Below the pieces are notes generated by a model, which was given only the letters and a program-made list of their open reading frames with translations, searched no databases and was not told the DNA's origin. The position numbers and the translations under genes are program-made. From NCBI GenBank assembly GCA_029289095.1, contig JARFUG010000004.1:13250-77249 (forward strand): a DNA stretch of 64,000 nt, given 5' to 3'. Below, piece after piece: positions 1 through 64,000 of the stretch. Every line of letters begins with the position of its first letter. Position 1 is the first letter of the stretch. This DNA is from Desulfuromonadales bacterium (GTDB lineage: Bacteria > Desulfobacterota > Desulfuromonadia > Desulfuromonadales > JACZKF01).

Positions 1-123
1 GTCCGGTTGCCGCTACAAAGACCTTTTTGGCCACGTCGCCTCCTCAATCGGAACGCCTTGGTTGCATGACCCCATGCCATGCATCATATCAGAGCTCCGA
101 TATAGACGAACAAAAAATATGTG

Positions 124-930
124 CTACTCCATCGCGACAACGAAACTGTTTGCATATCCGCTTCTTTCGAAATCTAATTGCGCCCCTTCGGCCGATTCGA
201 GCGTCGTATACTTTCCGACGCGAACGCGGTAGAAAAGCTGCCCTTTGACCCATCCCTCCTCCACGGAGGCCGAACCGTAACGGGCGCGCATCTCGCCCGC
301 CAGCCGATCGGCATTTTCGCGGACGGTAAAGGCGCCGATCTGGATCGCATAGCTGCCAATGGAATAGCTGCGCGGCTGCCGATAGGCGACATGTCCGGAG
401 CCGTCAGTCTCCCTGAAACCGAGCGCCTCGACCCGCACCGGAGCAGTTCCCGGCCCGACGATGTCGAGTTCCTGAGCCAGGGTATAGGAAAGATCGATGA
501 TGCGCCCCTTGACGAAGGGTCCGCGATCGTTGATGCGGGCGAGGATCACCTTGCCGTTGTTCAGATTGGTGACACGGACGGTGACCCCCATGGGAAGCGT
601 CTTGTGGGCGGCGGTGCGGGCGTACATGTCATAGATCTCGCCGTTGCTCGTCTTTTTTCCGTGAAAGTCCTTGCCGTACCAACTGGCATGCCCCTTTTCG
701 ACGAAACCGATATGAGCATCGCCAAGCATAGGCTCATATCGTTCGCCGAAAACGACATAAGGCCGCTCCCAACCCCTGAGTGAACGGAGTTCCGCAGGAT
801 CTGAAGGAGTGCGGGTTTCTGGCGAGGCCGGAGAAGCCGGGGTCTTGAAAGGGGGATGCTTATACCGTGGGGCGCAGGCCGAAAGGGAAGTGAGCAGGAA
901 TGCGGCAAGCAGAAGAAGCGGGTATTTCAT
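124..930 (-). CDS. rlpA: RlpA-like septal-ring lytic transglycosylase lipoprotein (DPBB core + C-terminal SPOR-like domain)
   Basis: ORF 124..939. Hydrophobic signal with lipobox LTSLSAC. Core GHASWYGKDFHGKKTSNGEIYD...ARINDRGPF is typical of RlpA. C-terminus YAIQIGAF...FYRVRVG is SPOR-like. ATG at 930 (MKYPLLLL) preferred because it avoids overlap with the upstream stop at 936. Confidence 0.85.
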   Translation of the reverse strand: MKYPLLLLAAFLLTSLSACAPRYKHPPFKTPASPASPETRTPSDPAELRSLRGWERPYVVFGERYEPMLGDAHIGFVEKGHASWYGKDFHGKKTSNGEIYDMYARTAAHKTLPMGVTVRVTNLNNGKVILARINDRGPFVKGRIIDLSYTLAQELDIVGPGTAPVRVEALGFRETDGSGHVAYRQPRSYSIGSYAIQIGAFTVRENADRLAGEMRARYGSASVEEGWVKGQLFYRVRVGKYTTLESAEGAQLDFERSGYANSFVVAME

Positions 931-935
931 CAATA

Positions 936-1883
936 TCACTCATGGGGAAAAAGAGCCGGGGCTCGCTGTAAAAAATCTTCGACCTCAGATCGATCGGGAA
1001 TCGCCGTGCGCCCGCCGAGGAAGCGCGTCTTGAGAGCGGCGCAGGCGGCGGCGAAGACGACGGTTCGCTGCAGGCTCCACTTCTGGAGCAGACCAAAGAT
1101 GTAGCCGCCGTGAAAAACGTCGCCGCACCCCGTGGTGTCGACGGCTGCGACCTCAAAGGCGGGCTGATGAAAAATCTCTCCATCGGCGCCCCGGGTGAGG
1201 CACCCATTTTTTCCCGATGTCACGGTGACGGCGCGCGCGCCGTAGCGCAGAAGAGCCTCAAGCGCCTCGGATGGTTTGTCGGCGATCCGCCGAGCGAAGG
1301 TTTCGCTGACGACGAGATGGTCGATATGGGGCAGGAGCTCATCCGTCCCCTCCCGCCAGCTTCCGCCGTCGAGGACGGTGACGATGCCGCGCGCCCGGGC
1401 GAAACGGGCCGCTGCCAGGGAAGCGACCCGCTGAAGTCCGTCCAGATGCAGAACACGAGCCGAAGCGATGAGGTCCCGCGGGATCTCGGCTTTTTCGAGG
1501 GGGCGGGCGCTCCCCCGGGTCCAGAAGATGTTTCTGCGGGCGCGCTCCTGCTCGACAACGATGAAGGCGACCTGACTGCTCCCTTCGGGATCGGTCGAAA
1601 GAGCGCGGCAATCGACCCCCTCGGAAAGAAGGCCAGCTCGGATCTTCTCTCCGAAATCGTCGCCGCCGACGCGTCCCGCAAAGGCGGTCGAAACTCCCAG
1701 TCTTGAGAGAGTCACCAAGGCTGTCGCCACCGGCCCCCCGCCCTGCACCAGAAAGTCCCCCAACTCCGCCTTCTGATCGACCTCGGGGTACTGCGCCACC
1801 GTCCCCAGGATATCGAGAGAGCACTGCCCGAGGCCGACAACGTCGAAGAGCGGAGCGGATGTCAGGGTTTGCGAAACTGGCAT
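936..1883 (-). CDS. PfkB-family carbohydrate/nucleoside kinase
   Basis: 315 aa. N-terminal VVGLGQCSLD...GGGPVATA and C-terminal DTTGCGDVFHGG match the PfkB/ribokinase signatures. Substrate not assignable. Confidence 0.8.
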   Translation of the reverse strand: MPVSQTLTSAPLFDVVGLGQCSLDILGTVAQYPEVDQKAELGDFLVQGGGPVATALVTLSRLGVSTAFAGRVGGDDFGEKIRAGLLSEGVDCRALSTDPEGSSQVAFIVVEQERARRNIFWTRGSARPLEKAEIPRDLIASARVLHLDGLQRVASLAAARFARARGIVTVLDGGSWREGTDELLPHIDHLVVSETFARRIADKPSEALEALLRYGARAVTVTSGKNGCLTRGADGEIFHQPAFEVAAVDTTGCGDVFHGGYIFGLLQKWSLQRTVVFAAACAALKTRFLGGRTAIPDRSEVEDFLQRAPALFPHE

Positions 1884-1891
1884 GGCGCCTT

Positions 1892-1958
1892 CCTAGGTCC
1901 TGGGTTCCAGGTTGCAGGCTTTCTCCTGGCTTCTGGATTCCGGCTCCTGGCTCCTGCC
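1892..1958. repeat. Degenerate tandem heptamer tract (TGGCTCC / GGAGCCA type)
   Basis: cctaggt cctgggt tccaggt tgcaggc tttctcc tggcttc tggattc cggctcc tggctcc, between the kinase start and the accA stop. Confidence 0.7.
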
Positions 1959-1962
1959 TTAA

Positions 1963-2916
1963 CTATTCCGTCACCCGCGTCATGGCGCGGAACTTGTCGT
2001 ACCTTTGCACTACCAGTTCCTGGGGGGAGAGCTGCTTGAGTTCATAAAGATTCTTTTTCAAATACTTCTTGAGGTTGCGCGCCGCTTCGGCGTGGTCGTT
2101 GTGCGCTCCCCCCACCGGCTCGGGGACGACGTCGTCGATAACGCATCCCAGTGAAGCAATGTCCGACGCGGTCAGTTTGAGGGCATCGGCAGCGATCGAC
2201 CCCTTGGTGCCGTCGCTCCAGAGGATGGCGGCGCACCCTTCGGGGGAGATGACGGCATAGACCGAGTATTCCATCATCAGAACACGGTTGCCGACGGCGA
2301 TGGCCAGGGCGCCCCCCGAGCCCCCTTCGCCTGTAATGGTAACGATGATCGGAACACTCAGGGCAGCCATTTCGCGAAGGTTGCGGGCGATGGCTTCGGC
2401 CTGTCCCCTCTCCTCGGCGCCGATGCCGGGAAAAGCCCCGGGAGTGTCGACGAAGGTGAAGATCGGAAGACCGAACTGTTCGGCCATCTGCATCACCCGC
2501 AGGGCCTTGCGGTACCCTTCGGGATTGGGCATGCCGAAGTTTCGGTAGACCTTCTCCTTGGTGTCCCTCCCCTTCTGATGACCGATAATGCAGCACGGCT
2601 CACCGTCGAGACGGGCAAAGCCGCAGACGATGGCCGGATCGTCCCGGAAATTGCGGTCGCCGTGCACTTCGACCCAGTCGGTGAAGATCTCCCTCACAAA
2701 ATCGAGGGTGAAAGGACGGTTGATGTGACGGGCAAGCTGGGTGCGCTGCCAGCGCGAAAGGTTGGAGAAGATATCCTCGCGCAGCTTTTCGACCTTCTTC
2801 TCCAGCTTGCGTATATCCCCGGAAAAATCAACATTGTCGGTTGAATACTGCCGCAGTTCCCGGATCTTCTGCTCGAGTTCAGCGATCGGTTTTTCAAAGT
2901 CGAGAAAGAATTGCAT
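1963..2916 (-). CDS. accA: Acetyl-CoA carboxylase carboxyltransferase alpha subunit
   Basis: 317 aa. [15 protein letters not shown]..., [26 protein letters not shown] and [11 protein letters not shown] are diagnostic AccA blocks. Confidence 0.95.
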
Positions 2917-2933
2917 TTAGGACTCCTTTTTAT

Positions 2934-3008
2934 GAGGCGATAGGCAATGGGCCATGGGCGATAGGCTGGTTTACCCTGTTGCCTCGTGCCTATTGCCTCG
3001 TGCCTGCT
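2934..3008. repeat. Heptamer-built inverted repeat (TAGGCAA type)
   Basis: gaggcga taggcaa tgggcca tgggcga taggctg ... ctgttgc ctcgtgc ctattgc ctcgtgc. The arms are imperfect reverse complements, between the accA start and the dnaE stop. Confidence 0.7.
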
Positions 3009-6482
<3,474 letters not shown>

Positions 6483-6680
6483 ATAAAAGCAGGCTCGAGG
6501 CGCCAGAGCGATGGGCTCCAGGCTGAATTTTAATCACAGTAAAATATCGGCGGATGATACCACTGAGCAGAACAGAAGGTCAAGAAATCCGGATTAAGGA
6601 TAAGCGGCGGAAATGGAAAGCATTTTGGGTCCGGGGGTCATTTCTTGAGCCGAATGGACGCTATGGGACTCATGGAATTT

Positions 6681-7286
6681 TCATCTTTCATCCTTCATCC
6701 CTGAACCCAGCACCTCAACCCCGCAATGCCGCAGGAACTCGGTCAGCCGGATGAGCGGCAGACCGATGAGGCTGGTGTAATCGCTCCCCTGCATCCCCTG
6801 CATGAGGGCGATCCCGAGCCCCTCGATCTTGAACGATCCGGCGCAGTCGACGGGGTTTTCCCGCTCCACATAGGAACGGATTTCGGCGTCGGTGAGTGAA
6901 CGCAGCGTGACAGTGAAGGGGACGCAGTCCGAAAATGATTCGCCGGTGGCGGCGTCGATAAGGGCCACTCCCGTATAGAAGGTGTGGGTTCTGCCTGCCA
7001 TCGCCCGCAGTTGTTCAAAGGCCTTTTCAGGGGTCAGGGGCTTGCCCAGGATGCGACCACGATAGTCTACGAAAACCTGATCCGCGCCGATGATGAGCGC
7101 ATCGGGAAAATACTTCCGAAGAGATTCGGCTTTGTGGTAGGCGAGATGCTTGACCAGAAGCGAAGGCGCAACCCCCTGGTCGATTCTCTCCTCGAAGACC
7201 GGAGAAGCGGTGACAAAAGGGATCTGCAACTGCTGGAGGAGTTGCTTGCGGTAGGGGCTGGTCGAAGCGAGGACGATGGAACGCAT
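6681..7286 (-). CDS. maf: Maf-like nucleoside triphosphate pyrophosphatase (septum formation protein)
   Basis: ORF 6681..7331. ATG at 7286 (MRSIVLASTSPYRKQLL) has a GGAGG about 7 nt upstream and gives the canonical Maf N-terminus. GADQV and AGSFKIEG motifs present. Confidence 0.9.
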   Translation of the reverse strand: MRSIVLASTSPYRKQLLQQLQIPFVTASPVFEERIDQGVAPSLLVKHLAYHKAESLRKYFPDALIIGADQVFVDYRGRILGKPLTPEKAFEQLRAMAGRTHTFYTGVALIDAATGESFSDCVPFTVTLRSLTDAEIRSYVERENPVDCAGSFKIEGLGIALMQGMQGSDYTSLIGLPLIRLTEFLRHCGVEVLGSGMKDER

Positions 7287-7353
7287 GAAGGAACCTCCCG
7301 TGGATGGACGCTCCTTTATACTCTCGTACAATGGTTGAGGGCAAGAAGGGATA

Positions 7354-7420
7354 ATAGCAATTTTGAATGTTGAATGTTGAATTTTGAATTAAGGCGCCTG
7401 GCTCATGACTCCTGGCAAGT
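7354..7420. repeat. Heptamer tract (TTGAATN type, then GGCNCCT type)
   Basis: agcaattttgaatgttgaatgttgaattttgaatt followed by ggcgcct ggctcat gactcct ggcaagt. It shares a 21-nt exact block (ttgaatgttgaattttgaatt) with 43429..43527. Confidence 0.75.
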
Positions 7421-7504
7421 CGTCCGGGTTCGAGCTCGGTTTCAGGGGCGGCGGCGACCAAAAGGCCTGCTGCGCTTGCTCCATTTACCAGGCGGCAAAA
7501 TTTC

Positions 7505-8323
7505 TTACAACGGCACCTCAACCACCTCCATATGCAGAAGGTCGATGGAGAGCATGCGACCGCGCAGGGGCGCCCCTTCGCCTACGAGAATTTTGGAGAC
7601 CTCGGCCACCTGGAGACTGGCGACGACGGCCGGAGTAAAGGAGGGATTGCCGAGCCTCTGCTCGGCCCCTTTCCCTTCTTTCCAGTGATTGTAGATGCGC
7701 CGCACCGCGCCGTCCCCCGGAAAGACCGAGGCGATATGCCCGTACCATCCGGCAATGGCGCCGTGCACCAGGGGCAGGCCGAGAAATGCGCAGACCTCTT
7801 CGAGTTCGAGACGCACGGGGATGCTGTCGAGGGCATCGACGACGACGGATGCACCGGTGAATAGTTCGGCCCCGTTTTCGCTGGAGAACGCCTCGCACAC
7901 AGGATGAAAAATGACCGCGGGATTGATCTCTGCGATCCGCGCAGCCGCCGATTCGACCTTTGCCTGAGCGAGCCTCTGCGGTGATGAAAGGATCTGACGG
8001 TTAAGATTGTGCTCCTCGAACGTGTCGGGATCGATGCCGACGATCTGTCCGACCCCCAGCCGTGCCAATTCCTCGAGGACATACCCCCCGAGGCCCCCGC
8101 AGCCGACCACGGCCACGCGGCTGCGAAAGAGCCGGAGCTGCTGCTCGATCGAAAGCATCTGCCGGTTTCGCTGGTAACGTGCGGGTAAAAGTCCCGCCTC
8201 CAGAATGACCTCCTCGATTTCGGCGAAGCTCCTTCTGAACTCCCTGGCGGCGGCCGTCTGTACCGCCCACGAAATCAGGTCCCCCTCGGCCCTTTTTGCC
8301 AGGAAAGCCCGGACCTCTTCCAA
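7505..8323 (-). CDS. ThiF/MoeB/HesA-family E1-like adenylyltransferase
   Basis: 272 aa. Nucleotide-binding loop VAVVGCGGLGGYVLEELARLGVGQIVGIDPDTFEEHNLNRQ. No rhodanese domain and no Zn-cysteine pairs seen. Stop of the upstream MoaD-like gene is 1 nt away. Confidence 0.85.
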   Translation of the reverse strand: MEEVRAFLAKRAEGDLISWAVQTAAAREFRRSFAEIEEVILEAGLLPARYQRNRQMLSIEQQLRLFRSRVAVVGCGGLGGYVLEELARLGVGQIVGIDPDTFEEHNLNRQILSSPQRLAQAKVESAAARIAEINPAVIFHPVCEAFSSENGAELFTGASVVVDALDSIPVRLELEEVCAFLGLPLVHGAIAGWYGHIASVFPGDGAVRRIYNHWKEGKGAEQRLGNPSFTPAVVASLQVAEVSKILVGEGAPLRGRMLSIDLLHMEVVEVPL

Positions 8324-8324
8324 C

Positions 8325-8549
8325 TCACCCTCCCCCGACGAGCGGAAAGAGCGCCAGGGTATCCCCTTCGCTCAGAGCGTGTTCGACACTGACATGTCGG
8401 CTGTTTACGAGGATGATCCCCAGTTCGTGCCTCGAGATGCCGAGTCCGTCGACGATTTCCCCTACCATTGTCCCTTCCGGGCACTCCCTGTCCTCGATCT
8501 CGAACCGATTGTTGCGGAATGTGGCAAAAAGCTTGACGGTCACCCTCAT
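8325..8549 (-). CDS. MoaD/ThiS-family ubiquitin-like sulfur-carrier protein (C-terminal GG)
   Basis: 74 aa, MRVTVKLFATFR...GDTLALFPLVGGG. Beta-grasp pattern with a terminal Gly-Gly. Overlaps the upstream ORF by 4 nt. Confidence 0.8.
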   Translation of the reverse strand: MRVTVKLFATFRNNRFEIEDRECPEGTMVGEIVDGLGISRHELGIILVNSRHVSVEHALSEGDTLALFPLVGGG

Positions 8550-9163
8550 GATTTCAGCTCCTCGAAAACGACGCAGAGCCGGACTCGTTCTCCGGCCTGC
8601 GGGATGCCCTCCCCCTTTATTAAAGCTTCCGGCAAAACGGGCCGCCCGTCAAGAGTCGACTCCGAGCATCCTTTCCAGAACGCGGGGTCCTGACGGGCGA
8701 GAAAATCTTTCATTTCCGATAACGGCAGCACGATCCCCTTCAGAAGAAAAATCGGCCCGAGCTCTTCCATCATCAGATTGAAGAGCTTGACTTTGATCTC
8801 CCCCTCTCCCGAAGGGACGGCGCTCTCCTCACCGTGGGAAATGCCTCCACGCATAGCGGAGTAGAATCCCCCGCGCCGCATGGTAGCCCCAACCAGCCCC
8901 GGCATTGCTCCTGAGAGGGCAAGGGTCGAGCCGTCGCGCAGCACGGCAGTCTTAATGTCGTCGACCGGTTTGTAGTCGAGGAAGATCGTGGTAATCCGCC
9001 CCCTGACGAAGTCGGGATCGAGACGCAGTTGCCGACAGAGAAGATCCTCCAGCGTCGACCCCGCCTCCACGCGAAAGGAAAAACCTTGCTGCACTATCGC
9101 AGAGAAGGCGCGGACCTGTTCCCGATGCAGAAAGAGCTGAAGAGTGCTGCATGCCTGACTCAT
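8546..9163 (-). CDS. Uncharacterised protein; N-terminal half resembles a MoaD/ThiS beta-grasp fold without a terminal GG
   Basis: 205 aa. RVEAGSTLEDLL...ITTIFLDYKPVDDIKTAVLRDGSTLALSGAMPGLVG follows the beta-grasp sulfur-carrier pattern. The second half (EGEIKVKLFNLMMEELG...) has no family I recognise. Translationally coupled to the MoaD-like gene. Confidence 0.6.
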   Translation of the reverse strand: MSQACSTLQLFLHREQVRAFSAIVQQGFSFRVEAGSTLEDLLCRQLRLDPDFVRGRITTIFLDYKPVDDIKTAVLRDGSTLALSGAMPGLVGATMRRGGFYSAMRGGISHGEESAVPSGEGEIKVKLFNLMMEELGPIFLLKGIVLPLSEMKDFLARQDPAFWKGCSESTLDGRPVLPEALIKGEGIPQAGERVRLCVVFEELKS

Positions 9164-9257
9164 TTTCCTCCTTCTCTCGAGATCCCCAATGATCGGAAAT
9201 CAATCAAATTCACAGAGATCAAGGAGATGCAGGGGGTCAAGATGTGTGCCGGTTTTT

Positions 9258-9287
9258 AACTCCTGGCTCCAACTCCTGACTCCTCGC
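9258..9287. repeat. Short heptamer tract (CCTGRCT type)
   Basis: aactcct ggctcca actcctg actcctc, next to the AOR terminator. Confidence 0.5.
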
Positions 9288-9288
9288 A

Positions 9289-9330
9289 GAAAAAGGGGGA
9301 GAAGCCCATCGGACTCCTCCCCCCTTTTTC
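9289..9330 (-). terminator. Rho-independent terminator after the AOR gene (bidirectional shape)
   Basis: aaaaaggggggaggagtccgatgggcttctccccctttttc on the minus strand. GC stem GGGGGAG/CTCCCCC is flanked by A- and T-runs. Confidence 0.75.
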
Positions 9331-9336
9331 AGCGGA

Positions 9337-11073
9337 TTACCAGTTGAAGACCTGATCCATCTCCTCATCGCTGACGGAGAATGTCTGGTTGTGCGGTGCG
9401 ATCGGGTCGGTGTAGAAGAAGCGCGGCAGGCGGTCGTGCTGAGCGGTGAAGCCGGCCCGCTTGTTGAAGTCGCGCTCTGCCGAGAGGACCTTCTTCCCGA
9501 GGGCCACGACATCGTCGCCGGTGAGGTTGGTACCGTAGAAAGCATTGAGCATGTCGAGCAGAGCCTGGAACGTTTCGGGCTGATCCATGATCGCGAAGGC
9601 GATGAAGAGGCACATGCCCGTGGAGTCGATGGCGGCCGTGGCGATCTGCAGATCGCGCGAGAGGGCTACCTGTCCCTCGGTCTTGAGAGGATCGACATCC
9701 CCGCCGACCTTCAGGATGTTGGTGGCGATGGCGTAGCCGGCGGTGTGGTCGGCGCCCTGAGTGCTGGTGGCGTAGGTGACGCCTATTCCCTGGATGGGGC
9801 GGGGGTCGTAGGCGGGGATCGCCTGCCCCTTGACGACGGGCACCTTCTCGACGCCGAAGACCTTGCCGGTAATCTCGGCCCCGCACCCGAGGATGCGCCC
9901 GAGGGGCGTTCCCTTGGCGACCTCTTCCACGAGGCGAATGGCGGCTGCGCCATCACCGAACTCGGCCAGGCCTGCGTCCATGGCAACGCCGATGGTCGCT
10001 CCCATCTCGATGGTGTCGACACCGATGTTGTCGTCCATATAATCAAGGCGGGCGATGACGTCGAGATCATCGATGCCGCAGTTGCCGCCGTGCGACCAGA
10101 CGGTCTCATACTCGGGCTGCTTGGTGACGTAGTTGCCTTCGGCGTCGTTGAAGATCCCGGAGCACTGGATGACGCAGCCGCGGTGGCAGCCGTGGGTGGC
10201 GCTGCCGCCGCGCTTGACCTCCAGCTCGGCCTGGGCCTCGCCGCTGATCTTGGCGCCGTTGGGGAAGACACCGGTCTTGAAGTTGTAGGTCGGATAGCCG
10301 CCGGCCTCGTTGAGAACGTTCGTGAGGACGTTGGTGCCGTAAGCGGGGAGCCCTTCGCCGGTGACGGGGTGCTTGCGCAGCCCTTCGACGAACTTGCGGT
10401 TGGCGTCGCGGTACTTCTCGGGATTCACGGGGGTACGGTGCTTCAGGCCGCTGTCATCGAGGATGATCGCCTTGACCTTCTTGGAACCCATGACGGCGCC
10501 GACGCCGCCGCGGCCGCAGTGCCGGGTGGGGCGAAGCTCGGGGTCGGTGCAGGCGATGGAAGCGGCAAGAAGCTGACGCTCACCGGCCGAACCGATGGTG
10601 ACGTAGGCAGGCTTGTCGCCGTACTCGCCGCGCAGCTTCTCGACCAGGGGATAGTTGTCGAGGAGCTTCAGGCTGTTGTCGACGGAGATCTTCACGCCGT
10701 CCTTGTTGATGAAGATCTTGTAGAGCTCGTCCCCTTCGGGCTTGCCTTCAAGGATAATCGCTGCATAGCCGAGGCGCGCAAGCACCTGGGCGGCCTGCCC
10801 GCCTGCATTGGACTCCTTGATGGTGCCGGTCAGGGGGCTCTTGCAGCCGACCGAGAGGCGGCCCGTCATGGCGCCGGTGGAGCCGCTCAGCATCCCCGGG
10901 GAGATGACGAGCTTGTTTTCCGCCCCAAGGGGATGGGCGAGCGGGTGCACTTCCTTGTTGACGATGAGGGAGGTCGTCGCTCTGCCCCCCAGTCCGAGGT
11001 ACTCGCCGACCGGTTCGGTCGTCATCTTCGGGCCGCCCTGGGCGCCCATGTCGATTCTGAGAATCTTGTCCAT
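9337..11073 (-). CDS. aor: Tungsten-type aldehyde:ferredoxin oxidoreductase (AOR family)
   Basis: Real start is MDKILRIDMGAQGG at 11073, with GGAG upstream. 578 aa carrying AOR N-terminal and catalytic-domain blocks (GGRATTSLIV, GLGYAAIILEG, CHRGCVIQC, TQGADHTAG). The 1009-aa ORF in the track is read-through into mftF in another frame. Confidence 0.93.
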   Translation of the reverse strand: MDKILRIDMGAQGGPKMTTEPVGEYLGLGGRATTSLIVNKEVHPLAHPLGAENKLVISPGMLSGSTGAMTGRLSVGCKSPLTGTIKESNAGGQAAQVLARLGYAAIILEGKPEGDELYKIFINKDGVKISVDNSLKLLDNYPLVEKLRGEYGDKPAYVTIGSAGERQLLAASIACTDPELRPTRHCGRGGVGAVMGSKKVKAIILDDSGLKHRTPVNPEKYRDANRKFVEGLRKHPVTGEGLPAYGTNVLTNVLNEAGGYPTYNFKTGVFPNGAKISGEAQAELEVKRGGSATHGCHRGCVIQCSGIFNDAEGNYVTKQPEYETVWSHGGNCGIDDLDVIARLDYMDDNIGVDTIEMGATIGVAMDAGLAEFGDGAAAIRLVEEVAKGTPLGRILGCGAEITGKVFGVEKVPVVKGQAIPAYDPRPIQGIGVTYATSTQGADHTAGYAIATNILKVGGDVDPLKTEGQVALSRDLQIATAAIDSTGMCLFIAFAIMDQPETFQALLDMLNAFYGTNLTGDDVVALGKKVLSAERDFNKRAGFTAQHDRLPRFFYTDPIAPHNQTFSVSDEEMDQVFNW

Positions 11074-11222
11074 TGCTTCTCCTTTTCCTTTCATCCAGTA
11101 GTGGATAGAAAAATCTCCTTTCCCCAGGGAGGCTCGACCGTTTCCCGTCGAACCCGGTGGCCGGGCGCCATGAGAGATGATCTCTTTTAGGCGCTCAGGC
11201 TCGGAGATGTGAACATGTCCTT

Positions 11223-12659
11223 TCAGAAAACAAGGGGCATGCGCCTTTGAAATTGAAGTCTGTAGCTGGCGAAGGTCCTCTGGGCCATGCAACCGCGAAA
11301 GACGCCGCTTCCGTACGCGAGGTGCTCCGAAAGATAGAAAAACAGAAATACGGCGGGATTCAGATCGGGACGGCGCACGTACCAATCCACGGCGGCAGGC
11401 CACAGCACAACGATAAGGAGTACGGGCCACGCGGCCGGCCATGTCAGTGCAAGAGCAATCAGCGGTACACCGTAATAGCGTACCAGATGGAAACCTAGGT
11501 AATAGACGAGACTCGCGAATGTTCGAACACGAGATGCGATCACCTGCAGAAAGCCGAGGGAAAAGCCCGGCCTTTTCGATTCCGACCGGATGACGACCGC
11601 GTCGGCAGCCAGAAGGATCGCCGCACCGAGAAACCAGCTCAGTCCCCCTGCGAGGAGGCCGACGACGCAACAGGCCAGGACGCCGCAAAGCAGCGGCGGG
11701 AATGCCATCTTCTTGCGCCGTTCGGGGTGGAGGGCCTGCAGGAGCCCCTCCGAGGTGCCGTATTCGAAGCGCCGCTTCAGAAAAGCCGGAAGATAGCTGC
11801 GGTGAGCATGCCAGACTCGTCCCTTCGGGCGATAGATGATACGAAAGCCGCCGTCGCGCAGACGCCAGGTCAGGTCGACGTCTTCGCCGACGTGCATCTC
11901 CGAGCGGAATCCGCCGACCCGTCTGAACGCGTCGCGACGCACCAGCAGGTTGCAGCTTGGCAGGTAGAAGGTGTCGTCCCCCCCCTGCCCGGAGCGTTCG
12001 TGCTTGCCGAGGCTGAGACTCGACATGACCGCTTCGTAGCGGTCGAGAGCCGAGGAGCGGTACATGCCGTCCACCAGTCCGCCGATCGCCGCCACCTCGG
12101 GATCGGCAAAGACGTCGATCAGCTCCCTCAGCCAGGGGACCGAGGCGGTGCAGTCTGAATCGATGAAGGCGAGAATCTCGCCTGTCGCCGCTTCGGCGCC
12201 GCGGTTGCGGGCCGCGGCCGGCCCCCTCCCACGCCCACCGGAGGGCAGGACCGTGGCCCCGAAAGCGCGGGCGACGTCGGCGCTGCCGTCGCTGCTGCCG
12301 TCGTCGACGACGATCACTTCCAGCAGCTCCGCAGGATAATCGATCAAGGAGAGGGAGGTGAGGCACTCGCGCAGCTCCTCTTCCCGGTCCTTAACAGGGA
12401 TCACGACGCTAACCCTCGGCAGGTCCGCGGAAGTCTGTTCAACCGCCCCGATCCGCTGCAGAAATCCGCGTTTGGCCAACTCCTCCAGGGCACGGGCCGC
12501 CCCCTCGGAAGCCGGAGAGAGAGGAGCCTCCGCCATCTGCCTCACCAGCGAGAGGAGCGCTCCGTTGAGTCGCACCATGCGCAGAGGACGGGGCGCCACG
12601 AGAAAGGTCCCCTCGGCCGACTCGCGGATGCTGATGTCGGAGGCGAGAGCGTAAGTCAT
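11223..12659 (-). CDS. mftF: Mycofactocin-system glycosyltransferase (GT2 core + C-terminal membrane domain)
   Basis: 478 aa. VSVVIPVKDREEEL...VVDDGSSDGS...IDSDC GT-A core, preceded by a ~90-aa N-domain and followed by multiple TM helices. This is the architecture of MftF, and the gene lies in the same strand block as mftABC. Confidence 0.85.
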   Translation of the reverse strand: MTYALASDISIRESAEGTFLVAPRPLRMVRLNGALLSLVRQMAEAPLSPASEGAARALEELAKRGFLQRIGAVEQTSADLPRVSVVIPVKDREEELRECLTSLSLIDYPAELLEVIVVDDGSSDGSADVARAFGATVLPSGGRGRGPAAARNRGAEAATGEILAFIDSDCTASVPWLRELIDVFADPEVAAIGGLVDGMYRSSALDRYEAVMSSLSLGKHERSGQGGDDTFYLPSCNLLVRRDAFRRVGGFRSEMHVGEDVDLTWRLRDGGFRIIYRPKGRVWHAHRSYLPAFLKRRFEYGTSEGLLQALHPERRKKMAFPPLLCGVLACCVVGLLAGGLSWFLGAAILLAADAVVIRSESKRPGFSLGFLQVIASRVRTFASLVYYLGFHLVRYYGVPLIALALTWPAAWPVLLIVVLWPAAVDWYVRRPDLNPAVFLFFYLSEHLAYGSGVFRGCMAQRTFASYRLQFQRRMPLVF

Positions 12660-13552
12660 CCCTGCGTCTCCGGGAGAAGGCCTTCGGCCTTGATGATCCT
12701 GAAAAGCCCGTCTGCGACGTCTTCAACCGAACCGGTGTGCATCTTCCCTTCCCGGGCCTTGATGCCGCCGGAGAGAAGCGCCAGAATCCGTTCATAGGCG
12801 GGAAGATTCGCATCCGGGGTCGTCACCCGCAGCGGGTTCGGACGGGGCAAGCCGTACTCGGCCTCTTGAAGCAAAGCCCCTGTTCCCCCGAGCTCCCAGA
12901 AGGGAAGACCGAGTTCCGGTAGCCCCCACGACTCCACCTTTCCCTCGACAGAGCGCATGAGCGCATCCTGACTTGGATAGCGAGGATCGCGAAGACCGTC
13001 CTCGAAGAAGACCGCGCAGGGGATTGAAGTCGCGACCTTGAGCCGGGCGCCCTTGTCTCCCTTGCGCAAAATCTCGAGTCCCCCCTCGAAACGGGCGAGG
13101 GAAAGGGCCGCCGTCACGTAGGGGATCCCTCTGGCGGCCGCAGCGACGGCAGGAGCGGGGTCGCTGCCCCGGTCGAGGAGGCGATTGCCGCAGAAGAAGA
13201 GATCGGGCTTGAGGATTTCGATCGCCCGGGAGAGGACCCTGGCCTCGGCCACCGCGTCGCCCCCCTTCAGACCCCCGTCCCAGATGCGGATGACACGGTC
13301 CGCCCCCATCGACAGGGCGAGGCGCAGGGAATCGTCGAGACGCTTCGGACCCACCGCCACGACCGTCACCTGAGCGCTCCCCGCATCGCGGAAGCCAAGC
13401 GCCTGCTCCAGCGCGCCGAGGTCCGCAGGGTTGGGGATCCGCCGCACCTCCTTGTCGCGAATTCCCGCACCCTTTTCCATCAGACGCACGGGGGTGCGGG
13501 GGTCGCAGACTTCACGGAGCAGGACGAGTATGTTGAGTTTGGAATTGGACAT
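12656..13552 (-). CDS. fixA: Electron transfer flavoprotein beta subunit (FixA/EtfB)
   Basis: ATG at 13552 (MSNSKLNILVLLREV). NPADLGALEQALGFRD and VTVVAVGP match EtfB blocks. About 298 aa, longer than typical EtfB. Overlaps mftF by 4 nt. Confidence 0.85.
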   Translation of the reverse strand: MSNSKLNILVLLREVCDPRTPVRLMEKGAGIRDKEVRRIPNPADLGALEQALGFRDAGSAQVTVVAVGPKRLDDSLRLALSMGADRVIRIWDGGLKGGDAVAEARVLSRAIEILKPDLFFCGNRLLDRGSDPAPAVAAAARGIPYVTAALSLARFEGGLEILRKGDKGARLKVATSIPCAVFFEDGLRDPRYPSQDALMRSVEGKVESWGLPELGLPFWELGGTGALLQEAEYGLPRPNPLRVTTPDANLPAYERILALLSGGIKAREGKMHTGSVEDVADGLFRIIKAEGLLPETQG

Positions 13553-13574
13553 AATAAACCTCAAAATTGCTTTC

Positions 13575-13865
13575 TCAGGTCATCCTGAACGACACCCCGA
13601 ACCCCCCCCGGGGATAGCGCCAGAGCTTGAACGCTCCCGGGCGGCAGACGACATAGCAGGTGCCGCATTCGAGGCAGCCGTCGTACACGAAGGTCATCTT
13701 CTTCTCCTCCTCCGACCAGGTGTAGCAGCGCGCCGGGCAGGAGTTGGTGCAGGCCCGCTGGTCGCAGCGGACGCAGATCGCGGGGTCGAGAACGATGTGC
13801 GCCTCGCGATCGATGTTGAAGCTGGTATAGTCGAAAATTTCGTCGATATTCATAGCGATCTCCAT
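13575..13865 (-). CDS. fixX: FixX ferredoxin-like protein
   Basis: 96 aa. CVRCDQRACTNSCPA...YDGCLECGTCYVVC...WRYPRGGFGVSFR matches the FixX pattern. An alternative ATG at 13853 forms an ATGA overlap with the fixC stop. Confidence 0.85.
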   Translation of the reverse strand: MEIAMNIDEIFDYTSFNIDREAHIVLDPAICVRCDQRACTNSCPARCYTWSEEEKKMTFVYDGCLECGTCYVVCRPGAFKLWRYPRGGFGVSFRMT

Positions 13866-15148
13866 CCCGAGTAGACGTCGGCCAGCGCGTTCTTGAGCCC
13901 GACCTTTTCTTTGACGGCGCGCATCAGCAGTTGGGTCATCGTGCTTTTGGGGTTGCCGTCGATGCGGTAGATCTCGTCCATGATGCCGCAGACCAGTTCT
14001 GGATAGCTGGTGTAGATGCGATCGTTATGGAGCATGTGCGGTGCGCGCTTGTAGAGCTTGAGATCCTTCAGGACGAAGCTCTCCTCCAGCATCCGCCGGT
14101 AGATCGAGAGTCCCGATTTGGTGAAGTCGCGGCTGTTGTGAGCCTCCAGCGCCGCCTTGCCGGCAAGGACCCCCGACTGGGCCGCCAGGTTGATCCCCTC
14201 CAGGTTGAGCCCGGTGACGATGCACATGGCCGCGGCGTCGCCCGCTACCATGATTCCGTCGCCGACGAGTTCGGGCATCATCTCGTATCCCCCCTCCGGG
14301 ACGAGATGCGCGGAGTATTCCAGAAGCCGCCCCCCCCTGAGGAGTTTGGCCATCTGAGGCTGGGCCATGAAACGGTTGAGCAGGTCGTAGGGGGTTTTGC
14401 CGCTATCGGCGAGGCTCCCCAGATGCAGGACGAGGCCGAGAGAGAGGGCGTCGTAGTTGGTGTAGAGAAAGGCGCCGCCTCGAACCCCTTCGGTGCAGCC
14501 GACGATTTCTGTGGAGGCCCCCTGGTCGCGCACCAGTCCGAAGCGCTCGTCGATCGTCTCTTTGGGCATCTCGATCAAGGCCTTGACTCCGATCGCCATG
14601 TGTGAACGATCGAATTTGGGACGACGGAGGCCCGCCTTCTCGGCGGTGAGGGAAAGAACGCCGTCGGCGGCGATCACAATCGGGGCCTTGAGCGCTCCGC
14701 CGTCGCGAAGGGTCGTCACGCCGGTGATCTTCCCCCCTTCCCGGATGACGTCGTCGACGGTGGTGCGGGTGATGAGGGTCGCACCGGCTTTCTGCGCCTC
14801 TTCGGCGAGCCAGCGGTCGAACCTTGGGCGATGGACGGTGTAGCCGTTGTAGGGGGTGCGGTCGCTCGCCTGGGTGTCGAAGTTGACGTTGAAGGTCGCC
14901 TCACCGGTCATGAAGGTCAGCCCCTTCTTGACGATGTGACGCTCCAGGGGGGCCTGATCCCAGAAATCGGGGAAGAACTCTTCAAGCGCCGTCAGGCGGT
15001 GAAGAACTCCTCCGAACATGTTCTTTTCGCCCGGGAAGGCGCCCCTCTCGAGGAGGGCGACGTCGAGCCCGGCCTTGGCCATGGTCAGCGCCGCCGAGGA
15101 GCCGGCCGGACCGGCGCCGACGACGATGGCGTCAAAGTTTTTCTTCAT
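13850..15148 (-). CDS. fixC: FixC, FAD-dependent ETF:quinone-oxidoreductase-like flavoprotein
   Basis: 432 aa. FDAIVVGAGPAGSSAA dinucleotide fold with overall FixC/ETF-QO-like layout. Overlaps fixB by 4 nt. Confidence 0.9.
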   Translation of the reverse strand: MKKNFDAIVVGAGPAGSSAALTMAKAGLDVALLERGAFPGEKNMFGGVLHRLTALEEFFPDFWDQAPLERHIVKKGLTFMTGEATFNVNFDTQASDRTPYNGYTVHRPRFDRWLAEEAQKAGATLITRTTVDDVIREGGKITGVTTLRDGGALKAPIVIAADGVLSLTAEKAGLRRPKFDRSHMAIGVKALIEMPKETIDERFGLVRDQGASTEIVGCTEGVRGGAFLYTNYDALSLGLVLHLGSLADSGKTPYDLLNRFMAQPQMAKLLRGGRLLEYSAHLVPEGGYEMMPELVGDGIMVAGDAAAMCIVTGLNLEGINLAAQSGVLAGKAALEAHNSRDFTKSGLSIYRRMLEESFVLKDLKLYKRAPHMLHNDRIYTSYPELVCGIMDEIYRIDGNPKSTMTQLLMRAVKEKVGLKNALADVYSGWRSL

Positions 15149-16161
15149 GCGGCACCTCCCATGACCGACTTGACCCGCTTGAGCAGCAGCGGCAGGACTT
15201 CACTGACATCGGCCACGAACCCCTCGTCCGCATTGGGGAAGATCGGAACCTTGGGATCGATGTTCACCGCGACGATCTTCTTCGAATCCTTGATCCCCCC
15301 CAGATGATGCATCGAGCCGGAGATCCCGAGGGCGAGGTAAAAGCGCGGGGCAACCGAGCGGCCGGTCTGTCCGACCATCCGCTCGAAACCGGTCCAGCCG
15401 AGGTCGTACACCGGGCGGGTCACGCCCAGAGAGACGTTGAGAAGGCGGGCCAGTTCCTGGAGTTGTTCAAAAGATTGACGATTGCATCCGAGACCCGCGG
15501 CGAAGATGACTTCGGCCTCGGAGACATCCACCGTCTGGGGATCGGGGGGGATGCGTTCGACGATGCGGGTCGGGGCAGCGCCGGGAAGAACCTCGGGACT
15601 CCAGACGCTCACTACGGGCTCTCTGCGGTGCATCGACGGAAGAACGACAGCGCTGATCACCCTTGTATCCATCGTCAGGACCAGGGGGACGCTCCCATCC
15701 CACACCCTGGCCTCGGCGACCTGCCGGCCAAGGGCCGGACGCCGGATCTTGAGCCCCTCTTCCCATCGCTCGAATGCGATCGCTTCGGTCACGATCCCCC
15801 CTTGAATCTCGGCGGCGACCAGCGGAGCCAGGGCGGCCCCGAGGTCGTTGTGAGGAAGAAGGAGGACCTTGGCGCCAAGATCGCGAACCGCCGCGGCCAA
15901 GAGCTTCCCCTGGACCTCGAGGAAATCGGCGACATCGCTTTCGATCACCGTCACGGCAGAGGCGCCGTAGGGGGCGAACTCCGAAAAAATCAGGTCGGCA
16001 GCGTCGCCGAAGCAGATCGCTCCCCATCCTCTCTGCAGCGCCCCGGCAAGGCGGGAGGCCTCGGAGAGGATCCCTTTGCCGGCATCGTCGAGTCCGCCTT
16101 CCGGCAGATCGACAAACGCAAGGATGGTAGGGTGCGTCTCGGGAGAAATCGTCGCGGGCAT
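15145..16161 (-). CDS. fixB: Electron transfer flavoprotein alpha subunit (FixB/EtfA)
   Basis: 338 aa. C-terminal FAD block RFYLALGISGSMHHLGGIKDSKKIVAVNIDPKVPIF is diagnostic for EtfA. Start overlaps the OYE gene stop by 1 nt. Confidence 0.9.
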   Translation of the reverse strand: MPATISPETHPTILAFVDLPEGGLDDAGKGILSEASRLAGALQRGWGAICFGDAADLIFSEFAPYGASAVTVIESDVADFLEVQGKLLAAAVRDLGAKVLLLPHNDLGAALAPLVAAEIQGGIVTEAIAFERWEEGLKIRRPALGRQVAEARVWDGSVPLVLTMDTRVISAVVLPSMHRREPVVSVWSPEVLPGAAPTRIVERIPPDPQTVDVSEAEVIFAAGLGCNRQSFEQLQELARLLNVSLGVTRPVYDLGWTGFERMVGQTGRSVAPRFYLALGISGSMHHLGGIKDSKKIVAVNIDPKVPIFPNADEGFVADVSEVLPLLLKRVKSVMGGAA

Positions 16162-18122
16162 CAGATCTCCCTCCCTACCCGATGCCCTTCCCAGATGGCC
16201 ATGTCGACCTTGCGGGGGGCAACCGAGTCGCCGATGCGGTAGAGCTCCTTGACCTTCCCTTTCAGCTCCTTATAGAGGGCCTCCTCCACCCTCTGCCCCA
16301 TGGCCAGGACGATGGAATCGAAGGGTCCCCACTCCTCCCAGACGTTGGAGTAGACGTTGAATCCCTTGACGGTCTTTGCGCCGGTCTCGCCGCCGATCTC
16401 CATCACTGCGATGTCGGGAGTGAACGTCGTCCCCTTCTGCAGGAGGCGCTGACGGGTCAGGTAAAGGTCCTGGGTCGGTCCGAGCTCGGCGCCGATAAAG
16501 AGGCTGGAGGTGATCATGTGCACCGTCTTCCCCTGGTCGGCGAGAAACTCGGCGGTGGCGGTGGCCCTGTGATGGCCGTCGTAGTCGATAAGGCAGACTT
16601 TCTGGCCCAGTTCGGGCTTGCCGTCGAGCACCTGCCAAACGTTGTAGACCGATGGGCCGTCGGCCCCGCCGACCGGGTGCTCCTTGGGGACGCTTCCGGT
16701 GGCGACAATGACGACTTCGGGCTTGTCGGCCAGGACCTGCCCTGCAGTCACCTCGGCCCCGAGCTTCACCCTCACCCCGGCCTTGTCCACCTGCTCCTTC
16801 TCGTTGCGGATGATGACTCCGAACTCGTCGCGGCCGGTCCCCTTCATGGCGGTGCGGACCTGTCCGCCGAGGGTTTCGTTACGGTCGTACAGGGTGACGT
16901 CGTGGCCGCGGCGGCCAGCCATCTTTGCCGCCCACATGCCGGCGGGGCCACCGCCGACGACCGTCACCTTCTTCTTCACGGCCGCCCTCTCCAGCGTCCC
17001 TTCGCCCCACTCCTTCTCCCGTCCGATAGCCGGATTCTGCACGCAGCCAAGTGACTTGTTCATGCCGATGCGGCCGATGCACCCCTGGTTGCAGGCGATG
17101 CAGTAGCGGATATCCTCGAGCCTTCCCTCCTGAGCCTTCTTCGGCAGGAAGGGGTCGCAGATCAGGGCACGACACATGCCGATCATGTCGGCCTGACCGC
17201 CGGCCAGGACCTTCTCGGCCATGACCGGGTCGTTGATACGCCCGGTGCAGAAGACAGGCAGTTTGAGTCTTTCGCGAACGCCGGCCGCCAGGGGAATGGT
17301 GTACCCCAGGGGGGTGTGCATGGAGCCTTCCACCAGGTAAAGGTTGTAGAAGGTGGCGATGGAGAGATCCATAAAGTCGATGAGGCCGCTCGCCTCGAAG
17401 CGAGCACAGATCTCCTGCACCTGGGCCAGGTCGAGACCGCCCGGGATCATCTCGTCGGCGCACATGCGGATGCCGACCGGGAAATCGGCGCCCACCGCTT
17501 TGCGCACCGCGGAGATGAACTTGAGGGGGGCCCGCATCCGGTTCTCCAGGCTCCCGCCGTACTCGTCGCTGCGGAAGTTCGTCAGAGGGGAGAGAAACTG
17601 TCGGGCGAGGCTGGAATGGCCGAACTGCAGCTCAATCCCGTCAAAGCCCCCTTCCCGCACGTGGACGGCGCTGAGGGCGAAATAGCGCGCCACTTCCTCG
17701 ATGTCCTCGTGCTCCATTTCCTTGGGCGTCTCACGGAAGAGGACGTCGGGGATCGGAGAGGGCGCCCAGACGGGAAGCCGCGAGATGGAACCGTCCCCCT
17801 GCTGGCCGTTGTGGTTGAGCTGGGCGAAGATCTTGGCGTCGAACTGGTGGACGTAGTCGGTGACCTTCCTGAAGCCGGGGACCACCTCCGCATGGTAGAC
17901 GTCGATCAGCTTCTCGTAAGCCATGTCCGTGGGGTGGACGGTCAGTTCCTCGGTGATGATGAGGCCGGCGCCCCCCTTGGCCCGCTCTCCCCAGTAGTAC
18001 ATCTGGCGCTCGCTGGGTAGATTCTTCACCGCCAGGTTCGTCAGGTGCGGCTGAAAGGAGATGCGGTTCTTCACCTCGACCGAGCCGAGCTTCAGGGGGG
18101 AGAACAGGTGTTGAAACATCAT
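16161..18122 (-). CDS. FadH/Old-Yellow-Enzyme-family Fe-S flavoprotein (FMN TIM barrel + 4Fe-4S + FAD/NAD(P) domain)
   Basis: 653 aa. OYE N-terminus LFSPLKLGSVEVKNRISFQPH, cluster motif YCIACNQGCIGR...LGCVQNP, then VTVVGGGPAGMWAA Rossmann domain. Same architecture as 2,4-dienoyl-CoA reductase, enoate reductases and trimethylamine dehydrogenase. Confidence 0.9.
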   Translation of the reverse strand: MMFQHLFSPLKLGSVEVKNRISFQPHLTNLAVKNLPSERQMYYWGERAKGGAGLIITEELTVHPTDMAYEKLIDVYHAEVVPGFRKVTDYVHQFDAKIFAQLNHNGQQGDGSISRLPVWAPSPIPDVLFRETPKEMEHEDIEEVARYFALSAVHVREGGFDGIELQFGHSSLARQFLSPLTNFRSDEYGGSLENRMRAPLKFISAVRKAVGADFPVGIRMCADEMIPGGLDLAQVQEICARFEASGLIDFMDLSIATFYNLYLVEGSMHTPLGYTIPLAAGVRERLKLPVFCTGRINDPVMAEKVLAGGQADMIGMCRALICDPFLPKKAQEGRLEDIRYCIACNQGCIGRIGMNKSLGCVQNPAIGREKEWGEGTLERAAVKKKVTVVGGGPAGMWAAKMAGRRGHDVTLYDRNETLGGQVRTAMKGTGRDEFGVIIRNEKEQVDKAGVRVKLGAEVTAGQVLADKPEVVIVATGSVPKEHPVGGADGPSVYNVWQVLDGKPELGQKVCLIDYDGHHRATATAEFLADQGKTVHMITSSLFIGAELGPTQDLYLTRQRLLQKGTTFTPDIAVMEIGGETGAKTVKGFNVYSNVWEEWGPFDSIVLAMGQRVEEALYKELKGKVKELYRIGDSVAPRKVDMAIWEGHRVGREI

Positions 18123-18150
18123 GGCAGAGAATCCTTATTCACAGTGGGTT

Positions 18151-18228
18151 CGTAGGGGCGATCCTTGTGATCGCCCTGGCTTGGGTGATCGCCCGCAGTT
18201 CCGGGCGAACACAAGGTTCGCCCCTACG
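18151..18228. repeat. REP-like nested palindromic element (GTAGGGGCGA ... TCGCCCCTAC)
   Basis: cgtaggggcgatccttgtgatcgccc...gggcgaacacaaggttcgcccctacg. An outer 10-bp stem encloses two internal GGGCGA(N)TCGCCC hairpins. It fills the mftC-OYE intergenic gap. Confidence 0.7.
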
Positions 18229-18236
18229 TCAATGTT

Positions 18237-19271
18237 TCACGCCGCTGCCGCCTTCTCGGCAATGGACGTCACGCACCTCTCCAGACATTCGGGGTCCCCC
18301 CCCTCGATGTCGTTCTTGAGGTGATAGGCCACCGCCGGGCAGCCGCCGTGGCACTGATCGAAGCGCCGGCAGTCCTCGCAGGAATGGATGCGCAATCCGC
18401 GCAGGGAGGCGAAAATTTCCGAATCGTCCCAGATCGCCTGGAAGTCCCTTTCACGCAGAGATCCGGCCTTGAACTGGTCGAGTTGCATGAAGGCACAGGG
18501 GTAGACGTTCCCCGTGGGGCCGACACAGCAGGTCAGCTTGGCGGCTCCGCACAGATTGAGCCCCAGCCCCTGGCGCTCCTGGGCCGTGAGAGAGAAGAAG
18601 CTGTCCCCGGTGCGCACGTCCCCCCGGCTCTCGAGCCAGTTGGAAAAATCGAGGAGCTGCTGAGGCGAAGGGCGCAGGGCTTCCCAGTTGTCGCTGCCGC
18701 GCCCGGAGGGGCGGAAGCGACTGACCCGCAGAGTAACTCCAAGCCTTTCAGCCAGATCGTAGAGGGCCGGAACCTCTGTGGTGTTCTGTGCGGTCAGCAC
18801 CGTGTTGATGCTCGTCGGGATCGGGCTTGCCGCAAGAAGTCGCAGCGCGCGCAGCGCATCGTCATAGGTTCCAGCGCCGCGGATCGCTTCGCAGGTCGCC
18901 TTTTCCGCGCCGTCGAGACTGACCTGAATGGCGACAAGTCGGGTGCGCGAGAGCCTCTCGACCAGACCGGCATCGATGAGCGTCCCGTTGGTCGAGATGC
19001 AGGTCATGATCCCCCGGGCATGGCAGGCATCCAGTATCTCTTCGAAGTCGGTGCGCATGAAGGGCTCCCCGCCGCCGAAATTGATCTGGAACACCCCAAC
19101 CTTGTGCATCTGGTCGACGAGTGAAAGCGCCTCTGCCGTGGAAAGCTCCCCTTCAGCCGGCTCTCCGGAGGAGGAAAGACAGTGCTCGCATCGGAGATTG
19201 CACGCCAGAGTGACTTCCCAGGTCAGGTTCACCGGGGCCCGTAGCCCGGCCTCAACAAATCGGTTGCTCAC
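18237..19271 (-). CDS. mftC: Mycofactocin radical SAM maturase (SPASM domain)
   Basis: 344 aa. VNLTWEVTLACNLRCEHCLSSSG radical-SAM cluster motif. C-terminal Cys-rich SPASM region CGAAKLTCCVGPTGNVYPC...CEDCRRFDQCHGGCPA. Overlaps mftB by 20 nt. Confidence 0.93.
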   Translation of the reverse strand: MSNRFVEAGLRAPVNLTWEVTLACNLRCEHCLSSSGEPAEGELSTAEALSLVDQMHKVGVFQINFGGGEPFMRTDFEEILDACHARGIMTCISTNGTLIDAGLVERLSRTRLVAIQVSLDGAEKATCEAIRGAGTYDDALRALRLLAASPIPTSINTVLTAQNTTEVPALYDLAERLGVTLRVSRFRPSGRGSDNWEALRPSPQQLLDFSNWLESRGDVRTGDSFFSLTAQERQGLGLNLCGAAKLTCCVGPTGNVYPCAFMQLDQFKAGSLRERDFQAIWDDSEIFASLRGLRIHSCEDCRRFDQCHGGCPAVAYHLKNDIEGGDPECLERCVTSIAEKAAAA

Positions 19272-19509
19272 GGAGAAAACCCTTTTCTATAAGTTGCGCC
19301 AGGAAACTGCGCAACGTGTTCTTTTGCCGTTCCGAAAGCCCCTCGGGAAACTCGTCTTTGCGACGGACCGTCCCGAAGAAGTCGGCGGGAAGAAGGCTGC
19401 CGGTTTCGGCGAAGAGAAGGCGCGGCCCCCTGGAATCGTAAAACAGGAGGCCGAACCCTTCTTGCCTCACGCGGCAGGCCGGGTGCAGCTTGATGCCTGC
19501 CGCCGCCAT
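19252..19509 (-). CDS. mftB: Mycofactocin precursor-binding chaperone (PqqD/RRE-like)
   Basis: 85 aa. HPACRVRQEGFGLLFYDSRGPRLLFAET resembles the MftB core. Start is 1 nt after the mftA stop. Confidence 0.85.
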   Translation of the reverse strand: MAAAGIKLHPACRVRQEGFGLLFYDSRGPRLLFAETGSLLPADFFGTVRRKDEFPEGLSERQKNTLRSFLAQLIEKGFLREQPIC

Positions 19510-19510
19510 C

Positions 19511-19627
19511 TCAGTAGACCCCGCAGATGCCGTCGATGGCGAGCTCTTCGATCTGGATTTCTTCCAGGATCTGAGGCTCTTCGTTGCAGGTGTCGCAGGT
19601 CTCGTTGATCTGTCTTTCGTTCTCCAT
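19511..19627 (-). CDS. mftA: Mycofactocin precursor peptide
   Basis: 38 aa from the ATG at 19627 (GGAG 8 nt upstream): MENERQINETCDTCNEEPQILEEIQIEELAIDGICGVY. The C-terminal IDG(I/M)CGVY is the MftA hallmark. Confidence 0.9.
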   Translation of the reverse strand: MENERQINETCDTCNEEPQILEEIQIEELAIDGICGVY

Positions 19628-19690
19628 GTGTATCTCCTTCCGTCTGTTGGTTCGGCCCGTGATCAGGCCCTCTTTGGGGAAGTCAATACT

Positions 19691-19705
19691 GCAACCGCAG
19701 TGCCA
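19691..19705 (-). promoter_or_regulatory. Sigma-54 (-24/-12) promoter of the mftA operon
   Basis: Minus strand reads TTCTTGGCACTGCGGTTGCAGT, an exact TGGCAC-N5-TTGC, about 65 nt upstream of the mftA ATG. Confidence 0.75.
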
Positions 19706-19828
19706 AGAATCAAACATTGATTTATTATGTGTTTTAGACAGTTAGCAGATAAAGAACGGAAGCGATCCGGCAAAGCTTGTGGAGAAATTGGACAATGGCG
19801 AATACTCCATTCACTCTCCCTCCTCCCT

Positions 19829-19868
19829 GCAGTGGGGATTTGTTCTACATGCATGGAGATTCTCCCCA
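19829..19868. promoter_or_regulatory. Candidate enhancer (UAS) motif shared with the alcohol dehydrogenase promoter
   Basis: gCAGTGGGGAtttgttctacatgcATGGAGATTctcccca. Both 9-mers (CAGTGGGGA, ATGGAGATT) recur at 26419..26441. Lies 125-165 bp upstream of the sigma-54 promoter. Confidence 0.35.
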
Positions 19869-19999
19869 GTTTCCATAAACCGATGTTCTGTATTTTCAGG
19901 AAAATTCCTTGCGGCGAAATGGAATAAAAAATGCTATCCCTTCCACAGGCCATTCCCCCTTCAGGCCCGGTCGATGAGCCCTTTGCACGGAGTGCCGGC

Positions 20000-20503
20000 A
20001 TGCACGAAAAGAATTCCCACTGTTCATATTGCGGAACCATGTTCCTCGATTTGGACCGCGGCCGGCGCCATTGCAGGTCGTGCGGCAACATATCCTACGT
20101 GAACCCCCTCCCGGTCGCCGTCGTCATCCTCCCCGTCGCCGAGGGCGTCGTCGTCATTCGCAGGAATACCGAACCGCGCAAAGGGACTCTCACCCTTCCT
20201 GGGGGATACATCGATATCGGGGAAACCTGGCAGGAAGCGGCGCGGCGCGAAGCCCTCGAAGAAACTGGAATAGAGGTAGAGGCCGGCCGGATCATTCTCT
20301 ATGATGTCCAGAACGGGTTCGACGACACTCTGGTCATTTTCGGTCTTGCGCCGAAGCAGTCCGGAGATGTCCTCAAGCCGTTCAGCTCGGAAGAGACGCA
20401 GGAAGTTTTGCTGATCGAAGCGCCGATCGAGCTCGGGTTTCCGATGCACAGCCAAGTGGTGGAACGATATTTTGCGGAAAGGGAGGCTGGCGAGGGGCAC
20501 TAG
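20000..20503 (+). CDS. NUDIX hydrolase with N-terminal zinc-ribbon (NudC-like layout)
   Basis: ATG at 20000 ([12 protein letters not shown]...RHCRSCG gives CxxC-x13-CxxC). Nudix box [24 protein letters not shown]. Divergent from mftA. Confidence 0.8.
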
Positions 20504-20506
20504 ACC

Positions 20507-22414
20507 CTATTCCCCGCAGGCCGGCAGCATCACGGTAAACTCCGACCCCTCGCCGACCCTGCTCTCCAGCCGGATCTCCCCTCCGTGCCGCTTTACGATG
20601 TTGTAGGAGATGGCAAGGCCAAGGCCGACTCCTCTGCCGACTTCCTTGGTCGTGAAGAACGGCTCCCAGATCCGATCGACAATGTTTTGCGCCATGCCGC
20701 ACCCGTCGTCGCGAATGACGATGGAGATCATTCCCTCGTCGATCTTTTTGGACGTCACTTCCACCGTGCCCGGCCCTTCGAAGGCTTGATGAGCGTTTAC
20801 CAGCAGATTCATGCAGACCTGGCGCAGCCCTGAAGGATCCCCCATCACGCCGGGGAGATTTTTCTCCAGGTTTGTCACAACCCTGATTCGCCTGTAGTTC
20901 GACTGGTATCTGACCAACTCGAGAATTTCCAGCAGCACTGCGTTCATGTCGACCTTGACGGCCAGCCCGTCGGACTTGCGCCCGAAGGTGAGCAGATTGC
21001 CGATAATCCCCTTGCAGCGATAGGACTCTCGGACAATGACCTCAAGATAATGGGGAAAGACATCGAGGCGCGGGTCCTCCTTCAGTGCGGATTCATCGCG
21101 AAAACGGCGCAAAAGCGCTTCGGCAAAACCGGCCACGGAGGTTAGGGGGTTGTTGATCTCGTGTGCAATGCCTGTTGCAAGGACGCCGATGCTCGACATC
21201 TTTTCCGTCTGGATCAGGTGCATCTCCTGGAGGCGCTTTTCCGAGACATCCCTGAAAAAGACGAGAGCCCTGTTCTTTTCTCCCAGGGCATCCTTGATGG
21301 GGGTGGCTGTGATATCCACATAACGGGTCTTGTGACCATCGGCGCGCACGACGAGAGAGGAATCGACCCGCTCTCCCCTGAGAGCTCTCTCGACGGGACA
21401 CTCCAGCGGTTTGGAAGCGCACTCCGGATGAAAGATCTCATGGCAGGGATTGCCGGACCGGGTCTCGGCGGGAAAGAGCTGGGGGCTGATGGCGTTGTGA
21501 TGCTGGATCAGGCCGCTGCTGTCGTAGACCGTGATGCCGTCTCCGATCGAATCGAAGATCGTCTGAAGCTCGTTCGTCTTGTTCCGAAGGTCGACTTCGG
21601 CCTGTTTGCGCTGGGTGATGTCCTGCGTCGTGCCGTAGAGCTTCACGACCTTGCCCGCCGTATTGACCGACGGCTCGACGATGGTGTAGACCCATTTCAG
21701 CGTGCCGTCGCCAAACAGGAGACGGTGCTCGATCTCGTAACTCCTGCCGTGCTCGACTCCCATCCGCAGATGGTCGATGACCATCGGGTGGTCCTCAGGG
21801 TGGACCACCCGAGCGAAAGCTTCCTGGGTCGTTTCTTCCGGTTGCAGCCGCATGATGCGCAGCAGTTCTTCAGAAGCCTTCACCTCGCCCGTCGCGGGAT
21901 TGAAGCTCCATGAACCCACATGCGTCATGGCCTGTGCTTTCGCCAGGTTGTACTCGCTCTCGGCCAGCGCCTTTTCAGCCCTGTTTTTCTCGGTGATGTC
22001 GACGAGAACGGCCAGACACTCCTCGCCCGATTCGGTCGCCATCGCCTCGATGCGCACATGCCGGGGACGCTCGGTCGCAAGCTGCAGCCTGCAGGTTTCC
22101 TTACCCTCCGACTGGAAAACGGTTCGAAGATAGTTGCCGAAAAGGAAGCGGTCCCGGTCGGCCACGCAATCCTCGAACCTGCGCCCGATCAGCGATTCGC
22201 GCTCCATCCCGAGAAGGCGGACACCGAAAAGGTTTACCGACTGGATGATCCCCTGCCGATCGATGGTGAAGTAGCCCACGGGGGCAAAATCATACAGCAA
22301 GGCAAATTTGTTGCGTGACGCTTCCAACTCCTGCCGTGAGCGGCGCAATTCTTCAATTTTGGATTCGAGTTCGCGCTGGTGGGCGCGTAGTTCACATTTG
22401 GCCTTGCTCGTCAT
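20507..22414 (-). CDS. Cytoplasmic multi-PAS sensor histidine kinase (NtrB-like HisKA + HATPase)
   Basis: Coiled-coil N-terminus, three PAS-like regions, H-box GIAHEINNPLTS, and N/G boxes (LLVNAHQA, DDGCGM, GVGLGL). ATG at 22414 has GGAG upstream. An alternative GTG at 22438 overlaps the VWA stop. Confidence 0.9.
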   Translation of the reverse strand: MTSKAKCELRAHQRELESKIEELRRSRQELEASRNKFALLYDFAPVGYFTIDRQGIIQSVNLFGVRLLGMERESLIGRRFEDCVADRDRFLFGNYLRTVFQSEGKETCRLQLATERPRHVRIEAMATESGEECLAVLVDITEKNRAEKALAESEYNLAKAQAMTHVGSWSFNPATGEVKASEELLRIMRLQPEETTQEAFARVVHPEDHPMVIDHLRMGVEHGRSYEIEHRLLFGDGTLKWVYTIVEPSVNTAGKVVKLYGTTQDITQRKQAEVDLRNKTNELQTIFDSIGDGITVYDSSGLIQHHNAISPQLFPAETRSGNPCHEIFHPECASKPLECPVERALRGERVDSSLVVRADGHKTRYVDITATPIKDALGEKNRALVFFRDVSEKRLQEMHLIQTEKMSSIGVLATGIAHEINNPLTSVAGFAEALLRRFRDESALKEDPRLDVFPHYLEVIVRESYRCKGIIGNLLTFGRKSDGLAVKVDMNAVLLEILELVRYQSNYRRIRVVTNLEKNLPGVMGDPSGLRQVCMNLLVNAHQAFEGPGTVEVTSKKIDEGMISIVIRDDGCGMAQNIVDRIWEPFFTTKEVGRGVGLGLAISYNIVKRHGGEIRLESRVGEGSEFTVMLPACGE

Positions 22415-22434
22415 GCTCACTCCGCTCCGACCTG

Positions 22435-23823
22435 TCACCAGTGCGTACGCCCTTCAGGATCAAGGGCAGGCGCCGCCCCCCCGCCACCGCGCGTGTAGTA
22501 CTCGCGGTAATCGTATGCCTCTTCTTGTTCAACCTTCTTCACCGATCTCATCGACCGGTGCTCCTCCTCGAGATAGATACTGCGGAAAAGGTCTTCGACA
22601 ATCGCGTTCAGCTCCTCGACACTTTTGACGACTTCCACCCTGTCGCACCAGGCGCCGTAAGTCTCGATCACGCAATCGCCCCTCTTCCACAACGAGCGCT
22701 CTTCAGGCGTCAGCCAGAGCATGTATCCTGCCTTGTCTCTCACCTGTTCAAGCACCCAGTCGTTGGTCTTCCCGTAGTTGTTGCGGGCATCGCCGAGGAA
22801 GATGACTGCCGGTCTGCCGCGCAGGTTCTCGAGATACTTCTCCTTGAATTTCAGCAGGACCTTTCCGTAGTCGCTGTTGTCGTCGAGGTTGACGATCTTT
22901 CCGCCGTCGATCTCCTTCATCATCGCGTTGATCGGGGAGTTGGAGAGCATTTCGGTGATCTCCGCCAGTTCCGCGTTGAAAATGAAGCTCCTTACATCCA
23001 TCATCCGATTGTGCAGCGTGTGCAGCAGAAGGAGCATGAACTTCGAAGCGTGGCTGACGGAGAAGCTCACGTCGCACAGAACGACGAGACGCGGCTTCTG
23101 CTTGCGTTTGCGGCGCAGTTCGAGCAGAAAGGGCACCATGCCGTTGCGGTAGTTCTTCTGAATCGTGCGGATCACGTGGATCTTGCCGCGGTTCTCGCGG
23201 TTCTTAACCCGCCGGATATCCTTCTTCAGACGCAGGAGCATGCGCGTCACCGCATCCTGCATCGCATCGAGTTCCTGCTGGGAGAAGGTGACGTCGCGCT
23301 TCTGCCCGGCGGAATCCTTGAACGCCATGGTGACGGGATTTTGCGGCATCCGCATCGAGGGCCTGGGCGCCTCCATCGCCCCCTGGTAGTCCTTGAGCTT
23401 TATCTCGATTTCCGAGCCATCGAGCTGATCCAGATCCGTTTCCTTGAGGCTCTGAAGATCCTTCAGATCATTGGGGCTCAGGCCGGCATCGACCCCCGCC
23501 AGCGACATGTTGTCGTTGATCATCTCAGGATTGGTGCCGAGCATCTCCCCTTCCATGCTGATGATCGCTTCTTTCAACAAATCGTCTGGATCAATTCCCA
23601 TGCCGGCAGGGGCTGCGCTGAAGAAGCGATTGAACACTTTCTCGAAGATTGGAATGTCATGAACATTTTTCACCAGCGTCAAACGCAGCAGACTGCTCAC
23701 CTGGCCGCGCCCTTCAAGCCCGCCGTAAGCCAGGGCGCAAACGGCATCGAGGCTCTCCCCCGGAGAGACCCGCAGACCTTCCTTTCTCAGTTCAGCCACA
23801 AAACGCGTGATGACGGTTTCCAT
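22435..23823 (-). CDS. VWA domain protein (CoxE-like)
   Basis: 462 aa. N-terminus FVAELRKEGLRVSPGESLDA and C-terminal VWA block LVVLCDVSFSVS are typical of CoxE-type partners of MoxR ATPases. Confidence 0.85.
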   Translation of the reverse strand: METVITRFVAELRKEGLRVSPGESLDAVCALAYGGLEGRGQVSSLLRLTLVKNVHDIPIFEKVFNRFFSAAPAGMGIDPDDLLKEAIISMEGEMLGTNPEMINDNMSLAGVDAGLSPNDLKDLQSLKETDLDQLDGSEIEIKLKDYQGAMEAPRPSMRMPQNPVTMAFKDSAGQKRDVTFSQQELDAMQDAVTRMLLRLKKDIRRVKNRENRGKIHVIRTIQKNYRNGMVPFLLELRRKRKQKPRLVVLCDVSFSVSHASKFMLLLLHTLHNRMMDVRSFIFNAELAEITEMLSNSPINAMMKEIDGGKIVNLDDNSDYGKVLLKFKEKYLENLRGRPAVIFLGDARNNYGKTNDWVLEQVRDKAGYMLWLTPEERSLWKRGDCVIETYGAWCDRVEVVKSVEELNAIVEDLFRSIYLEEEHRSMRSVKKVEQEEAYDYREYYTRGGGGAAPALDPEGRTHW

Positions 23824-23827
23824 GCGA

Positions 23828-24727
23828 CTAACCCAGTTCCGCCGCCGCCAGTTCTGTCACCTGTTTCAGGTCGGCCTGGTGCTTGGAGATCACACCGACG
23901 GTATTGGCGACCACCTCCGGCGTCAGATTCGTCACGTGCAGGATGGAGAGGACCTCTGCCCAGTCGAGGGTTTCCGATACGCTGGGAGGCTTGCGCAGGT
24001 TGAGTTCACGAACCTTGCGAAGAAAGCCGACCATCTGCTGGGCGAGTTCATCGCAAAGGTCGGGGAACCGGGCGCGAACGATCATCACCTCACGCTCCAT
24101 TTCCGGATAATCGATATAGAGATAGAGGCAGCGGCGCCGAAGGGCGTCAGAGATCATTCGAGTCCCATTGCTGGTGAGGATCGCAAGAGGCTTGTTGTTA
24201 GCTTCGAGTACGCCGAGTTCGGGAATCGAGACCTGAAAATCGCTCAGGCACTCCAGGAGCAGCGCCTCGAATTCGTCATCGGAGCGGTCGATTTCGTCGA
24301 TCAGCAGCACGGACCGTTTCTCCGAAAGGAAGCTGCGCAGCACCGGGCGCTGCACCAGAAAATTCTTCGAAAAAAAGAGGCTCTCCTCGCTTGCCAGACG
24401 ATCGACGGCCTCCCGCAGGTCGGAGGCGCCGCAAAGCTGATTGTCTAGCTGCGTACGCAGCATCTGGGTATAGAGAAGCTGCTTGCCGTACTCCCAATCA
24501 TAGAGAGCCTTGCCTTCGTCTATCCCTTCATAGCACTGCAAGCGCACCAGAGGGAAATCCATGACTTGCGAGAGAGTCTTTGCCAGACCAGTTTTGCCGA
24601 CGCCGGGAGGACCCTCGATCAGGATCGGCTTTTCCATCCGCAGTGCCAGGAAAACCGCCGTAGCAATAGCCTCATCGGCAATGTAGCCCCCGGAGCGGAG
24701 AAGTTCTTTGACTTTGTTTTCGGTCAT
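23828..24727 (-). CDS. MoxR-family AAA+ ATPase (CoxD-like)
   Basis: 299 aa. Walker A ILIEGPPGVGKTGLAK, Walker B VLLIDEIDR, MoxR-type length. Confidence 0.9.
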   Translation of the reverse strand: MTENKVKELLRSGGYIADEAIATAVFLALRMEKPILIEGPPGVGKTGLAKTLSQVMDFPLVRLQCYEGIDEGKALYDWEYGKQLLYTQMLRTQLDNQLCGASDLREAVDRLASEESLFFSKNFLVQRPVLRSFLSEKRSVLLIDEIDRSDDEFEALLLECLSDFQVSIPELGVLEANNKPLAILTSNGTRMISDALRRRCLYLYIDYPEMEREVMIVRARFPDLCDELAQQMVGFLRKVRELNLRKPPSVSETLDWAEVLSILHVTNLTPEVVANTVGVISKHQADLKQVTELAAAELG

Positions 24728-24743
24728 ATGAAAACCTCGTGAT

Positions 24744-24822
24744 GGGTGAGGCGTCAGGAGTGAGGAGAAAAACCTTATTGGTGAAGAGAAAAGCTGTCTC
24801 CTTACTTCTCACTCCTCACCCG
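24744..24822. repeat. Heptamer-built hairpin (GAGGAGT type)
   Basis: gggtgaggcgtcaggagtgaggag ... ctccttacttctcactcctcaccc. Contains a 22-nt block identical (reverse orientation) to 30983..31004. Confidence 0.75.
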
Positions 24823-24823
24823 G

Positions 24824-24864
24824 AAAAAAGCTGGCCCCGGAAATGAACAACTCTCCGGGGCCGG
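24824..24864 (-). terminator. Rho-independent terminator of the alcohol dehydrogenase gene
   Basis: Minus strand gccggccccggagagttgttcatttccggggccagctttttt. Stem GGCCCCGG/CCGGGGCC followed by a T-run. Confidence 0.65.
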
Positions 24865-24889
24865 CAATCGTTACCTCACATTACGGTGA

Positions 24890-26095
24890 CTACATGCAGC
24901 CCTTGAAGACGGCGCGCATATTGTCGAAGCCGATGTCCACGGGATTACCTTCGGAGCAGATGTCGGCGGCGGCGAACTTGGCCAGACCGTCGAGGTCCTT
25001 TTCCTGCAGGCCGAGGTCGGCGAATTTGGTGGTGATCCCGAGATCGTCCTTGAGCTCCTGGATCATGTCGATGAACAACTCGCCGGCCTTGATGTCGGAA
25101 ATATTTCGCGTGTCGATTCCGGCGGCGCGGGCCATCATGGCGAAGCGCTCGGGGCACGCCGGCAGATTGAGGCGGCAGACGTCGACCAGGGCGATGGCGT
25201 TGCACAGGCCGTGGGGAGAGTCGTAAAGACCGCCCATGGCGTGGGCCATCGAGTGGACGATGCCGAGACCGGCGCTGTTGAAACTGTAGGCGGCCGCCAT
25301 CTCGGCCCAGACCATCTGCTCGATGGCCTTGTCGTTGTTGCGGTTGCTCGCAGACTGACGCAGGTTGGCGAAGATCTCGGTGATCGCCCAGAGGCCGGGG
25401 CCGTAAGCCGACTGCACGCACAGGCGCGATGCGATCGCTTCGACGGCGTGGGTCAGGGCGTCCATCCCGGTGTAGGCGGCGAGATCGCTCGGCATGCACT
25501 GGTGGAGCAGGGGGTCGTTGACCGACTTGCTCGGTGTGCAATTGGGATCGAAAAGGGCCATCTTGTACATCTTCTCGGTGTGGTTGATGATCGAGAAGCA
25601 CGAAATCTCCGAACCGGTTCCCGAGGTGGTGTTGATGGCGAGTTGGGGGATCTTGTTCTTCTTCGTTGCCTTAAAGGCGCCTTCGAAGGAGCGGACATCC
25701 TGTCCGTCGTGGCTGTAGACGAGCTTGATCGCCTTGGCGCAGTCGGTGGTGCTGCCGCCCCCGATGCTGATGATGCCGTCGAATTTTCCGGAGGCCAGGA
25801 CCTTGGCCCCTTCCATGACTTCATAGTCTTTGGGGTTGGGCGTTGCCTTGTCGAACACCTCGGAAGCCACCCCTGCGTGCTTCAGAACCCCCTGGATCGC
25901 CTCGATAATGCCGGTCCCCTTCAGGCCGGTGGTGACGATCAGGGCATTGGTCATCCCCAGCGCCTTGGCGTCGTTGCCGACCATCGTGTGAGCACCCCAG
26001 CCGATATTGACTGAAGGATAGGCGTGCTGCATCCGGATAGGGTATTCCTGCCTTTCGAGCTTGAGGGTCCGTTTTGCGTCTCTGAAATGTGGCAT
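24890..26095 (-). CDS. Iron-containing (group III) alcohol dehydrogenase
   Basis: 401 aa. GGGSTTDCAKA and metal-binding His blocks (DALTHAVEA, VHSMAHAMGG). Strong RBS GAAGGAGG before the ATG at 26095, giving a ~21-aa N-terminal extension relative to typical family members. Confidence 0.93.
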   Translation of the reverse strand: MPHFRDAKRTLKLERQEYPIRMQHAYPSVNIGWGAHTMVGNDAKALGMTNALIVTTGLKGTGIIEAIQGVLKHAGVASEVFDKATPNPKDYEVMEGAKVLASGKFDGIISIGGGSTTDCAKAIKLVYSHDGQDVRSFEGAFKATKKNKIPQLAINTTSGTGSEISCFSIINHTEKMYKMALFDPNCTPSKSVNDPLLHQCMPSDLAAYTGMDALTHAVEAIASRLCVQSAYGPGLWAITEIFANLRQSASNRNNDKAIEQMVWAEMAAAYSFNSAGLGIVHSMAHAMGGLYDSPHGLCNAIALVDVCRLNLPACPERFAMMARAAGIDTRNISDIKAGELFIDMIQELKDDLGITTKFADLGLQEKDLDGLAKFAAADICSEGNPVDIGFDNMRAVFKGCM

Positions 26096-26284
26096 CTGTA
26101 CTTACCTCCTTCTGTGTGGGTGCTTTGGGTTGGATTGCACTTGCATCGACCATCGGGCGCCAGAACTAGCCTTCGTTTCCGACCACCACCTCCTTGCAAC
26201 AATGTTTTAAGCAGCCCCTTCAGTCGTAGAAGAATGAATTCCTGAAATGACCGCGCCTTTCTTCACATCGTGTCAACGGATAGA

Positions 26285-26299
26285 GCAAGGAGAGTGCCA
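26285..26299 (-). promoter_or_regulatory. Sigma-54 (-24/-12) promoter of the alcohol dehydrogenase gene
   Basis: Minus strand TTCTTGGCACTCTCCTTGCTCT, an exact TGGCAC-N5-TTGC. It shares the 11-nt TTCTTGGCACT with the mftA promoter. About 190 nt upstream of the ATG. Confidence 0.75.
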
Positions 26300-26418
26300 A
26301 GAAAGGAACCTTGGCTATAACGCTATTTTAGGCCATGCGAATGGAGGGACCGCAGGTGGACGGAGGCAGGACGGGGAATTCTGTAACAGTTTTATAAACT
26401 CAAAGCCGTAGAGGAGGT

Positions 26419-26441
26419 ATGGAGATTGTCTACAGTGGGGA
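26419..26441. promoter_or_regulatory. Candidate enhancer (UAS) motif shared with the mftA promoter
   Basis: ATGGAGATTgtctaCAGTGGGGA, 120-140 bp upstream of the sigma-54 promoter. Same two 9-mers as 19829..19868. Confidence 0.35.
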
Positions 26442-26454
26442 ATAAGGAATCAGG

Positions 26455-26628
26455 GCAATTTGAATTTTTGAATTCAGAGATTTGAATTTAAAGGCAAGAA
26501 CCCCCGTCCCGTAGCGCTGCACAGACAAGAGCCGATCGTGGTTGATGGCGCCGAAAGGTTGGATTTCCAGGTGATTTGCTTTTGCTCCAACAATTCAAAT
26601 TTAAAAAATCACAATTCAAAATTGCCTT
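26455..26628. repeat. Pair of inverted TTGAAT-type heptamer tracts flanking a ~95-bp spacer
   Basis: ggcaatttgaatttttgaattcagagatttgaattt (26455-26492) and caattcaaatttaaaaaatcacaattcaaaattgcc (26591-26627) are imperfect reverse complements. They sit just downstream of the ALDH stop. Confidence 0.65.
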
Positions 26629-26629
26629 A

Positions 26630-28120
26630 TTACACGTCCACCTGCGCCCGCTGGAGGCGTCCGCTGAAGTCGCGGTAGACGGTTTTGATGCGGGTGTAGA
26701 AATCGATAGCTCCCATGCGACCGCCGCATTCGGGATGCCCCGATCCCGAATGCCGATAGCCTCCGAAAGGCAACTGAATTTCGGCGCCGATGGTGCTGGC
26801 GTTGATGTAGACCAGGCCGGTGTCGAGCTCTCTTTCGGCACGGGCGCTGAGATTGACGTCGCGGGTGTAAATGGCGGATGAAAGGCCGTAATGGCTGTCA
26901 TTGACGATCTGCACTCCTTCCTCAAAGGAAGAGCAGCGAAGCAACGACACCACTGGGCCGAAAATTTCTTCGCGGGCGATGCGCATCTGCGGCTCAACTT
27001 CGGAAAAGAGTGTCGGTGCGATGAAATATCCATGCTCAAGCTCGCCTTCGGTTACCTGCATTCCTCCGGTATGCAGCTTCGCCCCCTCCTCCTCGCCGAT
27101 ACGGATATATTCAAGGACCTTTTTCACGGCGGGCTCGTTGATGACTGGTCCGATCTTCGTCTCCTCCTCCAGGCCGTCGCCGAGCCGCAGGGGCGCGATG
27201 GCCGCTAGGAGCATCTCGAGAAATCGGTCGTGCACATCCTGGTGGACGATGACTCGGCTCGAGGCGGTACAGCGTTGCCCCGAGGTGCCGAATCCGCCCC
27301 AGAGAACCCCTTCCACCGCGAGATCCAGGTCGGCGTCGGGCATGATGAGGATGGCGTTCTTTCCCCCCATCTCCACGGCGATGGGGCGGTGAAGCTCGGC
27401 CGCCTTGCGTTCGAGCGCCTCACCGACAGGGCTGGAACCGGTGAAGGAAATCCCTGCCACATCAGGATGGAGGGCGAGCGGCTCGCCGACCGCCCTCCCC
27501 TCCCCCATGACGAGATTCAGAACGCCCGCAGGAAGGCCGGCTTCTTCGAGAATCTCCACCAGGCGCACGGCGCACAGGGGGGAATCGGAGGAAGGTTTGA
27601 GGACAGCGGTGTTGCCGCAGATCAGTGCGGTGAAGACCTTCCACACCGGAATGGCGACAGGAAAATTCCAGGGAGTGATGAGGGCGAAGACCCCGTGGGG
27701 AACGCGGATCGACCTGGCATCCTTGTTCGGCAGCTCGGCCGGGACGACCTCGCTCACCAGACGGCGCCCCTCTCCGGCCATGTAGTAGGCGAAATCGATC
27801 GCCTCCTGCACGTCCCCCTTCCCTTCCGGGAGGACTTTCCCCATCTCCCGGGTGACGAGCCGGCCGAGTTCGTCTTTGCGGCCCCGGAGGGCTTCCGCCG
27901 CCTTGAACAGAATCTCCCCCCGCCGCGGGGCGGGCGTCAGGCGCCAGGGGTCATAGGCCTTTTTCGCAGCGGCGACGGCCCGATCAACATCCTCCCGAGC
28001 CGAGAGAGGAAAACGGGCGACCACATCGGAGATCCGCGCAGGATTAATGCTTTCGCCGTATTCGCCGGTGGAGGGCTCCACCCATTCGCCGCCGATGAAA
28101 TTCCTCAGCAATTCCGCCAT
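26630..28120 (-). CDS. NAD(P)-dependent aldehyde dehydrogenase
   Basis: 496 aa. FIGGEWV N-terminus, catalytic-region blocks [10 protein letters not shown] and [28 protein letters not shown]. Confidence 0.93.
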
Positions 28121-28304
28121 GATCGCCTCCTCTTCCTTGTGGTTTCACCATTTAAGAATATCAGGAGGCGCCTGCGGCGCAATGCTGCGGATTAAGAGAA
28201 AGCCCTTGTTCCGAGAGTGGCGGAGGTGATATAAATCAGGCTCTCCCTGACAATCAGATCTACAGGGACGGAGGGAGACTTTCACCGCCCGTTCGCTCCG
28301 CTCA

Positions 28305-28397
28305 CTCAAGGCGCAAAGTCCGCAAAGAAGAACCTCAGAACTTAGAAGGTTTTCTTTGCGCTCTTCGCGCCTTTGCGGTGAAACGGTTTTTTTCTCA
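28305..28397. repeat. Long imperfect hairpin ending GGTGAAAC + T-run, homologous to 59395..59478
   Basis: ggcgcaaagtccgcaaagaagaacc-loop-ggttttctttgcgctcttcgcgcc, then tttgcGGTGAAACggttttttt. Lies in the divergent ALDH/lpxA intergenic region. Confidence 0.6.
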
Positions 28398-28434
28398 TCA
28401 CCCGCTTTTCAGATCTTTATCCGCAGGAGACCGT

Positions 28435-29226
28435 ATGCCCGAAATTCACCCCAGCGCCTATGTCCACCCCTCGGCCCGCCTAGCCGACGACGTCGTCGTC
28501 GGCCCCAACGCCTTCATCGATGCCGACGTCACCATCGGCAAAGGGACCCGCATCGATCACGGCGCCCATGTCGCGCGCTGGACGACTCTCGGAGAGAACA
28601 ACCGTCTTTACCCGGGCGCGGTCGTCGGCCATGAACCGCAGGACATCGGCTACAAGGGGGAGGAGGCCTACACCGTCATCGGCAACGGCAACATCATCCG
28701 GGAGGGGGTGACGATCCACCGTGGCAATCGTGCCGGAACGACGACGAGCGTCGGCAACAACAATTTCCTCATGGTCAACAGCCACATCGGGCACAACTGC
28801 ATCGTCGGGAACAACGTCATCCTCGTCAACGGCTGCCTGCTCGCAGGGCACGTCGAGATCGGCGACCGAGCGATCATTTCCGGCAATTGCATGATTCACC
28901 AGTTCGTGCGCATCGGCTCGTTCGCCATGATGCGCGGCGGCTCCGGCGCCACCAAGGACGTTCCCCCCTTCTGCATCAACGACGGGCTGAGCTGGATCCG
29001 CGCCATCAACGCCGTCGGTCTCAAGCGCAACGGCTTCGACGCCTGCCGCGTCCGCGCCATCAAGGAAGCCTTCAAAGTCATCTTCCGGGCTGAACTCCCC
29101 TTGAAAGAAGCCCTGGCGAAGGTAGAGAGCGAACTCGACGTCACCGATGACGTCAAAAAGATGCTCGACTTCATCCGCGCCAGCAAACGCGGCATCGGCA
29201 ACGGACGAGGGTCGAATCGGGAGTAG
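28435..29226 (+). CDS. lpxA: Acyl-ACP:UDP-N-acetylglucosamine O-acyltransferase
   Basis: ATG at 28435 (MPEIHPSAYVHPSARLADDVVVGPNAFI). Hexapeptide-repeat left-handed beta-helix plus the LpxA C-terminal helical domain. No other lpx/fabZ genes adjacent. Confidence 0.88.
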   Translation: MPEIHPSAYVHPSARLADDVVVGPNAFIDADVTIGKGTRIDHGAHVARWTTLGENNRLYPGAVVGHEPQDIGYKGEEAYTVIGNGNIIREGVTIHRGNRAGTTTSVGNNNFLMVNSHIGHNCIVGNNVILVNGCLLAGHVEIGDRAIISGNCMIHQFVRIGSFAMMRGGSGATKDVPPFCINDGLSWIRAINAVGLKRNGFDACRVRAIKEAFKVIFRAELPLKEALAKVESELDVTDDVKKMLDFIRASKRGIGNGRGSNRE

Positions 29227-29267
29227 ATTCTCAGCTTCGATTTTGCTTCCCTGAAACCTTGACGAAA

Positions 29268-29308
29268 ACGACGCGGCCATCTCCTCGGGCGAGAGATGGC
29301 CGCGTCGT
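29268..29308. terminator. 16-bp GC-rich hairpin between convergent lpxA and the DUF5996-like gene
   Basis: acgacgcggccatctc ctcgggcga gagatggccgcgtcgt. The A-run on the + side gives a U-run for the minus-strand transcript. Confidence 0.55.
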
Positions 29309-29348
29309 CCGCCTTGCCCCTGCCGTCCTTCTGGCATTTCATCATTGT

Positions 29349-30281
29349 TCAATGCCCCCGCTCCAACTCCTTACGGTTCCATCCCCCGAGATCGGCGGCG
29401 GCCTCATAGGTGCTCTGCAGGAAATCGAGGAGCATCTCATCCGGTGATGCCGCCTTCCGAACGGCCTCATAGGGGAGGACGAATTCCTTGAGGTCCGGGT
29501 GGTAACAGGCGGCGTCCGGGGCCACCCGGGCGCTGCCGAATCCCTCGGGCTCCGGATAGGCGTAGGAATAGAAAGCGGGTTCGGGGAACTGCTCGTTTCC
29601 CGGCCAGAATCCGCAGCTACTCACCTCGTGCGAATAAGCCTCCCGGGCGACCCAATCGGGAAGGTGCGGTACGCCACCCGGGTGCTCGGGGGCTCGGCGA
29701 CCGGAGAAGCGCGTGACCGCCAGGTCGAAAGAACCCCAGAAAAAATGCACGGGGCTGCTCTTGCCGATGAAGCGGGCCCGGAACTCCTTGAATATCCTGT
29801 CGGCCTGGACCAGGGTGCGCCAGAACCGGTTCGCGTAGTCAGCATCGTAGGCTGCATGCTGTTCGTCGAGGTCGAAGGGAATGGGATCAGGGAGTTCGGA
29901 AGGTGTCGTGTGAATATCGACCTTCAGATCGAGCTCAACCAGCATGGCTGAGACCTTCCGGTAGAAATCGGCCACTGAGCGCGGAGTCAGAGACATGGTC
30001 CTGACTGAGCCGTCGCTGGTCTGGAGCAGAAGGCGGTGGTCTAGAAAATCGAAGTCGACCTGAAAGGTCCGGCTCCCGTAAGGAATCGGTGAAGTGGAGA
30101 GACCACGGGAGGTGAGGTAAAAGACTACATGCCAGGAGTGATTGACCCAGGGAGTCTTCACGAGCCGGATCTTGCCGATAATCTGAGCCCAGAGGTGGAG
30201 GGTCGCGCAGGTGTCTTTCCACTCCGCGAACGGGAGGGTCGGCCAGACATCCACTTCATCGATGCGTCCGCGTTCCGACAT
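29349..30281 (-). CDS. Conserved hypothetical protein (DUF5996-like)
   Basis: 310 aa. WKDTCATLHLWAQIIGKIRL... resembles the family I recall as DUF5996. Assignment is from memory only. Confidence 0.55.
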   Translation of the reverse strand: MSERGRIDEVDVWPTLPFAEWKDTCATLHLWAQIIGKIRLVKTPWVNHSWHVVFYLTSRGLSTSPIPYGSRTFQVDFDFLDHRLLLQTSDGSVRTMSLTPRSVADFYRKVSAMLVELDLKVDIHTTPSELPDPIPFDLDEQHAAYDADYANRFWRTLVQADRIFKEFRARFIGKSSPVHFFWGSFDLAVTRFSGRRAPEHPGGVPHLPDWVAREAYSHEVSSCGFWPGNEQFPEPAFYSYAYPEPEGFGSARVAPDAACYHPDLKEFVLPYEAVRKAASPDEMLLDFLQSTYEAAADLGGWNRKELERGH

Positions 30282-30472
30282 CTCTTCCCTCGAATCTTCC
30301 GCTGTAACCGCAATTTACCTATATCAACTCCAGTCGGAGGCGCAACCGCTCCGGGGCGGAATGGAGTGTCCTTGGGGTCAAGTGGTCGGCTTCGCAGAGC
30401 AGAAAGAGGAGAATTAGGTCATCCGAGGCGGGCGTTCCGGGTTCGCTTGGCTCGCTGGCACGCCAAGGCGAA

Positions 30473-30500
30473 GCCCCGCAACCCTTCAGGGTTGCGGGGC
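30473..30500 (-). terminator. Hairpin immediately 3' of tmRNA
   Basis: gccccgcaaccc ttca gggttgcggggc, a 12-bp perfect stem 6 nt after the tmRNA CCA end. Confidence 0.65.
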
Positions 30501-30506
30501 GAAGAC

Positions 30507-30862
30507 TGGTGGAGGTGGCGGGAATCGAACCCGCGTCCGAACGTCTTTCACGTAAGGCTTCTACATGCTTAGTCCGTATATTGATTTGACTCGCCGGAAC
30601 TCCCACGGACAGGATTTCCGTCGAGCGAGTCCGCTAAAGTTTCGCTTCGGCGCCGCGGACAGGCGCCGTTGCTATCCCGCATTAATGACGTCTCAAGCCC
30701 CACACGGGCGATGAGTCAGGAGACGCGGCTGCAATTAAGCAGCCAGTGCGTAACGAACGTCGTTGTCGGCGTTTGTGTTTGTGCCAGTTTTTTAACGAGG
30801 CCAACTGGCGTCCCCGGCATGCCACCTTCGCTTCCAACCTCCGTCGAAACCAGGTCACCCCC
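30507..30862 (-). ncRNA. ssrA: tmRNA (SsrA)
   Basis: Minus strand starts GGGGGTGACCTGGTTTCGACGG and ends GCGGGTTCGATTCCCGCCACCTCCACCA. Tag reading frame GCC GAC AAC GAC GTT CGT TAC GCA CTG GCT GCT TAA encodes ADNDVRYALAA. smpB is adjacent. Confidence 0.93.
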
Positions 30863-30880
30863 GTAAAATCGTGCGAAGTC

Positions 30881-31006
30881 GGTAGTGAGGTGTGAGGAGC
30901 AAAAAACCAGGATCCTTCGCTCCTTACGTTCGCCCATTATGGCATAACGGGCCGAATATTCCTAGGGGAAAAGGGTATTTCACTCCTCACTCCTGACGCC
31001 TCACGT
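30881..31006. repeat. Heptamer-built inverted arms (GAGGAGT type) spanning the ssrA-smpB spacer and the smpB stop
   Basis: ggtagtgaggtgtgaggagc ... cactcctcactcctgacgcctcac. The right arm contains the 22-nt block shared with 24746..24767 and covers the last 5 smpB codons. Confidence 0.7.
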
Positions 31007-31451
31007 CCTTGATCGCCTTGGCCACTTCCCGATCGGCTTCCTTGCGCTTGAGGGTCTCGCGCTTGTCATGGAGCTTTTTCCCCCGCGCCAGCCCGATTTC
31101 GAGCTTGGCCCGGTTGTTCTTGAAGTAGATCTTGGTCGGCACCAGCGAGAAGCCGCGCTCGTCGACCTTTCGGATCAGCTTGGCGATCTCTTCCCTGTGC
31201 AGCAAAAGCTTGCGCATCCGGGTCGGATCGGCGGGGTTCTCACGGTTGCCGTGCACGTAAGGGTTGATGTTCATGTTGTTGATGAACACTTCGCCGTCCT
31301 TGATGCGGCAGAACGCCTCCTTCAGATTGACCTTGCCGTCGCGAAGGGATTTCACCTCGGTGCCGGCCAGAACGATGCCCGCCTCGTAGACATCTTCGAT
31401 GAAATAGTCGTGATAGGCTTTTTTATTCGTTGCGATGATCTTAATGCCCAT
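30987..31451 (-). CDS. smpB: SsrA-binding protein
   Basis: 154 aa. [29 protein letters not shown] is a canonical SmpB N-terminus. Confidence 0.95.
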
Positions 31452-31920
31452 TTTTCTTCAGGTCTTTCACGAAAACCTCCTCCTCGGGCAGAATTTCGGC
31501 GATGCGGGGAAGATAATTCTCCCGGGGGATGGCACGGCTTCCGACGCGGATGACGAAAAATGAGCCGACGAGGAAAGTCGTTCCGAAAATCGCCGAAAAC
31601 AGATCCGGGTCGAGGGGTGTATCGAGGCGCTGCCCGATGAGATTCCCCAGGATGGCCCCGAGAACGAGAGCAAGCAGGGGAACGATATAGAGGATGAAGG
31701 AGGACTGCAGAAAACTTCTGGAGCTTGTGATGATCTTGACCCGGTCTCCGACCGATGCGCCGATGGGGTTGTGGGCTTCGACCAGCATCGAGCGGTTGTC
31801 GTCACCTATCCTGCAGTTCTCCATGGAGGCGCAATGCTTGCAGAAGCTCCCCTTTTCGCCGTGGACGACGGCGAGATGCTTTCCCTTGAGTTCGACCACA
31901 TTGCCGACTTCTTCAATCAT
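31441..31920 (-). CDS. RseC/MucC-family (SoxR-reducing system) membrane protein
   Basis: ATG at 31920 ([19 protein letters not shown]). Cys motif [10 protein letters not shown] followed by two TM helices. Confidence 0.7.
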
Positions 31921-32043
31921 CCCGGGCCTCCTTTCCGACGCGCCAGACACAGGGCCGTCTTTTCTATTCCATTATAATATAACAGTGTATTGCAGATATG
32001 AGTTTTCGGGGGCGATGTAAAGGAGGGAAATTATAGGCAGCTT

Positions 32044-33312
32044 TTACGCTCTTTGCAACACATCCCGTCCATCGAGGAACAGAGCGCTGATCTCTTCGGT
32101 ACGACCGGAAGTGCAGAGAAATTCTTCCAGTTCGAAACGGGTCGGAAGAGCGGCGGGGGTCAGGACCTGGAAATGGGCGCCGGCCCCCCTGGTGAGAAAT
32201 CCCATTTCGCCTCCCATTCCAAGAGCGTGCGCTCCTGCGAATGTGGCCATATTCAACAGATCCCGGGGGGAGAGCTCGCCTGGAAAGTAGCGGCGTGCAA
32301 AGGCGATTTCATCCCAGATCGACAGGGAGTCGCTGCTTGCCATGCTGTCGGTTCCCAGGGCGAGCGGGACCCCTGCACGAAGGTAGCGCTGGATGGGCGC
32401 CTTGCCGACGCCGAGCCGAGCATTGGAGCGGGGGCAGAGGACGACGGTCGCCCGACTCCGGGCGATGCGTTCGATGCCTTCGGGATCGACATGGACGCCG
32501 TGGACCAGCAGGTTCGAGGGGATGAGACCGCCGCGCTCCGCCAGGTAGACGACGGGAGAAGAACGCGTTGCAGAGGGAATTTTCCATCCGGCGGCAGGAA
32601 AGAGCTTTTCGGCGAACGCTCCCCTCCCCTCGGACACCAGAAGCACCTCTTCCTGTGATTCGGCGAGGTGCGTACTTACCGGAAACCCTCTGTCGCAGGC
32701 GACGGCATAGACCTCTTCGAGGAACGCGGATGTCAGGCTGTAGGTGGAATGGGGTGAAAGGCCGGCGGTGAGGTGCTGGGCCGGCTGACGGGCGGCAAGA
32801 TCGAGAGCGCGCTGGAACCTGGGTCGAAATATTTCGGGCGTTCGGCCGAGGATTTCGAGGTAGACGCGCCCCCGAAGGGGTGATCCCCGATATGCGCCGT
32901 AGCTCTCGTGGCGAGAAAGGATATCGCCAACCGCCCCCGTGCCGGCCTGGAGAGACTGGACGATGCCAGCCTGAAGGGAGGCCGCCAGTTCGGCCGGCGC
33001 GAGCCCGCGCTTGATGTGGACGAGACGCAGAATCCAGTCGACGAACGACTCCGGCGGCGAAGTCTCACCCGCCCGCTCGGACCAGACCCGGAAATTGGTC
33101 AGTTCGAGGTGGGTATGAGCATTGGCAAAGGGAGGCAGAAGGATCGCCTCCCCGAAATCGACGAGTTCGGCCCCGGAAGAGGCGCTCTGCAGTTCCCTTC
33201 GGGCTCCAAAGGCAGCGATCCGCCCCCCCTCGACGAGCAGTGCGCCGTCTTCAATGGGCTCTGCAACCATCGGCAGCAGGTAGCGGGCAGTGAAAAGTCG
33301 TGCGTTTTTCAT
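32044..33312 (-). CDS. Metal-dependent amidohydrolase (chlorohydrolase/deaminase superfamily)
   Basis: FANAHTHLELT HxH motif and overall amidohydrolase layout. Start at 33312 (MKNARLF) or 33321 avoids overlap with the upstream decarboxylase stop. Substrate unknown. Confidence 0.75.
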   Translation of the reverse strand: MKNARLFTARYLLPMVAEPIEDGALLVEGGRIAAFGARRELQSASSGAELVDFGEAILLPPFANAHTHLELTNFRVWSERAGETSPPESFVDWILRLVHIKRGLAPAELAASLQAGIVQSLQAGTGAVGDILSRHESYGAYRGSPLRGRVYLEILGRTPEIFRPRFQRALDLAARQPAQHLTAGLSPHSTYSLTSAFLEEVYAVACDRGFPVSTHLAESQEEVLLVSEGRGAFAEKLFPAAGWKIPSATRSSPVVYLAERGGLIPSNLLVHGVHVDPEGIERIARSRATVVLCPRSNARLGVGKAPIQRYLRAGVPLALGTDSMASSDSLSIWDEIAFARRYFPGELSPRDLLNMATFAGAHALGMGGEMGFLTRGAGAHFQVLTPAALPTRFELEEFLCTSGRTEEISALFLDGRDVLQRA

Positions 33313-33353
33313 GGATCCCATGGGACTACTATGTCCTGCAGGTTCTTTCCGAG

Positions 33354-35036
33354 TCAAATAGCTACGGCGCAATGAGTGATGTGTGGGGTGACGCCGGGTT
33401 CTACGCAGAGCGTTTCAATCTGCTGGATAAGGGCGCGGATCTCCGACTGCTGCACGATCTCACACTGCTCGGCAAGGACCTGCGAGAGAATATCGTCGGT
33501 GGTCAGGGGATTTGCGAGCACGACGCGCAGGACGGTGATGAGCTGACCGCCGTAGGCGCTCGACGACAGGCGGGTCCGGGAGACGAAGGTCTTGCCGGCC
33601 TCGCGCTGGGCTTTCTGCAGCATCTGATTCACCTGGTCCAGCACCTCGTTGATGCAGGCGCGCTGATCGGCTGTCGCCGCGCTCAGCTTCTGTCGCACTG
33701 CCGGTGGGCAGTAACGGTAGGTCAGAATATTCAGCTCCGGAGTGCTGGTCAGCTCGAAATCGGGATGCTTTTCGATCATCCGGGCAAACGTTCTGGCCCG
33801 CTCGATCCCGAGGTCGATCAGCAGCTCGTACCCTTTGCGTCCGATGATCGAGAGACCGGCATGCACCAGCATCGCCTTGCCCGGACGCGAGCCTTCCAGA
33901 GTATGACTGCCGAGGTCCTTGGAACCGTGGCGCAGGATATAGGCGGCATGATGCTCGATGGCGGAAACGGCCGTGGGATCCTTGAAGACGACCATCCCCG
34001 CCCCCATCGGCACGTAGAGCTGCTTGTGCGCATCGATGGTGACCGAGTCGGCGCGTTCGATACCCCTGAGAAGATGGCTGTAGCGCTCGGAGAAGAGGGT
34101 CGGGCCGCCCCAGGCGGCATCGACGTGGAAATGGCAGCCGATCTCGAGGGCCAGATCGGCCATCGCCTCCAAGGGGTCGACGGTGCCGGTCTCGGTCGTT
34201 CCGGCGATGCCGATGAGCGCCAGCGGTCGGATGTTCTCTCCCTGAAGCCGTCGGCACTCCTCTTTGAGCCGGCCGAGATCAATGCGGTTGTTCGCATCGG
34301 TGTCGACCATCACCAGGTGGTCGCGTCCGATGCCGAGGAGATCGGCCGCCTTGCCGAGCGAATAGTGCCCCCGCTTCGAGACGAGCAGGGCGATGCCGTC
34401 GCAGCCGAGGCGCCTGAGAGAGCGGACGAGCCCCTCCTGCCCGATGCCGCGGAAGGTTCCGGACGGGGCAAAAAGGCGGTTTCGCGCCACCCACAGGGCG
34501 GTCACGTTGGCAATGGTCCCTCCGGAGCAGAACGCCCCCAGGGCATTGCGGCTGTCGTGGATCCATCTATCGTAGAAAGAGTCCCCCTCCCGGTAAACGA
34601 GGCGGTGGAGCATGGCCAGCACCTGGCGCTCCAGCGGGGTGAACGACTTGGACGTCTCGACCTTGACCAGGTTCTGATTGAGCGCGGTCATGATCCGCGA
34701 GAGCGGCAGCATGAAGTAGGGGAGCGCCGAGGTCATGTGCCCGATGAATCCGGGGGAGGCGGTGTGCACCGAGTGGGCGACCAGTCTTTCCTTGACGAAG
34801 TCAGTGTACTCGGAGACGAAGGTCGGCTCCTCCGGGATGCGCGATGAAGTGAAGTCCGCCTCGATCTCCTCGATCTGCCGCTGCAGAGCGACGATATGGG
34901 TCTGCAGAAAACCGGCGACATCGCCGGTAATCGCCTGGTCGATCGCCCCGAGGGTCGAGTCGGGCGCTTCCGGAACGGTGAAGATCCGATAGAGGTTTTC
35001 CAGGTTTGCGCGGGCCGTTTCTCTGTTTTTGGGCAT
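33354..35036 (-). CDS. panP: PLP-dependent group II decarboxylase, probable aspartate 1-decarboxylase (PanP type)
   Basis: ATG at 35036 (MPKNRETARANLEN). SGGTIANVTAL and VTIDAHKQLYVPMGAGMV (PLP lysine) blocks. Directly downstream of panB-panC, and no pyruvoyl panD is in the window. Confidence 0.8.
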   Translation of the reverse strand: MPKNRETARANLENLYRIFTVPEAPDSTLGAIDQAITGDVAGFLQTHIVALQRQIEEIEADFTSSRIPEEPTFVSEYTDFVKERLVAHSVHTASPGFIGHMTSALPYFMLPLSRIMTALNQNLVKVETSKSFTPLERQVLAMLHRLVYREGDSFYDRWIHDSRNALGAFCSGGTIANVTALWVARNRLFAPSGTFRGIGQEGLVRSLRRLGCDGIALLVSKRGHYSLGKAADLLGIGRDHLVMVDTDANNRIDLGRLKEECRRLQGENIRPLALIGIAGTTETGTVDPLEAMADLALEIGCHFHVDAAWGGPTLFSERYSHLLRGIERADSVTIDAHKQLYVPMGAGMVVFKDPTAVSAIEHHAAYILRHGSKDLGSHTLEGSRPGKAMLVHAGLSIIGRKGYELLIDLGIERARTFARMIEKHPDFELTSTPELNILTYRYCPPAVRQKLSAATADQRACINEVLDQVNQMLQKAQREAGKTFVSRTRLSSSAYGGQLITVLRVVLANPLTTDDILSQVLAEQCEIVQQSEIRALIQQIETLCVEPGVTPHITHCAVAI

Positions 35037-35084
35037 GGTCGCGTCCAGTCGAAGGGGTGACCGGTAACTGGTCACCGGCACGGG

Positions 35085-35936
35085 TCACCGGTCTCCAAGA
35101 AGGAAACCATTGTCGAGCAGCCGGGTCTTGCCGATGAAGACCGCCAGCAGCAGGACCGAATCTCCGTCGACCCGGTCCTGATCCTGCAGCGTCGCTTGAT
35201 GGCAGATCTTCAGATAATCAATGCGAGCGGCGCTGTGCTGCTCAATGGCAGCGCGCAATACCGCAAGAATTCTGGCGCAATCGTTCTCCCCCTCGCGGGC
35301 CATCCGGCGAGCGGAGGCGAGCGCCTGCGACAAGGCCAGGGCCTGGCGCCGCTCCTCGACCGAGAGATAAACGTTGCGCGAACTCATCGCGAGCCCGTCG
35401 TTTTCCCGAACGATGGGCATGCCGACGATCTCGATCGGAAGGTTCAGATCGGCGCTCATGCGACGGATGACCGCCAACTGCTGAAAATCTTTCTGCCCGA
35501 AGAAGGCGAAATGTGGCTGGACGATATTGAAGAGTTTCGCCACCACCGTCGTCACACCGCGAAAATGTCCAGGTCGGCTCTCTCCGCAGAGGCGCTCCGT
35601 CAGCCCCTCGACGTCGACATAGGTGGAGTACCCTTTGGGATACATCGCGGCGGCTTCGGGGGCGAAGAGGAAATCGACTCCCATGCTGCGGGCCATTTGG
35701 GCATCACGCGTCAGGTCGCGCGGATAGCTTTCGTAATCCTCCCCCACACCGAACTGGGCCGGATTGACGAAAATCGAAAGAACCAGGATATCGGCGCGGC
35801 GCCGCCCCTCCCGCAGAAGAGAGAGATGGCCTTCGTGAAGATACCCCATGGTCGGAACGAAAGAGATCTGCAGCCCGCGCCTGCGCGCCTCGACGCAGCG
35901 CATCTGCATCTCTGAAATATCAGTGATGATTTTCAT
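35085..35936 (-). CDS. panC: Pantoate-beta-alanine ligase
   Basis: 283 aa. [14 protein letters not shown] and FGQKDFQQL motifs. Confidence 0.95.
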
Positions 35937-35966
35937 ATAATAAAGCTCTTAGCTCTTGGCCTGCTT

Positions 35967-36776
35967 TTAAAAACTATGCTCGTCTCCGGGGAAGGTCCCT
36001 TCCTTCACCTCGCGGATGTACGATTCGATCCCTTCCCTGATGATCCCGGAGACATCGGCGAATTTCTTGACGAACCTGGGCGAATACTTCTCGCACAACC
36101 CGAGGATGTCGTGGATGACGAGAACCTGGCCGTCGCAGTGGACCCCGGCGCCGATGCCGATGGTGGGGATCGAGATCGAAGAGGTGATCTCTTCGGCCAG
36201 TTTCGCCGGGATCCCCTCGAGGACGAGGGCGAAGGCGCCGGCCGCCTCGACGGCGCGCGCATCGTTCAAAAGCTGACGGGCCTGCTCTTCGAGGCGTCCC
36301 TGCACCCGAAAACCGCCCATGCGGTGCACCGATTGCGGTGTGAGGCCGATATGCCCGACGACCGGGATGTCCATGGCGGCTATGGCGCGGATCGTCCCGG
36401 CGACATTCTCTCCCCCCTCCAGCTTGACCGCATGGGCGCCCCCCTCCTTCACAAGCCGCCCCGCATTGCGCCGGGCCTCCGACAGGTCGACCTGATACGA
36501 GAGAAAAGGCATATCGGCCAGGACCAGGGCTTCCGAAGTCCCCCGCACCACCGCCCTTGTGTGGTAGATCATCTCGTCCATCGTCACCGGCAGGGTCGTA
36601 TCGTAGCCGCACACGACGGTGCCGACCGAGTCGCCTACCAGAATCATATCGATCCCCGCAAGATCCATCAGACGCGCCAGGGGGTAATCATAGGCCGTCA
36701 GAACGGTGATCTTCTCCCCCTGCGCCTTCATGCGCTGGATATCGAGAATCGTCTTCTTTTTCCTTGTTTCACTCAT
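35967..36776 (-). CDS. panB: 3-methyl-2-oxobutanoate hydroxymethyltransferase
   Basis: 269 aa. [17 protein letters not shown] and VKLEGG blocks. Confidence 0.95.
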
Positions 36777-36780
36777 AACG

Positions 36781-36812
36781 AAAAAAACCTTTCAGACACG
36801 GTCCGAAAGGCT
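36781..36812 (-). terminator. Intrinsic-terminator-like hairpin 4 nt upstream of the panB start (attenuator candidate)
   Basis: Minus strand agCCTTTCggaccgtgtctGAAAGGttttttt cgtt ATG. Confidence 0.45.
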
Positions 36813-37112
36813 CTCGGGCATGGGACGGTTTCCTTACCCTTCGCTATCGCCTCCCGTCCCGGTCCTCGTCGAATCCAGGCGGTATCTGTGAGTCGTTTTT
36901 TCTCTCCGGAAAACCGGCTCCGGTACGTGTTCCGGGCCCTCGGACGAGTCTGAAAAAACATCTAGCGTATACTATAATTTTTCAGAAAAATCCACAACAT
37001 TCTCCCGTATGATCCGGGTCGTCATTGCGTCCGGCAGGGTTGCACATCGAGCCGTACGCGCTATATCTATAAATGAAATGATTTTTCAGAAGTCATGCGA
37101 AAGGAGGTTCAC

Positions 37113-37367
37113 ATGCTCGGACTTGTCATCAGGGACGAGGTGCGCTGGCATGACAGTTGGTCGTCCGAAATCGGCAAAAGACTCAAGGTCGTCGACAGCA
37201 CAAACAACATGTATATTTTCGATGAAAAGCACAGCCGCGACGATATCCTCGCCATCATCGAAAACGCCCCCGGCGAACTCTATGAAATCTTCGAATTGGA
37301 GAAGGCGCCCCCGGATAGCTGCGATTTTCTCCTCGATTCGGGCAGATGCTACAACAAGCGGCATTAG
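37113..37367 (+). CDS. Hypothetical small protein
   Basis: 84 aa from the ATG at 37113, preceded by AAGGAGG at 7 nt spacing. No recognisable family. Confidence 0.5.
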   Translation: MLGLVIRDEVRWHDSWSSEIGKRLKVVDSTNNMYIFDEKHSRDDILAIIENAPGELYEIFELEKAPPDSCDFLLDSGRCYNKRH

Positions 37368-37513
37368 ATTTGCGCCGACCGCCGGCTCCCTTTCGAACAC
37401 GAAAGCGTGTAGAGAGGGGAGCCCACGGCAGAGAATCCGAACCTTCCAGCTTGAAAAAACCTGACCGACGGATGAAGAGGCCGTCGAAAACGGCGCAAAA
37501 GGAGCTCAGATCG

Positions 37514-37726
37514 ATGCAGATGGCAACCGTTCGACTGCAGATGGTCGATGGACACGAGATTTATTTTCGAGCCCCAAAAAATGAAATTCACCGCCTCGTC
37601 GTCCGCCGACACGGGAGGGATCCCGAACCGGGAGATGAGCACATTGTCAGGACGGAGAAAGACGTTCCGATCACCGTTGCGTGGAGACAGATCCGCACCA
37701 TCCATATCTCATCCGACGTCCATTGA
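37514..37726 (+). CDS. Hypothetical small protein
   Basis: 70 aa from the ATG at 37514, preceded by AAAGGAG. No recognisable family. Confidence 0.4.
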   Translation: MQMATVRLQMVDGHEIYFRAPKNEIHRLVVRRHGRDPEPGDEHIVRTEKDVPITVAWRQIRTIHISSDVH

Positions 37727-37783
37727 CTCTGAAACGCCGGATCTTCGTTTCACCCGCCAGAACATCATCGATGAACAAGAAAA

Positions 37784-37820
37784 GCGGCCCTCTCCCCCTC
37801 GGGAAAGGGCCGCACCTTTG
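37784..37820. terminator. Hairpin between the convergent small ORF and gdh
   Basis: aaaaGCGGCCCtctccccctcgggaaaGGGCCGCaccttt. Confidence 0.6.
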
Positions 37821-37822
37821 GC

Positions 37823-40800
37823 TCAATCCTCGGATCGCAGATCTTCAAGGGCGGTCAGAAGAACCGTAAAGGGGTGGAAATTGGCGGGAGTGATCTGGCG
37901 AACCTGCTGTTGAAGGGTGCGAAGGGAGCGCACCTTCGAGCGACGGCGGGCAAAGAACGTCTCGGGATTCCCCTCGGCCTCTCTCCAGACCCCTTTCGAG
38001 AGATCGAAGACGACGCTGTTCAGACGTTTGGTCACGGCCTGCGAGCTCAAGCGGTCCCATCGATCTCGAATCGGAACGTCTTCCATTCGCTGGAGCAGGT
38101 CTCCGATTCCGGCAAAGGAGCGGACTTCCCCGTAGATGCGCGCGACGGGATAAATGTCGTCGTCGAACTCCGACGCGATGGTCGCCACCGGGAGGAAGTC
38201 CCCCAGGTGGAGCAGCATTGCCTGAAGGCGGGCGGTTTCGGGAGAAAAGCCGTCTTCTTCGAGCTGCTCCATCTCCCTGCGCCTCAGGGACCACTCCTGT
38301 TCGGGGAGGAGGCTGGCGAGACTCTTGAGATACGACGACATCTTCTGCTTCCAGAGTTCGATCCCGTCCTGCTGGGCTGCAATATCGAGGCCGTGGTCGA
38401 GAGCCCAGAGCGAGAGGGTCGCAAGGGTGTTTTCCAGGTCGAGCAGATAGCGGTACTGACGCGCCGCGGGGACGCGGTTGTCGAGGGCGTTCACGTGCCG
38501 CCGGATGCTCTCCCCCTCAAGGACGCGATCGAAAGCGAGATAGGTCCTGACGCCCGCGACGAGCGATGCGCCGGTTCTGCGGGTCAGTGCCGCGAAAAAG
38601 GCGCTGCCGCACTGGCCGACCACGGCATTGGTGATGACCGTGGCGCAGATCTCCCTGGCCAGAGGATGGGAGGGTATGAACTCTGCGTACTCCCTCCGGA
38701 GGCGCGTCGGAAAGTAGCTCTGCAGGAAATCGCCAACCTCTTTCGATTCACACAGGTCGCTTTCGACCAGGGCCTGAAAGATCTGCATTTTCGCGTAGGC
38801 CATGAGGATGGCGAGTTCGGGCCGGGTCAAACTGCGCTCGGAACGGGCCATGACTTCCTTGGCCGAGGGGAGAAATTCCCCCCTTCGGTCGAGAAGTCCC
38901 GCATCGGCGAGCCGGTCGGCAAGCTGCAGAAAGGGCTCCACATCGTCTGCGCTGCGAAGTACATCGAGAGAGATGCACAGCCCCTGCCCGTAGGTGTTCG
39001 CCAGAACGGCCTCACAGACCTCCTCGGTCAGTTCCCCCAGAATCCGGTCCCTGTCCGGACCTGCGGCGATCACCCCTTTTTGCTGCAGATGCTGCATGAG
39101 GATCTTCAGATTGACCTCGTGATCGGATGTGTCGACGCCGGCTGAATTGTCGACGGCATCGGTATTGATTCGCCCTCCCTGCAGGGCGAACTCGATGCGC
39201 CCGCGCTGAGTCAGTCCGAGATTTCCCCCCTCGCCGACGACCTTGGCTCGCAACTGCGAAGCGTCGATGCGAAGGGCGTCGTTGGCCCGGTCGCCGACGT
39301 CATCGTTCTTCTCGGTGCTCGCCTTCACATAGGTTCCGATTCCGCCGTTCCAGAGCAGATCGACTTCCGCAGTGAGAATGAGGCGCATCAGCCCCATGGG
39401 ATCGATGGACGTGTGACGCACGCCGAGCCAGCGCCGAAGCTCTGAGGAAAGGGGGATCTCCTTGGCGCTGCGGGGCCAGACGCCACCTCCTTTGGAGATC
39501 AGCTCCGGGCGGTAATCGGCCCAGGACGAGCGGGGCAGGGAGAATAGGCGGCTGCGTTCGCGGAACGAGATCTCCGGATCGGGGTCGGGATCGAGAAAGA
39601 TATGCCGATGATCGAAGGCGGCCAGCAGACGGATCTGGCGCGACAGGAGCATCCCGTTTCCGAAGACGTCTCCGCTCATATCGCCGATGCCGATCACAGT
39701 GAACGGTTCGCGTTGGATATCCCGCCCCATTTCCCGAAAATGGCGCTTCACGCTCTCCCACGCGCCGCGGGCGGTAATCCCGAGTTTTTTGTGATCGTAG
39801 CCGTGGGAGCCTCCGCTGGCGAAAGCATCTCCCAGCCAGAAATCGTATTCTCGGCTGACGGCGTTGGCCGTGTCGGGAAGGTGAGCCGTTCCCTTGTCGG
39901 CCGCGACGACAAGATAGGGGTCCTCCTCGTCATAGGCTACCAGGCCGGCCGGGCGCACGATCCGGTCGGCGACGCGGTTGTCGGTGAGATCGAGGAGGCC
40001 GCGCATGAGGGTCCGATACGCTTCCTTCGACAGTTCCGCCCCTTCTTCGCGACTGTTCCAGGGAGTTTTTACGATGAACCCCCCTTTGGAGCCGACAGGA
40101 ACGATAAGGGCGTTCTTCGTCATTTGTGTCTTCATGAGGCCGAGAATCTCGGTGCGGAAATCGTCTGGGCGATCCGACCACCGGATTCCCCCCCGCGCCA
40201 CCTTGCCGCCGCGCAGGTGAATTCCCTCCATCCGAGCGCTGTGGACGTACGTCTCGAACAGCGGCCGCGGTGCGGGCATATCGATGATCCCGATGGCGCT
40301 GATCTTGAATGAGAAGAAAAAATCGCGGCGCCCGACACGCAGAAAGAAGTTGGTGCGCACCGTCGAGTCGATCAGATTGAAGAGGGTGCGCAGAATGCGG
40401 TCTTCGTTGAGGTCGTTCACCTCCTCCAGAGCCTGGGCCAATTCCATGCGCAGCGGAGAGAGGGTCTTCTCTTCACGGCGCCACGGCTCCTCCTCGTCGT
40501 CGCCGGGATGAAACCGCGCTTCGAAATAGCGATAGAGAAGAAGAGCGATCTTCGGATTGTTGATGAGAGCGAAGGCGACCCGGCGCTTGCTGAAAGGGGA
40601 TCCGAGCTGGAAGTCGTAATTGAGGTACCCGCGAAAGATATCGATCTGTCTCCAGGAAAGACCGGTCAGAACGAGCAGACGGTTGAGGTAGTCGTCTTCG
40701 GTCACCCCCTTGCGCAGAGCCGTCAGCGCATCGAGCAGCAGAGGCTTCAATTCCGATAGCCTCAGAGAGCCCTCGACCCCCCGGATGGAGAAGCTTTTGA

Positions 40801-42574
40801 TGAAGACTTTGCGACGCTCTACGCTCAGCGTAAAGTCAACCTCGTCGACGATGCACAGGTTGAGGTTCTCCAGAAGAGGCATCAATTCATTGAGATAGCT
40901 TTCCCGCAGGCTGTAGAACTGAAGGCGATAGAACTCCTCGCGGCTCCTGAAAGGCCCCCAGAGATCAAAAACCTCTTCACCGGATTTCAGAACCCCTTCG
41001 ATGCTGCGGATGTCCCGAAGCGCGAGGCGAGGGTGAATCAGCAGGCGGTACTCCCGTGAGAAACTCTCGGCATAACGCCGCCACGCCACCCTCCCCTCTT
41101 CTTCGCCGAAGTGACGAATGAGCAGAAGGCGCATCCTGAGCTCCCAGGGGCGGATCAGGTTCGTCAGGCTCATTTCGAGCCTGTCGAGATCGACCCTGAA
41201 CTCCTCGTCGCGGGGATGCAGCGTCACATGAAGGCTCAGATAGTCGGGTGAGATGTGAATGACGCGACTCTCGATCTTGTGTGCCCGGAAGTAGCGCTTC
41301 AGGTAGCGCTCCATCCTTCTCTCCCGTTCGACATGGTAGAACTCGCGCGGCATGATGAGCAGCAGCGTGAGGCCATGGACCGCCAACGAACGAGTGGCGA
41401 CGACTTTCACCATTCCCTGACGGTAGAGCAGCGCAAAGGAGCGCACGATCTCCATCAGTTCGCCCTCTTCCATGAAAAAGAGCTCGACCTTGGGAAAGGA
41501 ATTAAAAATTTCTACCGTTTTTCGATAGTCATGAGAGTTGTCGGGGATGCAAAGGGAATCGAGAGCCTTTTCGATCCGCCGTCGAAGGGATGGGACGTTG
41601 AAGGCCGGTTCATCCACGCTCTTCTGGGTGAATAGGCCGAGAAAAGCGTGTTCGCGCACCTCCCCTTCCCGGGTCTGCTCGCGAAACCCGAGGTAGACGA
41701 GCGGCTCGTCCCGGTGAATGGGACTGCGCCGGGCGATCGTCTCGACCACAATCGGCCTGTGCCGTCGGATGCGCTCGCGAAAAGGTCCCTCGAAATCGTC
41801 CAGAGGTCTCTGTCGGCAGCAGGTCAGTTCCTGCGGATCGGGAGGGAGCCCCATCGCACTCCCCTCCACTTCCTGGATGTGACCCCCGTTTTCAAGCCGC
41901 ACCTGCAGGCAGCGGTACGAGAAGGGAAGAAAATTACCTTTTTGAAGCCACTGCAGAAAATCCCTGTAGATGCCGAGCTCGGACGAGTCTTCGAGGCTGC
42001 GGAGGCGCTGCCGGATCGTTTCGCGGTCACGGTGGGCCAGTAAAACCGCATGGAGCACTCTTCGGACGGCCCCCTCCAGGGAGGCGATTTCTTTCGGGGA
42101 GAGGCGTTGGAGCTCGACAATGATGAACGATTCGCGCACCCCCTCAGCGCCGACGCCCCCAAGCCGAACGATCTTCCCACGACGCCGGCGGATCGAAAGA
42201 ATCGGATGCGCCAGAACGCGGTTGCGAAGGTGTCTGCGGGCGAGGAGGTTCTGCAGTGAATCGAGAAGGAACGGGGCATCGGGGGTGTTGGTCAGCAGCA
42301 CGACTCCACCGGGGGTGGCCGCGGGGACGATCCGGATCGAGATCTGCTCCTGACGCTCATCGAGAAAGCGCAGAAACTCTTCAATCCATGCGGCAATCTC
42401 GTCGGCGGGAGGAGTGTCGAGGATGTTCAGGGGGGTGTGCGCGCGAAGGACGTGGGCAAGTTCGATGAGCAGGGGGTCGTTTCTCTTCGCCAGCAGTTCA
42501 AGGACATTCTCGAGTTTCCGGGCAACCTCCTGCGGTGAAACTCCTCGACCTCGCGATTCAAATACAATCTTCAT
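37823..42574 (-). CDS. gdhB: Large (about 180 kDa) NAD-specific glutamate dehydrogenase
   Basis: 1583 aa. Catalytic block GGIRWSDRPDDFRTEILGLMKTQMTKNALIVPVGSKGGF and a long N-/C-terminal helical scaffold typical of the Bac_GDH family. Confidence 0.93.
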   Translation of the reverse strand: MKIVFESRGRGVSPQEVARKLENVLELLAKRNDPLLIELAHVLRAHTPLNILDTPPADEIAAWIEEFLRFLDERQEQISIRIVPAATPGGVVLLTNTPDAPFLLDSLQNLLARRHLRNRVLAHPILSIRRRRGKIVRLGGVGAEGVRESFIIVELQRLSPKEIASLEGAVRRVLHAVLLAHRDRETIRQRLRSLEDSSELGIYRDFLQWLQKGNFLPFSYRCLQVRLENGGHIQEVEGSAMGLPPDPQELTCCRQRPLDDFEGPFRERIRRHRPIVVETIARRSPIHRDEPLVYLGFREQTREGEVREHAFLGLFTQKSVDEPAFNVPSLRRRIEKALDSLCIPDNSHDYRKTVEIFNSFPKVELFFMEEGELMEIVRSFALLYRQGMVKVVATRSLAVHGLTLLLIMPREFYHVERERRMERYLKRYFRAHKIESRVIHISPDYLSLHVTLHPRDEEFRVDLDRLEMSLTNLIRPWELRMRLLLIRHFGEEEGRVAWRRYAESFSREYRLLIHPRLALRDIRSIEGVLKSGEEVFDLWGPFRSREEFYRLQFYSLRESYLNELMPLLENLNLCIVDEVDFTLSVERRKVFIKSFSIRGVEGSLRLSELKPLLLDALTALRKGVTEDDYLNRLLVLTGLSWRQIDIFRGYLNYDFQLGSPFSKRRVAFALINNPKIALLLYRYFEARFHPGDDEEEPWRREEKTLSPLRMELAQALEEVNDLNEDRILRTLFNLIDSTVRTNFFLRVGRRDFFFSFKISAIGIIDMPAPRPLFETYVHSARMEGIHLRGGKVARGGIRWSDRPDDFRTEILGLMKTQMTKNALIVPVGSKGGFIVKTPWNSREEGAELSKEAYRTLMRGLLDLTDNRVADRIVRPAGLVAYDEEDPYLVVAADKGTAHLPDTANAVSREYDFWLGDAFASGGSHGYDHKKLGITARGAWESVKRHFREMGRDIQREPFTVIGIGDMSGDVFGNGMLLSRQIRLLAAFDHRHIFLDPDPDPEISFRERSRLFSLPRSSWADYRPELISKGGGVWPRSAKEIPLSSELRRWLGVRHTSIDPMGLMRLILTAEVDLLWNGGIGTYVKASTEKNDDVGDRANDALRIDASQLRAKVVGEGGNLGLTQRGRIEFALQGGRINTDAVDNSAGVDTSDHEVNLKILMQHLQQKGVIAAGPDRDRILGELTEEVCEAVLANTYGQGLCISLDVLRSADDVEPFLQLADRLADAGLLDRRGEFLPSAKEVMARSERSLTRPELAILMAYAKMQIFQALVESDLCESKEVGDFLQSYFPTRLRREYAEFIPSHPLAREICATVITNAVVGQCGSAFFAALTRRTGASLVAGVRTYLAFDRVLEGESIRRHVNALDNRVPAARQYRYLLDLENTLATLSLWALDHGLDIAAQQDGIELWKQKMSSYLKSLASLLPEQEWSLRRREMEQLEEDGFSPETARLQAMLLHLGDFLPVATIASEFDDDIYPVARIYGEVRSFAGIGDLLQRMEDVPIRDRWDRLSSQAVTKRLNSVVFDLSKGVWREAEGNPETFFARRRSKVRSLRTLQQQVRQITPANFHPFTVLLTALEDLRSED

Positions 42575-42609
42575 GACCTCTCCCTGTCGGACAGAGGAAC
42601 GAAATATTA

Positions 42610-43428
42610 TTAAATAATAGAACCTCCATCGCCGGATAACAAGCGCCGCGCGCCCAGAGCCTGCGACAGACGGGCGAATTCTTCGAGGGTCAGCGTCTCG
42701 CCCCTGCGCCCCGGGTCGATGCCGTTGGCCGCCAGCACCTCATCGAGACCGTCTCCGAACCCGGCAGCGTTCAATGTGTTTCGAAGCGTTTTTCTGCGTT
42801 GGGCGAAAGCGCCCTTGACGACTTTCCGGAAAAAAGCCTCATCGTCGAGAGGAACCCGGGGGGCCTCCAGAGGTTCAAAGGCAAGGACAGCCGAGGTCAC
42901 TTTGGGGGGAGGATAGAAGGCGCCTGGAGGAACGATGGCGATGCGACGGATATCGAACCAGAGCCTGCAGAAGACCGACAGAATGCCGTAGTCCTTCGTG
43001 CCGGGGTCTGCGGCGAGACGGTCCGCCACCTCTTTCTGGAACATCAACACACAACGCCGGAAAAGGGCGCGGTGATCGAGAATCTGGAAGACGACCTGAC
43101 TGGAGATATTGTAGGGAAGATTCGCCACGAGAGTATAAGGGGGATTCGGCAGCAGATGCGGCCAGTCCATACAGAGGCAATCCCCCTCGTGGATGATCAG
43201 ACGGGGCTCTTTTCTGCTCTTGAGCCTCTCGACCAGGTCCCTGTCAACCTCCATGACATGCACCTCGGCGCTGCGATCGAGAAGGCGTCCGGTCAGAACC
43301 CCGAGTCCGGGCCCGATCTCCAAAACGCGGGAGTCCTCCTCCAGAGCGGCGGCGGCAAGAATACGATCGACCACACTCTGATCACGAAGAAAATTCTGGC
43401 CGAAACGCTTTTTGGGACGATAGGTCAT
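42610..43428 (-). CDS. rsmA: 16S rRNA (adenine1518/1519-N6)-dimethyltransferase
   Basis: 272 aa. KKRFGQNFL, EIGPGLGVLT and NLPYNISS motifs. Confidence 0.95.
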   Translation of the reverse strand: MTYRPKKRFGQNFLRDQSVVDRILAAAALEEDSRVLEIGPGLGVLTGRLLDRSAEVHVMEVDRDLVERLKSRKEPRLIIHEGDCLCMDWPHLLPNPPYTLVANLPYNISSQVVFQILDHRALFRRCVLMFQKEVADRLAADPGTKDYGILSVFCRLWFDIRRIAIVPPGAFYPPPKVTSAVLAFEPLEAPRVPLDDEAFFRKVVKGAFAQRRKTLRNTLNAAGFGDGLDEVLAANGIDPGRRGETLTLEEFARLSQALGARRLLSGDGGSII

Positions 43429-43527
43429 AAGGCAATTTTGAATTTTGAATGTTGAATTTTGAATTGAAACCCCAACCTTGAACCTTGAATCTTGAACCTT
43501 TGGCCTCGAGCCTCCGGCCTCGGATCT
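43429..43527. repeat. 99-bp intergenic region made entirely of drifting heptamers (TTGAATT to TTGAACC to TCGGCCT)
   Basis: aaggcaa ttttgaa ttttgaa tgttgaa ttttgaa ttgaaac cccaacc ttgaacc ttgaatc ttgaacc tttggcc tcgagcc tccggcc tcggatc. Starts directly after the rsmA start codon and ends at the DUF2062 stop. Confidence 0.8.
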
Positions 43528-44016
43528 TCAGCGCGGTCTTCGGGGCCTGGGCCATCTTTGGATGCGCCAGGTGCGAAGGACCGGGAGAAAGCGCAGGGCC
43601 AGGGCATATGAAATGGCGGCGCAGATCGTTCCGAGGATGAGGCTGCCGACGGTCAGGGGCAAAAGCACCCCCCAGCCCAGATCCCTGACGATCCCGAAAG
43701 AAAGTTCCTCGGGAAGGCGCGCCCGCTCCATCCCAAGGAGCATTCGCCCCATTTCGTATTCGAGGGCGTAGATGAAAGGGGCGGTCAGGGGATTGGTCAC
43801 CCACACCCCGAGGGCGGCGGCGAGTTTGTTTTCCTTCAGAAGAAAGGCAAGAAAGATCGCAATGGGGATCTGCACCCCCATGGTCGGAGTCAGGCCGACG
43901 AAAACGCCGAGTGCGAACCCTTTGGCGATCTCGTCCGGTGAATTCCGCAAACGGATGAACCGCAGCACGTTGAGTTTGAACTGGCGGATGTAGGACCAAC
44001 GCTTCCAGATTCCCAC
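43528..44016 (-). CDS. DUF2062-family membrane protein
   Basis: Only the C-terminal 162 codons of the 348-aa ORF look real (GFALGVFVGLTPTMGVQIPIAIFLAFLL...VTNPLTAPFIY). GTG at 44016 lies just after the tsaD stop. The upstream part overlaps tsaD out of frame. Confidence 0.65.
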   Translation of the reverse strand: MGIWKRWSYIRQFKLNVLRFIRLRNSPDEIAKGFALGVFVGLTPTMGVQIPIAIFLAFLLKENKLAAALGVWVTNPLTAPFIYALEYEMGRMLLGMERARLPEELSFGIVRDLGWGVLLPLTVGSLILGTICAAISYALALRFLPVLRTWRIQRWPRPRRPR

Positions 44017-44026
44017 GGCGACTCCG

Positions 44027-45049
44027 TTATGAACGCGCAGGTCCGACCTGGTCGAGAGGCCAGTTCGCCGCCCCGTTGAGATCGAGAGAGGCTCTCTCTC
44101 CCCGGCTGAGGTAGAAATCTCCCGCGACGGCGAGCATCGCGGCGTTGTCGGCGCACAGGATGGGAGCCGGGAAATGCACAAGGAGGTCGCGCTGGGCGGC
44201 AGCCGCTGCGAAGGAGGCCCGCAGTCCGCTGTTGCAGGCGACGCCTCCGGCCACGACGATCCTTGAGAGCCCTGCCGCTTCGGCGGCTCGAAGGGTCTTG
44301 ACGGTGAGCACCTCGACCACCGCCGCCTGGAAAGAGGCCGCAAGGTCGCTGAGATGGTCCCCCGAGATCGGCTCACCCTGGCGGCGCACGTAATTGAGAA
44401 CGGAGGTTTTGATTCCGCTGAAGCTGAAGTCGTAGCCTTCCTGATGCAGCAGAGGCCGGGGGAAGTTGATGGCGCCGGGATCTCCCTTGGCAGCCAGGCG
44501 ATCGATGACGACGCCCCCCGGATATCCGAGACCAAGCAGCTTTGCCACCTTGTCGAAGGCCTCCCCGGCCGCATCGTCGAGGGTGCGTCCGAGAGTGGTG
44601 TAGCGCCCTATGCCGTCCACCCGGTAAAGATGGGTGTGCCCTCCTGAAACGGCCAGCGCCAGAAAGGGAAATTCGATCTCGCGCTCCAACAGGGGCGCAA
44701 GGATGTGCCCTTCCATATGATGCACCCCGATCAGGGGAAGATCGAGAGCGAGCGCCATCGCCTTGGCGGCGGAGATCCCCACCAGCAGCGCCCCGATGAG
44801 TCCGGGTCCCCGGGTCACGGCGATACCCTCCACATCGTTCAAGGTGATGCAGGCCTTCTCGAGGGCCTCATCGACGACGACGGAGATCGCTTCGATGTGC
44901 CGGCGCGATGCCAGTTCGGGGACGACTCCGCCATAGCGGGCATGTACGTCGACCTGGGACGCGATCACGTTGGAAAGGACCTGACGCCCGTCCCGCACCA
45001 CCGCCGCGGAAGTCTCGTCGCAGGAAGTTTCAATCGTCAGTAGAAGCAT
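44027..45049 (-). CDS. tsaD: tRNA N6-adenosine threonylcarbamoyltransferase
   Basis: ATG at 45049 (MLLLTIETSCDETSAAVV). HHMEGH and GGVACN motifs. Confidence 0.95.
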   Translation of the reverse strand: MLLLTIETSCDETSAAVVRDGRQVLSNVIASQVDVHARYGGVVPELASRRHIEAISVVVDEALEKACITLNDVEGIAVTRGPGLIGALLVGISAAKAMALALDLPLIGVHHMEGHILAPLLEREIEFPFLALAVSGGHTHLYRVDGIGRYTTLGRTLDDAAGEAFDKVAKLLGLGYPGGVVIDRLAAKGDPGAINFPRPLLHQEGYDFSFSGIKTSVLNYVRRQGEPISGDHLSDLAASFQAAVVEVLTVKTLRAAEAAGLSRIVVAGGVACNSGLRASFAAAAAQRDLLVHFPAPILCADNAAMLAVAGDFYLSRGERASLDLNGAANWPLDQVGPARS

Positions 45050-45054
45050 GGGAT

Positions 45055-45145
45055 CCGGGAGTAAGGAGTTGGGAGCTGGTAGTCGGTAGTAAGGCAAGAG
45101 ACGAAGATCACAATGATCTCCCCACTCCCAACTCCCAGCTCCTGA
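45055..45145. repeat. Heptamer-built inverted arms (GGAGTTG type)
   Basis: ggagtaa ggagttg ggagctg gtagtcg gtagtaa ggcaaga ... ccccact cccaact cccagct cct, between the tsaD start and the phoH-like stop. Confidence 0.7.
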
Positions 45146-45146
45146 T

Positions 45147-46463
45147 TTAAAGAAGATTCGCCGCCAGTTCCGCCAGGGGGGAGCGCTCCCCTTTGTTCAG
45201 CGTGATGTGGCCGGAGATGGACTGTCCCTTGAACTTCTCCACCACGTAGGCGAGTCCGTTGCTGGACGAATCGACATAGGGATTGTCGATCTGGTACGGA
45301 TCGCCGGTAAGGACGATCTTGGTCCCTTCCCCCGCGCGGGTGATGATCGTCTTGATTTCATGGGGAGTGAGGTTCTGGGCCTCGTCGACGATCATGAACT
45401 GTTTGGGAATGGAACGCCCCCGGATATAGGTGAGAGGTTCGATCTCGAGCAGCCCCATATCGACCAGTTCGCGGTACCCCCGCTTGCGCCTTCCGCGCTC
45501 CTCCACCGCTCCGAGCAGAAGCTCGACGTTGTCGAAGATCGGCTGCATCCAGGGCGAGAGCTTCTCCTCCACGTCTCCGGGGAGAAATCCGAGATCGCGG
45601 CCCAGGGGGAAGATGGGGCGGGAGACGAGCAGGCGGCTGTATTTTCCTTCGTCGGCCGACTTGAAGAGCCCCGCCGCGATGGCCAGCAGCGTCTTGCCGG
45701 TGCCGGCCTTGCCGACCAGAGTGACGAGCTGGATCTCATCGTCAAGTAGCATGTCGAAGGCGAACTGCTGCTCCCGGCTGCGCGGGTGTATCCCCCAGAT
45801 CCCTTCCTTCGGGGCGCGGATGAGGGGAAGCATCTTCTGCTTCGCCTTGCTGAAACGGCCGATGGCGGTGTGGGATGGATTTGAGGCGTCGATGGCGGTA
45901 ATGTACTCGTTCGGATAGAGGTCCTCTTCGACGGGGATCTCTCCCTGCGAGTAGAAGGCGTTGACCGTCTCGGCCTTCACGACGATCTCCGTCGTCCCCG
46001 AGTAGAGCTCATCGATGGGAACCTTGTCGGAGGCATAGTCCTCGGCTACGAGACCGATGGCGTCCGCCTTGATGCGCAGATTGGTGTCCTTGGTCACGAA
46101 AATGACAGGACAGTCGCAGCGCTCCTTCAACTCCATCGCCACGGCAAGCATCCGATTGTCCCCCTGGTCGCCACGCAGTTCGGGAGGGAGGCGCTTCATC
46201 GCCTCCTCGGTATAGAGAACGACCCGCAAAAAGCCGCCCCCCTGCAGCTCCACTCCCTTCACCAGCGGGTTGTGTCTGCGCAGACCGTCGAGTATGCGAG
46301 AGACGTGGCGTGCGTTTCGGCCCGTTTCACTCTGGTCTTTCTTGAACCGATCGATCTCCTCGATAACCGTGATGGGAATGGCGAGATCGTTGTCCTGGAA
46401 CTGAAAGAGCGCTTGCGGATCGTGGAGCAGTACGTTTGTATCGAGGACGAACGTTTTCTTCAT
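45147..46463 (-). CDS. PIN-domain + PhoH-like ATPase (YlaK-type)
   Basis: 438 aa. N-terminal PIN (FVLDTNVLLHDP) and C-terminal PhoH P-loop LVGKAGTGKTLLA. Confidence 0.9.
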   Translation of the reverse strand: MKKTFVLDTNVLLHDPQALFQFQDNDLAIPITVIEEIDRFKKDQSETGRNARHVSRILDGLRRHNPLVKGVELQGGGFLRVVLYTEEAMKRLPPELRGDQGDNRMLAVAMELKERCDCPVIFVTKDTNLRIKADAIGLVAEDYASDKVPIDELYSGTTEIVVKAETVNAFYSQGEIPVEEDLYPNEYITAIDASNPSHTAIGRFSKAKQKMLPLIRAPKEGIWGIHPRSREQQFAFDMLLDDEIQLVTLVGKAGTGKTLLAIAAGLFKSADEGKYSRLLVSRPIFPLGRDLGFLPGDVEEKLSPWMQPIFDNVELLLGAVEERGRRKRGYRELVDMGLLEIEPLTYIRGRSIPKQFMIVDEAQNLTPHEIKTIITRAGEGTKIVLTGDPYQIDNPYVDSSSNGLAYVVEKFKGQSISGHITLNKGERSPLAELAANLL

Positions 46464-46494
46464 AAAAACCTTTCACAAACGGGAAACACACCCA

Positions 46495-47643
46495 TCAGGG
46501 GTGCGATGCAAGGGAGGCCACCGAGGCGATGAAATAATCGATCTCTTCCGGCGTGTTGAAATAGCCGGGGCTGACCCGCACCGTGCCTCGGGGGAAGGTT
46601 CCGATCGTCCGGTGGGCATCGGGAGCGCAGTGCAGCCCCACCCGCACCGAGATGCCGTGTTGGTGGTCGAGAAGAAATCCGATTTCGGACGGATCACGTC
46701 CGGCCAGATTGAAGGAAAGAACCCCGCCATGAAAGAGGGGATCGAGGGGACCGTAAAGTTCAACTTCGTCGATCGACCTGAGCCCGTCGATCAACTGCTC
46801 CATCAATGCGCTTTCGTGGGAACGCACCGCCGTCCCCTGGGTCAGGAGGAAATCGAGCCCGGCCTTCAGCCCGGCCAGCCCCGGGGTGTTGAGAGTGCCG
46901 CTCTCAAGGCTTTCAGGCATCTGGAGGGGAGGCAGATCGGAGTGGGAATGCGCCCCCGTTCCTCCGTACATCAGGGGGAGCGGATTCAGGCCGGGACGGA
47001 CGTAGAGACAGCCCGTTCCCGGCGGCCCCATCAGCCCCTTGTGCCCGGGGACGGCCAGCAGGTCGATCCCCATCGACTCGACATTGAGCGGGAAAAGACC
47101 GGCGCTCTGCGCAGCGTCGACGAGAAAGAGAATCCCCTCGCGCCGACACCACGGGCCAATCTCTTCAATGGGCTCGACGGTGCCGGTGACATTCGAGCAG
47201 TGGGTCAGCACCACCATGCGGGTCGGTTCGCTGCAGGCTTCCCGCACGGCGGCGGGGTGGAGAAAACCCCTGGCGTCCGCAGGGACCTTGACGACCTGGA
47301 CGCCGCGCTCCTGCAGCATGCGCAGGGGACGCGTGACAGCATTGTGTTCCATGCTCGAGGTCACAACGCGATCGCCGGGACGCACAAGGCCGAAGAGTGC
47401 GATGTTGATCGCCTCCGTCGCACCGGAGGTGAAGGCGATGCGTTCAGGATCGGTCACGTGGAAGAACTGTGCGACACTCTCGCGCACCTCGAAAAGAAGG
47501 CGCCCGGCCTCGAGAGTCGGGCGGTGCCCGCCCCGTCCGGGGTTCGCTCCGATATGCCTGAGCGCATGATCGACCGCACGGTAGACCGACTCAGGCTTGG
47601 GGAAGGAAGTTGCCGCATTGTCGAGATAAATGCTTCGAGTCAT
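46495..47643 (-). CDS. Class V aminotransferase-fold PLP enzyme (cysteine desulfurase family)
   Basis: 382 aa. IYLDNAATSFPKP N-terminus and PLP-lysine block VPGHKGLMGPPGTG. Confidence 0.85.
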   Translation of the reverse strand: MTRSIYLDNAATSFPKPESVYRAVDHALRHIGANPGRGGHRPTLEAGRLLFEVRESVAQFFHVTDPERIAFTSGATEAINIALFGLVRPGDRVVTSSMEHNAVTRPLRMLQERGVQVVKVPADARGFLHPAAVREACSEPTRMVVLTHCSNVTGTVEPIEEIGPWCRREGILFLVDAAQSAGLFPLNVESMGIDLLAVPGHKGLMGPPGTGCLYVRPGLNPLPLMYGGTGAHSHSDLPPLQMPESLESGTLNTPGLAGLKAGLDFLLTQGTAVRSHESALMEQLIDGLRSIDEVELYGPLDPLFHGGVLSFNLAGRDPSEIGFLLDHQHGISVRVGLHCAPDAHRTIGTFPRGTVRVSPGYFNTPEEIDYFIASVASLASHP

Positions 47644-47790
47644 CGTGTTCCGGCAAGAAAAGGCACTCCGGCGTTACACCCGGTCGAGCGCCCCGGTCCG
47701 TACCGGTGGGGCGAATTAGACCAAACGCCACAATACCACAGCTCACTGCAGAGACTAAAGGATTTTCAAAAGGGGAGTCGATCGGAGGGA

Positions 47791-48879
47791 TCAGCCCGAA
47801 AGGACGGTGGAATTCAACGCGGGGGCGACGCTCAGGGGATCCTGGACATAGTGAACAAGGTTTTTTCCACGCCTTTTGGCCATGTACAGGTGGTCGTCGA
47901 GTTTCTGCAGAAGGGGTTCAAGCTCCTGTCCGTCCTGTGGATAGGAGGCGACGCCGATGCTGACCGTCAGACCTCGATCGGCGATCTCCCTGAGAGCCTC
48001 GGGAGACTTCTCCTCGATTTCATGCCGACTGCGTTCGGCGGCGACCAGCGCTTCTTCGATCTCGGTTTCCGGCAGCAGGGCGACAAATTCTTCTCCGCCG
48101 CAACGAAAGAGGATATCGCACTCGCGCAGCGACTCACGCAGGATCTGTGCCGTCGCGGCCAGCGCCTTGTCCCCGGCGGGGTGTCCGTAGGAGTCGTTGA
48201 AGAGCTTGAAGTTGTCGATGTCGAATACGATCAGGGACATCGGTTTGCGATAACGGCTCATGCGGCTGAGTTCGTCTTTTACCAGGTGCCTGAACATGCG
48301 GTAATTGTACAGACCGGTGAGACCGTCGGTCGAAGCGAGCTGACGCGTGACCTCATGGGTCCGTGCATGGTCGATGCTCATGCTGGCGAAGGATGAAAGG
48401 ACGGTCATCTGGGCGAGTCCGGCTTCAGAAAAACGACGAGGGACGAAATCGTCGAGGTAGATGATTCCGAGGGGCTTTCGTTGCAGGATCAGCGGAATGA
48501 CGACGATAGCGCAGACCCCAGCCTCCCGGACCGGGCGGCTCGTGGGGGTCGGGGCGTGCCGGACGTCCTCGACGACCACGATCTCCCCACTCTCCAAAGC
48601 TCGAGAGGCCAGATCTCCTGGACGCAGCGGCCAGCATCCCTTCGACGCCAGGGGCGCACCTAGTCCGGCGTGCGCCTTGAGATGGAAAAAACCGCTCCGC
48701 TCGTCGAACAGTGCAACACTCCCGGCCGGCATGTCCAGTGCCGCCATGGAACAATAAAGGATATTCTTCGCCGCCTCTTCCATCTCGAGCGCGGAGACGA
48801 CCACCTGGGCGATGCTCAGAAGGCCCATGAGGCCCCGGGCCTCATCGTTCGCAGGGGGTATCCAGTCCGAATCGATCAT
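47791..48879 (-). CDS. GAF-domain diguanylate cyclase (GGEEF, with RxxD I-site)
   Basis: 362 aa. GAF N-domain, DGLTGLYNYR, RECDILFRCGGEEF. Confidence 0.9.
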   Translation of the reverse strand: MIDSDWIPPANDEARGLMGLLSIAQVVVSALEMEEAAKNILYCSMAALDMPAGSVALFDERSGFFHLKAHAGLGAPLASKGCWPLRPGDLASRALESGEIVVVEDVRHAPTPTSRPVREAGVCAIVVIPLILQRKPLGIIYLDDFVPRRFSEAGLAQMTVLSSFASMSIDHARTHEVTRQLASTDGLTGLYNYRMFRHLVKDELSRMSRYRKPMSLIVFDIDNFKLFNDSYGHPAGDKALAATAQILRESLRECDILFRCGGEEFVALLPETEIEEALVAAERSRHEIEEKSPEALREIADRGLTVSIGVASYPQDGQELEPLLQKLDDHLYMAKRRGKNLVHYVQDPLSVAPALNSTVLSG

Positions 48880-48974
48880 TCATGGCTCTATAATGAGTTT
48901 TCGTTTATTCGGGACATTTTTACCATTCTCCCCGCCTTTGTAAAGAACTTTTCTCGACCTTCTGCCAAGCTCTC

Positions 48975-49031
48975 TTGACAGACACGAGATCTTGTGGTTA
49001 ATAACAAGACTCGCCACACAATGTAGTGTCT
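48975..49031 (+). promoter_or_regulatory. Candidate sigma-70 promoter overlapped by two NrdR-box-like palindromes
   Basis: TTGACA(48975)-N17-TTAATA. ACACGAGATCTTGTGG (48982-48997) and CCACACAATGTAGTGT (49014-49029) each match about 12/16 of the NrdR box as I recall it (acaCwAtATaTwGtgt). Their starts are 32 bp apart. Confidence 0.5.
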
Positions 49032-49084
49032 CCGTCTTCCACCCGCCTTAGCCAATGAACTGTTCGAATCCAGAGGGAAAAGGA

Positions 49085-51304
49085 ATGAAAAAGTCTGCCA
49101 GCAACCTGCAATTGTCCAAGAATGCCGTCACTGTCCTCGAGCGCCGTTATCTGAAGCGCAACGACAAGGGAAAAGCTCTCGAGACTCCGAACGACATGTT
49201 CCGCCGGGTCGCCGAGACGATCGCATCGGCCGAACAATCTTTCGAAAACGGTCAGGATCCCGCTGAACTCGCGGGTCGGTTCTACGATGCCATGACTTCA
49301 CTCGAGTTTCTCCCCAACTCCCCCACCCTGATGAACGCCGGGCGCGAACTCGGCCAGCTCTCGGCCTGTTTCGTGCTGCCCGTCGGCGATTCGATGGATG
49401 AGATCTTCGAGTCGATCAAGCACACGGCCCTGATCCACAAGAGCGGCGGAGGGACCGGTTTCTCCTTTTCCCGCATCCGACCGGCCAACGACGTGGTGCG
49501 CTCGACCAGCGGCGTCTCCTCGGGTCCTCTGTCTTTCATGAAGGTCTTCGACGCCGCCACCGAAACGATCAAACAGGGGGGAACCCGTCGCGGCGCCAAC
49601 ATGGGGATCCTTCGGATCGACCATCCCGACATCATGGACTTCATCATGGCCAAGCGCGATCAGAGCGTATTGACCAATTTCAACATTTCGGTCGGCATCA
49701 CCGAAACTTTCATGGAGGCGGTGGAAAAAGACGCTGAATACGACATCGTCAACCCGCGCACCGGAGAACCGCTGAAAAAGATGTCCGCCCGCAAGGTCTT
49801 CGACCACATCGTCGACCTCGCCTGGACCAATGGGGAGCCGGGCATCATCTTCCTCGACCGCCTCAACCGCGACAACCCCACTCCACATGTGGGAGAGATC
49901 GAGGCGACAAACCCCTGCGGCGAGCAGCCGCTGCTTCCCTATGAATCGTGCAATCTCGGATCCATCAACCTGGCCCGAATGGTGACCGACGAAGGCAAAA
50001 TCGACTGGGATCGTCTGCGCGCAGTGGTGCGGCTCGCCGCACGCTTTCTCGACAACGTCATCGAGGTGAACAACTATCCGATCCCGCAGATCGACGAAAT
50101 GACCCGTGCCAACCGCAAGATCGGCCTCGGCGTCATGGGTTGGGCCGACATGCTCATCCTGCTGGGCTTGGCATACAACAGCGACGAGGCGGTGGCTCTC
50201 GGTGAGAAGATCATGCAGTTCATCACCGCCGAAGCTCGCCGCACCTCCGTCGAACTCGCCGAGGAACGAGGGGCTTTCCCCAACTTCAAAGGAAGCGTCT
50301 TCGATCAGCGCGGCCACGCTCCGCTTCGAAACGCCACCAGCACCACCATCGCCCCTACGGGGACGATCTCGATCATCGCCAACAGCAGCAGCGGGGTCGA
50401 GCCCCTGTTCGCCGTCTCGTACGTACGCCAGGTCCTCGACAATGACATTCTGGTCGAGGTTCATCCCCTCTTCGAGAAGATCGCCCGGGAACGGGGCTTC
50501 TACTCGCAGGACCTGATGAAGCGCATCGCCGAGCACGGCACGGTGCGCGATCTGGAGGAGATCCCCGAAGACGTCCGCCGGATTTTCGTCACATCTCACG
50601 ACATCACCCCGGAAGACCATATCCGGATGCAGGCCGCCTTCCAGAAATACACCGACAACGCCGTCTCCAAGACGGTCAACTTCTGCCACGACGCGAGCCG
50701 TGACGATGTCGCCACCGTCTATCGTCTCGCCTACCGCCTGGGGTGCAAAGGGGTCACGATCTACCGCGACGGCTCCCGCGACATGCAGGTTCTCTCGGTA
50801 GCCAAAAAAGAAGAAAAAACATCGGAAAAATCGGTGCCCGCCGAGTCGCTCAAGGCGGGACGCAAGCGCGACCGTCCCCGGGCGCTGCGGGGCGCCACCT
50901 ACCAGATGGAGACCGGCTGCGGCCCTCTCTACGTCACCATCAACGAAGACAACCAGGGGCTCTTCGAGCTCTTCACCACCATGGGCAAGGCCGGCGGATG
51001 CGCCGCCAGCCAGTGCGAAGCCATCGGGCGCCTCGTCTCTCTCGCCTGGCGCAGCGGCGTCCAGGCCCGCCAGGCGGTCAAGCAGCTCATCGGCATCACC
51101 TGCCACAAGCCGGCCGGCTTCGGCGAGAACAAGATCCTCTCGTGCGCCGACGCCGTCGCCAAGGCGATCCAGATGCACATGAGCGAAACCCTCGGCGAAG
51201 TCCACAATCAGAACGGCGGCGCCTGCCCCGAATGCGGCGGCCCCGTCGAACACGAAGGGGGATGCTGCGTCTGTCATGCGTGCGGGTACAGCGAGTGCGC
51301 ATGA
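49085..51304 (+). CDS. nrdJ: Class II (adenosylcobalamin-dependent) ribonucleotide reductase
   Basis: ATG at 49085 (MKKSASNLQLSKNAVTVLERRYL). NPCGEQPLLPYESCNLGSINL active-site block. C-terminal Cys-rich tail CPECGGPVEHEGGCCVCHACGYSEC. Confidence 0.95.
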   Translation: MKKSASNLQLSKNAVTVLERRYLKRNDKGKALETPNDMFRRVAETIASAEQSFENGQDPAELAGRFYDAMTSLEFLPNSPTLMNAGRELGQLSACFVLPVGDSMDEIFESIKHTALIHKSGGGTGFSFSRIRPANDVVRSTSGVSSGPLSFMKVFDAATETIKQGGTRRGANMGILRIDHPDIMDFIMAKRDQSVLTNFNISVGITETFMEAVEKDAEYDIVNPRTGEPLKKMSARKVFDHIVDLAWTNGEPGIIFLDRLNRDNPTPHVGEIEATNPCGEQPLLPYESCNLGSINLARMVTDEGKIDWDRLRAVVRLAARFLDNVIEVNNYPIPQIDEMTRANRKIGLGVMGWADMLILLGLAYNSDEAVALGEKIMQFITAEARRTSVELAEERGAFPNFKGSVFDQRGHAPLRNATSTTIAPTGTISIIANSSSGVEPLFAVSYVRQVLDNDILVEVHPLFEKIARERGFYSQDLMKRIAEHGTVRDLEEIPEDVRRIFVTSHDITPEDHIRMQAAFQKYTDNAVSKTVNFCHDASRDDVATVYRLAYRLGCKGVTIYRDGSRDMQVLSVAKKEEKTSEKSVPAESLKAGRKRDRPRALRGATYQMETGCGPLYVTINEDNQGLFELFTTMGKAGGCAASQCEAIGRLVSLAWRSGVQARQAVKQLIGITCHKPAGFGENKILSCADAVAKAIQMHMSETLGEVHNQNGGACPECGGPVEHEGGCCVCHACGYSECA

Positions 51305-51324
51305 CGGGATGAGATAACGAGAAA

Positions 51325-51352
51325 GGCCCCCTGGCGACAGGGGGCCTTTTTT
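51325..51352 (+). terminator. Rho-independent terminator of nrdJ
   Basis: GGCCCCCTGgcgaCAGGGGGCCtttttt. Confidence 0.8.
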
Positions 51353-51393
51353 CATCCTTTAGTTGTCCTGCCGGGCATCAGCGCGCAGTCGCT

Positions 51394-52737
51394 CTAGCGC
51401 AGGCACTGGAACAGCCCCATGCACCAAAGGCAACTGCCGCAGGGCTCCTCGTTGATGTGGCAGTCCTGCTCAAAGGCCTCTGTTTGCACGTAGTCGCAGG
51501 GGGCCAGGCTGCAACTGATGCAATAGGGATAGTCGTAGCGCAGGACGCTCCGGCGAAACTTTTGGAACGGCTCGGAATTCCAGATTTCCAGGATCCCCTG
51601 CTCCGCCAGGTTTCCGAAGACTTTCGGCTGAACCATCTGGGTCCAGCCGCTGGCGAAGCAGTTGTAGCGGTGCCAGAGGAAATAGCACGGATGGACGCCC
51701 CCCTCCCATGAGACGAAAGCCCCCCCTTCCTCCACGAATTCACACTGGCGCTCCCCTCTCAGAGTCACCTCCGGCAGACGCAGATCGATGCCGTGCTGCG
51801 CGGCGACTCCCTTCGCCTCGGCAAAGACCTCCTTCATTTCGTCCAGCCACCCGAAATCGAGCCTGAAAAGCTTCTTCAGGTCCAAACCGATGCCGCGCAA
51901 GGCCGCCTCGGCCTTCATCTGCTCGACGAAGCGCAGAACGTCCTGCTCCTGAGGCGTCTTGGAATATTTCCAGAGCACCTGGAAATACCGGGAGATGTCG
52001 ACACCGGCGGCCTCGGCCTTGCGGCGCCATTTCTGGAAAAGTTCGATGGAGTGGTCCGTGCAGTCGAGATAGGCCGCCTCCTGCGCATGTCCCTCCTCGT
52101 AGGGGAGCACATGGGTCACCAGGGCGAAGCTCGCTCCCCGGGAAGCCGCCCATCGCAGGGCCGCCGGGAGCTCGTGCAGGTTGCGCCGCATGAGAACGAA
52201 CTCCACTCCGATCTGGAAACCGCTTCTGCCCGTGTCGCGCCGAGCCTGATCGAGAGCGTCGAGGGCCCTTTCGACGGCGCTGATCTCTCCCCCTTCGCGA
52301 ACCTCCCGAAAAATGTCGGGCGACACCGCGTCGATGGAGAGACAGATCCGGTCCAGCCCCGCCTCCAGGAGGGAGCGGGCTCGTCGTTCGTTGAGAAGGA
52401 GGGCGTTCGATTGAAATCCGATCGACCCTTTTTCCGGCATCCGTTCCCTGGCATATCGGATGAAATCCTCGAGGTGCGCGTTGAGCAGCGGCTCACCGAC
52501 CCCGTTCAGGATGAGCGCCTCGAGATGAGGAAGGGCCGGGCTCAGCCTCTCGAAGAGTTCGAAAGGGATGTCCCCCTCGTCAATGCAGCACTCCCCGGAC
52601 TGTTTTACGCACATGAAACAGCCGAGGTTGCAGCGGGTGGTCGTCTCGACGAAAAGTTTTGAAGGATATTTCCGGAGGGCGGGATGATTGGACGGTTCCG
52701 AAAATTCCATGGGCGGCGCGCTCTGATTCGTTCTCAT
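51394..52737 (-). CDS. Radical SAM protein with C-terminal SPASM-type Cys-rich domain (orphan)
   Basis: 447 aa. FVETTTRCNLGCFMC cluster motif. C-terminus CEFVEEGG...HPCYFLW...YCISCSLAPC...CGSCLWCMGLFQC. Confidence 0.85.
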   Translation of the reverse strand: MRTNQSAPPMEFSEPSNHPALRKYPSKLFVETTTRCNLGCFMCVKQSGECCIDEGDIPFELFERLSPALPHLEALILNGVGEPLLNAHLEDFIRYARERMPEKGSIGFQSNALLLNERRARSLLEAGLDRICLSIDAVSPDIFREVREGGEISAVERALDALDQARRDTGRSGFQIGVEFVLMRRNLHELPAALRWAASRGASFALVTHVLPYEEGHAQEAAYLDCTDHSIELFQKWRRKAEAAGVDISRYFQVLWKYSKTPQEQDVLRFVEQMKAEAALRGIGLDLKKLFRLDFGWLDEMKEVFAEAKGVAAQHGIDLRLPEVTLRGERQCEFVEEGGAFVSWEGGVHPCYFLWHRYNCFASGWTQMVQPKVFGNLAEQGILEIWNSEPFQKFRRSVLRYDYPYCISCSLAPCDYVQTEAFEQDCHINEEPCGSCLWCMGLFQCLR

Positions 52738-52961
52738 ATCTCCTCCATTACTTCCCGGACAGGGGGGACAGGGGGGTTCTTGTGTAACAATGTTCTACTA
52801 ATAGAACCACTCGGCCCCCGTCAACCTTGATGCAGATCAAAAAAAGAGGTATACGGTTTCTGAGAGAAGAAATAATCGGACCATTGCCCTGGGTCGATTC
52901 TCACCCTAGACTTTGGCGTCACCGCCTATGAATGAAATTGAAATCGGAGTTTGCAAAAAGC

Positions 52962-53285
52962 ATGAACCTCTTCGATGACATTTGCCACAGCCTGACAGAG
53001 GAAGAGACTCTCCCCCTTCTCACCTCCGGCAACGTGCGCATCGAGCGCATCGTTTCCACCGGGCAGGCGTCGGCGCCCGGCTTCTGGTACGATCAGCAGG
53101 AGCACGAATGGGTCGTGGTGCTGCGGGGGCGCGGGATCATCGAATACGAAGACGGCGAGCAGGTATCCCTGTCGCCGGGCGATCATCTTCATATCCCCGC
53201 CGGGGTCCGGCACCGTGTACGCGAGACGAGCCGGGACGAGCCGACCGTCTGGCTGGCTGTTTTCTGGCGGGATCAGGCAGACTGA
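52962..53285 (+). CDS. Cupin-domain protein
   Basis: EHEWVVVLRGRGIIEYEDGE...GDHLHIPAGVRHRV cupin motifs. The start is either 52962 or 52932. Confidence 0.75.
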   Translation: MNLFDDICHSLTEEETLPLLTSGNVRIERIVSTGQASAPGFWYDQQEHEWVVVLRGRGIIEYEDGEQVSLSPGDHLHIPAGVRHRVRETSRDEPTVWLAVFWRDQAD

Positions 53286-53343
53286 ATGGAAAAGCCTTCC
53301 CGAAGAAACGGGAAGGCTTGGGAACTGCGCGGAAAACGCCGGA

Positions 53344-53772
53344 TCAGGCGACTTCCAGAAGCTCGATTTCGAAGGTCAGTTCTTTGCCGGCGAGGGGGTG
53401 GTTGGCATCGAGGGTGATGCTCTCGTCCGTGACCTCGATGACGGTCACGACCATCGACCGGCCGTCCTGCTGGTTGGCCTGCAACTGCATGCCGACGACC
53501 GGTTCCAGATCGGGCGGGAGCTCTCCTCGAGAAACCTCGGCCTTCATCTCGTCCCTGCGGGGACCGTATCCCTTTTCCGCGGGGATCTTCACGACCTTCT
53601 TCTCCCCGGGGGACATGCCGTTGACGGCCTCATCGAAACCGGCGATGAGTTGGCCCGAACCGAGGGTAAACTCCAGGGGAGCGCGTTCGACAGAGGAGTC
53701 GAAAACGCTTCCGTCCGCGAGGGTGCCGGTATAATGTACCTTTACGGTGTCGCCTTGTTTGGCCTGTGCCAT
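53344..53772 (-). CDS. FKBP-type peptidyl-prolyl cis-trans isomerase (SlyD-like, with insert-in-flap)
   Basis: ATG at 53772 ([27 protein letters not shown]). [13 protein letters not shown] block. Confidence 0.9.
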
Positions 53773-54025
53773 CTTTTTCACCTTTCATCCGGAGTTTGAA
53801 AATGTGGGGAAACAGCAGGCTCAGGCTGCAGCCGCAAATCCATCCCCCCTGCGACCGGCGTACACTTCTTCGCCGGAGCGCGCTTCGGGTTTTTCACCCT
53901 AACATACCCCCTTGCGACCCGCAACCGCCCGACTCCGATTAATCCGGAACGTGACGAGTTGGGAGACACGGCGGAGAAACTCACCGATTCGTGGTAATGC
54001 AAACGATCAAGGAAAGGTTTCACCC

Positions 54026-54478
54026 ATGGACAATCCGCAGCACACCGTCGTCGTCGGCTGTCTGGTGCGCAACGATGCCGATGAGGTCTTGCTGATCCGA
54101 CATCACCGGCGCGGCTGGGAAATCCCACAAGGGCGCGTCGAGCAGGGCGAAGGTCTTTTCGAAGCGGCCCACCGTGAAGTGATGGAGGAAACGGGGGTGA
54201 CGATCGATCTCGGTCCCCTGGCTGCCGTCCACTCGAAAGTATCGGATCCGCCGGCGATCATCTTCACCTTTCTCGCCCGCCATCTCGGCGGTGAGCCGAG
54301 AGCCTGCGACGAGACCCTGGAGGTCGGCTGGTTTCCCGCACCGCAGGCTCTTGCCAAAATCGCAAACCCGGTCAACCTTGATCGCCTGCGAACGCTGCTC
54401 GATTATTCAGGGAAAGTCGTCTACCGCAGTTACACATCCAAGCCCTTCCGGATCACGTCCGAGGGGGTTCTCGGATGA
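54026..54478 (+). CDS. NUDIX hydrolase
   Basis: ATG at 54026. Nudix box QGRVEQGEGLFEAAHREVMEETGV. Confidence 0.85.
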   Translation: MDNPQHTVVVGCLVRNDADEVLLIRHHRRGWEIPQGRVEQGEGLFEAAHREVMEETGVTIDLGPLAAVHSKVSDPPAIIFTFLARHLGGEPRACDETLEVGWFPAPQALAKIANPVNLDRLRTLLDYSGKVVYRSYTSKPFRITSEGVLG

Positions 54479-54495
54479 ATCCTCATTGAGGAAAG

Positions 54496-55002
54496 ATGCG
54501 CGAAAACAGATCCGTCACCATCACCTACCCGCTCACCGAAGATCTCTGGCGGCGCTTCTACGAAGCGCATTACGCCGCTGATCCGGCGCTGAAGACGAGG
54601 TATTTCTGGGGAGCGCTCTGCATCGTCATCGGCGCCCTCGGATTCGGGGGACTCTACGAAAGCAGGATCGTCGCCGGCCTGCTCCTTCTGACCGGGTTCT
54701 ACGCTGTTCTCTCCCGCCAGATATTCCTCGTGAAATCCGTTGCCGCCGCAAGAAGGCACCCGTTTTTCGGCAAGGAGATCACCGTCACCTTGAGCGACGA
54801 GGGCGTCGCCGTGCGAAGCGGCGCCTCGGGGTACATGCAGGCCTGGCAGAACTTTGCAGGCTGGCGCAGGACGAAGCCCGGCTATATTCTCTACCTTGAC
54901 CGGAACGCCTTTTTTTTCATTCCAAAGTCGGCCTGCTCCCCGGAAGACGAAAAGCGCATCGATCTCTTTATGCATCGCCTGGAGGAAAGGGGTCGCACAT
55001 GA
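54496..55002 (+). CDS. YcxB-like membrane protein
   Basis: 168 aa. Two central TM helices and a C-terminal FFFIPKS-type segment. Family call is from memory. Confidence 0.6.
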   Translation: MRENRSVTITYPLTEDLWRRFYEAHYAADPALKTRYFWGALCIVIGALGFGGLYESRIVAGLLLLTGFYAVLSRQIFLVKSVAAARRHPFFGKEITVTLSDEGVAVRSGASGYMQAWQNFAGWRRTKPGYILYLDRNAFFFIPKSACSPEDEKRIDLFMHRLEERGRT

Positions 55003-55070
55003 AAAAGACGCAGGGAAAAACCGTTAAAGGGTCTTCCCTGCGTCTCGGTTGTCTGCTTTCACTCGGGGGG

Positions 55071-55829
55071 TCAGAAATCTCCGCCGACGAATTCCGCAAA
55101 CGGTACGGAACGGTACTGTGCCGGCACGCTGAAGGCGTCGCTCGGCATGCTTTTCGTCTCGACCTTGACGATCTCTTCGTCGATATTGGCTCCCCCTGCC
55201 TGGAGCGAGACGACCTTGAGCGGATAACCCTCTTTATAGAGAGCCTGATACTCCGGAGTGTTCTCCGGGTTCGCCGAAAGATTCATTCCCATCGCGTCTT
55301 CCATGCAGGCGCTCATCTCGGCGGTCAGCGCCAGCAGCTTTTGCAGACCGCCAAGCTCCCGCTCAAGCACCCTGTCGCTGGAGAGCCACAGCTCGGCATA
55401 GGGTGCGCCGTCGACGTCCACACGGTATTTCGTCGTTTCAAGCCCTGCGATTTTCCCTCCGCTCCCCTGTGACGCAATGGAAACGGCCGGTCTGGGGGAC
55501 GGCGCGCCCTGGCTTGCCCCCATGAACTGTCTCATCATCTCCCGCTCTTCGGGAGACATCCCCGCCATGACGGAATCCATCAGGTCTTTGCCGGTGCGGC
55601 AGAAATCGTTCACCGTTCCGCGGGCATAGATCCGGCGATTGTCGTCGATGAGGATGATCTCCCCCTTCTCGGGGAGAAAAACCTGCGACTGCCCGTCCTG
55701 GCTGACGAACTTCATCCGCCCGTCCGAAATATAGGTCCGATCCCCCGAGATATCGGTCAGAACGACCCCCGCCAGTGCGAGCGCAGGCAAAAAGGGAATC
55801 AGCAGAATGCTCCATACGATTTTCTTCAT
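55071..55829 (-). CDS. Secreted hypothetical protein (DUF4412-like)
   Basis: 252 aa. Signal peptide MKKIVWSILLIPFLPALALAG. No catalytic motifs. Confidence 0.6.
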   Translation of the reverse strand: MKKIVWSILLIPFLPALALAGVVLTDISGDRTYISDGRMKFVSQDGQSQVFLPEKGEIILIDDNRRIYARGTVNDFCRTGKDLMDSVMAGMSPEEREMMRQFMGASQGAPSPRPAVSIASQGSGGKIAGLETTKYRVDVDGAPYAELWLSSDRVLERELGGLQKLLALTAEMSACMEDAMGMNLSANPENTPEYQALYKEGYPLKVVSLQAGGANIDEEIVKVETKSMPSDAFSVPAQYRSVPFAEFVGGDF

Positions 55830-55909
55830 CTTTTCCTCCTCTGGATTGAATGCCCCGAGCCGTGTCGGAGAGTCGGTACGAAAGATTATAGGTGATGCTT
55901 CGATTATGT

Positions 55910-56081
55910 CACTCTAGTGTCCCGATTGGTTTATTCCCTTCATTAATTCTGGTCCTTTTGCCCGCTGGCTGCGTTGCGTCTCCTCGGCTTAGTGTTGGCT
56001 AGACCTGCGTGCCGCGCCTTGCCAGCGACCAAAATGCCTCAGAACTATCTAAACGGACTAACCCAAACGGAACACTAGTTG
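55910..56081. other. 172-nt imperfect long palindrome (MITE-like or rod-shaped sRNA)
   Basis: Left arm cactctagtgtcccgattggtttattccc...ttttgcccgctggc. The reverse complement of the right arm reads caactagtgttccgtttgggttagtcc...ttttggtcgctggc. Lies in a 320-bp non-coding gap. Confidence 0.5.
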
Positions 56082-56149
56082 AACTCCGCCTCGACCGATG
56101 ATAGTAATATAGCGTGCATTCTTCTTTCCGCCTGCCGAAGGGATCTCCG

Positions 56150-56959
56150 ATGAAAAAATCAGCGTTGTGGGGCGTCTTTCTTCTCGTCTTGGTCGGCTTC
56201 ATCGCCGTATTCTACCTGCGTCAGCAGGACAGAGCGCCTGAGACCGACATTGCAGACGTCGAGACGATTACGGTGGTCGAAGAGGCGCCGGCAATCCGTC
56301 ATCCCGTTCCCGATGCGCCTCCGGAAGAAAAGGAAAAGCCCCTGCCCCTCCTTGACGATAGCGATCCCGCCGTTCGCGCAGGGTATCCTGCCATTTTCGA
56401 ACATCGGGAGTTCGGGCAACTTTTCCTCGATCAGATCATCCGCCGCATCGTCGTCACGGTCGACAATCTCCCTCGAAGAACCGTTCCCCAGAAATTCGTC
56501 CCCCTTCAGCCTCCTCCCGATTCCTTTGTTCCCGAGGCCGAAGAGGATGTCACCTTCATGTCCCCTGAGAACTACAAACGCTACACCATCTACGCCCGCC
56601 TGGCCGAAGCCGTCGACCTGCAGAGGCTCGTTCCACTCTACGTTCGCCTGTACCCCCTGTTCCAGTCGGCGTATGTGGAACTCGGTTACCCGACGGCCTA
56701 TTTCAACGACCGGCTCATCGAAGTCATCGACCATCTTCTGGAAACGCCCCGCGTCGAAGAGCCCGTGGCGCTTGTACGACCCAAGGTCTTCTATCTCTTC
56801 GCCGATCCTCAACTCGAAGCGCTCTCGGCCGGCCAGAAGATCCTCATTCGCATGGGTCCGGAGAATGCGGCTGTGATTAAAGAGCGTCTGAGACAGTTCC
56901 GTCACCAGATCAGCGATCTGCCTGATACGCGGGAGATGACGCCGCAGCAGCAGACCTGA
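56150..56959 (+). CDS. DUF3014-like membrane-anchored protein
   Basis: ATG at 56150. N-terminal TM helix, then PLPLLDDSDPAVRA, which I recall as a DUF3014 hallmark. Confidence 0.6.
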   Translation: MKKSALWGVFLLVLVGFIAVFYLRQQDRAPETDIADVETITVVEEAPAIRHPVPDAPPEEKEKPLPLLDDSDPAVRAGYPAIFEHREFGQLFLDQIIRRIVVTVDNLPRRTVPQKFVPLQPPPDSFVPEAEEDVTFMSPENYKRYTIYARLAEAVDLQRLVPLYVRLYPLFQSAYVELGYPTAYFNDRLIEVIDHLLETPRVEEPVALVRPKVFYLFADPQLEALSAGQKILIRMGPENAAVIKERLRQFRHQISDLPDTREMTPQQQT

Positions 56960-56964
56960 ACGAA

Positions 56965-57651
56965 TCATTCAACCCACTTCCGACTCTCCCAGTCGAACCA
57001 TTCCCGGGGACGAAACCGGTCCTTGTAGGCCATGCGGGAGCATCCTGGCACATAATAGCCGAGGTAATAATAGGGAAGGCCGAGAAGGCGGGCGTGCTCG
57101 ATTTCCTTCAGCACGCTGAAGATGCCGGGGCTCATGCGGGAGAAACGCGTATCGTAGCAGAAGTAGACGGTGCTCAGGCAATCTTCCCCATGGTCGAGAA
57201 ATCCGGCGCCGATGAGTTCATCCCCGAAATAGATTTCCGTCTGCAGAGTAGGACATGAAGGCAGGTAGAAGTTGAGAAGGAAATCGTCGCGCGCGACATT
57301 CTGACTGAAACGTTCGAGAGAGTGCTCGCGGTAGATGTCGAAAATCCGTTCCTTCATTCGAAGCGCCCCGAACTCCACCCGGAGACGATCCCCCTTGTTC
57401 AGAACCCGCTGCTGGCTGCGCGACGGGGTGAAAAGCCGGGTCGGCACCCGCACCGGTATGCAAAGGCGGCAGTCGGGACAGGCGGGTCGGAAAAAGTAGA
57501 ACCCGAACTTGCGCCATCCCCCGGCCAGAAGAGCCCCGATCTCCCCCCCGCTGAGAAACCCGGCAAGAAAATATTCGTAGCGCTTGCGCCGCCCTGGAAG
57601 ATACGGACATTCGGTGATCTCTTCGATCTGGGAGGTCTGGATGATTTGCAT
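56965..57651 (-). CDS. bpt: Arginyl-tRNA/leucyl-tRNA protein transferase (Ate/Bpt family)
   Basis: 228 aa. CPYLPGR...GWRKFGFYFFRPACPDCRLC N-terminal Cys motif and LGYYV C-domain. Confidence 0.9.
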   Translation of the reverse strand: MQIIQTSQIEEITECPYLPGRRKRYEYFLAGFLSGGEIGALLAGGWRKFGFYFFRPACPDCRLCIPVRVPTRLFTPSRSQQRVLNKGDRLRVEFGALRMKERIFDIYREHSLERFSQNVARDDFLLNFYLPSCPTLQTEIYFGDELIGAGFLDHGEDCLSTVYFCYDTRFSRMSPGIFSVLKEIEHARLLGLPYYYLGYYVPGCSRMAYKDRFRPREWFDWESRKWVE

Positions 57652-57652
57652 G

Positions 57653-57720
57653 GGCAGAATTCAGAATTCAGGAGCCAGAAGCCAGGAGCAGGAGCCAGGA
57701 GCCAAGAACCGGGAGCAGAG
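57653..57720. repeat. Heptamer tract (GCCAGGA type)
   Basis: ggcagaa ttcagaa ttcagga gccagaa gccagga gcaggag ccaggag ccaagaa ccgggag. Starts 2 nt upstream of the bpt ATG. Confidence 0.75.
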
Positions 57721-57778
57721 ATGTATCCTGTGGCGGCCTTTATGCTAAATTGATAGAAACTGTTCGGGATATCTTCGC

Positions 57779-58411
57779 ATGGAATTCGATCATATTGTAC
57801 AAATAATCGCGCTGACTCTTGGGATGGCGTGGGCCAGCGGCATCAATCTCTATGCCGCACTTCTCGTTCCCGGGATCCTCGGGGCGACGGGACACATGAC
57901 GCTCCCCCCCGATCTGCAGATCCTGAGCGATCCCCTGGTGCTCTGGGCCGCCGGGATCATGTTCGTGATCGAGTTCGTGGCGGACAAGATCCCGGGGGTC
58001 GATTCGGCCTGGGACACGGTGCACACCTTCATCCGCATACCGGCAGGGGCGGTGCTGGCGGTCGGCGCCATCGGCGACGTCTCGCCGGCGCTGACGATGG
58101 CGGCAGCCATCATCGGAGGGAGCCTGGCCGCCACTTCGCACCTGACCAAGGCCGGAACCCGCCTCATCATCAACGCCTCGCCGGAACCCTTCAGCAACTG
58201 GTTCGCTTCGCTGAGCGAAGATGTGCTGGCCATCGCCGTCCTTTTCCTCGCCCTCTACTTTCCCTGGATCTTTTTCGCTTTCCTGATCGTTCTGCTGCTC
58301 CTGACGATCTGGTTTCTGCCCCGGATCTGGAGAGGAATCAGGGCTCTTTTCTCCGGAATCGCCCGGCTCATGAACAGGGGGGAACCTCATGGCCCGCCGG
58401 GACGGGGTTGA
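57779..58411 (+). CDS. DUF4126-family membrane protein
   Basis: 210 aa. Multi-TM with a VADKIPGVDSAWD block. Confidence 0.7.
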   Translation: MEFDHIVQIIALTLGMAWASGINLYAALLVPGILGATGHMTLPPDLQILSDPLVLWAAGIMFVIEFVADKIPGVDSAWDTVHTFIRIPAGAVLAVGAIGDVSPALTMAAAIIGGSLAATSHLTKAGTRLIINASPEPFSNWFASLSEDVLAIAVLFLALYFPWIFFAFLIVLLLLTIWFLPRIWRGIRALFSGIARLMNRGEPHGPPGRG

Positions 58412-58424
58412 TGGGAGTACCGAC

Positions 58425-59063
58425 ATGCTCTACCGGCCAGCGCCGCTGCATTCGCTTGATGATATCGCCAAAGCCCTCGATATGCGCCCCGCCCACATCA
58501 TCGCCCCCGGAAACCACAGGGCCGCCGCCGTAGCGATGATCCTGAAAGAAGAGGCGTCATTTCCTCACGTCCTCTTCATCGAACGTGCGCGCCGCACCGG
58601 CGACCCCTGGTCCGGAGATCTGGGCTTCCCCGGGGGAAAGGTCGAGAAGGACGATTCCGGCTCCCGAAACGCCGCCATCCGGGAAACCTACGAAGAGATC
58701 GGTCTCGACCTCACTGATTCGCACTGCCTCGGACGACTCGACGACATCGCCGGGGAACACCTGCCGGTGCTGATTTCGTGCTTTCTCTTCCACATCGAAG
58801 AAGACCCTCCGTTCACCCTGAGCGACGAAGTGACTCGCGCCTTCTGGGTTCCTCTGTCAACGTTGTGCGATCCGGCGCGGCACATCGAAACGGTCGTGCA
58901 TTTTTCAGGAAAGCCCCTCACCCGGCCGGCTATCGATCTGCTCGGTCCGGGAGAAACTGTCCTGTGGGGGATCACCTATCGCCTCGTACGCCAGTTGCTG
59001 GAGCGCCTCGGTGAAAGTGCTGCATTCCAGCCCTTGCTAGGAGTGAAGAGAGGCCGGATATGA
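58425..59063 (+). CDS. NUDIX hydrolase (CoA pyrophosphatase-like)
   Basis: ATG at 58425. HRAAAVAMIL..., then Nudix box GFPGGKVEKDDSGSRNAAIRETYEEIGL. Confidence 0.8.
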   Translation: MLYRPAPLHSLDDIAKALDMRPAHIIAPGNHRAAAVAMILKEEASFPHVLFIERARRTGDPWSGDLGFPGGKVEKDDSGSRNAAIRETYEEIGLDLTDSHCLGRLDDIAGEHLPVLISCFLFHIEEDPPFTLSDEVTRAFWVPLSTLCDPARHIETVVHFSGKPLTRPAIDLLGPGETVLWGITYRLVRQLLERLGESAAFQPLLGVKRGRI

Positions 59064-59326
59064 AGATCCGAAAGGAGCAGATCGATTGGGAATCTCTCTG
59101 CAGGCGCTGTGGGGAGTGCTGCTTCGAGAAATGGATTGAAGATGACGGTACGATCATTCCCACCGGCGTCGCCTGCCGCCATCTCGACATCGTCACCAGG
59201 GAGTGCAGGGTGTACCACAAGCGTTTCGACGTCGGCGAAGACTGCGTCCTCCTCACCCCGGAGGTGGTCAGCAGCGTCCGGTGGCTTCCGGATACATGCG
59301 GATACGTCCGACACTTGAAGGAGTAA
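59060..59326 (+). CDS. YkgJ-family Cys-cluster protein (CxxCxxCC)
   Basis: 88 aa. CRRCGECCFEKW motif. ATGA overlap with the upstream NUDIX gene. Confidence 0.7.
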   Translation: MKIRKEQIDWESLCRRCGECCFEKWIEDDGTIIPTGVACRHLDIVTRECRVYHKRFDVGEDCVLLTPEVVSSVRWLPDTCGYVRHLKE

Positions 59327-59336
59327 GACGCAAAGT

Positions 59337-59478
59337 TTTACAATTCAAAATACAAAATTCAAAATTGATGGTCTCGCAATTCAAAATCTACCGCCGAGAC
59401 ACCAAGACACAAAGAGAACCTATTGATTCAAAAAGATTTTCTTGGTGCACTTGGTGTCTTGGTGGTGAAACAATGCTT
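59337..59478. repeat. AATTCAA-type heptamer tract followed by the CACCAAG-type hairpin ending GGTGAAAC
   Basis: caattcaaaatacaaaattcaaaattgatgg...caattcaaaat, then gagacaccaagacacaaagagaacc-loop-ttttcttggtgcacttggtgtcttggtGGTGAAAC. Confidence 0.7.
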
Positions 59479-59503
59479 TTTGCATTGATCTTCAGAGGTA
59501 TTC

Positions 59504-60295
59504 ATGGACTCACGCTACTTCACCCCTCCCCGCCCCCGCTTCTTCGCCCATCGCGGCAGCAGCGCCGCCTTCCCGGAAAACACCCTCCCCGCCTTTTCTG
59601 CGGCCGTGAGCATCGGGATAGGATACCTGGAGCTCGACGTATGGGGGAGCCGGGACGGGCGCATCTTCGTCCATCATGACGAAACCCTGGATCGCACCTG
59701 CGGCGACCCCCGACGCATCTGCGAGGTCGATTCGACGGAACTCGCCGCTCTGGACGCCGGCTACGGCTTCACCATGGACGGACGGATCTTTCCTTTTCGC
59801 GGGCAGGGAATTTCTCCACCGCTGCTGGAGGATGTGCTGAGGTCTTTTCCGCAGGTACGGGTGAACATCGAGATCAAACAGAACGAGCCGCCCGTGGAGA
59901 AGGAGGTTCTCGAGGTGGTGAAAAAGACGGGCTCTGAAGACAGGGTCCTGCTCGCGTCGGAGAAGGACGCCGTACTTCAGCGGATGCGGAAGATCTGCGG
60001 CCCCATTCCCACCGGGATGAGTGCGGGCGAAGCGGCCGGATTCTTCGGATGGGTCAAGGGGGGATGCAGCGCTTCGTACCGGCCGCCGGGCGCCGCACTG
60101 CAAATACCCGAGGAATATGGCATTGTGAAGCTCGTCACTGAGGAGACGGTTGCGGCGGCTCATGCCGCAGGCCTTGAGGTGCACGTCTGGACGGTGAATC
60201 AACTCTCGGATATGCGCCGCCTGCTCTCAGTCGGTGTCGACGGCATCATGAGCGACTATCCCAACCTGCTCATGGAAGTGAGCGCAGAGATTTGA
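59504..60295 (+). CDS. Glycerophosphodiester phosphodiesterase
   Basis: 263 aa. FAHRGSSAAFPENT, LELDVW and HVWTVN blocks. Confidence 0.9.
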   Translation: MDSRYFTPPRPRFFAHRGSSAAFPENTLPAFSAAVSIGIGYLELDVWGSRDGRIFVHHDETLDRTCGDPRRICEVDSTELAALDAGYGFTMDGRIFPFRGQGISPPLLEDVLRSFPQVRVNIEIKQNEPPVEKEVLEVVKKTGSEDRVLLASEKDAVLQRMRKICGPIPTGMSAGEAAGFFGWVKGGCSASYRPPGAALQIPEEYGIVKLVTEETVAAAHAAGLEVHVWTVNQLSDMRRLLSVGVDGIMSDYPNLLMEVSAEI

Positions 60296-60334
60296 TTCCT
60301 GCATGATCTCAGCAGGAACTTGTCCATGCTTGAT

Positions 60335-60643
60335 TCAAACCGGCAGCTTCAGAGTCTTCCTCGTCTCGAAGTCGAGGATCGCTCCGGCAAGCCCGTAGAC
60401 GATCTCCTCCGGATTCCTCCCCCCTTCCCACCAAGTCAGGTCGAGCTGCCACGCCTCCCCCTCCCATCCGCGGATGACGGCCCCGAAGGGATCGCTAAGC
60501 TCACCAAGGACGGTGCGTATCTCGGCGCAGAGAAAGGCGTTCAGTTCTCCATCGAGCACAGCTCCAGGCTGCGTCCCCCGGTGAGCGAAACGGCGACGGG
60601 TCTGCTGCGCGATCTGCGCCACCAGTTCGGCACGATCATTCAT
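60335..60643 (-). CDS. Hypothetical protein
   Basis: 102 aa from the ATG at 60643 (GGAGG 6 nt upstream). No recognisable family. Confidence 0.45.
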   Translation of the reverse strand: MNDRAELVAQIAQQTRRRFAHRGTQPGAVLDGELNAFLCAEIRTVLGELSDPFGAVIRGWEGEAWQLDLTWWEGGRNPEEIVYGLAGAILDFETRKTLKLPV

Positions 60644-60747
60644 GACGCCTCCTGTGGATATTGTAACGGTTTGTTCTGGTGTCCCGTGCGGCAAGGGACG
60701 CCGGTGCACTAACCGGGTGCTCCTCTGGACCGGAAACGCTTTTTAAA

Positions 60748-60840
60748 CTCCCCTCCCTTGATGGGAGGGACAGGGGGAGGGTAAGCTTGAGCCCCCCTCT
60801 CCCCAACCCTCTCCCACGGAGGGGAGAGGGGGCTGGTGGG
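60748..60840. repeat. G/C-homopolymer-rich double hairpin (REP-like)
   Basis: ctcccctccc ttgat gggaggga cagggggaggg ... gcccccctctccccaaccctctcccacggaggggagagggggc. Confidence 0.55.
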
Positions 60841-60863
60841 CGGACCGTTCCCACCCTCGGATG

Positions 60864-61772
60864 CTAAATCAGCTCCCCAGGCAGGTGCAGGAGAAACGGA
60901 CGAAAATCGTGCGGCAGCGGCGCGACGATCGAGATCTCTTCTGCGCTTTCAGGGTGGTGAAATCGCAACCGTCGCGCGTGCAGCAGATACCGGCCGGCGC
61001 TCAGCGCTTCGCCCCCGATCCGCACCCCCGCCGGACCACCGTAGAGAGTGTCGCCCACAATAGGATATCCCTCACCCGCGAGATGGGCGCGGATCTGGTG
61101 GGTTCGGCCGGTCCGCGGGCAGGCTTCCACCAGGGAGAACCCTGCGCCCCGCCCCAACGTGCGGAAATCGGTGTGCGCCTCCTGCCCTCTTCCCTCTGCA
61201 GCGACCGTACGCCCACGGACACCCGCCAGAAGCCGGTTGCGAACCGAAAAATCCTCTGGAGGAAAACCGGCGACCAGGGCGAGATAGTCCTTGGAAACCT
61301 CTCTCTGTGCAAACTGTCGGGCCATCTCGCGATTGGCCGTCTCCGAGAGGGCGAAGAGGAGGACGCCGGAGGTGTCGGCGTCGAGGCGATGCAGGAGGAT
61401 CGGCATCGAACTCCCCTGCATCGGTTTCACCAGGTCGAGAACGCTGGGATGACCCGGCGCGGCGGGGTGGACGGCAAGCCCCGCCGGCTTGTCGAGCGCC
61501 AGGAGGTGGGGATCGCGAAAAAGGATGACCCCCTCGGAGATTTCCGGAGTGGGAGGCGCCCCCTCCAGGGTGACGGTGATCGTCTCTTCCCCGGAGAGAA
61601 GGCGTCCGGCGCGCCTTTCGACACGGCCGTCGAGAAAAACCCTTCCGCCATCGAGAGCCCGCTTGATCGCCTTGCGGGAAACGTCGGGCAGAGAATGCAC
61701 CATGAAGAGATCGAGACGCACTCCGCGAGCGGCCCGATCGGTCACGATCGTCTCGCGCCGGGTCCGACTCAT
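60864..61772 (-). CDS. RluA-family pseudouridine synthase (S4 domain + catalytic domain)
   Basis: ATG at 61772 forms an ATGA overlap with the mtaB stop. HRLDADTSGVLLFA catalytic Asp motif. Confidence 0.9.
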   Translation of the reverse strand: MSRTRRETIVTDRAARGVRLDLFMVHSLPDVSRKAIKRALDGGRVFLDGRVERRAGRLLSGEETITVTLEGAPPTPEISEGVILFRDPHLLALDKPAGLAVHPAAPGHPSVLDLVKPMQGSSMPILLHRLDADTSGVLLFALSETANREMARQFAQREVSKDYLALVAGFPPEDFSVRNRLLAGVRGRTVAAEGRGQEAHTDFRTLGRGAGFSLVEACPRTGRTHQIRAHLAGEGYPIVGDTLYGGPAGVRIGGEALSAGRYLLHARRLRFHHPESAEEISIVAPLPHDFRPFLLHLPGELI

Positions 61773-63046
61773 AGGCGCTCTCCGAAAAGTCCCTTCGGCG
61801 TCCATTTTCTGATGAGAACCCTGGACGTTCGCCCCGGATCTCCATCGTCCGGAAAGCGGATCGTCAGGTAGTTGCGGGTCAGTCCGCGCCGCTCCCCTGC
61901 GTCCCTGCCTCCCTCCACGACCACCTCGACGTCCTGTCCGATGAACCCTTTGGCAAACGCGCGTTCTTTCGCTTCTCCGAGAGCACGCAGGCGGGAGGCG
62001 CGGCGCCGAATCTGCTCTGGAGGGACCTGCCCGCTCATCTGGGCAGCGGGGGTTCCGGGGCGTCGACTGAAGGGGAAGACGTGCAGATGCGTGACCGGCA
62101 ACGCCTCGATAAGTCGGAAGGTATTTTCGAATTGGGCATCGGTTTCGCCGGGAAAGCCGGCGATCACGTCGAGGCCGATGGCCGCATCGGGAAGACGCCA
62201 GCGGATGTCGTGCACAAGATCGGCGAAAAAACCGGCGGTATAGGTCCGGTTCATGGCTCGCAGAATGTCGTCGTCACCCGACTGCAGGGGGATGTGGAAA
62301 TGCGGGCAGATGACCTCGGAGAACGCCACGGCCTCGATCAACTCGGATGAGATTTCCGTCGGTTCGATCGAACCCAGCCGCAGACGCTTCACATCCGTCT
62401 GCGCCTCGAGCTGCCGCAGGAGGGAGAGAAGTGACTGCGGCGGCTGCAGGTCCGAGCCGTACCCGCCGATGTGGATTCCTGTCAGGACGATTTCGGGATA
62501 CCCCCCTTCGACGAGATGTCGAACCTGCTCCACAATTTCGGTGGTGGGAACCGATCGGCTCCGGCCGCGGGCGTAAGGGATGATGCAATAGGCGCAGAAG
62601 GCGTCGCAGCCGTTCTGGATCTGAACGAAGGCGCGGCTGCGCTCGGTGAAGACGGAGATGGAAGGAACCGCAGCGACTTCCGTAAGGCGGATGTCCGAGA
62701 CCCGCGTCCCCTCCTCGGCGAGAAGCACCAGAAGATCGCGTTTCTCTTCGTTGCCGATGACGAGGGAGACGCCGGGGATGGCCGAAAGGGAGGCGGGGTC
62801 GATCTGGGCGTAACAGCCGGTCACCACCACCCGGCAGGAGGCGTTGAGACGCCGTGCCCTACGAATGAGCTTGCGCGACTCGGCATCGGTGGCCGCCGTG
62901 ACGGTGCAGGTGTTCACGATCACAAGGTCCGCCCCCGCCTCGAAAGGGACCTGAGAATATCCGGCCCCCTGAAGACGCTCCTCCATGGCGGCCGATTCGA
63001 ACTGGTTCGTCTTGCATCCGAGGGTGGCTATTGAGAAGGTTTTCAA
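61769..63046 (-). CDS. mtaB: tRNA (t6A37) methylthiotransferase, radical SAM
   Basis: 425 aa. IATLGCKTNQFES N-terminus and CDAFCAYC radical-SAM motif. The apparent start is TTG with no obvious SD, so start confidence is lower. Confidence 0.88.
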   Translation of the reverse strand: MKTFSIATLGCKTNQFESAAMEERLQGAGYSQVPFEAGADLVIVNTCTVTAATDAESRKLIRRARRLNASCRVVVTGCYAQIDPASLSAIPGVSLVIGNEEKRDLLVLLAEEGTRVSDIRLTEVAAVPSISVFTERSRAFVQIQNGCDAFCAYCIIPYARGRSRSVPTTEIVEQVRHLVEGGYPEIVLTGIHIGGYGSDLQPPQSLLSLLRQLEAQTDVKRLRLGSIEPTEISSELIEAVAFSEVICPHFHIPLQSGDDDILRAMNRTYTAGFFADLVHDIRWRLPDAAIGLDVIAGFPGETDAQFENTFRLIEALPVTHLHVFPFSRRPGTPAAQMSGQVPPEQIRRRASRLRALGEAKERAFAKGFIGQDVEVVVEGGRDAGERRGLTRNYLTIRFPDDGDPGRTSRVLIRKWTPKGLFGERL

Positions 63047-63192
63047 GGCAGTATCCAGGAGCCGGGAGCCAGGAGCCAGAAGAAAACCAAGAACTTCTGT
63101 TCAAGTCCTGATCTCGGTGTTTCGAAAGAGGAATGGTTTCTTGTCACGATTTTTAGCCCTTACTCCTGGATTCTGGCTCCTGCTTTCTCTAT
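63047..63192. repeat. Inverted GGAGCCA-type heptamer arms flanking a ~65-bp spacer
   Basis: ggcagta tccagga gccggga gccagga gccagaa ... ttactcc tggattc tggctcc tgc. The right arm overlaps the mnmA stop. Confidence 0.7.
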
Positions 63193-64000
63193 CCACCCCC
63201 CGCCGAGGACCTTGTCCCCCTCATAGAAGACGGCCGCCTGCCCGGGGGTCACCCCTTTCTGGGGTTCGTCGAAGGAGACGGTCGCCCGGCCGTCGGGGAA
63301 CGGAGTGATCAGAGCGGGGACTTCGGTGTGGCGATAACGGATGCGGCACCGCGCGCGCAGCGGCTGCGACGGCGGGGGAACGGTCCAGTTCACCTCGAGG
63401 CAGGTGAACTCCCTGACCAGCAGGTGCTGCGCCTCCCCCACCACGACCTGCCGTTTCGTCGCATCGATCCCGACGACGTAGAGCGGGTCGGGCCAGGCGA
63501 TCCCGAGGCCGCGACGCTGCCCGACGGTGTAGCGGTACGTTCCCTGATGGCGCCCCAGGACCTTTCCGCCGACGTGAACGATCTCACCGTCCATATGCCC
63601 GCTGCCGCGCTCCTCTTCGAGAAACCGCACGTAATCGCCATCGGGGACGAAGCAGATATCCTGACTTTCCGGCTTCTCGGCCGTCCGAAGGCCGAGCCGC
63701 ACAGCATGAATGCGCACCTCCTCCTTGGTCATCCCCCCCAAGGGGAAAACGACGCGTTCCATCTGCTCGGGGGTGAGGGTAAAGAGGAAATAGCTCTGAT
63801 CCTTGGCCGCATCGAGCCCCTTGCGAAGAGCGAAACCTTCCCCCTCGCGAAGAAGCTGCGCGTAATGGCCGGTGGCGAGACAATCGGCCTCGAGTTCCCG
63901 GGCGCGGCGCAGCAGCAGATCGAACTTGAGAACCTGATTGCACAGCACGCACGGATTCGGTGTGCGTCCGGCGAAATAGTCATCGCAAAAACGGTCGATG
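63160..64000 (-). CDS. mnmA: tRNA 2-thiouridine(34) synthase, C-terminal part (N-terminus beyond the window)
   Basis: The reading frame stays open to position 64000 (…[33 protein letters not shown]…). The ORF-track start at 63948 is internal. Confidence 0.92.

Follow-up and report, generated by a model that had tools for sequence, protein, structure and literature searches.

The group III iron alcohol dehydrogenase (ADH) gene and the operon (mft) for its presumed redox cofactor, mycofactocin, probably form one sigma-54 regulon under a candidate NtrC-type activator. The original prediction had proposed a single regulon from two promoters in the window (the whole stretch of 64,000 nucleotides that was analysed), and comparative evidence supports it, with both predicted sigma-54 promoters sharing an enhancer.

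The ADH promoter lies in an intergenic region on the minus strand (26096-26629), between the ALDH gene (26630-28120) and the ADH gene. The minus strand reads TTCTTGGCACTCTCCTTGCTCT at 26303-26282, with TGGCAC at 26299-26294 and TTGC at 26288-26285. The exact -24/-12 element predicted upstream of ADH is thus present at 26285-26299 and is kept in all orthologous loci, and the long 5'-UTR, put at about 175 nt, comes to ~178 nt from the inferred start. Features of the control region and transcription unit, from upstream to downstream, are as follows.

26416-26451, minus strand: ADH enhancer (UAS), GATTCCTTAT-TCCCCA-C-TGTAGA-CAATC-TCCATA-CC, from weight matrix and conservation
26369-26389, minus strand: second conserved box CTGTTACAGAATTCCCCGTCC, ~60 nt below the enhancer and made up of one TCCCC half-site, from alignment
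26306-26331, minus strand: third-box region abutting the -24, degenerate here (CTAAAATAGCGTTATAGCCAAGG), from alignments
26285-26299, minus strand: ADH sigma-54 -24/-12 element TGGCACTCTCCTTGC, exact consensus TGGCAC-N5-TTGC
26096-26273, minus strand: predicted ADH 5'-UTR, ~178 nt (start ~26273 inferred, ATG at 26095)
26183-26210, minus strand: conserved mid-UTR block TTAAAACATTGTTGCAAGGAGGTGGTGG (relatives' form TAAAACAAAGTTAT-nAGGAGGTG, 48 loci)
26105-26110, minus strand: ADH Shine-Dalgarno AGGAGG, within the predicted 5'-UTR
24890-26095, minus strand: group III iron ADH, 401 aa, Pfam Fe-ADH and ADH_Fe_C, NPKDYEV motif
24833-24862, minus strand: terminator-like hairpin (11 pairs, including 8 G-C, then AGCTTTTTTC) and T-run, 28 nt beyond the ADH stop
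23828-24727, minus strand: MoxR/MadB-like AAA+ ATPase, downstream of ADH
22435-23823, minus strand: VWA/MadC-like protein, downstream of ADH
20507-22438, minus strand: triple-PAS histidine kinase, downstream of ADH

The best family for the ADH was the NDMA-dependent methanol dehydrogenase TIGR04266, at 305.6 bits against a cut-off of 625, which leaves it outside that family. The protein carries NPKDYEVM; Haft 2011 (PMC3023750) reported a SIMBAL peak at TSNPKDYEVH and proposed a functional link between this Fe-ADH clade and mycofactocin. The order ADH-MadB-MadC-kinase is conserved among relatives. The strong terminator-like hairpin behind the ADH gene suggests a largely monocistronic ADH transcript with read-through into the downstream genes. 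The leader length is itself conserved (170-210 nt, 48 loci). RNAalifold on 17 ADH 5'-UTRs returned zero consensus pairs, so a riboswitch or leader structure is without support, and when 19000-28500 was searched against Rfam (E up to 1) the leader had no match. The sole Rfam match, a viral frameshift element inside the ALDH gene, was judged to be chance, and the mid-UTR palindrome did not match the HgtR operator (TTGTATACAGTATACTAA, PMC2817479). Neither a sigma-54 promoter nor an enhancer was found in the region upstream of the ALDH gene (28121-28377), and ALDH is therefore left out of the regulon.

The second promoter lies upstream of mftA, with the two -24 boxes 6,594 bp apart, in agreement with the 6.5 kb first given. 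Its -24/-12 element sits 64 nt 5' of the mftA ATG (19627). The genes for MftA, MftB and MftC are adjacent, each protein scoring above its NCBIfam cut-off, and constitute a mycofactocin system.

19875-19888, minus strand: AGAACATCGGTTTA box upstream of mftA, outermost of the upstream elements at 19814-19888
19850-19869, minus strand: extra ~20-bp unit CTGGGGAGAATCTCCATGCA, 5' of the canonical left half
19830-19849, minus strand: canonical left half TGTAGAACAAATCCCCACTG of the mftA enhancer, from alignment
19814-19829, minus strand: degenerate right half of the mftA enhancer, from alignment
19691-19794, minus strand: mftA promoter core (second box to -24/-12), best non-self match of the ADH-promoter profile
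19778-19794, minus strand: mftA second box TGTCCAATTTCTCCACA, counterpart conserved among mftA promoters
19706-19727, minus strand: mftA third box ATAATAAATCAATGTTTGATTC, from alignment
19691-19705, minus strand: mftA -24/-12 element TGGCACTGCGGTTGC, exact, the only other exact match in the window
19511-19627, minus strand: mftA, 38 aa, ending IDGICGVY (NCBIfam variant MftA, 48 against a cut-off of 30)
19252-19509, minus strand: mftB (NCBIfam MftB, 65 against 33)
18237-19271, minus strand: mftC (NCBIfam MftC, 358.9 against 265)

Both elements have the sequence form of a sigma-54 promoter (GG-N10-GC within TGGCAC-N5-TTGCW, with a co-oriented gene downstream) and are predicted promoters on that basis. 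The genome encodes one rpoN (PF04552) and 31 Sigma54_activat proteins, none of the latter on the ADH/mft contig. The count of -24/-12 elements in the window is not significant alone, at two found against 3.07 expected with up to one mismatch, and is not above shuffles. Across the 3.5-Mb genome, exact TGGCAC-N5-TTGCW occurs ten times against 3.2 expected from composition, two of the ten being the ADH and mftA promoters. Both 9-mers of the original prediction, TCCCCACTG and AATCTCCAT, are common to the two regions; they occur 29 and 18 times genome-wide, respectively, and the two promoters are the only places where they come within 40 bp of one another, against an estimated ~0.012 co-occurrences by chance. 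Conservation in related genomes settled the matter, confirming that the twin arrangement of predicted promoters is far beyond chance.

ADH orthologues (77-96% identical) were found in 14/81 same-order genomes, and in all 14 mftC lies downstream on the same contig and strand. The ADH -24/-12 element is present in 14/14 of these loci and, in a second set of 44 loci partly overlapping the first 14, in 38/38 Geobacterales and 6/6 more distant loci, the total over both sets being 58/58. It lies 190 to 245 nt before the ATG (190-220 in the first 14). At the other end of the putative regulon, a promoter of the form TGGCAY-N5-TTGCA stands 65-80 nt before mftA in 13/13 readable loci. More distant Desulfobacterota, with an ADH ~71% identical, have ADH followed directly by mftA-mftB-mftC without a sigma-54 site between, so that ADH and mftABC look like one transcription unit. 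Upstream of ADH these genomes have a sigma-54 promoter and the gene for another activator, which is 41% identical. Sigma-54 control of enzyme and cofactor would therefore predate the Geobacterales arrangement, in which, judging from the compared loci, the ADH-mft unit was split and its control region duplicated.

The shared 9-mers had been placed 120-140 bp upstream of the ADH promoter, and the segment holding both, ATGGAGATTgtctaCAGTGGGGA in plus-strand reading (26419-26441), was located 120-142 nt upstream of the -24 box. The 9-mers are both present but are not separate boxes: they are fragments of one composite enhancer of ~36 nt, cGnGGn-N5-TCCCCA-N-TGTGGA-N5-TCCATA, corresponding to the second and fourth of its four alternating half-sites with flanks. 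Idealised, this is TGKRGA-N5-TCYMCA-N-TGKRGA-N5-TCYMCA, two abutting 17-bp dyads with NtrC-like 6-N5-6 geometry; half-site centres are 11, 7 and 11 nt apart, unlike the textbook NtrC site pair. The consensus of 46 distinct ADH enhancers, common to all loci, is cGnGGnGAAATTCCCCAgTGTGGAtAAAnTCCATAgC, starting 145-179 nt (mostly 167-170) before the -24. With a weight matrix derived from 46 distinct ADH enhancers, all from other genomes, this genome's ADH enhancer ranked first of 7.0 million positions at 30.8 bits; the next best, at 15.1, is a coding repeat. Other matches to the matrix (C7:110776 and C31:9410) fall in coding regions without a sigma-54 site and were set aside as chance. A crude count of half-sites was non-discriminating, with 19 sites genome-wide reaching at least 19/24, two of them at these promoters. 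A looser GG-N10-GC pattern, applied to all loci, gave no useful signal. The enhancer copies in this genome are partly degenerate, and the first (leftmost) half-site is absent from the ADH enhancer, having been replaced from ~26442, beside a repeat element. With dyad-symmetric repeats conserved in position, 145-179 nt (ADH) and 153-166 nt (mftA) from the -24, the elements qualify as candidate enhancers; the cleanest palindrome is TGTAGACAAGCTCCCCACTGGGGAGAAAGTCTACA in L024.

Sequence blocks at the ADH promoter had been said to match those at mftA. This held for the presence of both 9-mers and for the similarity of the control regions but not for the order of the 9-mers, which is swapped at mftA because of the extra unit CTGGGGAGAATCTCCATGCA and the degenerate right half. 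By the right-half matrix, the extra unit ranked sixth genome-wide. The similarity spans the entire ~185-nt control region, taking in the enhancer, a box ~60 nt downstream of it, a box abutting the -24 and the -24/-12 itself. Common to both promoter families are the TCCCC/TCTCCACA box ~60 nt downstream and an A/T-rich TAAACCRwyGTTTT abutting the -24. The former is conserved as cTGTTTCnnAAwTCCCCG in 13/14 of the relatives' ADH promoters first aligned, and its counterpart TGtCCaaTTTCTCCACA is conserved among mftA promoters; by its sequence it is possibly a weak third activator site. The latter reads TTTTAAACCAwyGTTT at ADH in relatives, and is IHF-like and partly palindromic. Against the IHF consensus WATCARNNNNTTR, as quoted in PMC7962754, the relatives' TAAACCAATGTTTTG and this genome's mftA copy AAATCAATGTTTGA each have one mismatch and the ADH copy is degenerate; the position abutting the -24 and the partial palindrome are atypical for an IHF site.

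The two promoter families also predict each other. The ADH matrix, applied to the relatives' mftA upstream regions, placed its best site 153-166 nt from the -24 in 12/12 (per-position p 1.4e-7 to 1.6e-6). This genome's mftA site is weak by the same matrix (p 2.3e-5, score -14.4) yet in the same register. The relatives' mftA enhancer consensus, TGTAGAcAAnnTCCCCAC-TGkGGAgAAAnGCcACA, likewise keeps the register of the ADH enhancer. A profile HMM of the 206-position ADH control region from 47 genomes, this genome excluded, recovered the ADH promoter here at E 4e-17. Its best non-self match genome-wide was the mftA promoter, at a marginal E of 0.041, over model positions 99-201, from the second box to the -12. 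Three relatives' mftA regions were co-linear over model positions 17-201, with E 1.7e-7 to 2.6e-5 in a 7-Mb search space. The ADH and mftA control regions are, on this alignment evidence, homologous along their whole length, a homology that duplication would most simply explain. The two enhancers agree in their inner half-sites and in every spacing, and differ systematically in the outer half-sites.

A strong candidate for the activator, which the original prediction had not named, is found on another contig (C68) of this genome.

G000:C68:26761-28134: candidate activator, an NtrC-type response regulator of 457 aa with REC, AAA+ (GAFTGA) and HTH_8
C68:28122-29348: PAS histidine kinase of the regulator operon
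C68:29332-30495: ErcA-like iron ADH, heading the regulator operon

The protein has the Pfam domains Response_reg, Sigma54_activat, AAA_lid_14 and HTH_8, with GAFTGA from residue 224, and so the make-up of an NtrC-type (group I) response regulator. It falls below the NCBIfam equivalog cut-offs for AtoC (418.5 against 714), NtrC (392 against 559) and ZraR (351 against 760), and by these scores would represent an unnamed subfamily; its next paralogue here shares 44% identity. Activator orthologues (69-76% identical) were present in exactly the 14/81 relatives that have ADH and mftC and in 0/67 others. Of these 14 relatives, 13 carry the gene 0.7-3.6 kb upstream of ADH and in the same orientation. 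The complete genome G063 has an NtrC-type response regulator, together with a PAS kinase, 2.3 kb upstream of its ADH. When named assemblies were added to the comparison, among them Geobacter, Geomonas, Geoanaerobacter, G. argillaceus and Geobacter sp. OR-1, the activator was present wherever the upstream flank was long enough (~2 kb or more). The elements there are usually arranged as ErcA-like Fe-ADH, PAS kinase, activator, (MoaA-like gene), radical-SAM/SPASM gene, enhancer and promoter, ADH, MadB-like, MadC-like, PAS kinase. In this genome the activator module is unlinked to ADH/mft, and no orthologue was found of the radical-SAM/SPASM gene that stands between activator and ADH in nearly all relatives. 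We observe the sequence elements, their conservation, their co-linearity and their phyletic and positional coupling to the activator; by co-occurrence and position, this candidate is most likely the activator of both promoters.

The recognition helix LEIDRKTLYTKLERYGL is almost invariant across 37 orthologues and the preceding linker is variable, which fits a conserved DNA target. In this genome and five relatives, the first gene of the regulator operon, encoding the ADH-like protein, is preceded by a sigma-54-like CGGCAY or GGGCAC-N5-TTGCT, with an enhancer of four half-sites 92-136 nt before it (here TGGGGA-GTCTT-GCAACA-C-AGTAGA-GGAAA-TGCTCA). The enhancer and sigma-54-like promoter at the activator's own operon suggest that it may be positively autoregulated. 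In several relatives, enhancer-like sites also occur between the activator and radical-SAM/SPASM genes, immediately behind the former.

From these elements we infer activator binding, a start site, an inducer and feedback. RNA polymerase with sigma-54 would bind the element at 26285-26299 and the complex would stay closed. An NtrC-type response regulator would bind, as dimers, the four-half-site enhancer at 26416-26451, ~120-165 nt upstream; once phosphorylated, it would assemble its ATPase ring and touch sigma-54 via DNA looping, leading to opening, and the conserved A/T-rich box beside the -24 may aid bending. The same activator is predicted to bind the mftA enhancer (19814-19869) and the enhancer of its own operon. 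One signal would thereby suffice for the whole set; it is probably alcohol, aldehyde or redox state, perceived through the ErcA-like ADH and PAS kinase. The response would comprise ADH with its MoxR/VWA helpers and PAS kinase, mycofactocin biosynthesis with its electron-transfer chain, and more regulator in positive feedback. Extending this, we give a slight preference to a broader reading, in which an undescribed self-amplifying sigma-54 circuit would govern mycofactocin-dependent alcohol oxidation in anaerobic metal reducers, with the ErcA-like ADH and PAS kinase sensing substrate or redox state and one activator firing three or four control regions of ~185 nt, almost identical and derived from one another by duplication: those of its own operon, the radical-SAM/SPASM gene (lost here), the ADH unit and the mft operon.

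Three features of this genome count against a common regulon: the first half-site of the ADH enhancer is missing, the mftA enhancer has been rearranged and the activator is unlinked. Function at these sites, the most degenerate of the set, is presumed from the relatives. The circuit may be decaying or rewired here, a rearrangement having removed the regulator module and the radical-SAM gene and cut the enhancer, so that the promoters are perhaps weakly inducible or silent and the common regulon ancestral. The replacement of the enhancer's left quarter at ~26442 beside the repeat element, the missing radical-SAM/SPASM orthologue and the lowest enhancer scores of the set (30.8 against 40-64 bits in most relatives, and -14.4 at mftA) would fit such decay. 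We nevertheless hold it to be unlikely, as both -24/-12 elements are perfect consensus and all genes are intact, C68 retains undamaged copies of the activator, kinase and ErcA-like gene under a promoter of their own, and three of four half-sites are left at each promoter.

It is also improbable that the two units, each sigma-54 dependent and with related enhancers, are under separate control, either by different activators or by one activator with different kinases giving distinct timing, in which case a single regulon would be too strong a claim. The genome has 31 activators to choose from, two PAS kinases belong to the system (one beside the activator, one inside the ADH operon), the outer half-sites differ between the mftA and ADH enhancers, and the enhancer-promoter distance at the regulator operon is different, at 92-136 nt. 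Yet only one activator orthologue tracks the ADH/mft distribution, the inner half-sites and all spacings are identical at both promoters, and the ADH-mftABC arrangement of distant relatives resembles a single unit. Under the favoured single regulon, two kinases could still feed the system, and the two promoters need not respond identically. A coincidental upstream similarity, with -24/-12 matches that are not functional promoters, would suit the unremarkable window count and crude half-site count but is effectively refuted by the comparative data, given that position and sequence are conserved at each orthologous locus that was compared, that the promoter families predict each other and that the 9-mers co-occur only at these two promoters.

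The predicted mechanism (activator, enhancer, sigma-54) is conventional; no earlier description was found of the regulon, of its activator or of the duplicated control region, and a literature search combining mycofactocin and sigma-54 found nothing. The closest parallels are NtrC at glnAp2 and the general activator, enhancer and sigma-54 scheme of NtrC, ZraR, AtoC and DctD, which share the REC, GAFTGA AAA+ and Fis-type HTH domains, the 17-bp dyads (6-N5-6) paired 100-170 nt upstream of a GG-N10-GC promoter, and a possible weak third site with a bending-protein box; the activator's best NCBIfam similarity is to AtoC and NtrC. Unlike in those systems, the half-sites here are TGKRGA/TCYMCA, the units abut with 1 nt between them, and the targets are an ADH and the operon for a RiPP-derived cofactor. 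The promoter consensus is that of Geobacter sulfurreducens sigma-54 promoters, TTGGCACGGTTTTTGCT (Leang et al. 2009, PMC2725144). In that species rpoN is essential and an alcohol dehydrogenase is among the RpoN-linked genes, but the study describes neither a shared enhancer nor a mycofactocin link (PMC2725144).

TetR regulators are typically sigma-70-type repressors. One of them, MftR (TIGR03968), belongs to the mycobacterial mft operon, and mycofactocin itself is found in only some Geobacter species (Haft 2011, PMC3023750). Like the candidate activator, MftR has a gene next to the mft cluster and is dedicated to regulating mycofactocin biosynthesis; it is of the TetR family and unrelated to sigma-54, whereas the control predicted here would be positive, sigma-54 dependent and two-component, and the client dehydrogenase would share it. 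Another parallel is the control of ethanol oxidation by ErcA/ErcS in Pseudomonas aeruginosa (Hempel et al. 2013, PMC3754586; Mern et al. 2010; table in PMC12997753), with an iron-ADH-like protein encoded beside a sensor kinase and taking part in the regulation of alcohol oxidation. The ADH-like protein on C68 had ErcA (NF041833) as its best NCBIfam match, at 420.4 bits against a cut-off of 550, which leaves it outside that family, and is called ErcA-like only by this best match and its adjacency to the kinase. The Pseudomonas cascade ends in the LuxR-type ErbR/AgmR and PQQ enzymes, in contrast to the sigma-54 activator and mycofactocin-linked enzyme proposed here. In G. pickeringii, a methanol-oxidation cluster lies upstream of mycofactocin genes (Badalamenti & Bond 2015, PMC4358379). 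This cluster and the Fe-ADH/mycofactocin link of Haft 2011 agree with our data in gene neighbourhood and functional inference, but both papers concern gene content only, without promoters, enhancer or regulator.

To our knowledge, known mycofactocin physiology comes from aerobic actinobacteria. G. sulfurreducens is not known to carry the mft cluster. The shared enhancer and dedicated activator provide sequence-level evidence that the Geobacter-group Fe-ADH is a mycofactocin client. The mechanism being textbook, their value lies in pathway assignment and not in a new principle: the regulon is small, and the MoxR/VWA pair, the PAS kinase, the OYE flavoprotein and ETF chain, and the relatives' second radical-SAM enzyme could be treated as one pathway. 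The self-amplifying circuit, if true, would be the first mycofactocin regulatory system beyond the actinobacterial TetR repressor and a direct handle on the timing of mycofactocin production in anaerobes. The shared enhancer and the activator also present a testable switch, with one activator, defined half-sites and cultured carriers in G. pickeringii, G. uraniireducens and G. argillaceus.

The group III iron alcohol dehydrogenase (ADH; 24890-26095, minus strand) is 90-96% identical to orthologues from 10 further GTDB families in the order. This is above the identities found in the same genomes for PanC (35085-35936; just 62-76%), the candidate NtrC-type activator (69-76%) and MftC (74-88%). 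Together with the lack of the ADH/mycofactocin cluster in a same-genus genome (G001), these sequence comparisons point to extreme purifying selection on ADH and patchy inheritance of the cluster.

In nearly all relatives, the stretch from the activator to the ADH enhancer holds a further gene:

L071:3351-4478, L078:3468-4643 and about 30 other loci: radical-SAM/SPASM protein gene, absent from the present genome (G000)

Its product (375-391 aa) is 26-32% identical to MftC. Enhancer-like sites often lie ahead of the gene, and some genomes carry in addition a MoaA-like gene and a MOSC gene. The protein appears to be a second maturase belonging to the regulon; no orthologue was found in G000. Repeats lie beside the truncated ADH enhancer of this genome:

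26454-26488 and 26592-26626: inverted repeats rich in AATTCAAA, next to the truncated enhancer on its upstream side

The arms (35 nt each, 103 nt apart) are 74% complementary, and a 38-nt arm, CAACAATTCAAATTTAAAAAATCACAATTCAAAATTGCC, has at least 10 further genomic copies at 86-89% identity and is REP/MITE-like. The inverted repeats may mark the rearrangement behind the loss of the regulator module from the upstream side of ADH.

The activator is encoded on another contig (C68), where we found several candidate control sites:

C68:30583-30696, minus strand: sigma-54-like promoter (CGGCATGAGAATTGCT) and four-half-site enhancer, upstream of the ErcA-like Fe-ADH/kinase/activator operon
C68:33283-33495, plus strand: enhancer-like sequence GGGGTGTAGAAAAACGACACAATGGGGTAATTAC about 190 nt upstream of TGGCGC-N5-TTGCT
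C68:33573-34892: a different radical-SAM/SPASM gene (439 aa), behind this promoter-like site
C68:26709-26725 and about 26628: palindrome GTGGAAATATTCCAC and TGTGGAAAAACGCC unit, found with the right-half matrix

The promoter and enhancer ahead of the activator operon are kept in five relatives, suggesting that the operon is autoregulated. The 439-aa radical-SAM/SPASM gene, which lies 5 kb from the activator, may be another target. The GTGGAAATATTCCAC and TGTGGAAAAACGCC sites, which rank fifth and eighth genome-wide with the matrix, lie just past the activator stop codon and upstream of glnB-glnA; they may be a relic of an ancestral junction or a real site.

Two further features belong to the ADH transcript:

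24833-24862, minus strand: strong intrinsic-terminator-like hairpin, 28 nt past the ADH stop and ahead of the MoxR-like gene
26183-26210, minus strand: mid-5'-UTR block, conserved in about 45 loci

The predicted hairpin implies that helper genes and kinase would be expressed below the level of ADH. In the leader block, a small palindrome (TAnAAC-N3-GTTnTA) precedes GGAGGTG. An HgtR operator was rejected as the palindrome's identity, as the sequences do not match; Rfam gave no match for the block, and no consensus RNA fold was found in the ADH 5'-UTRs. Candidate roles for the block are those of a protein operator, a decoy ribosome site and an sRNA target.

In assemblies of Syntrophaceae, Desulfobacterales and Desulfomonilaceae (L089-L092), ADH, mftA, mftB and mftC are direct neighbours separated by hairpin-rich spacers of 250-480 nt, with no internal sigma-54 site among these genes. 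Upstream of them lie a CGGCAC-N5-TTGCT promoter and another activator.
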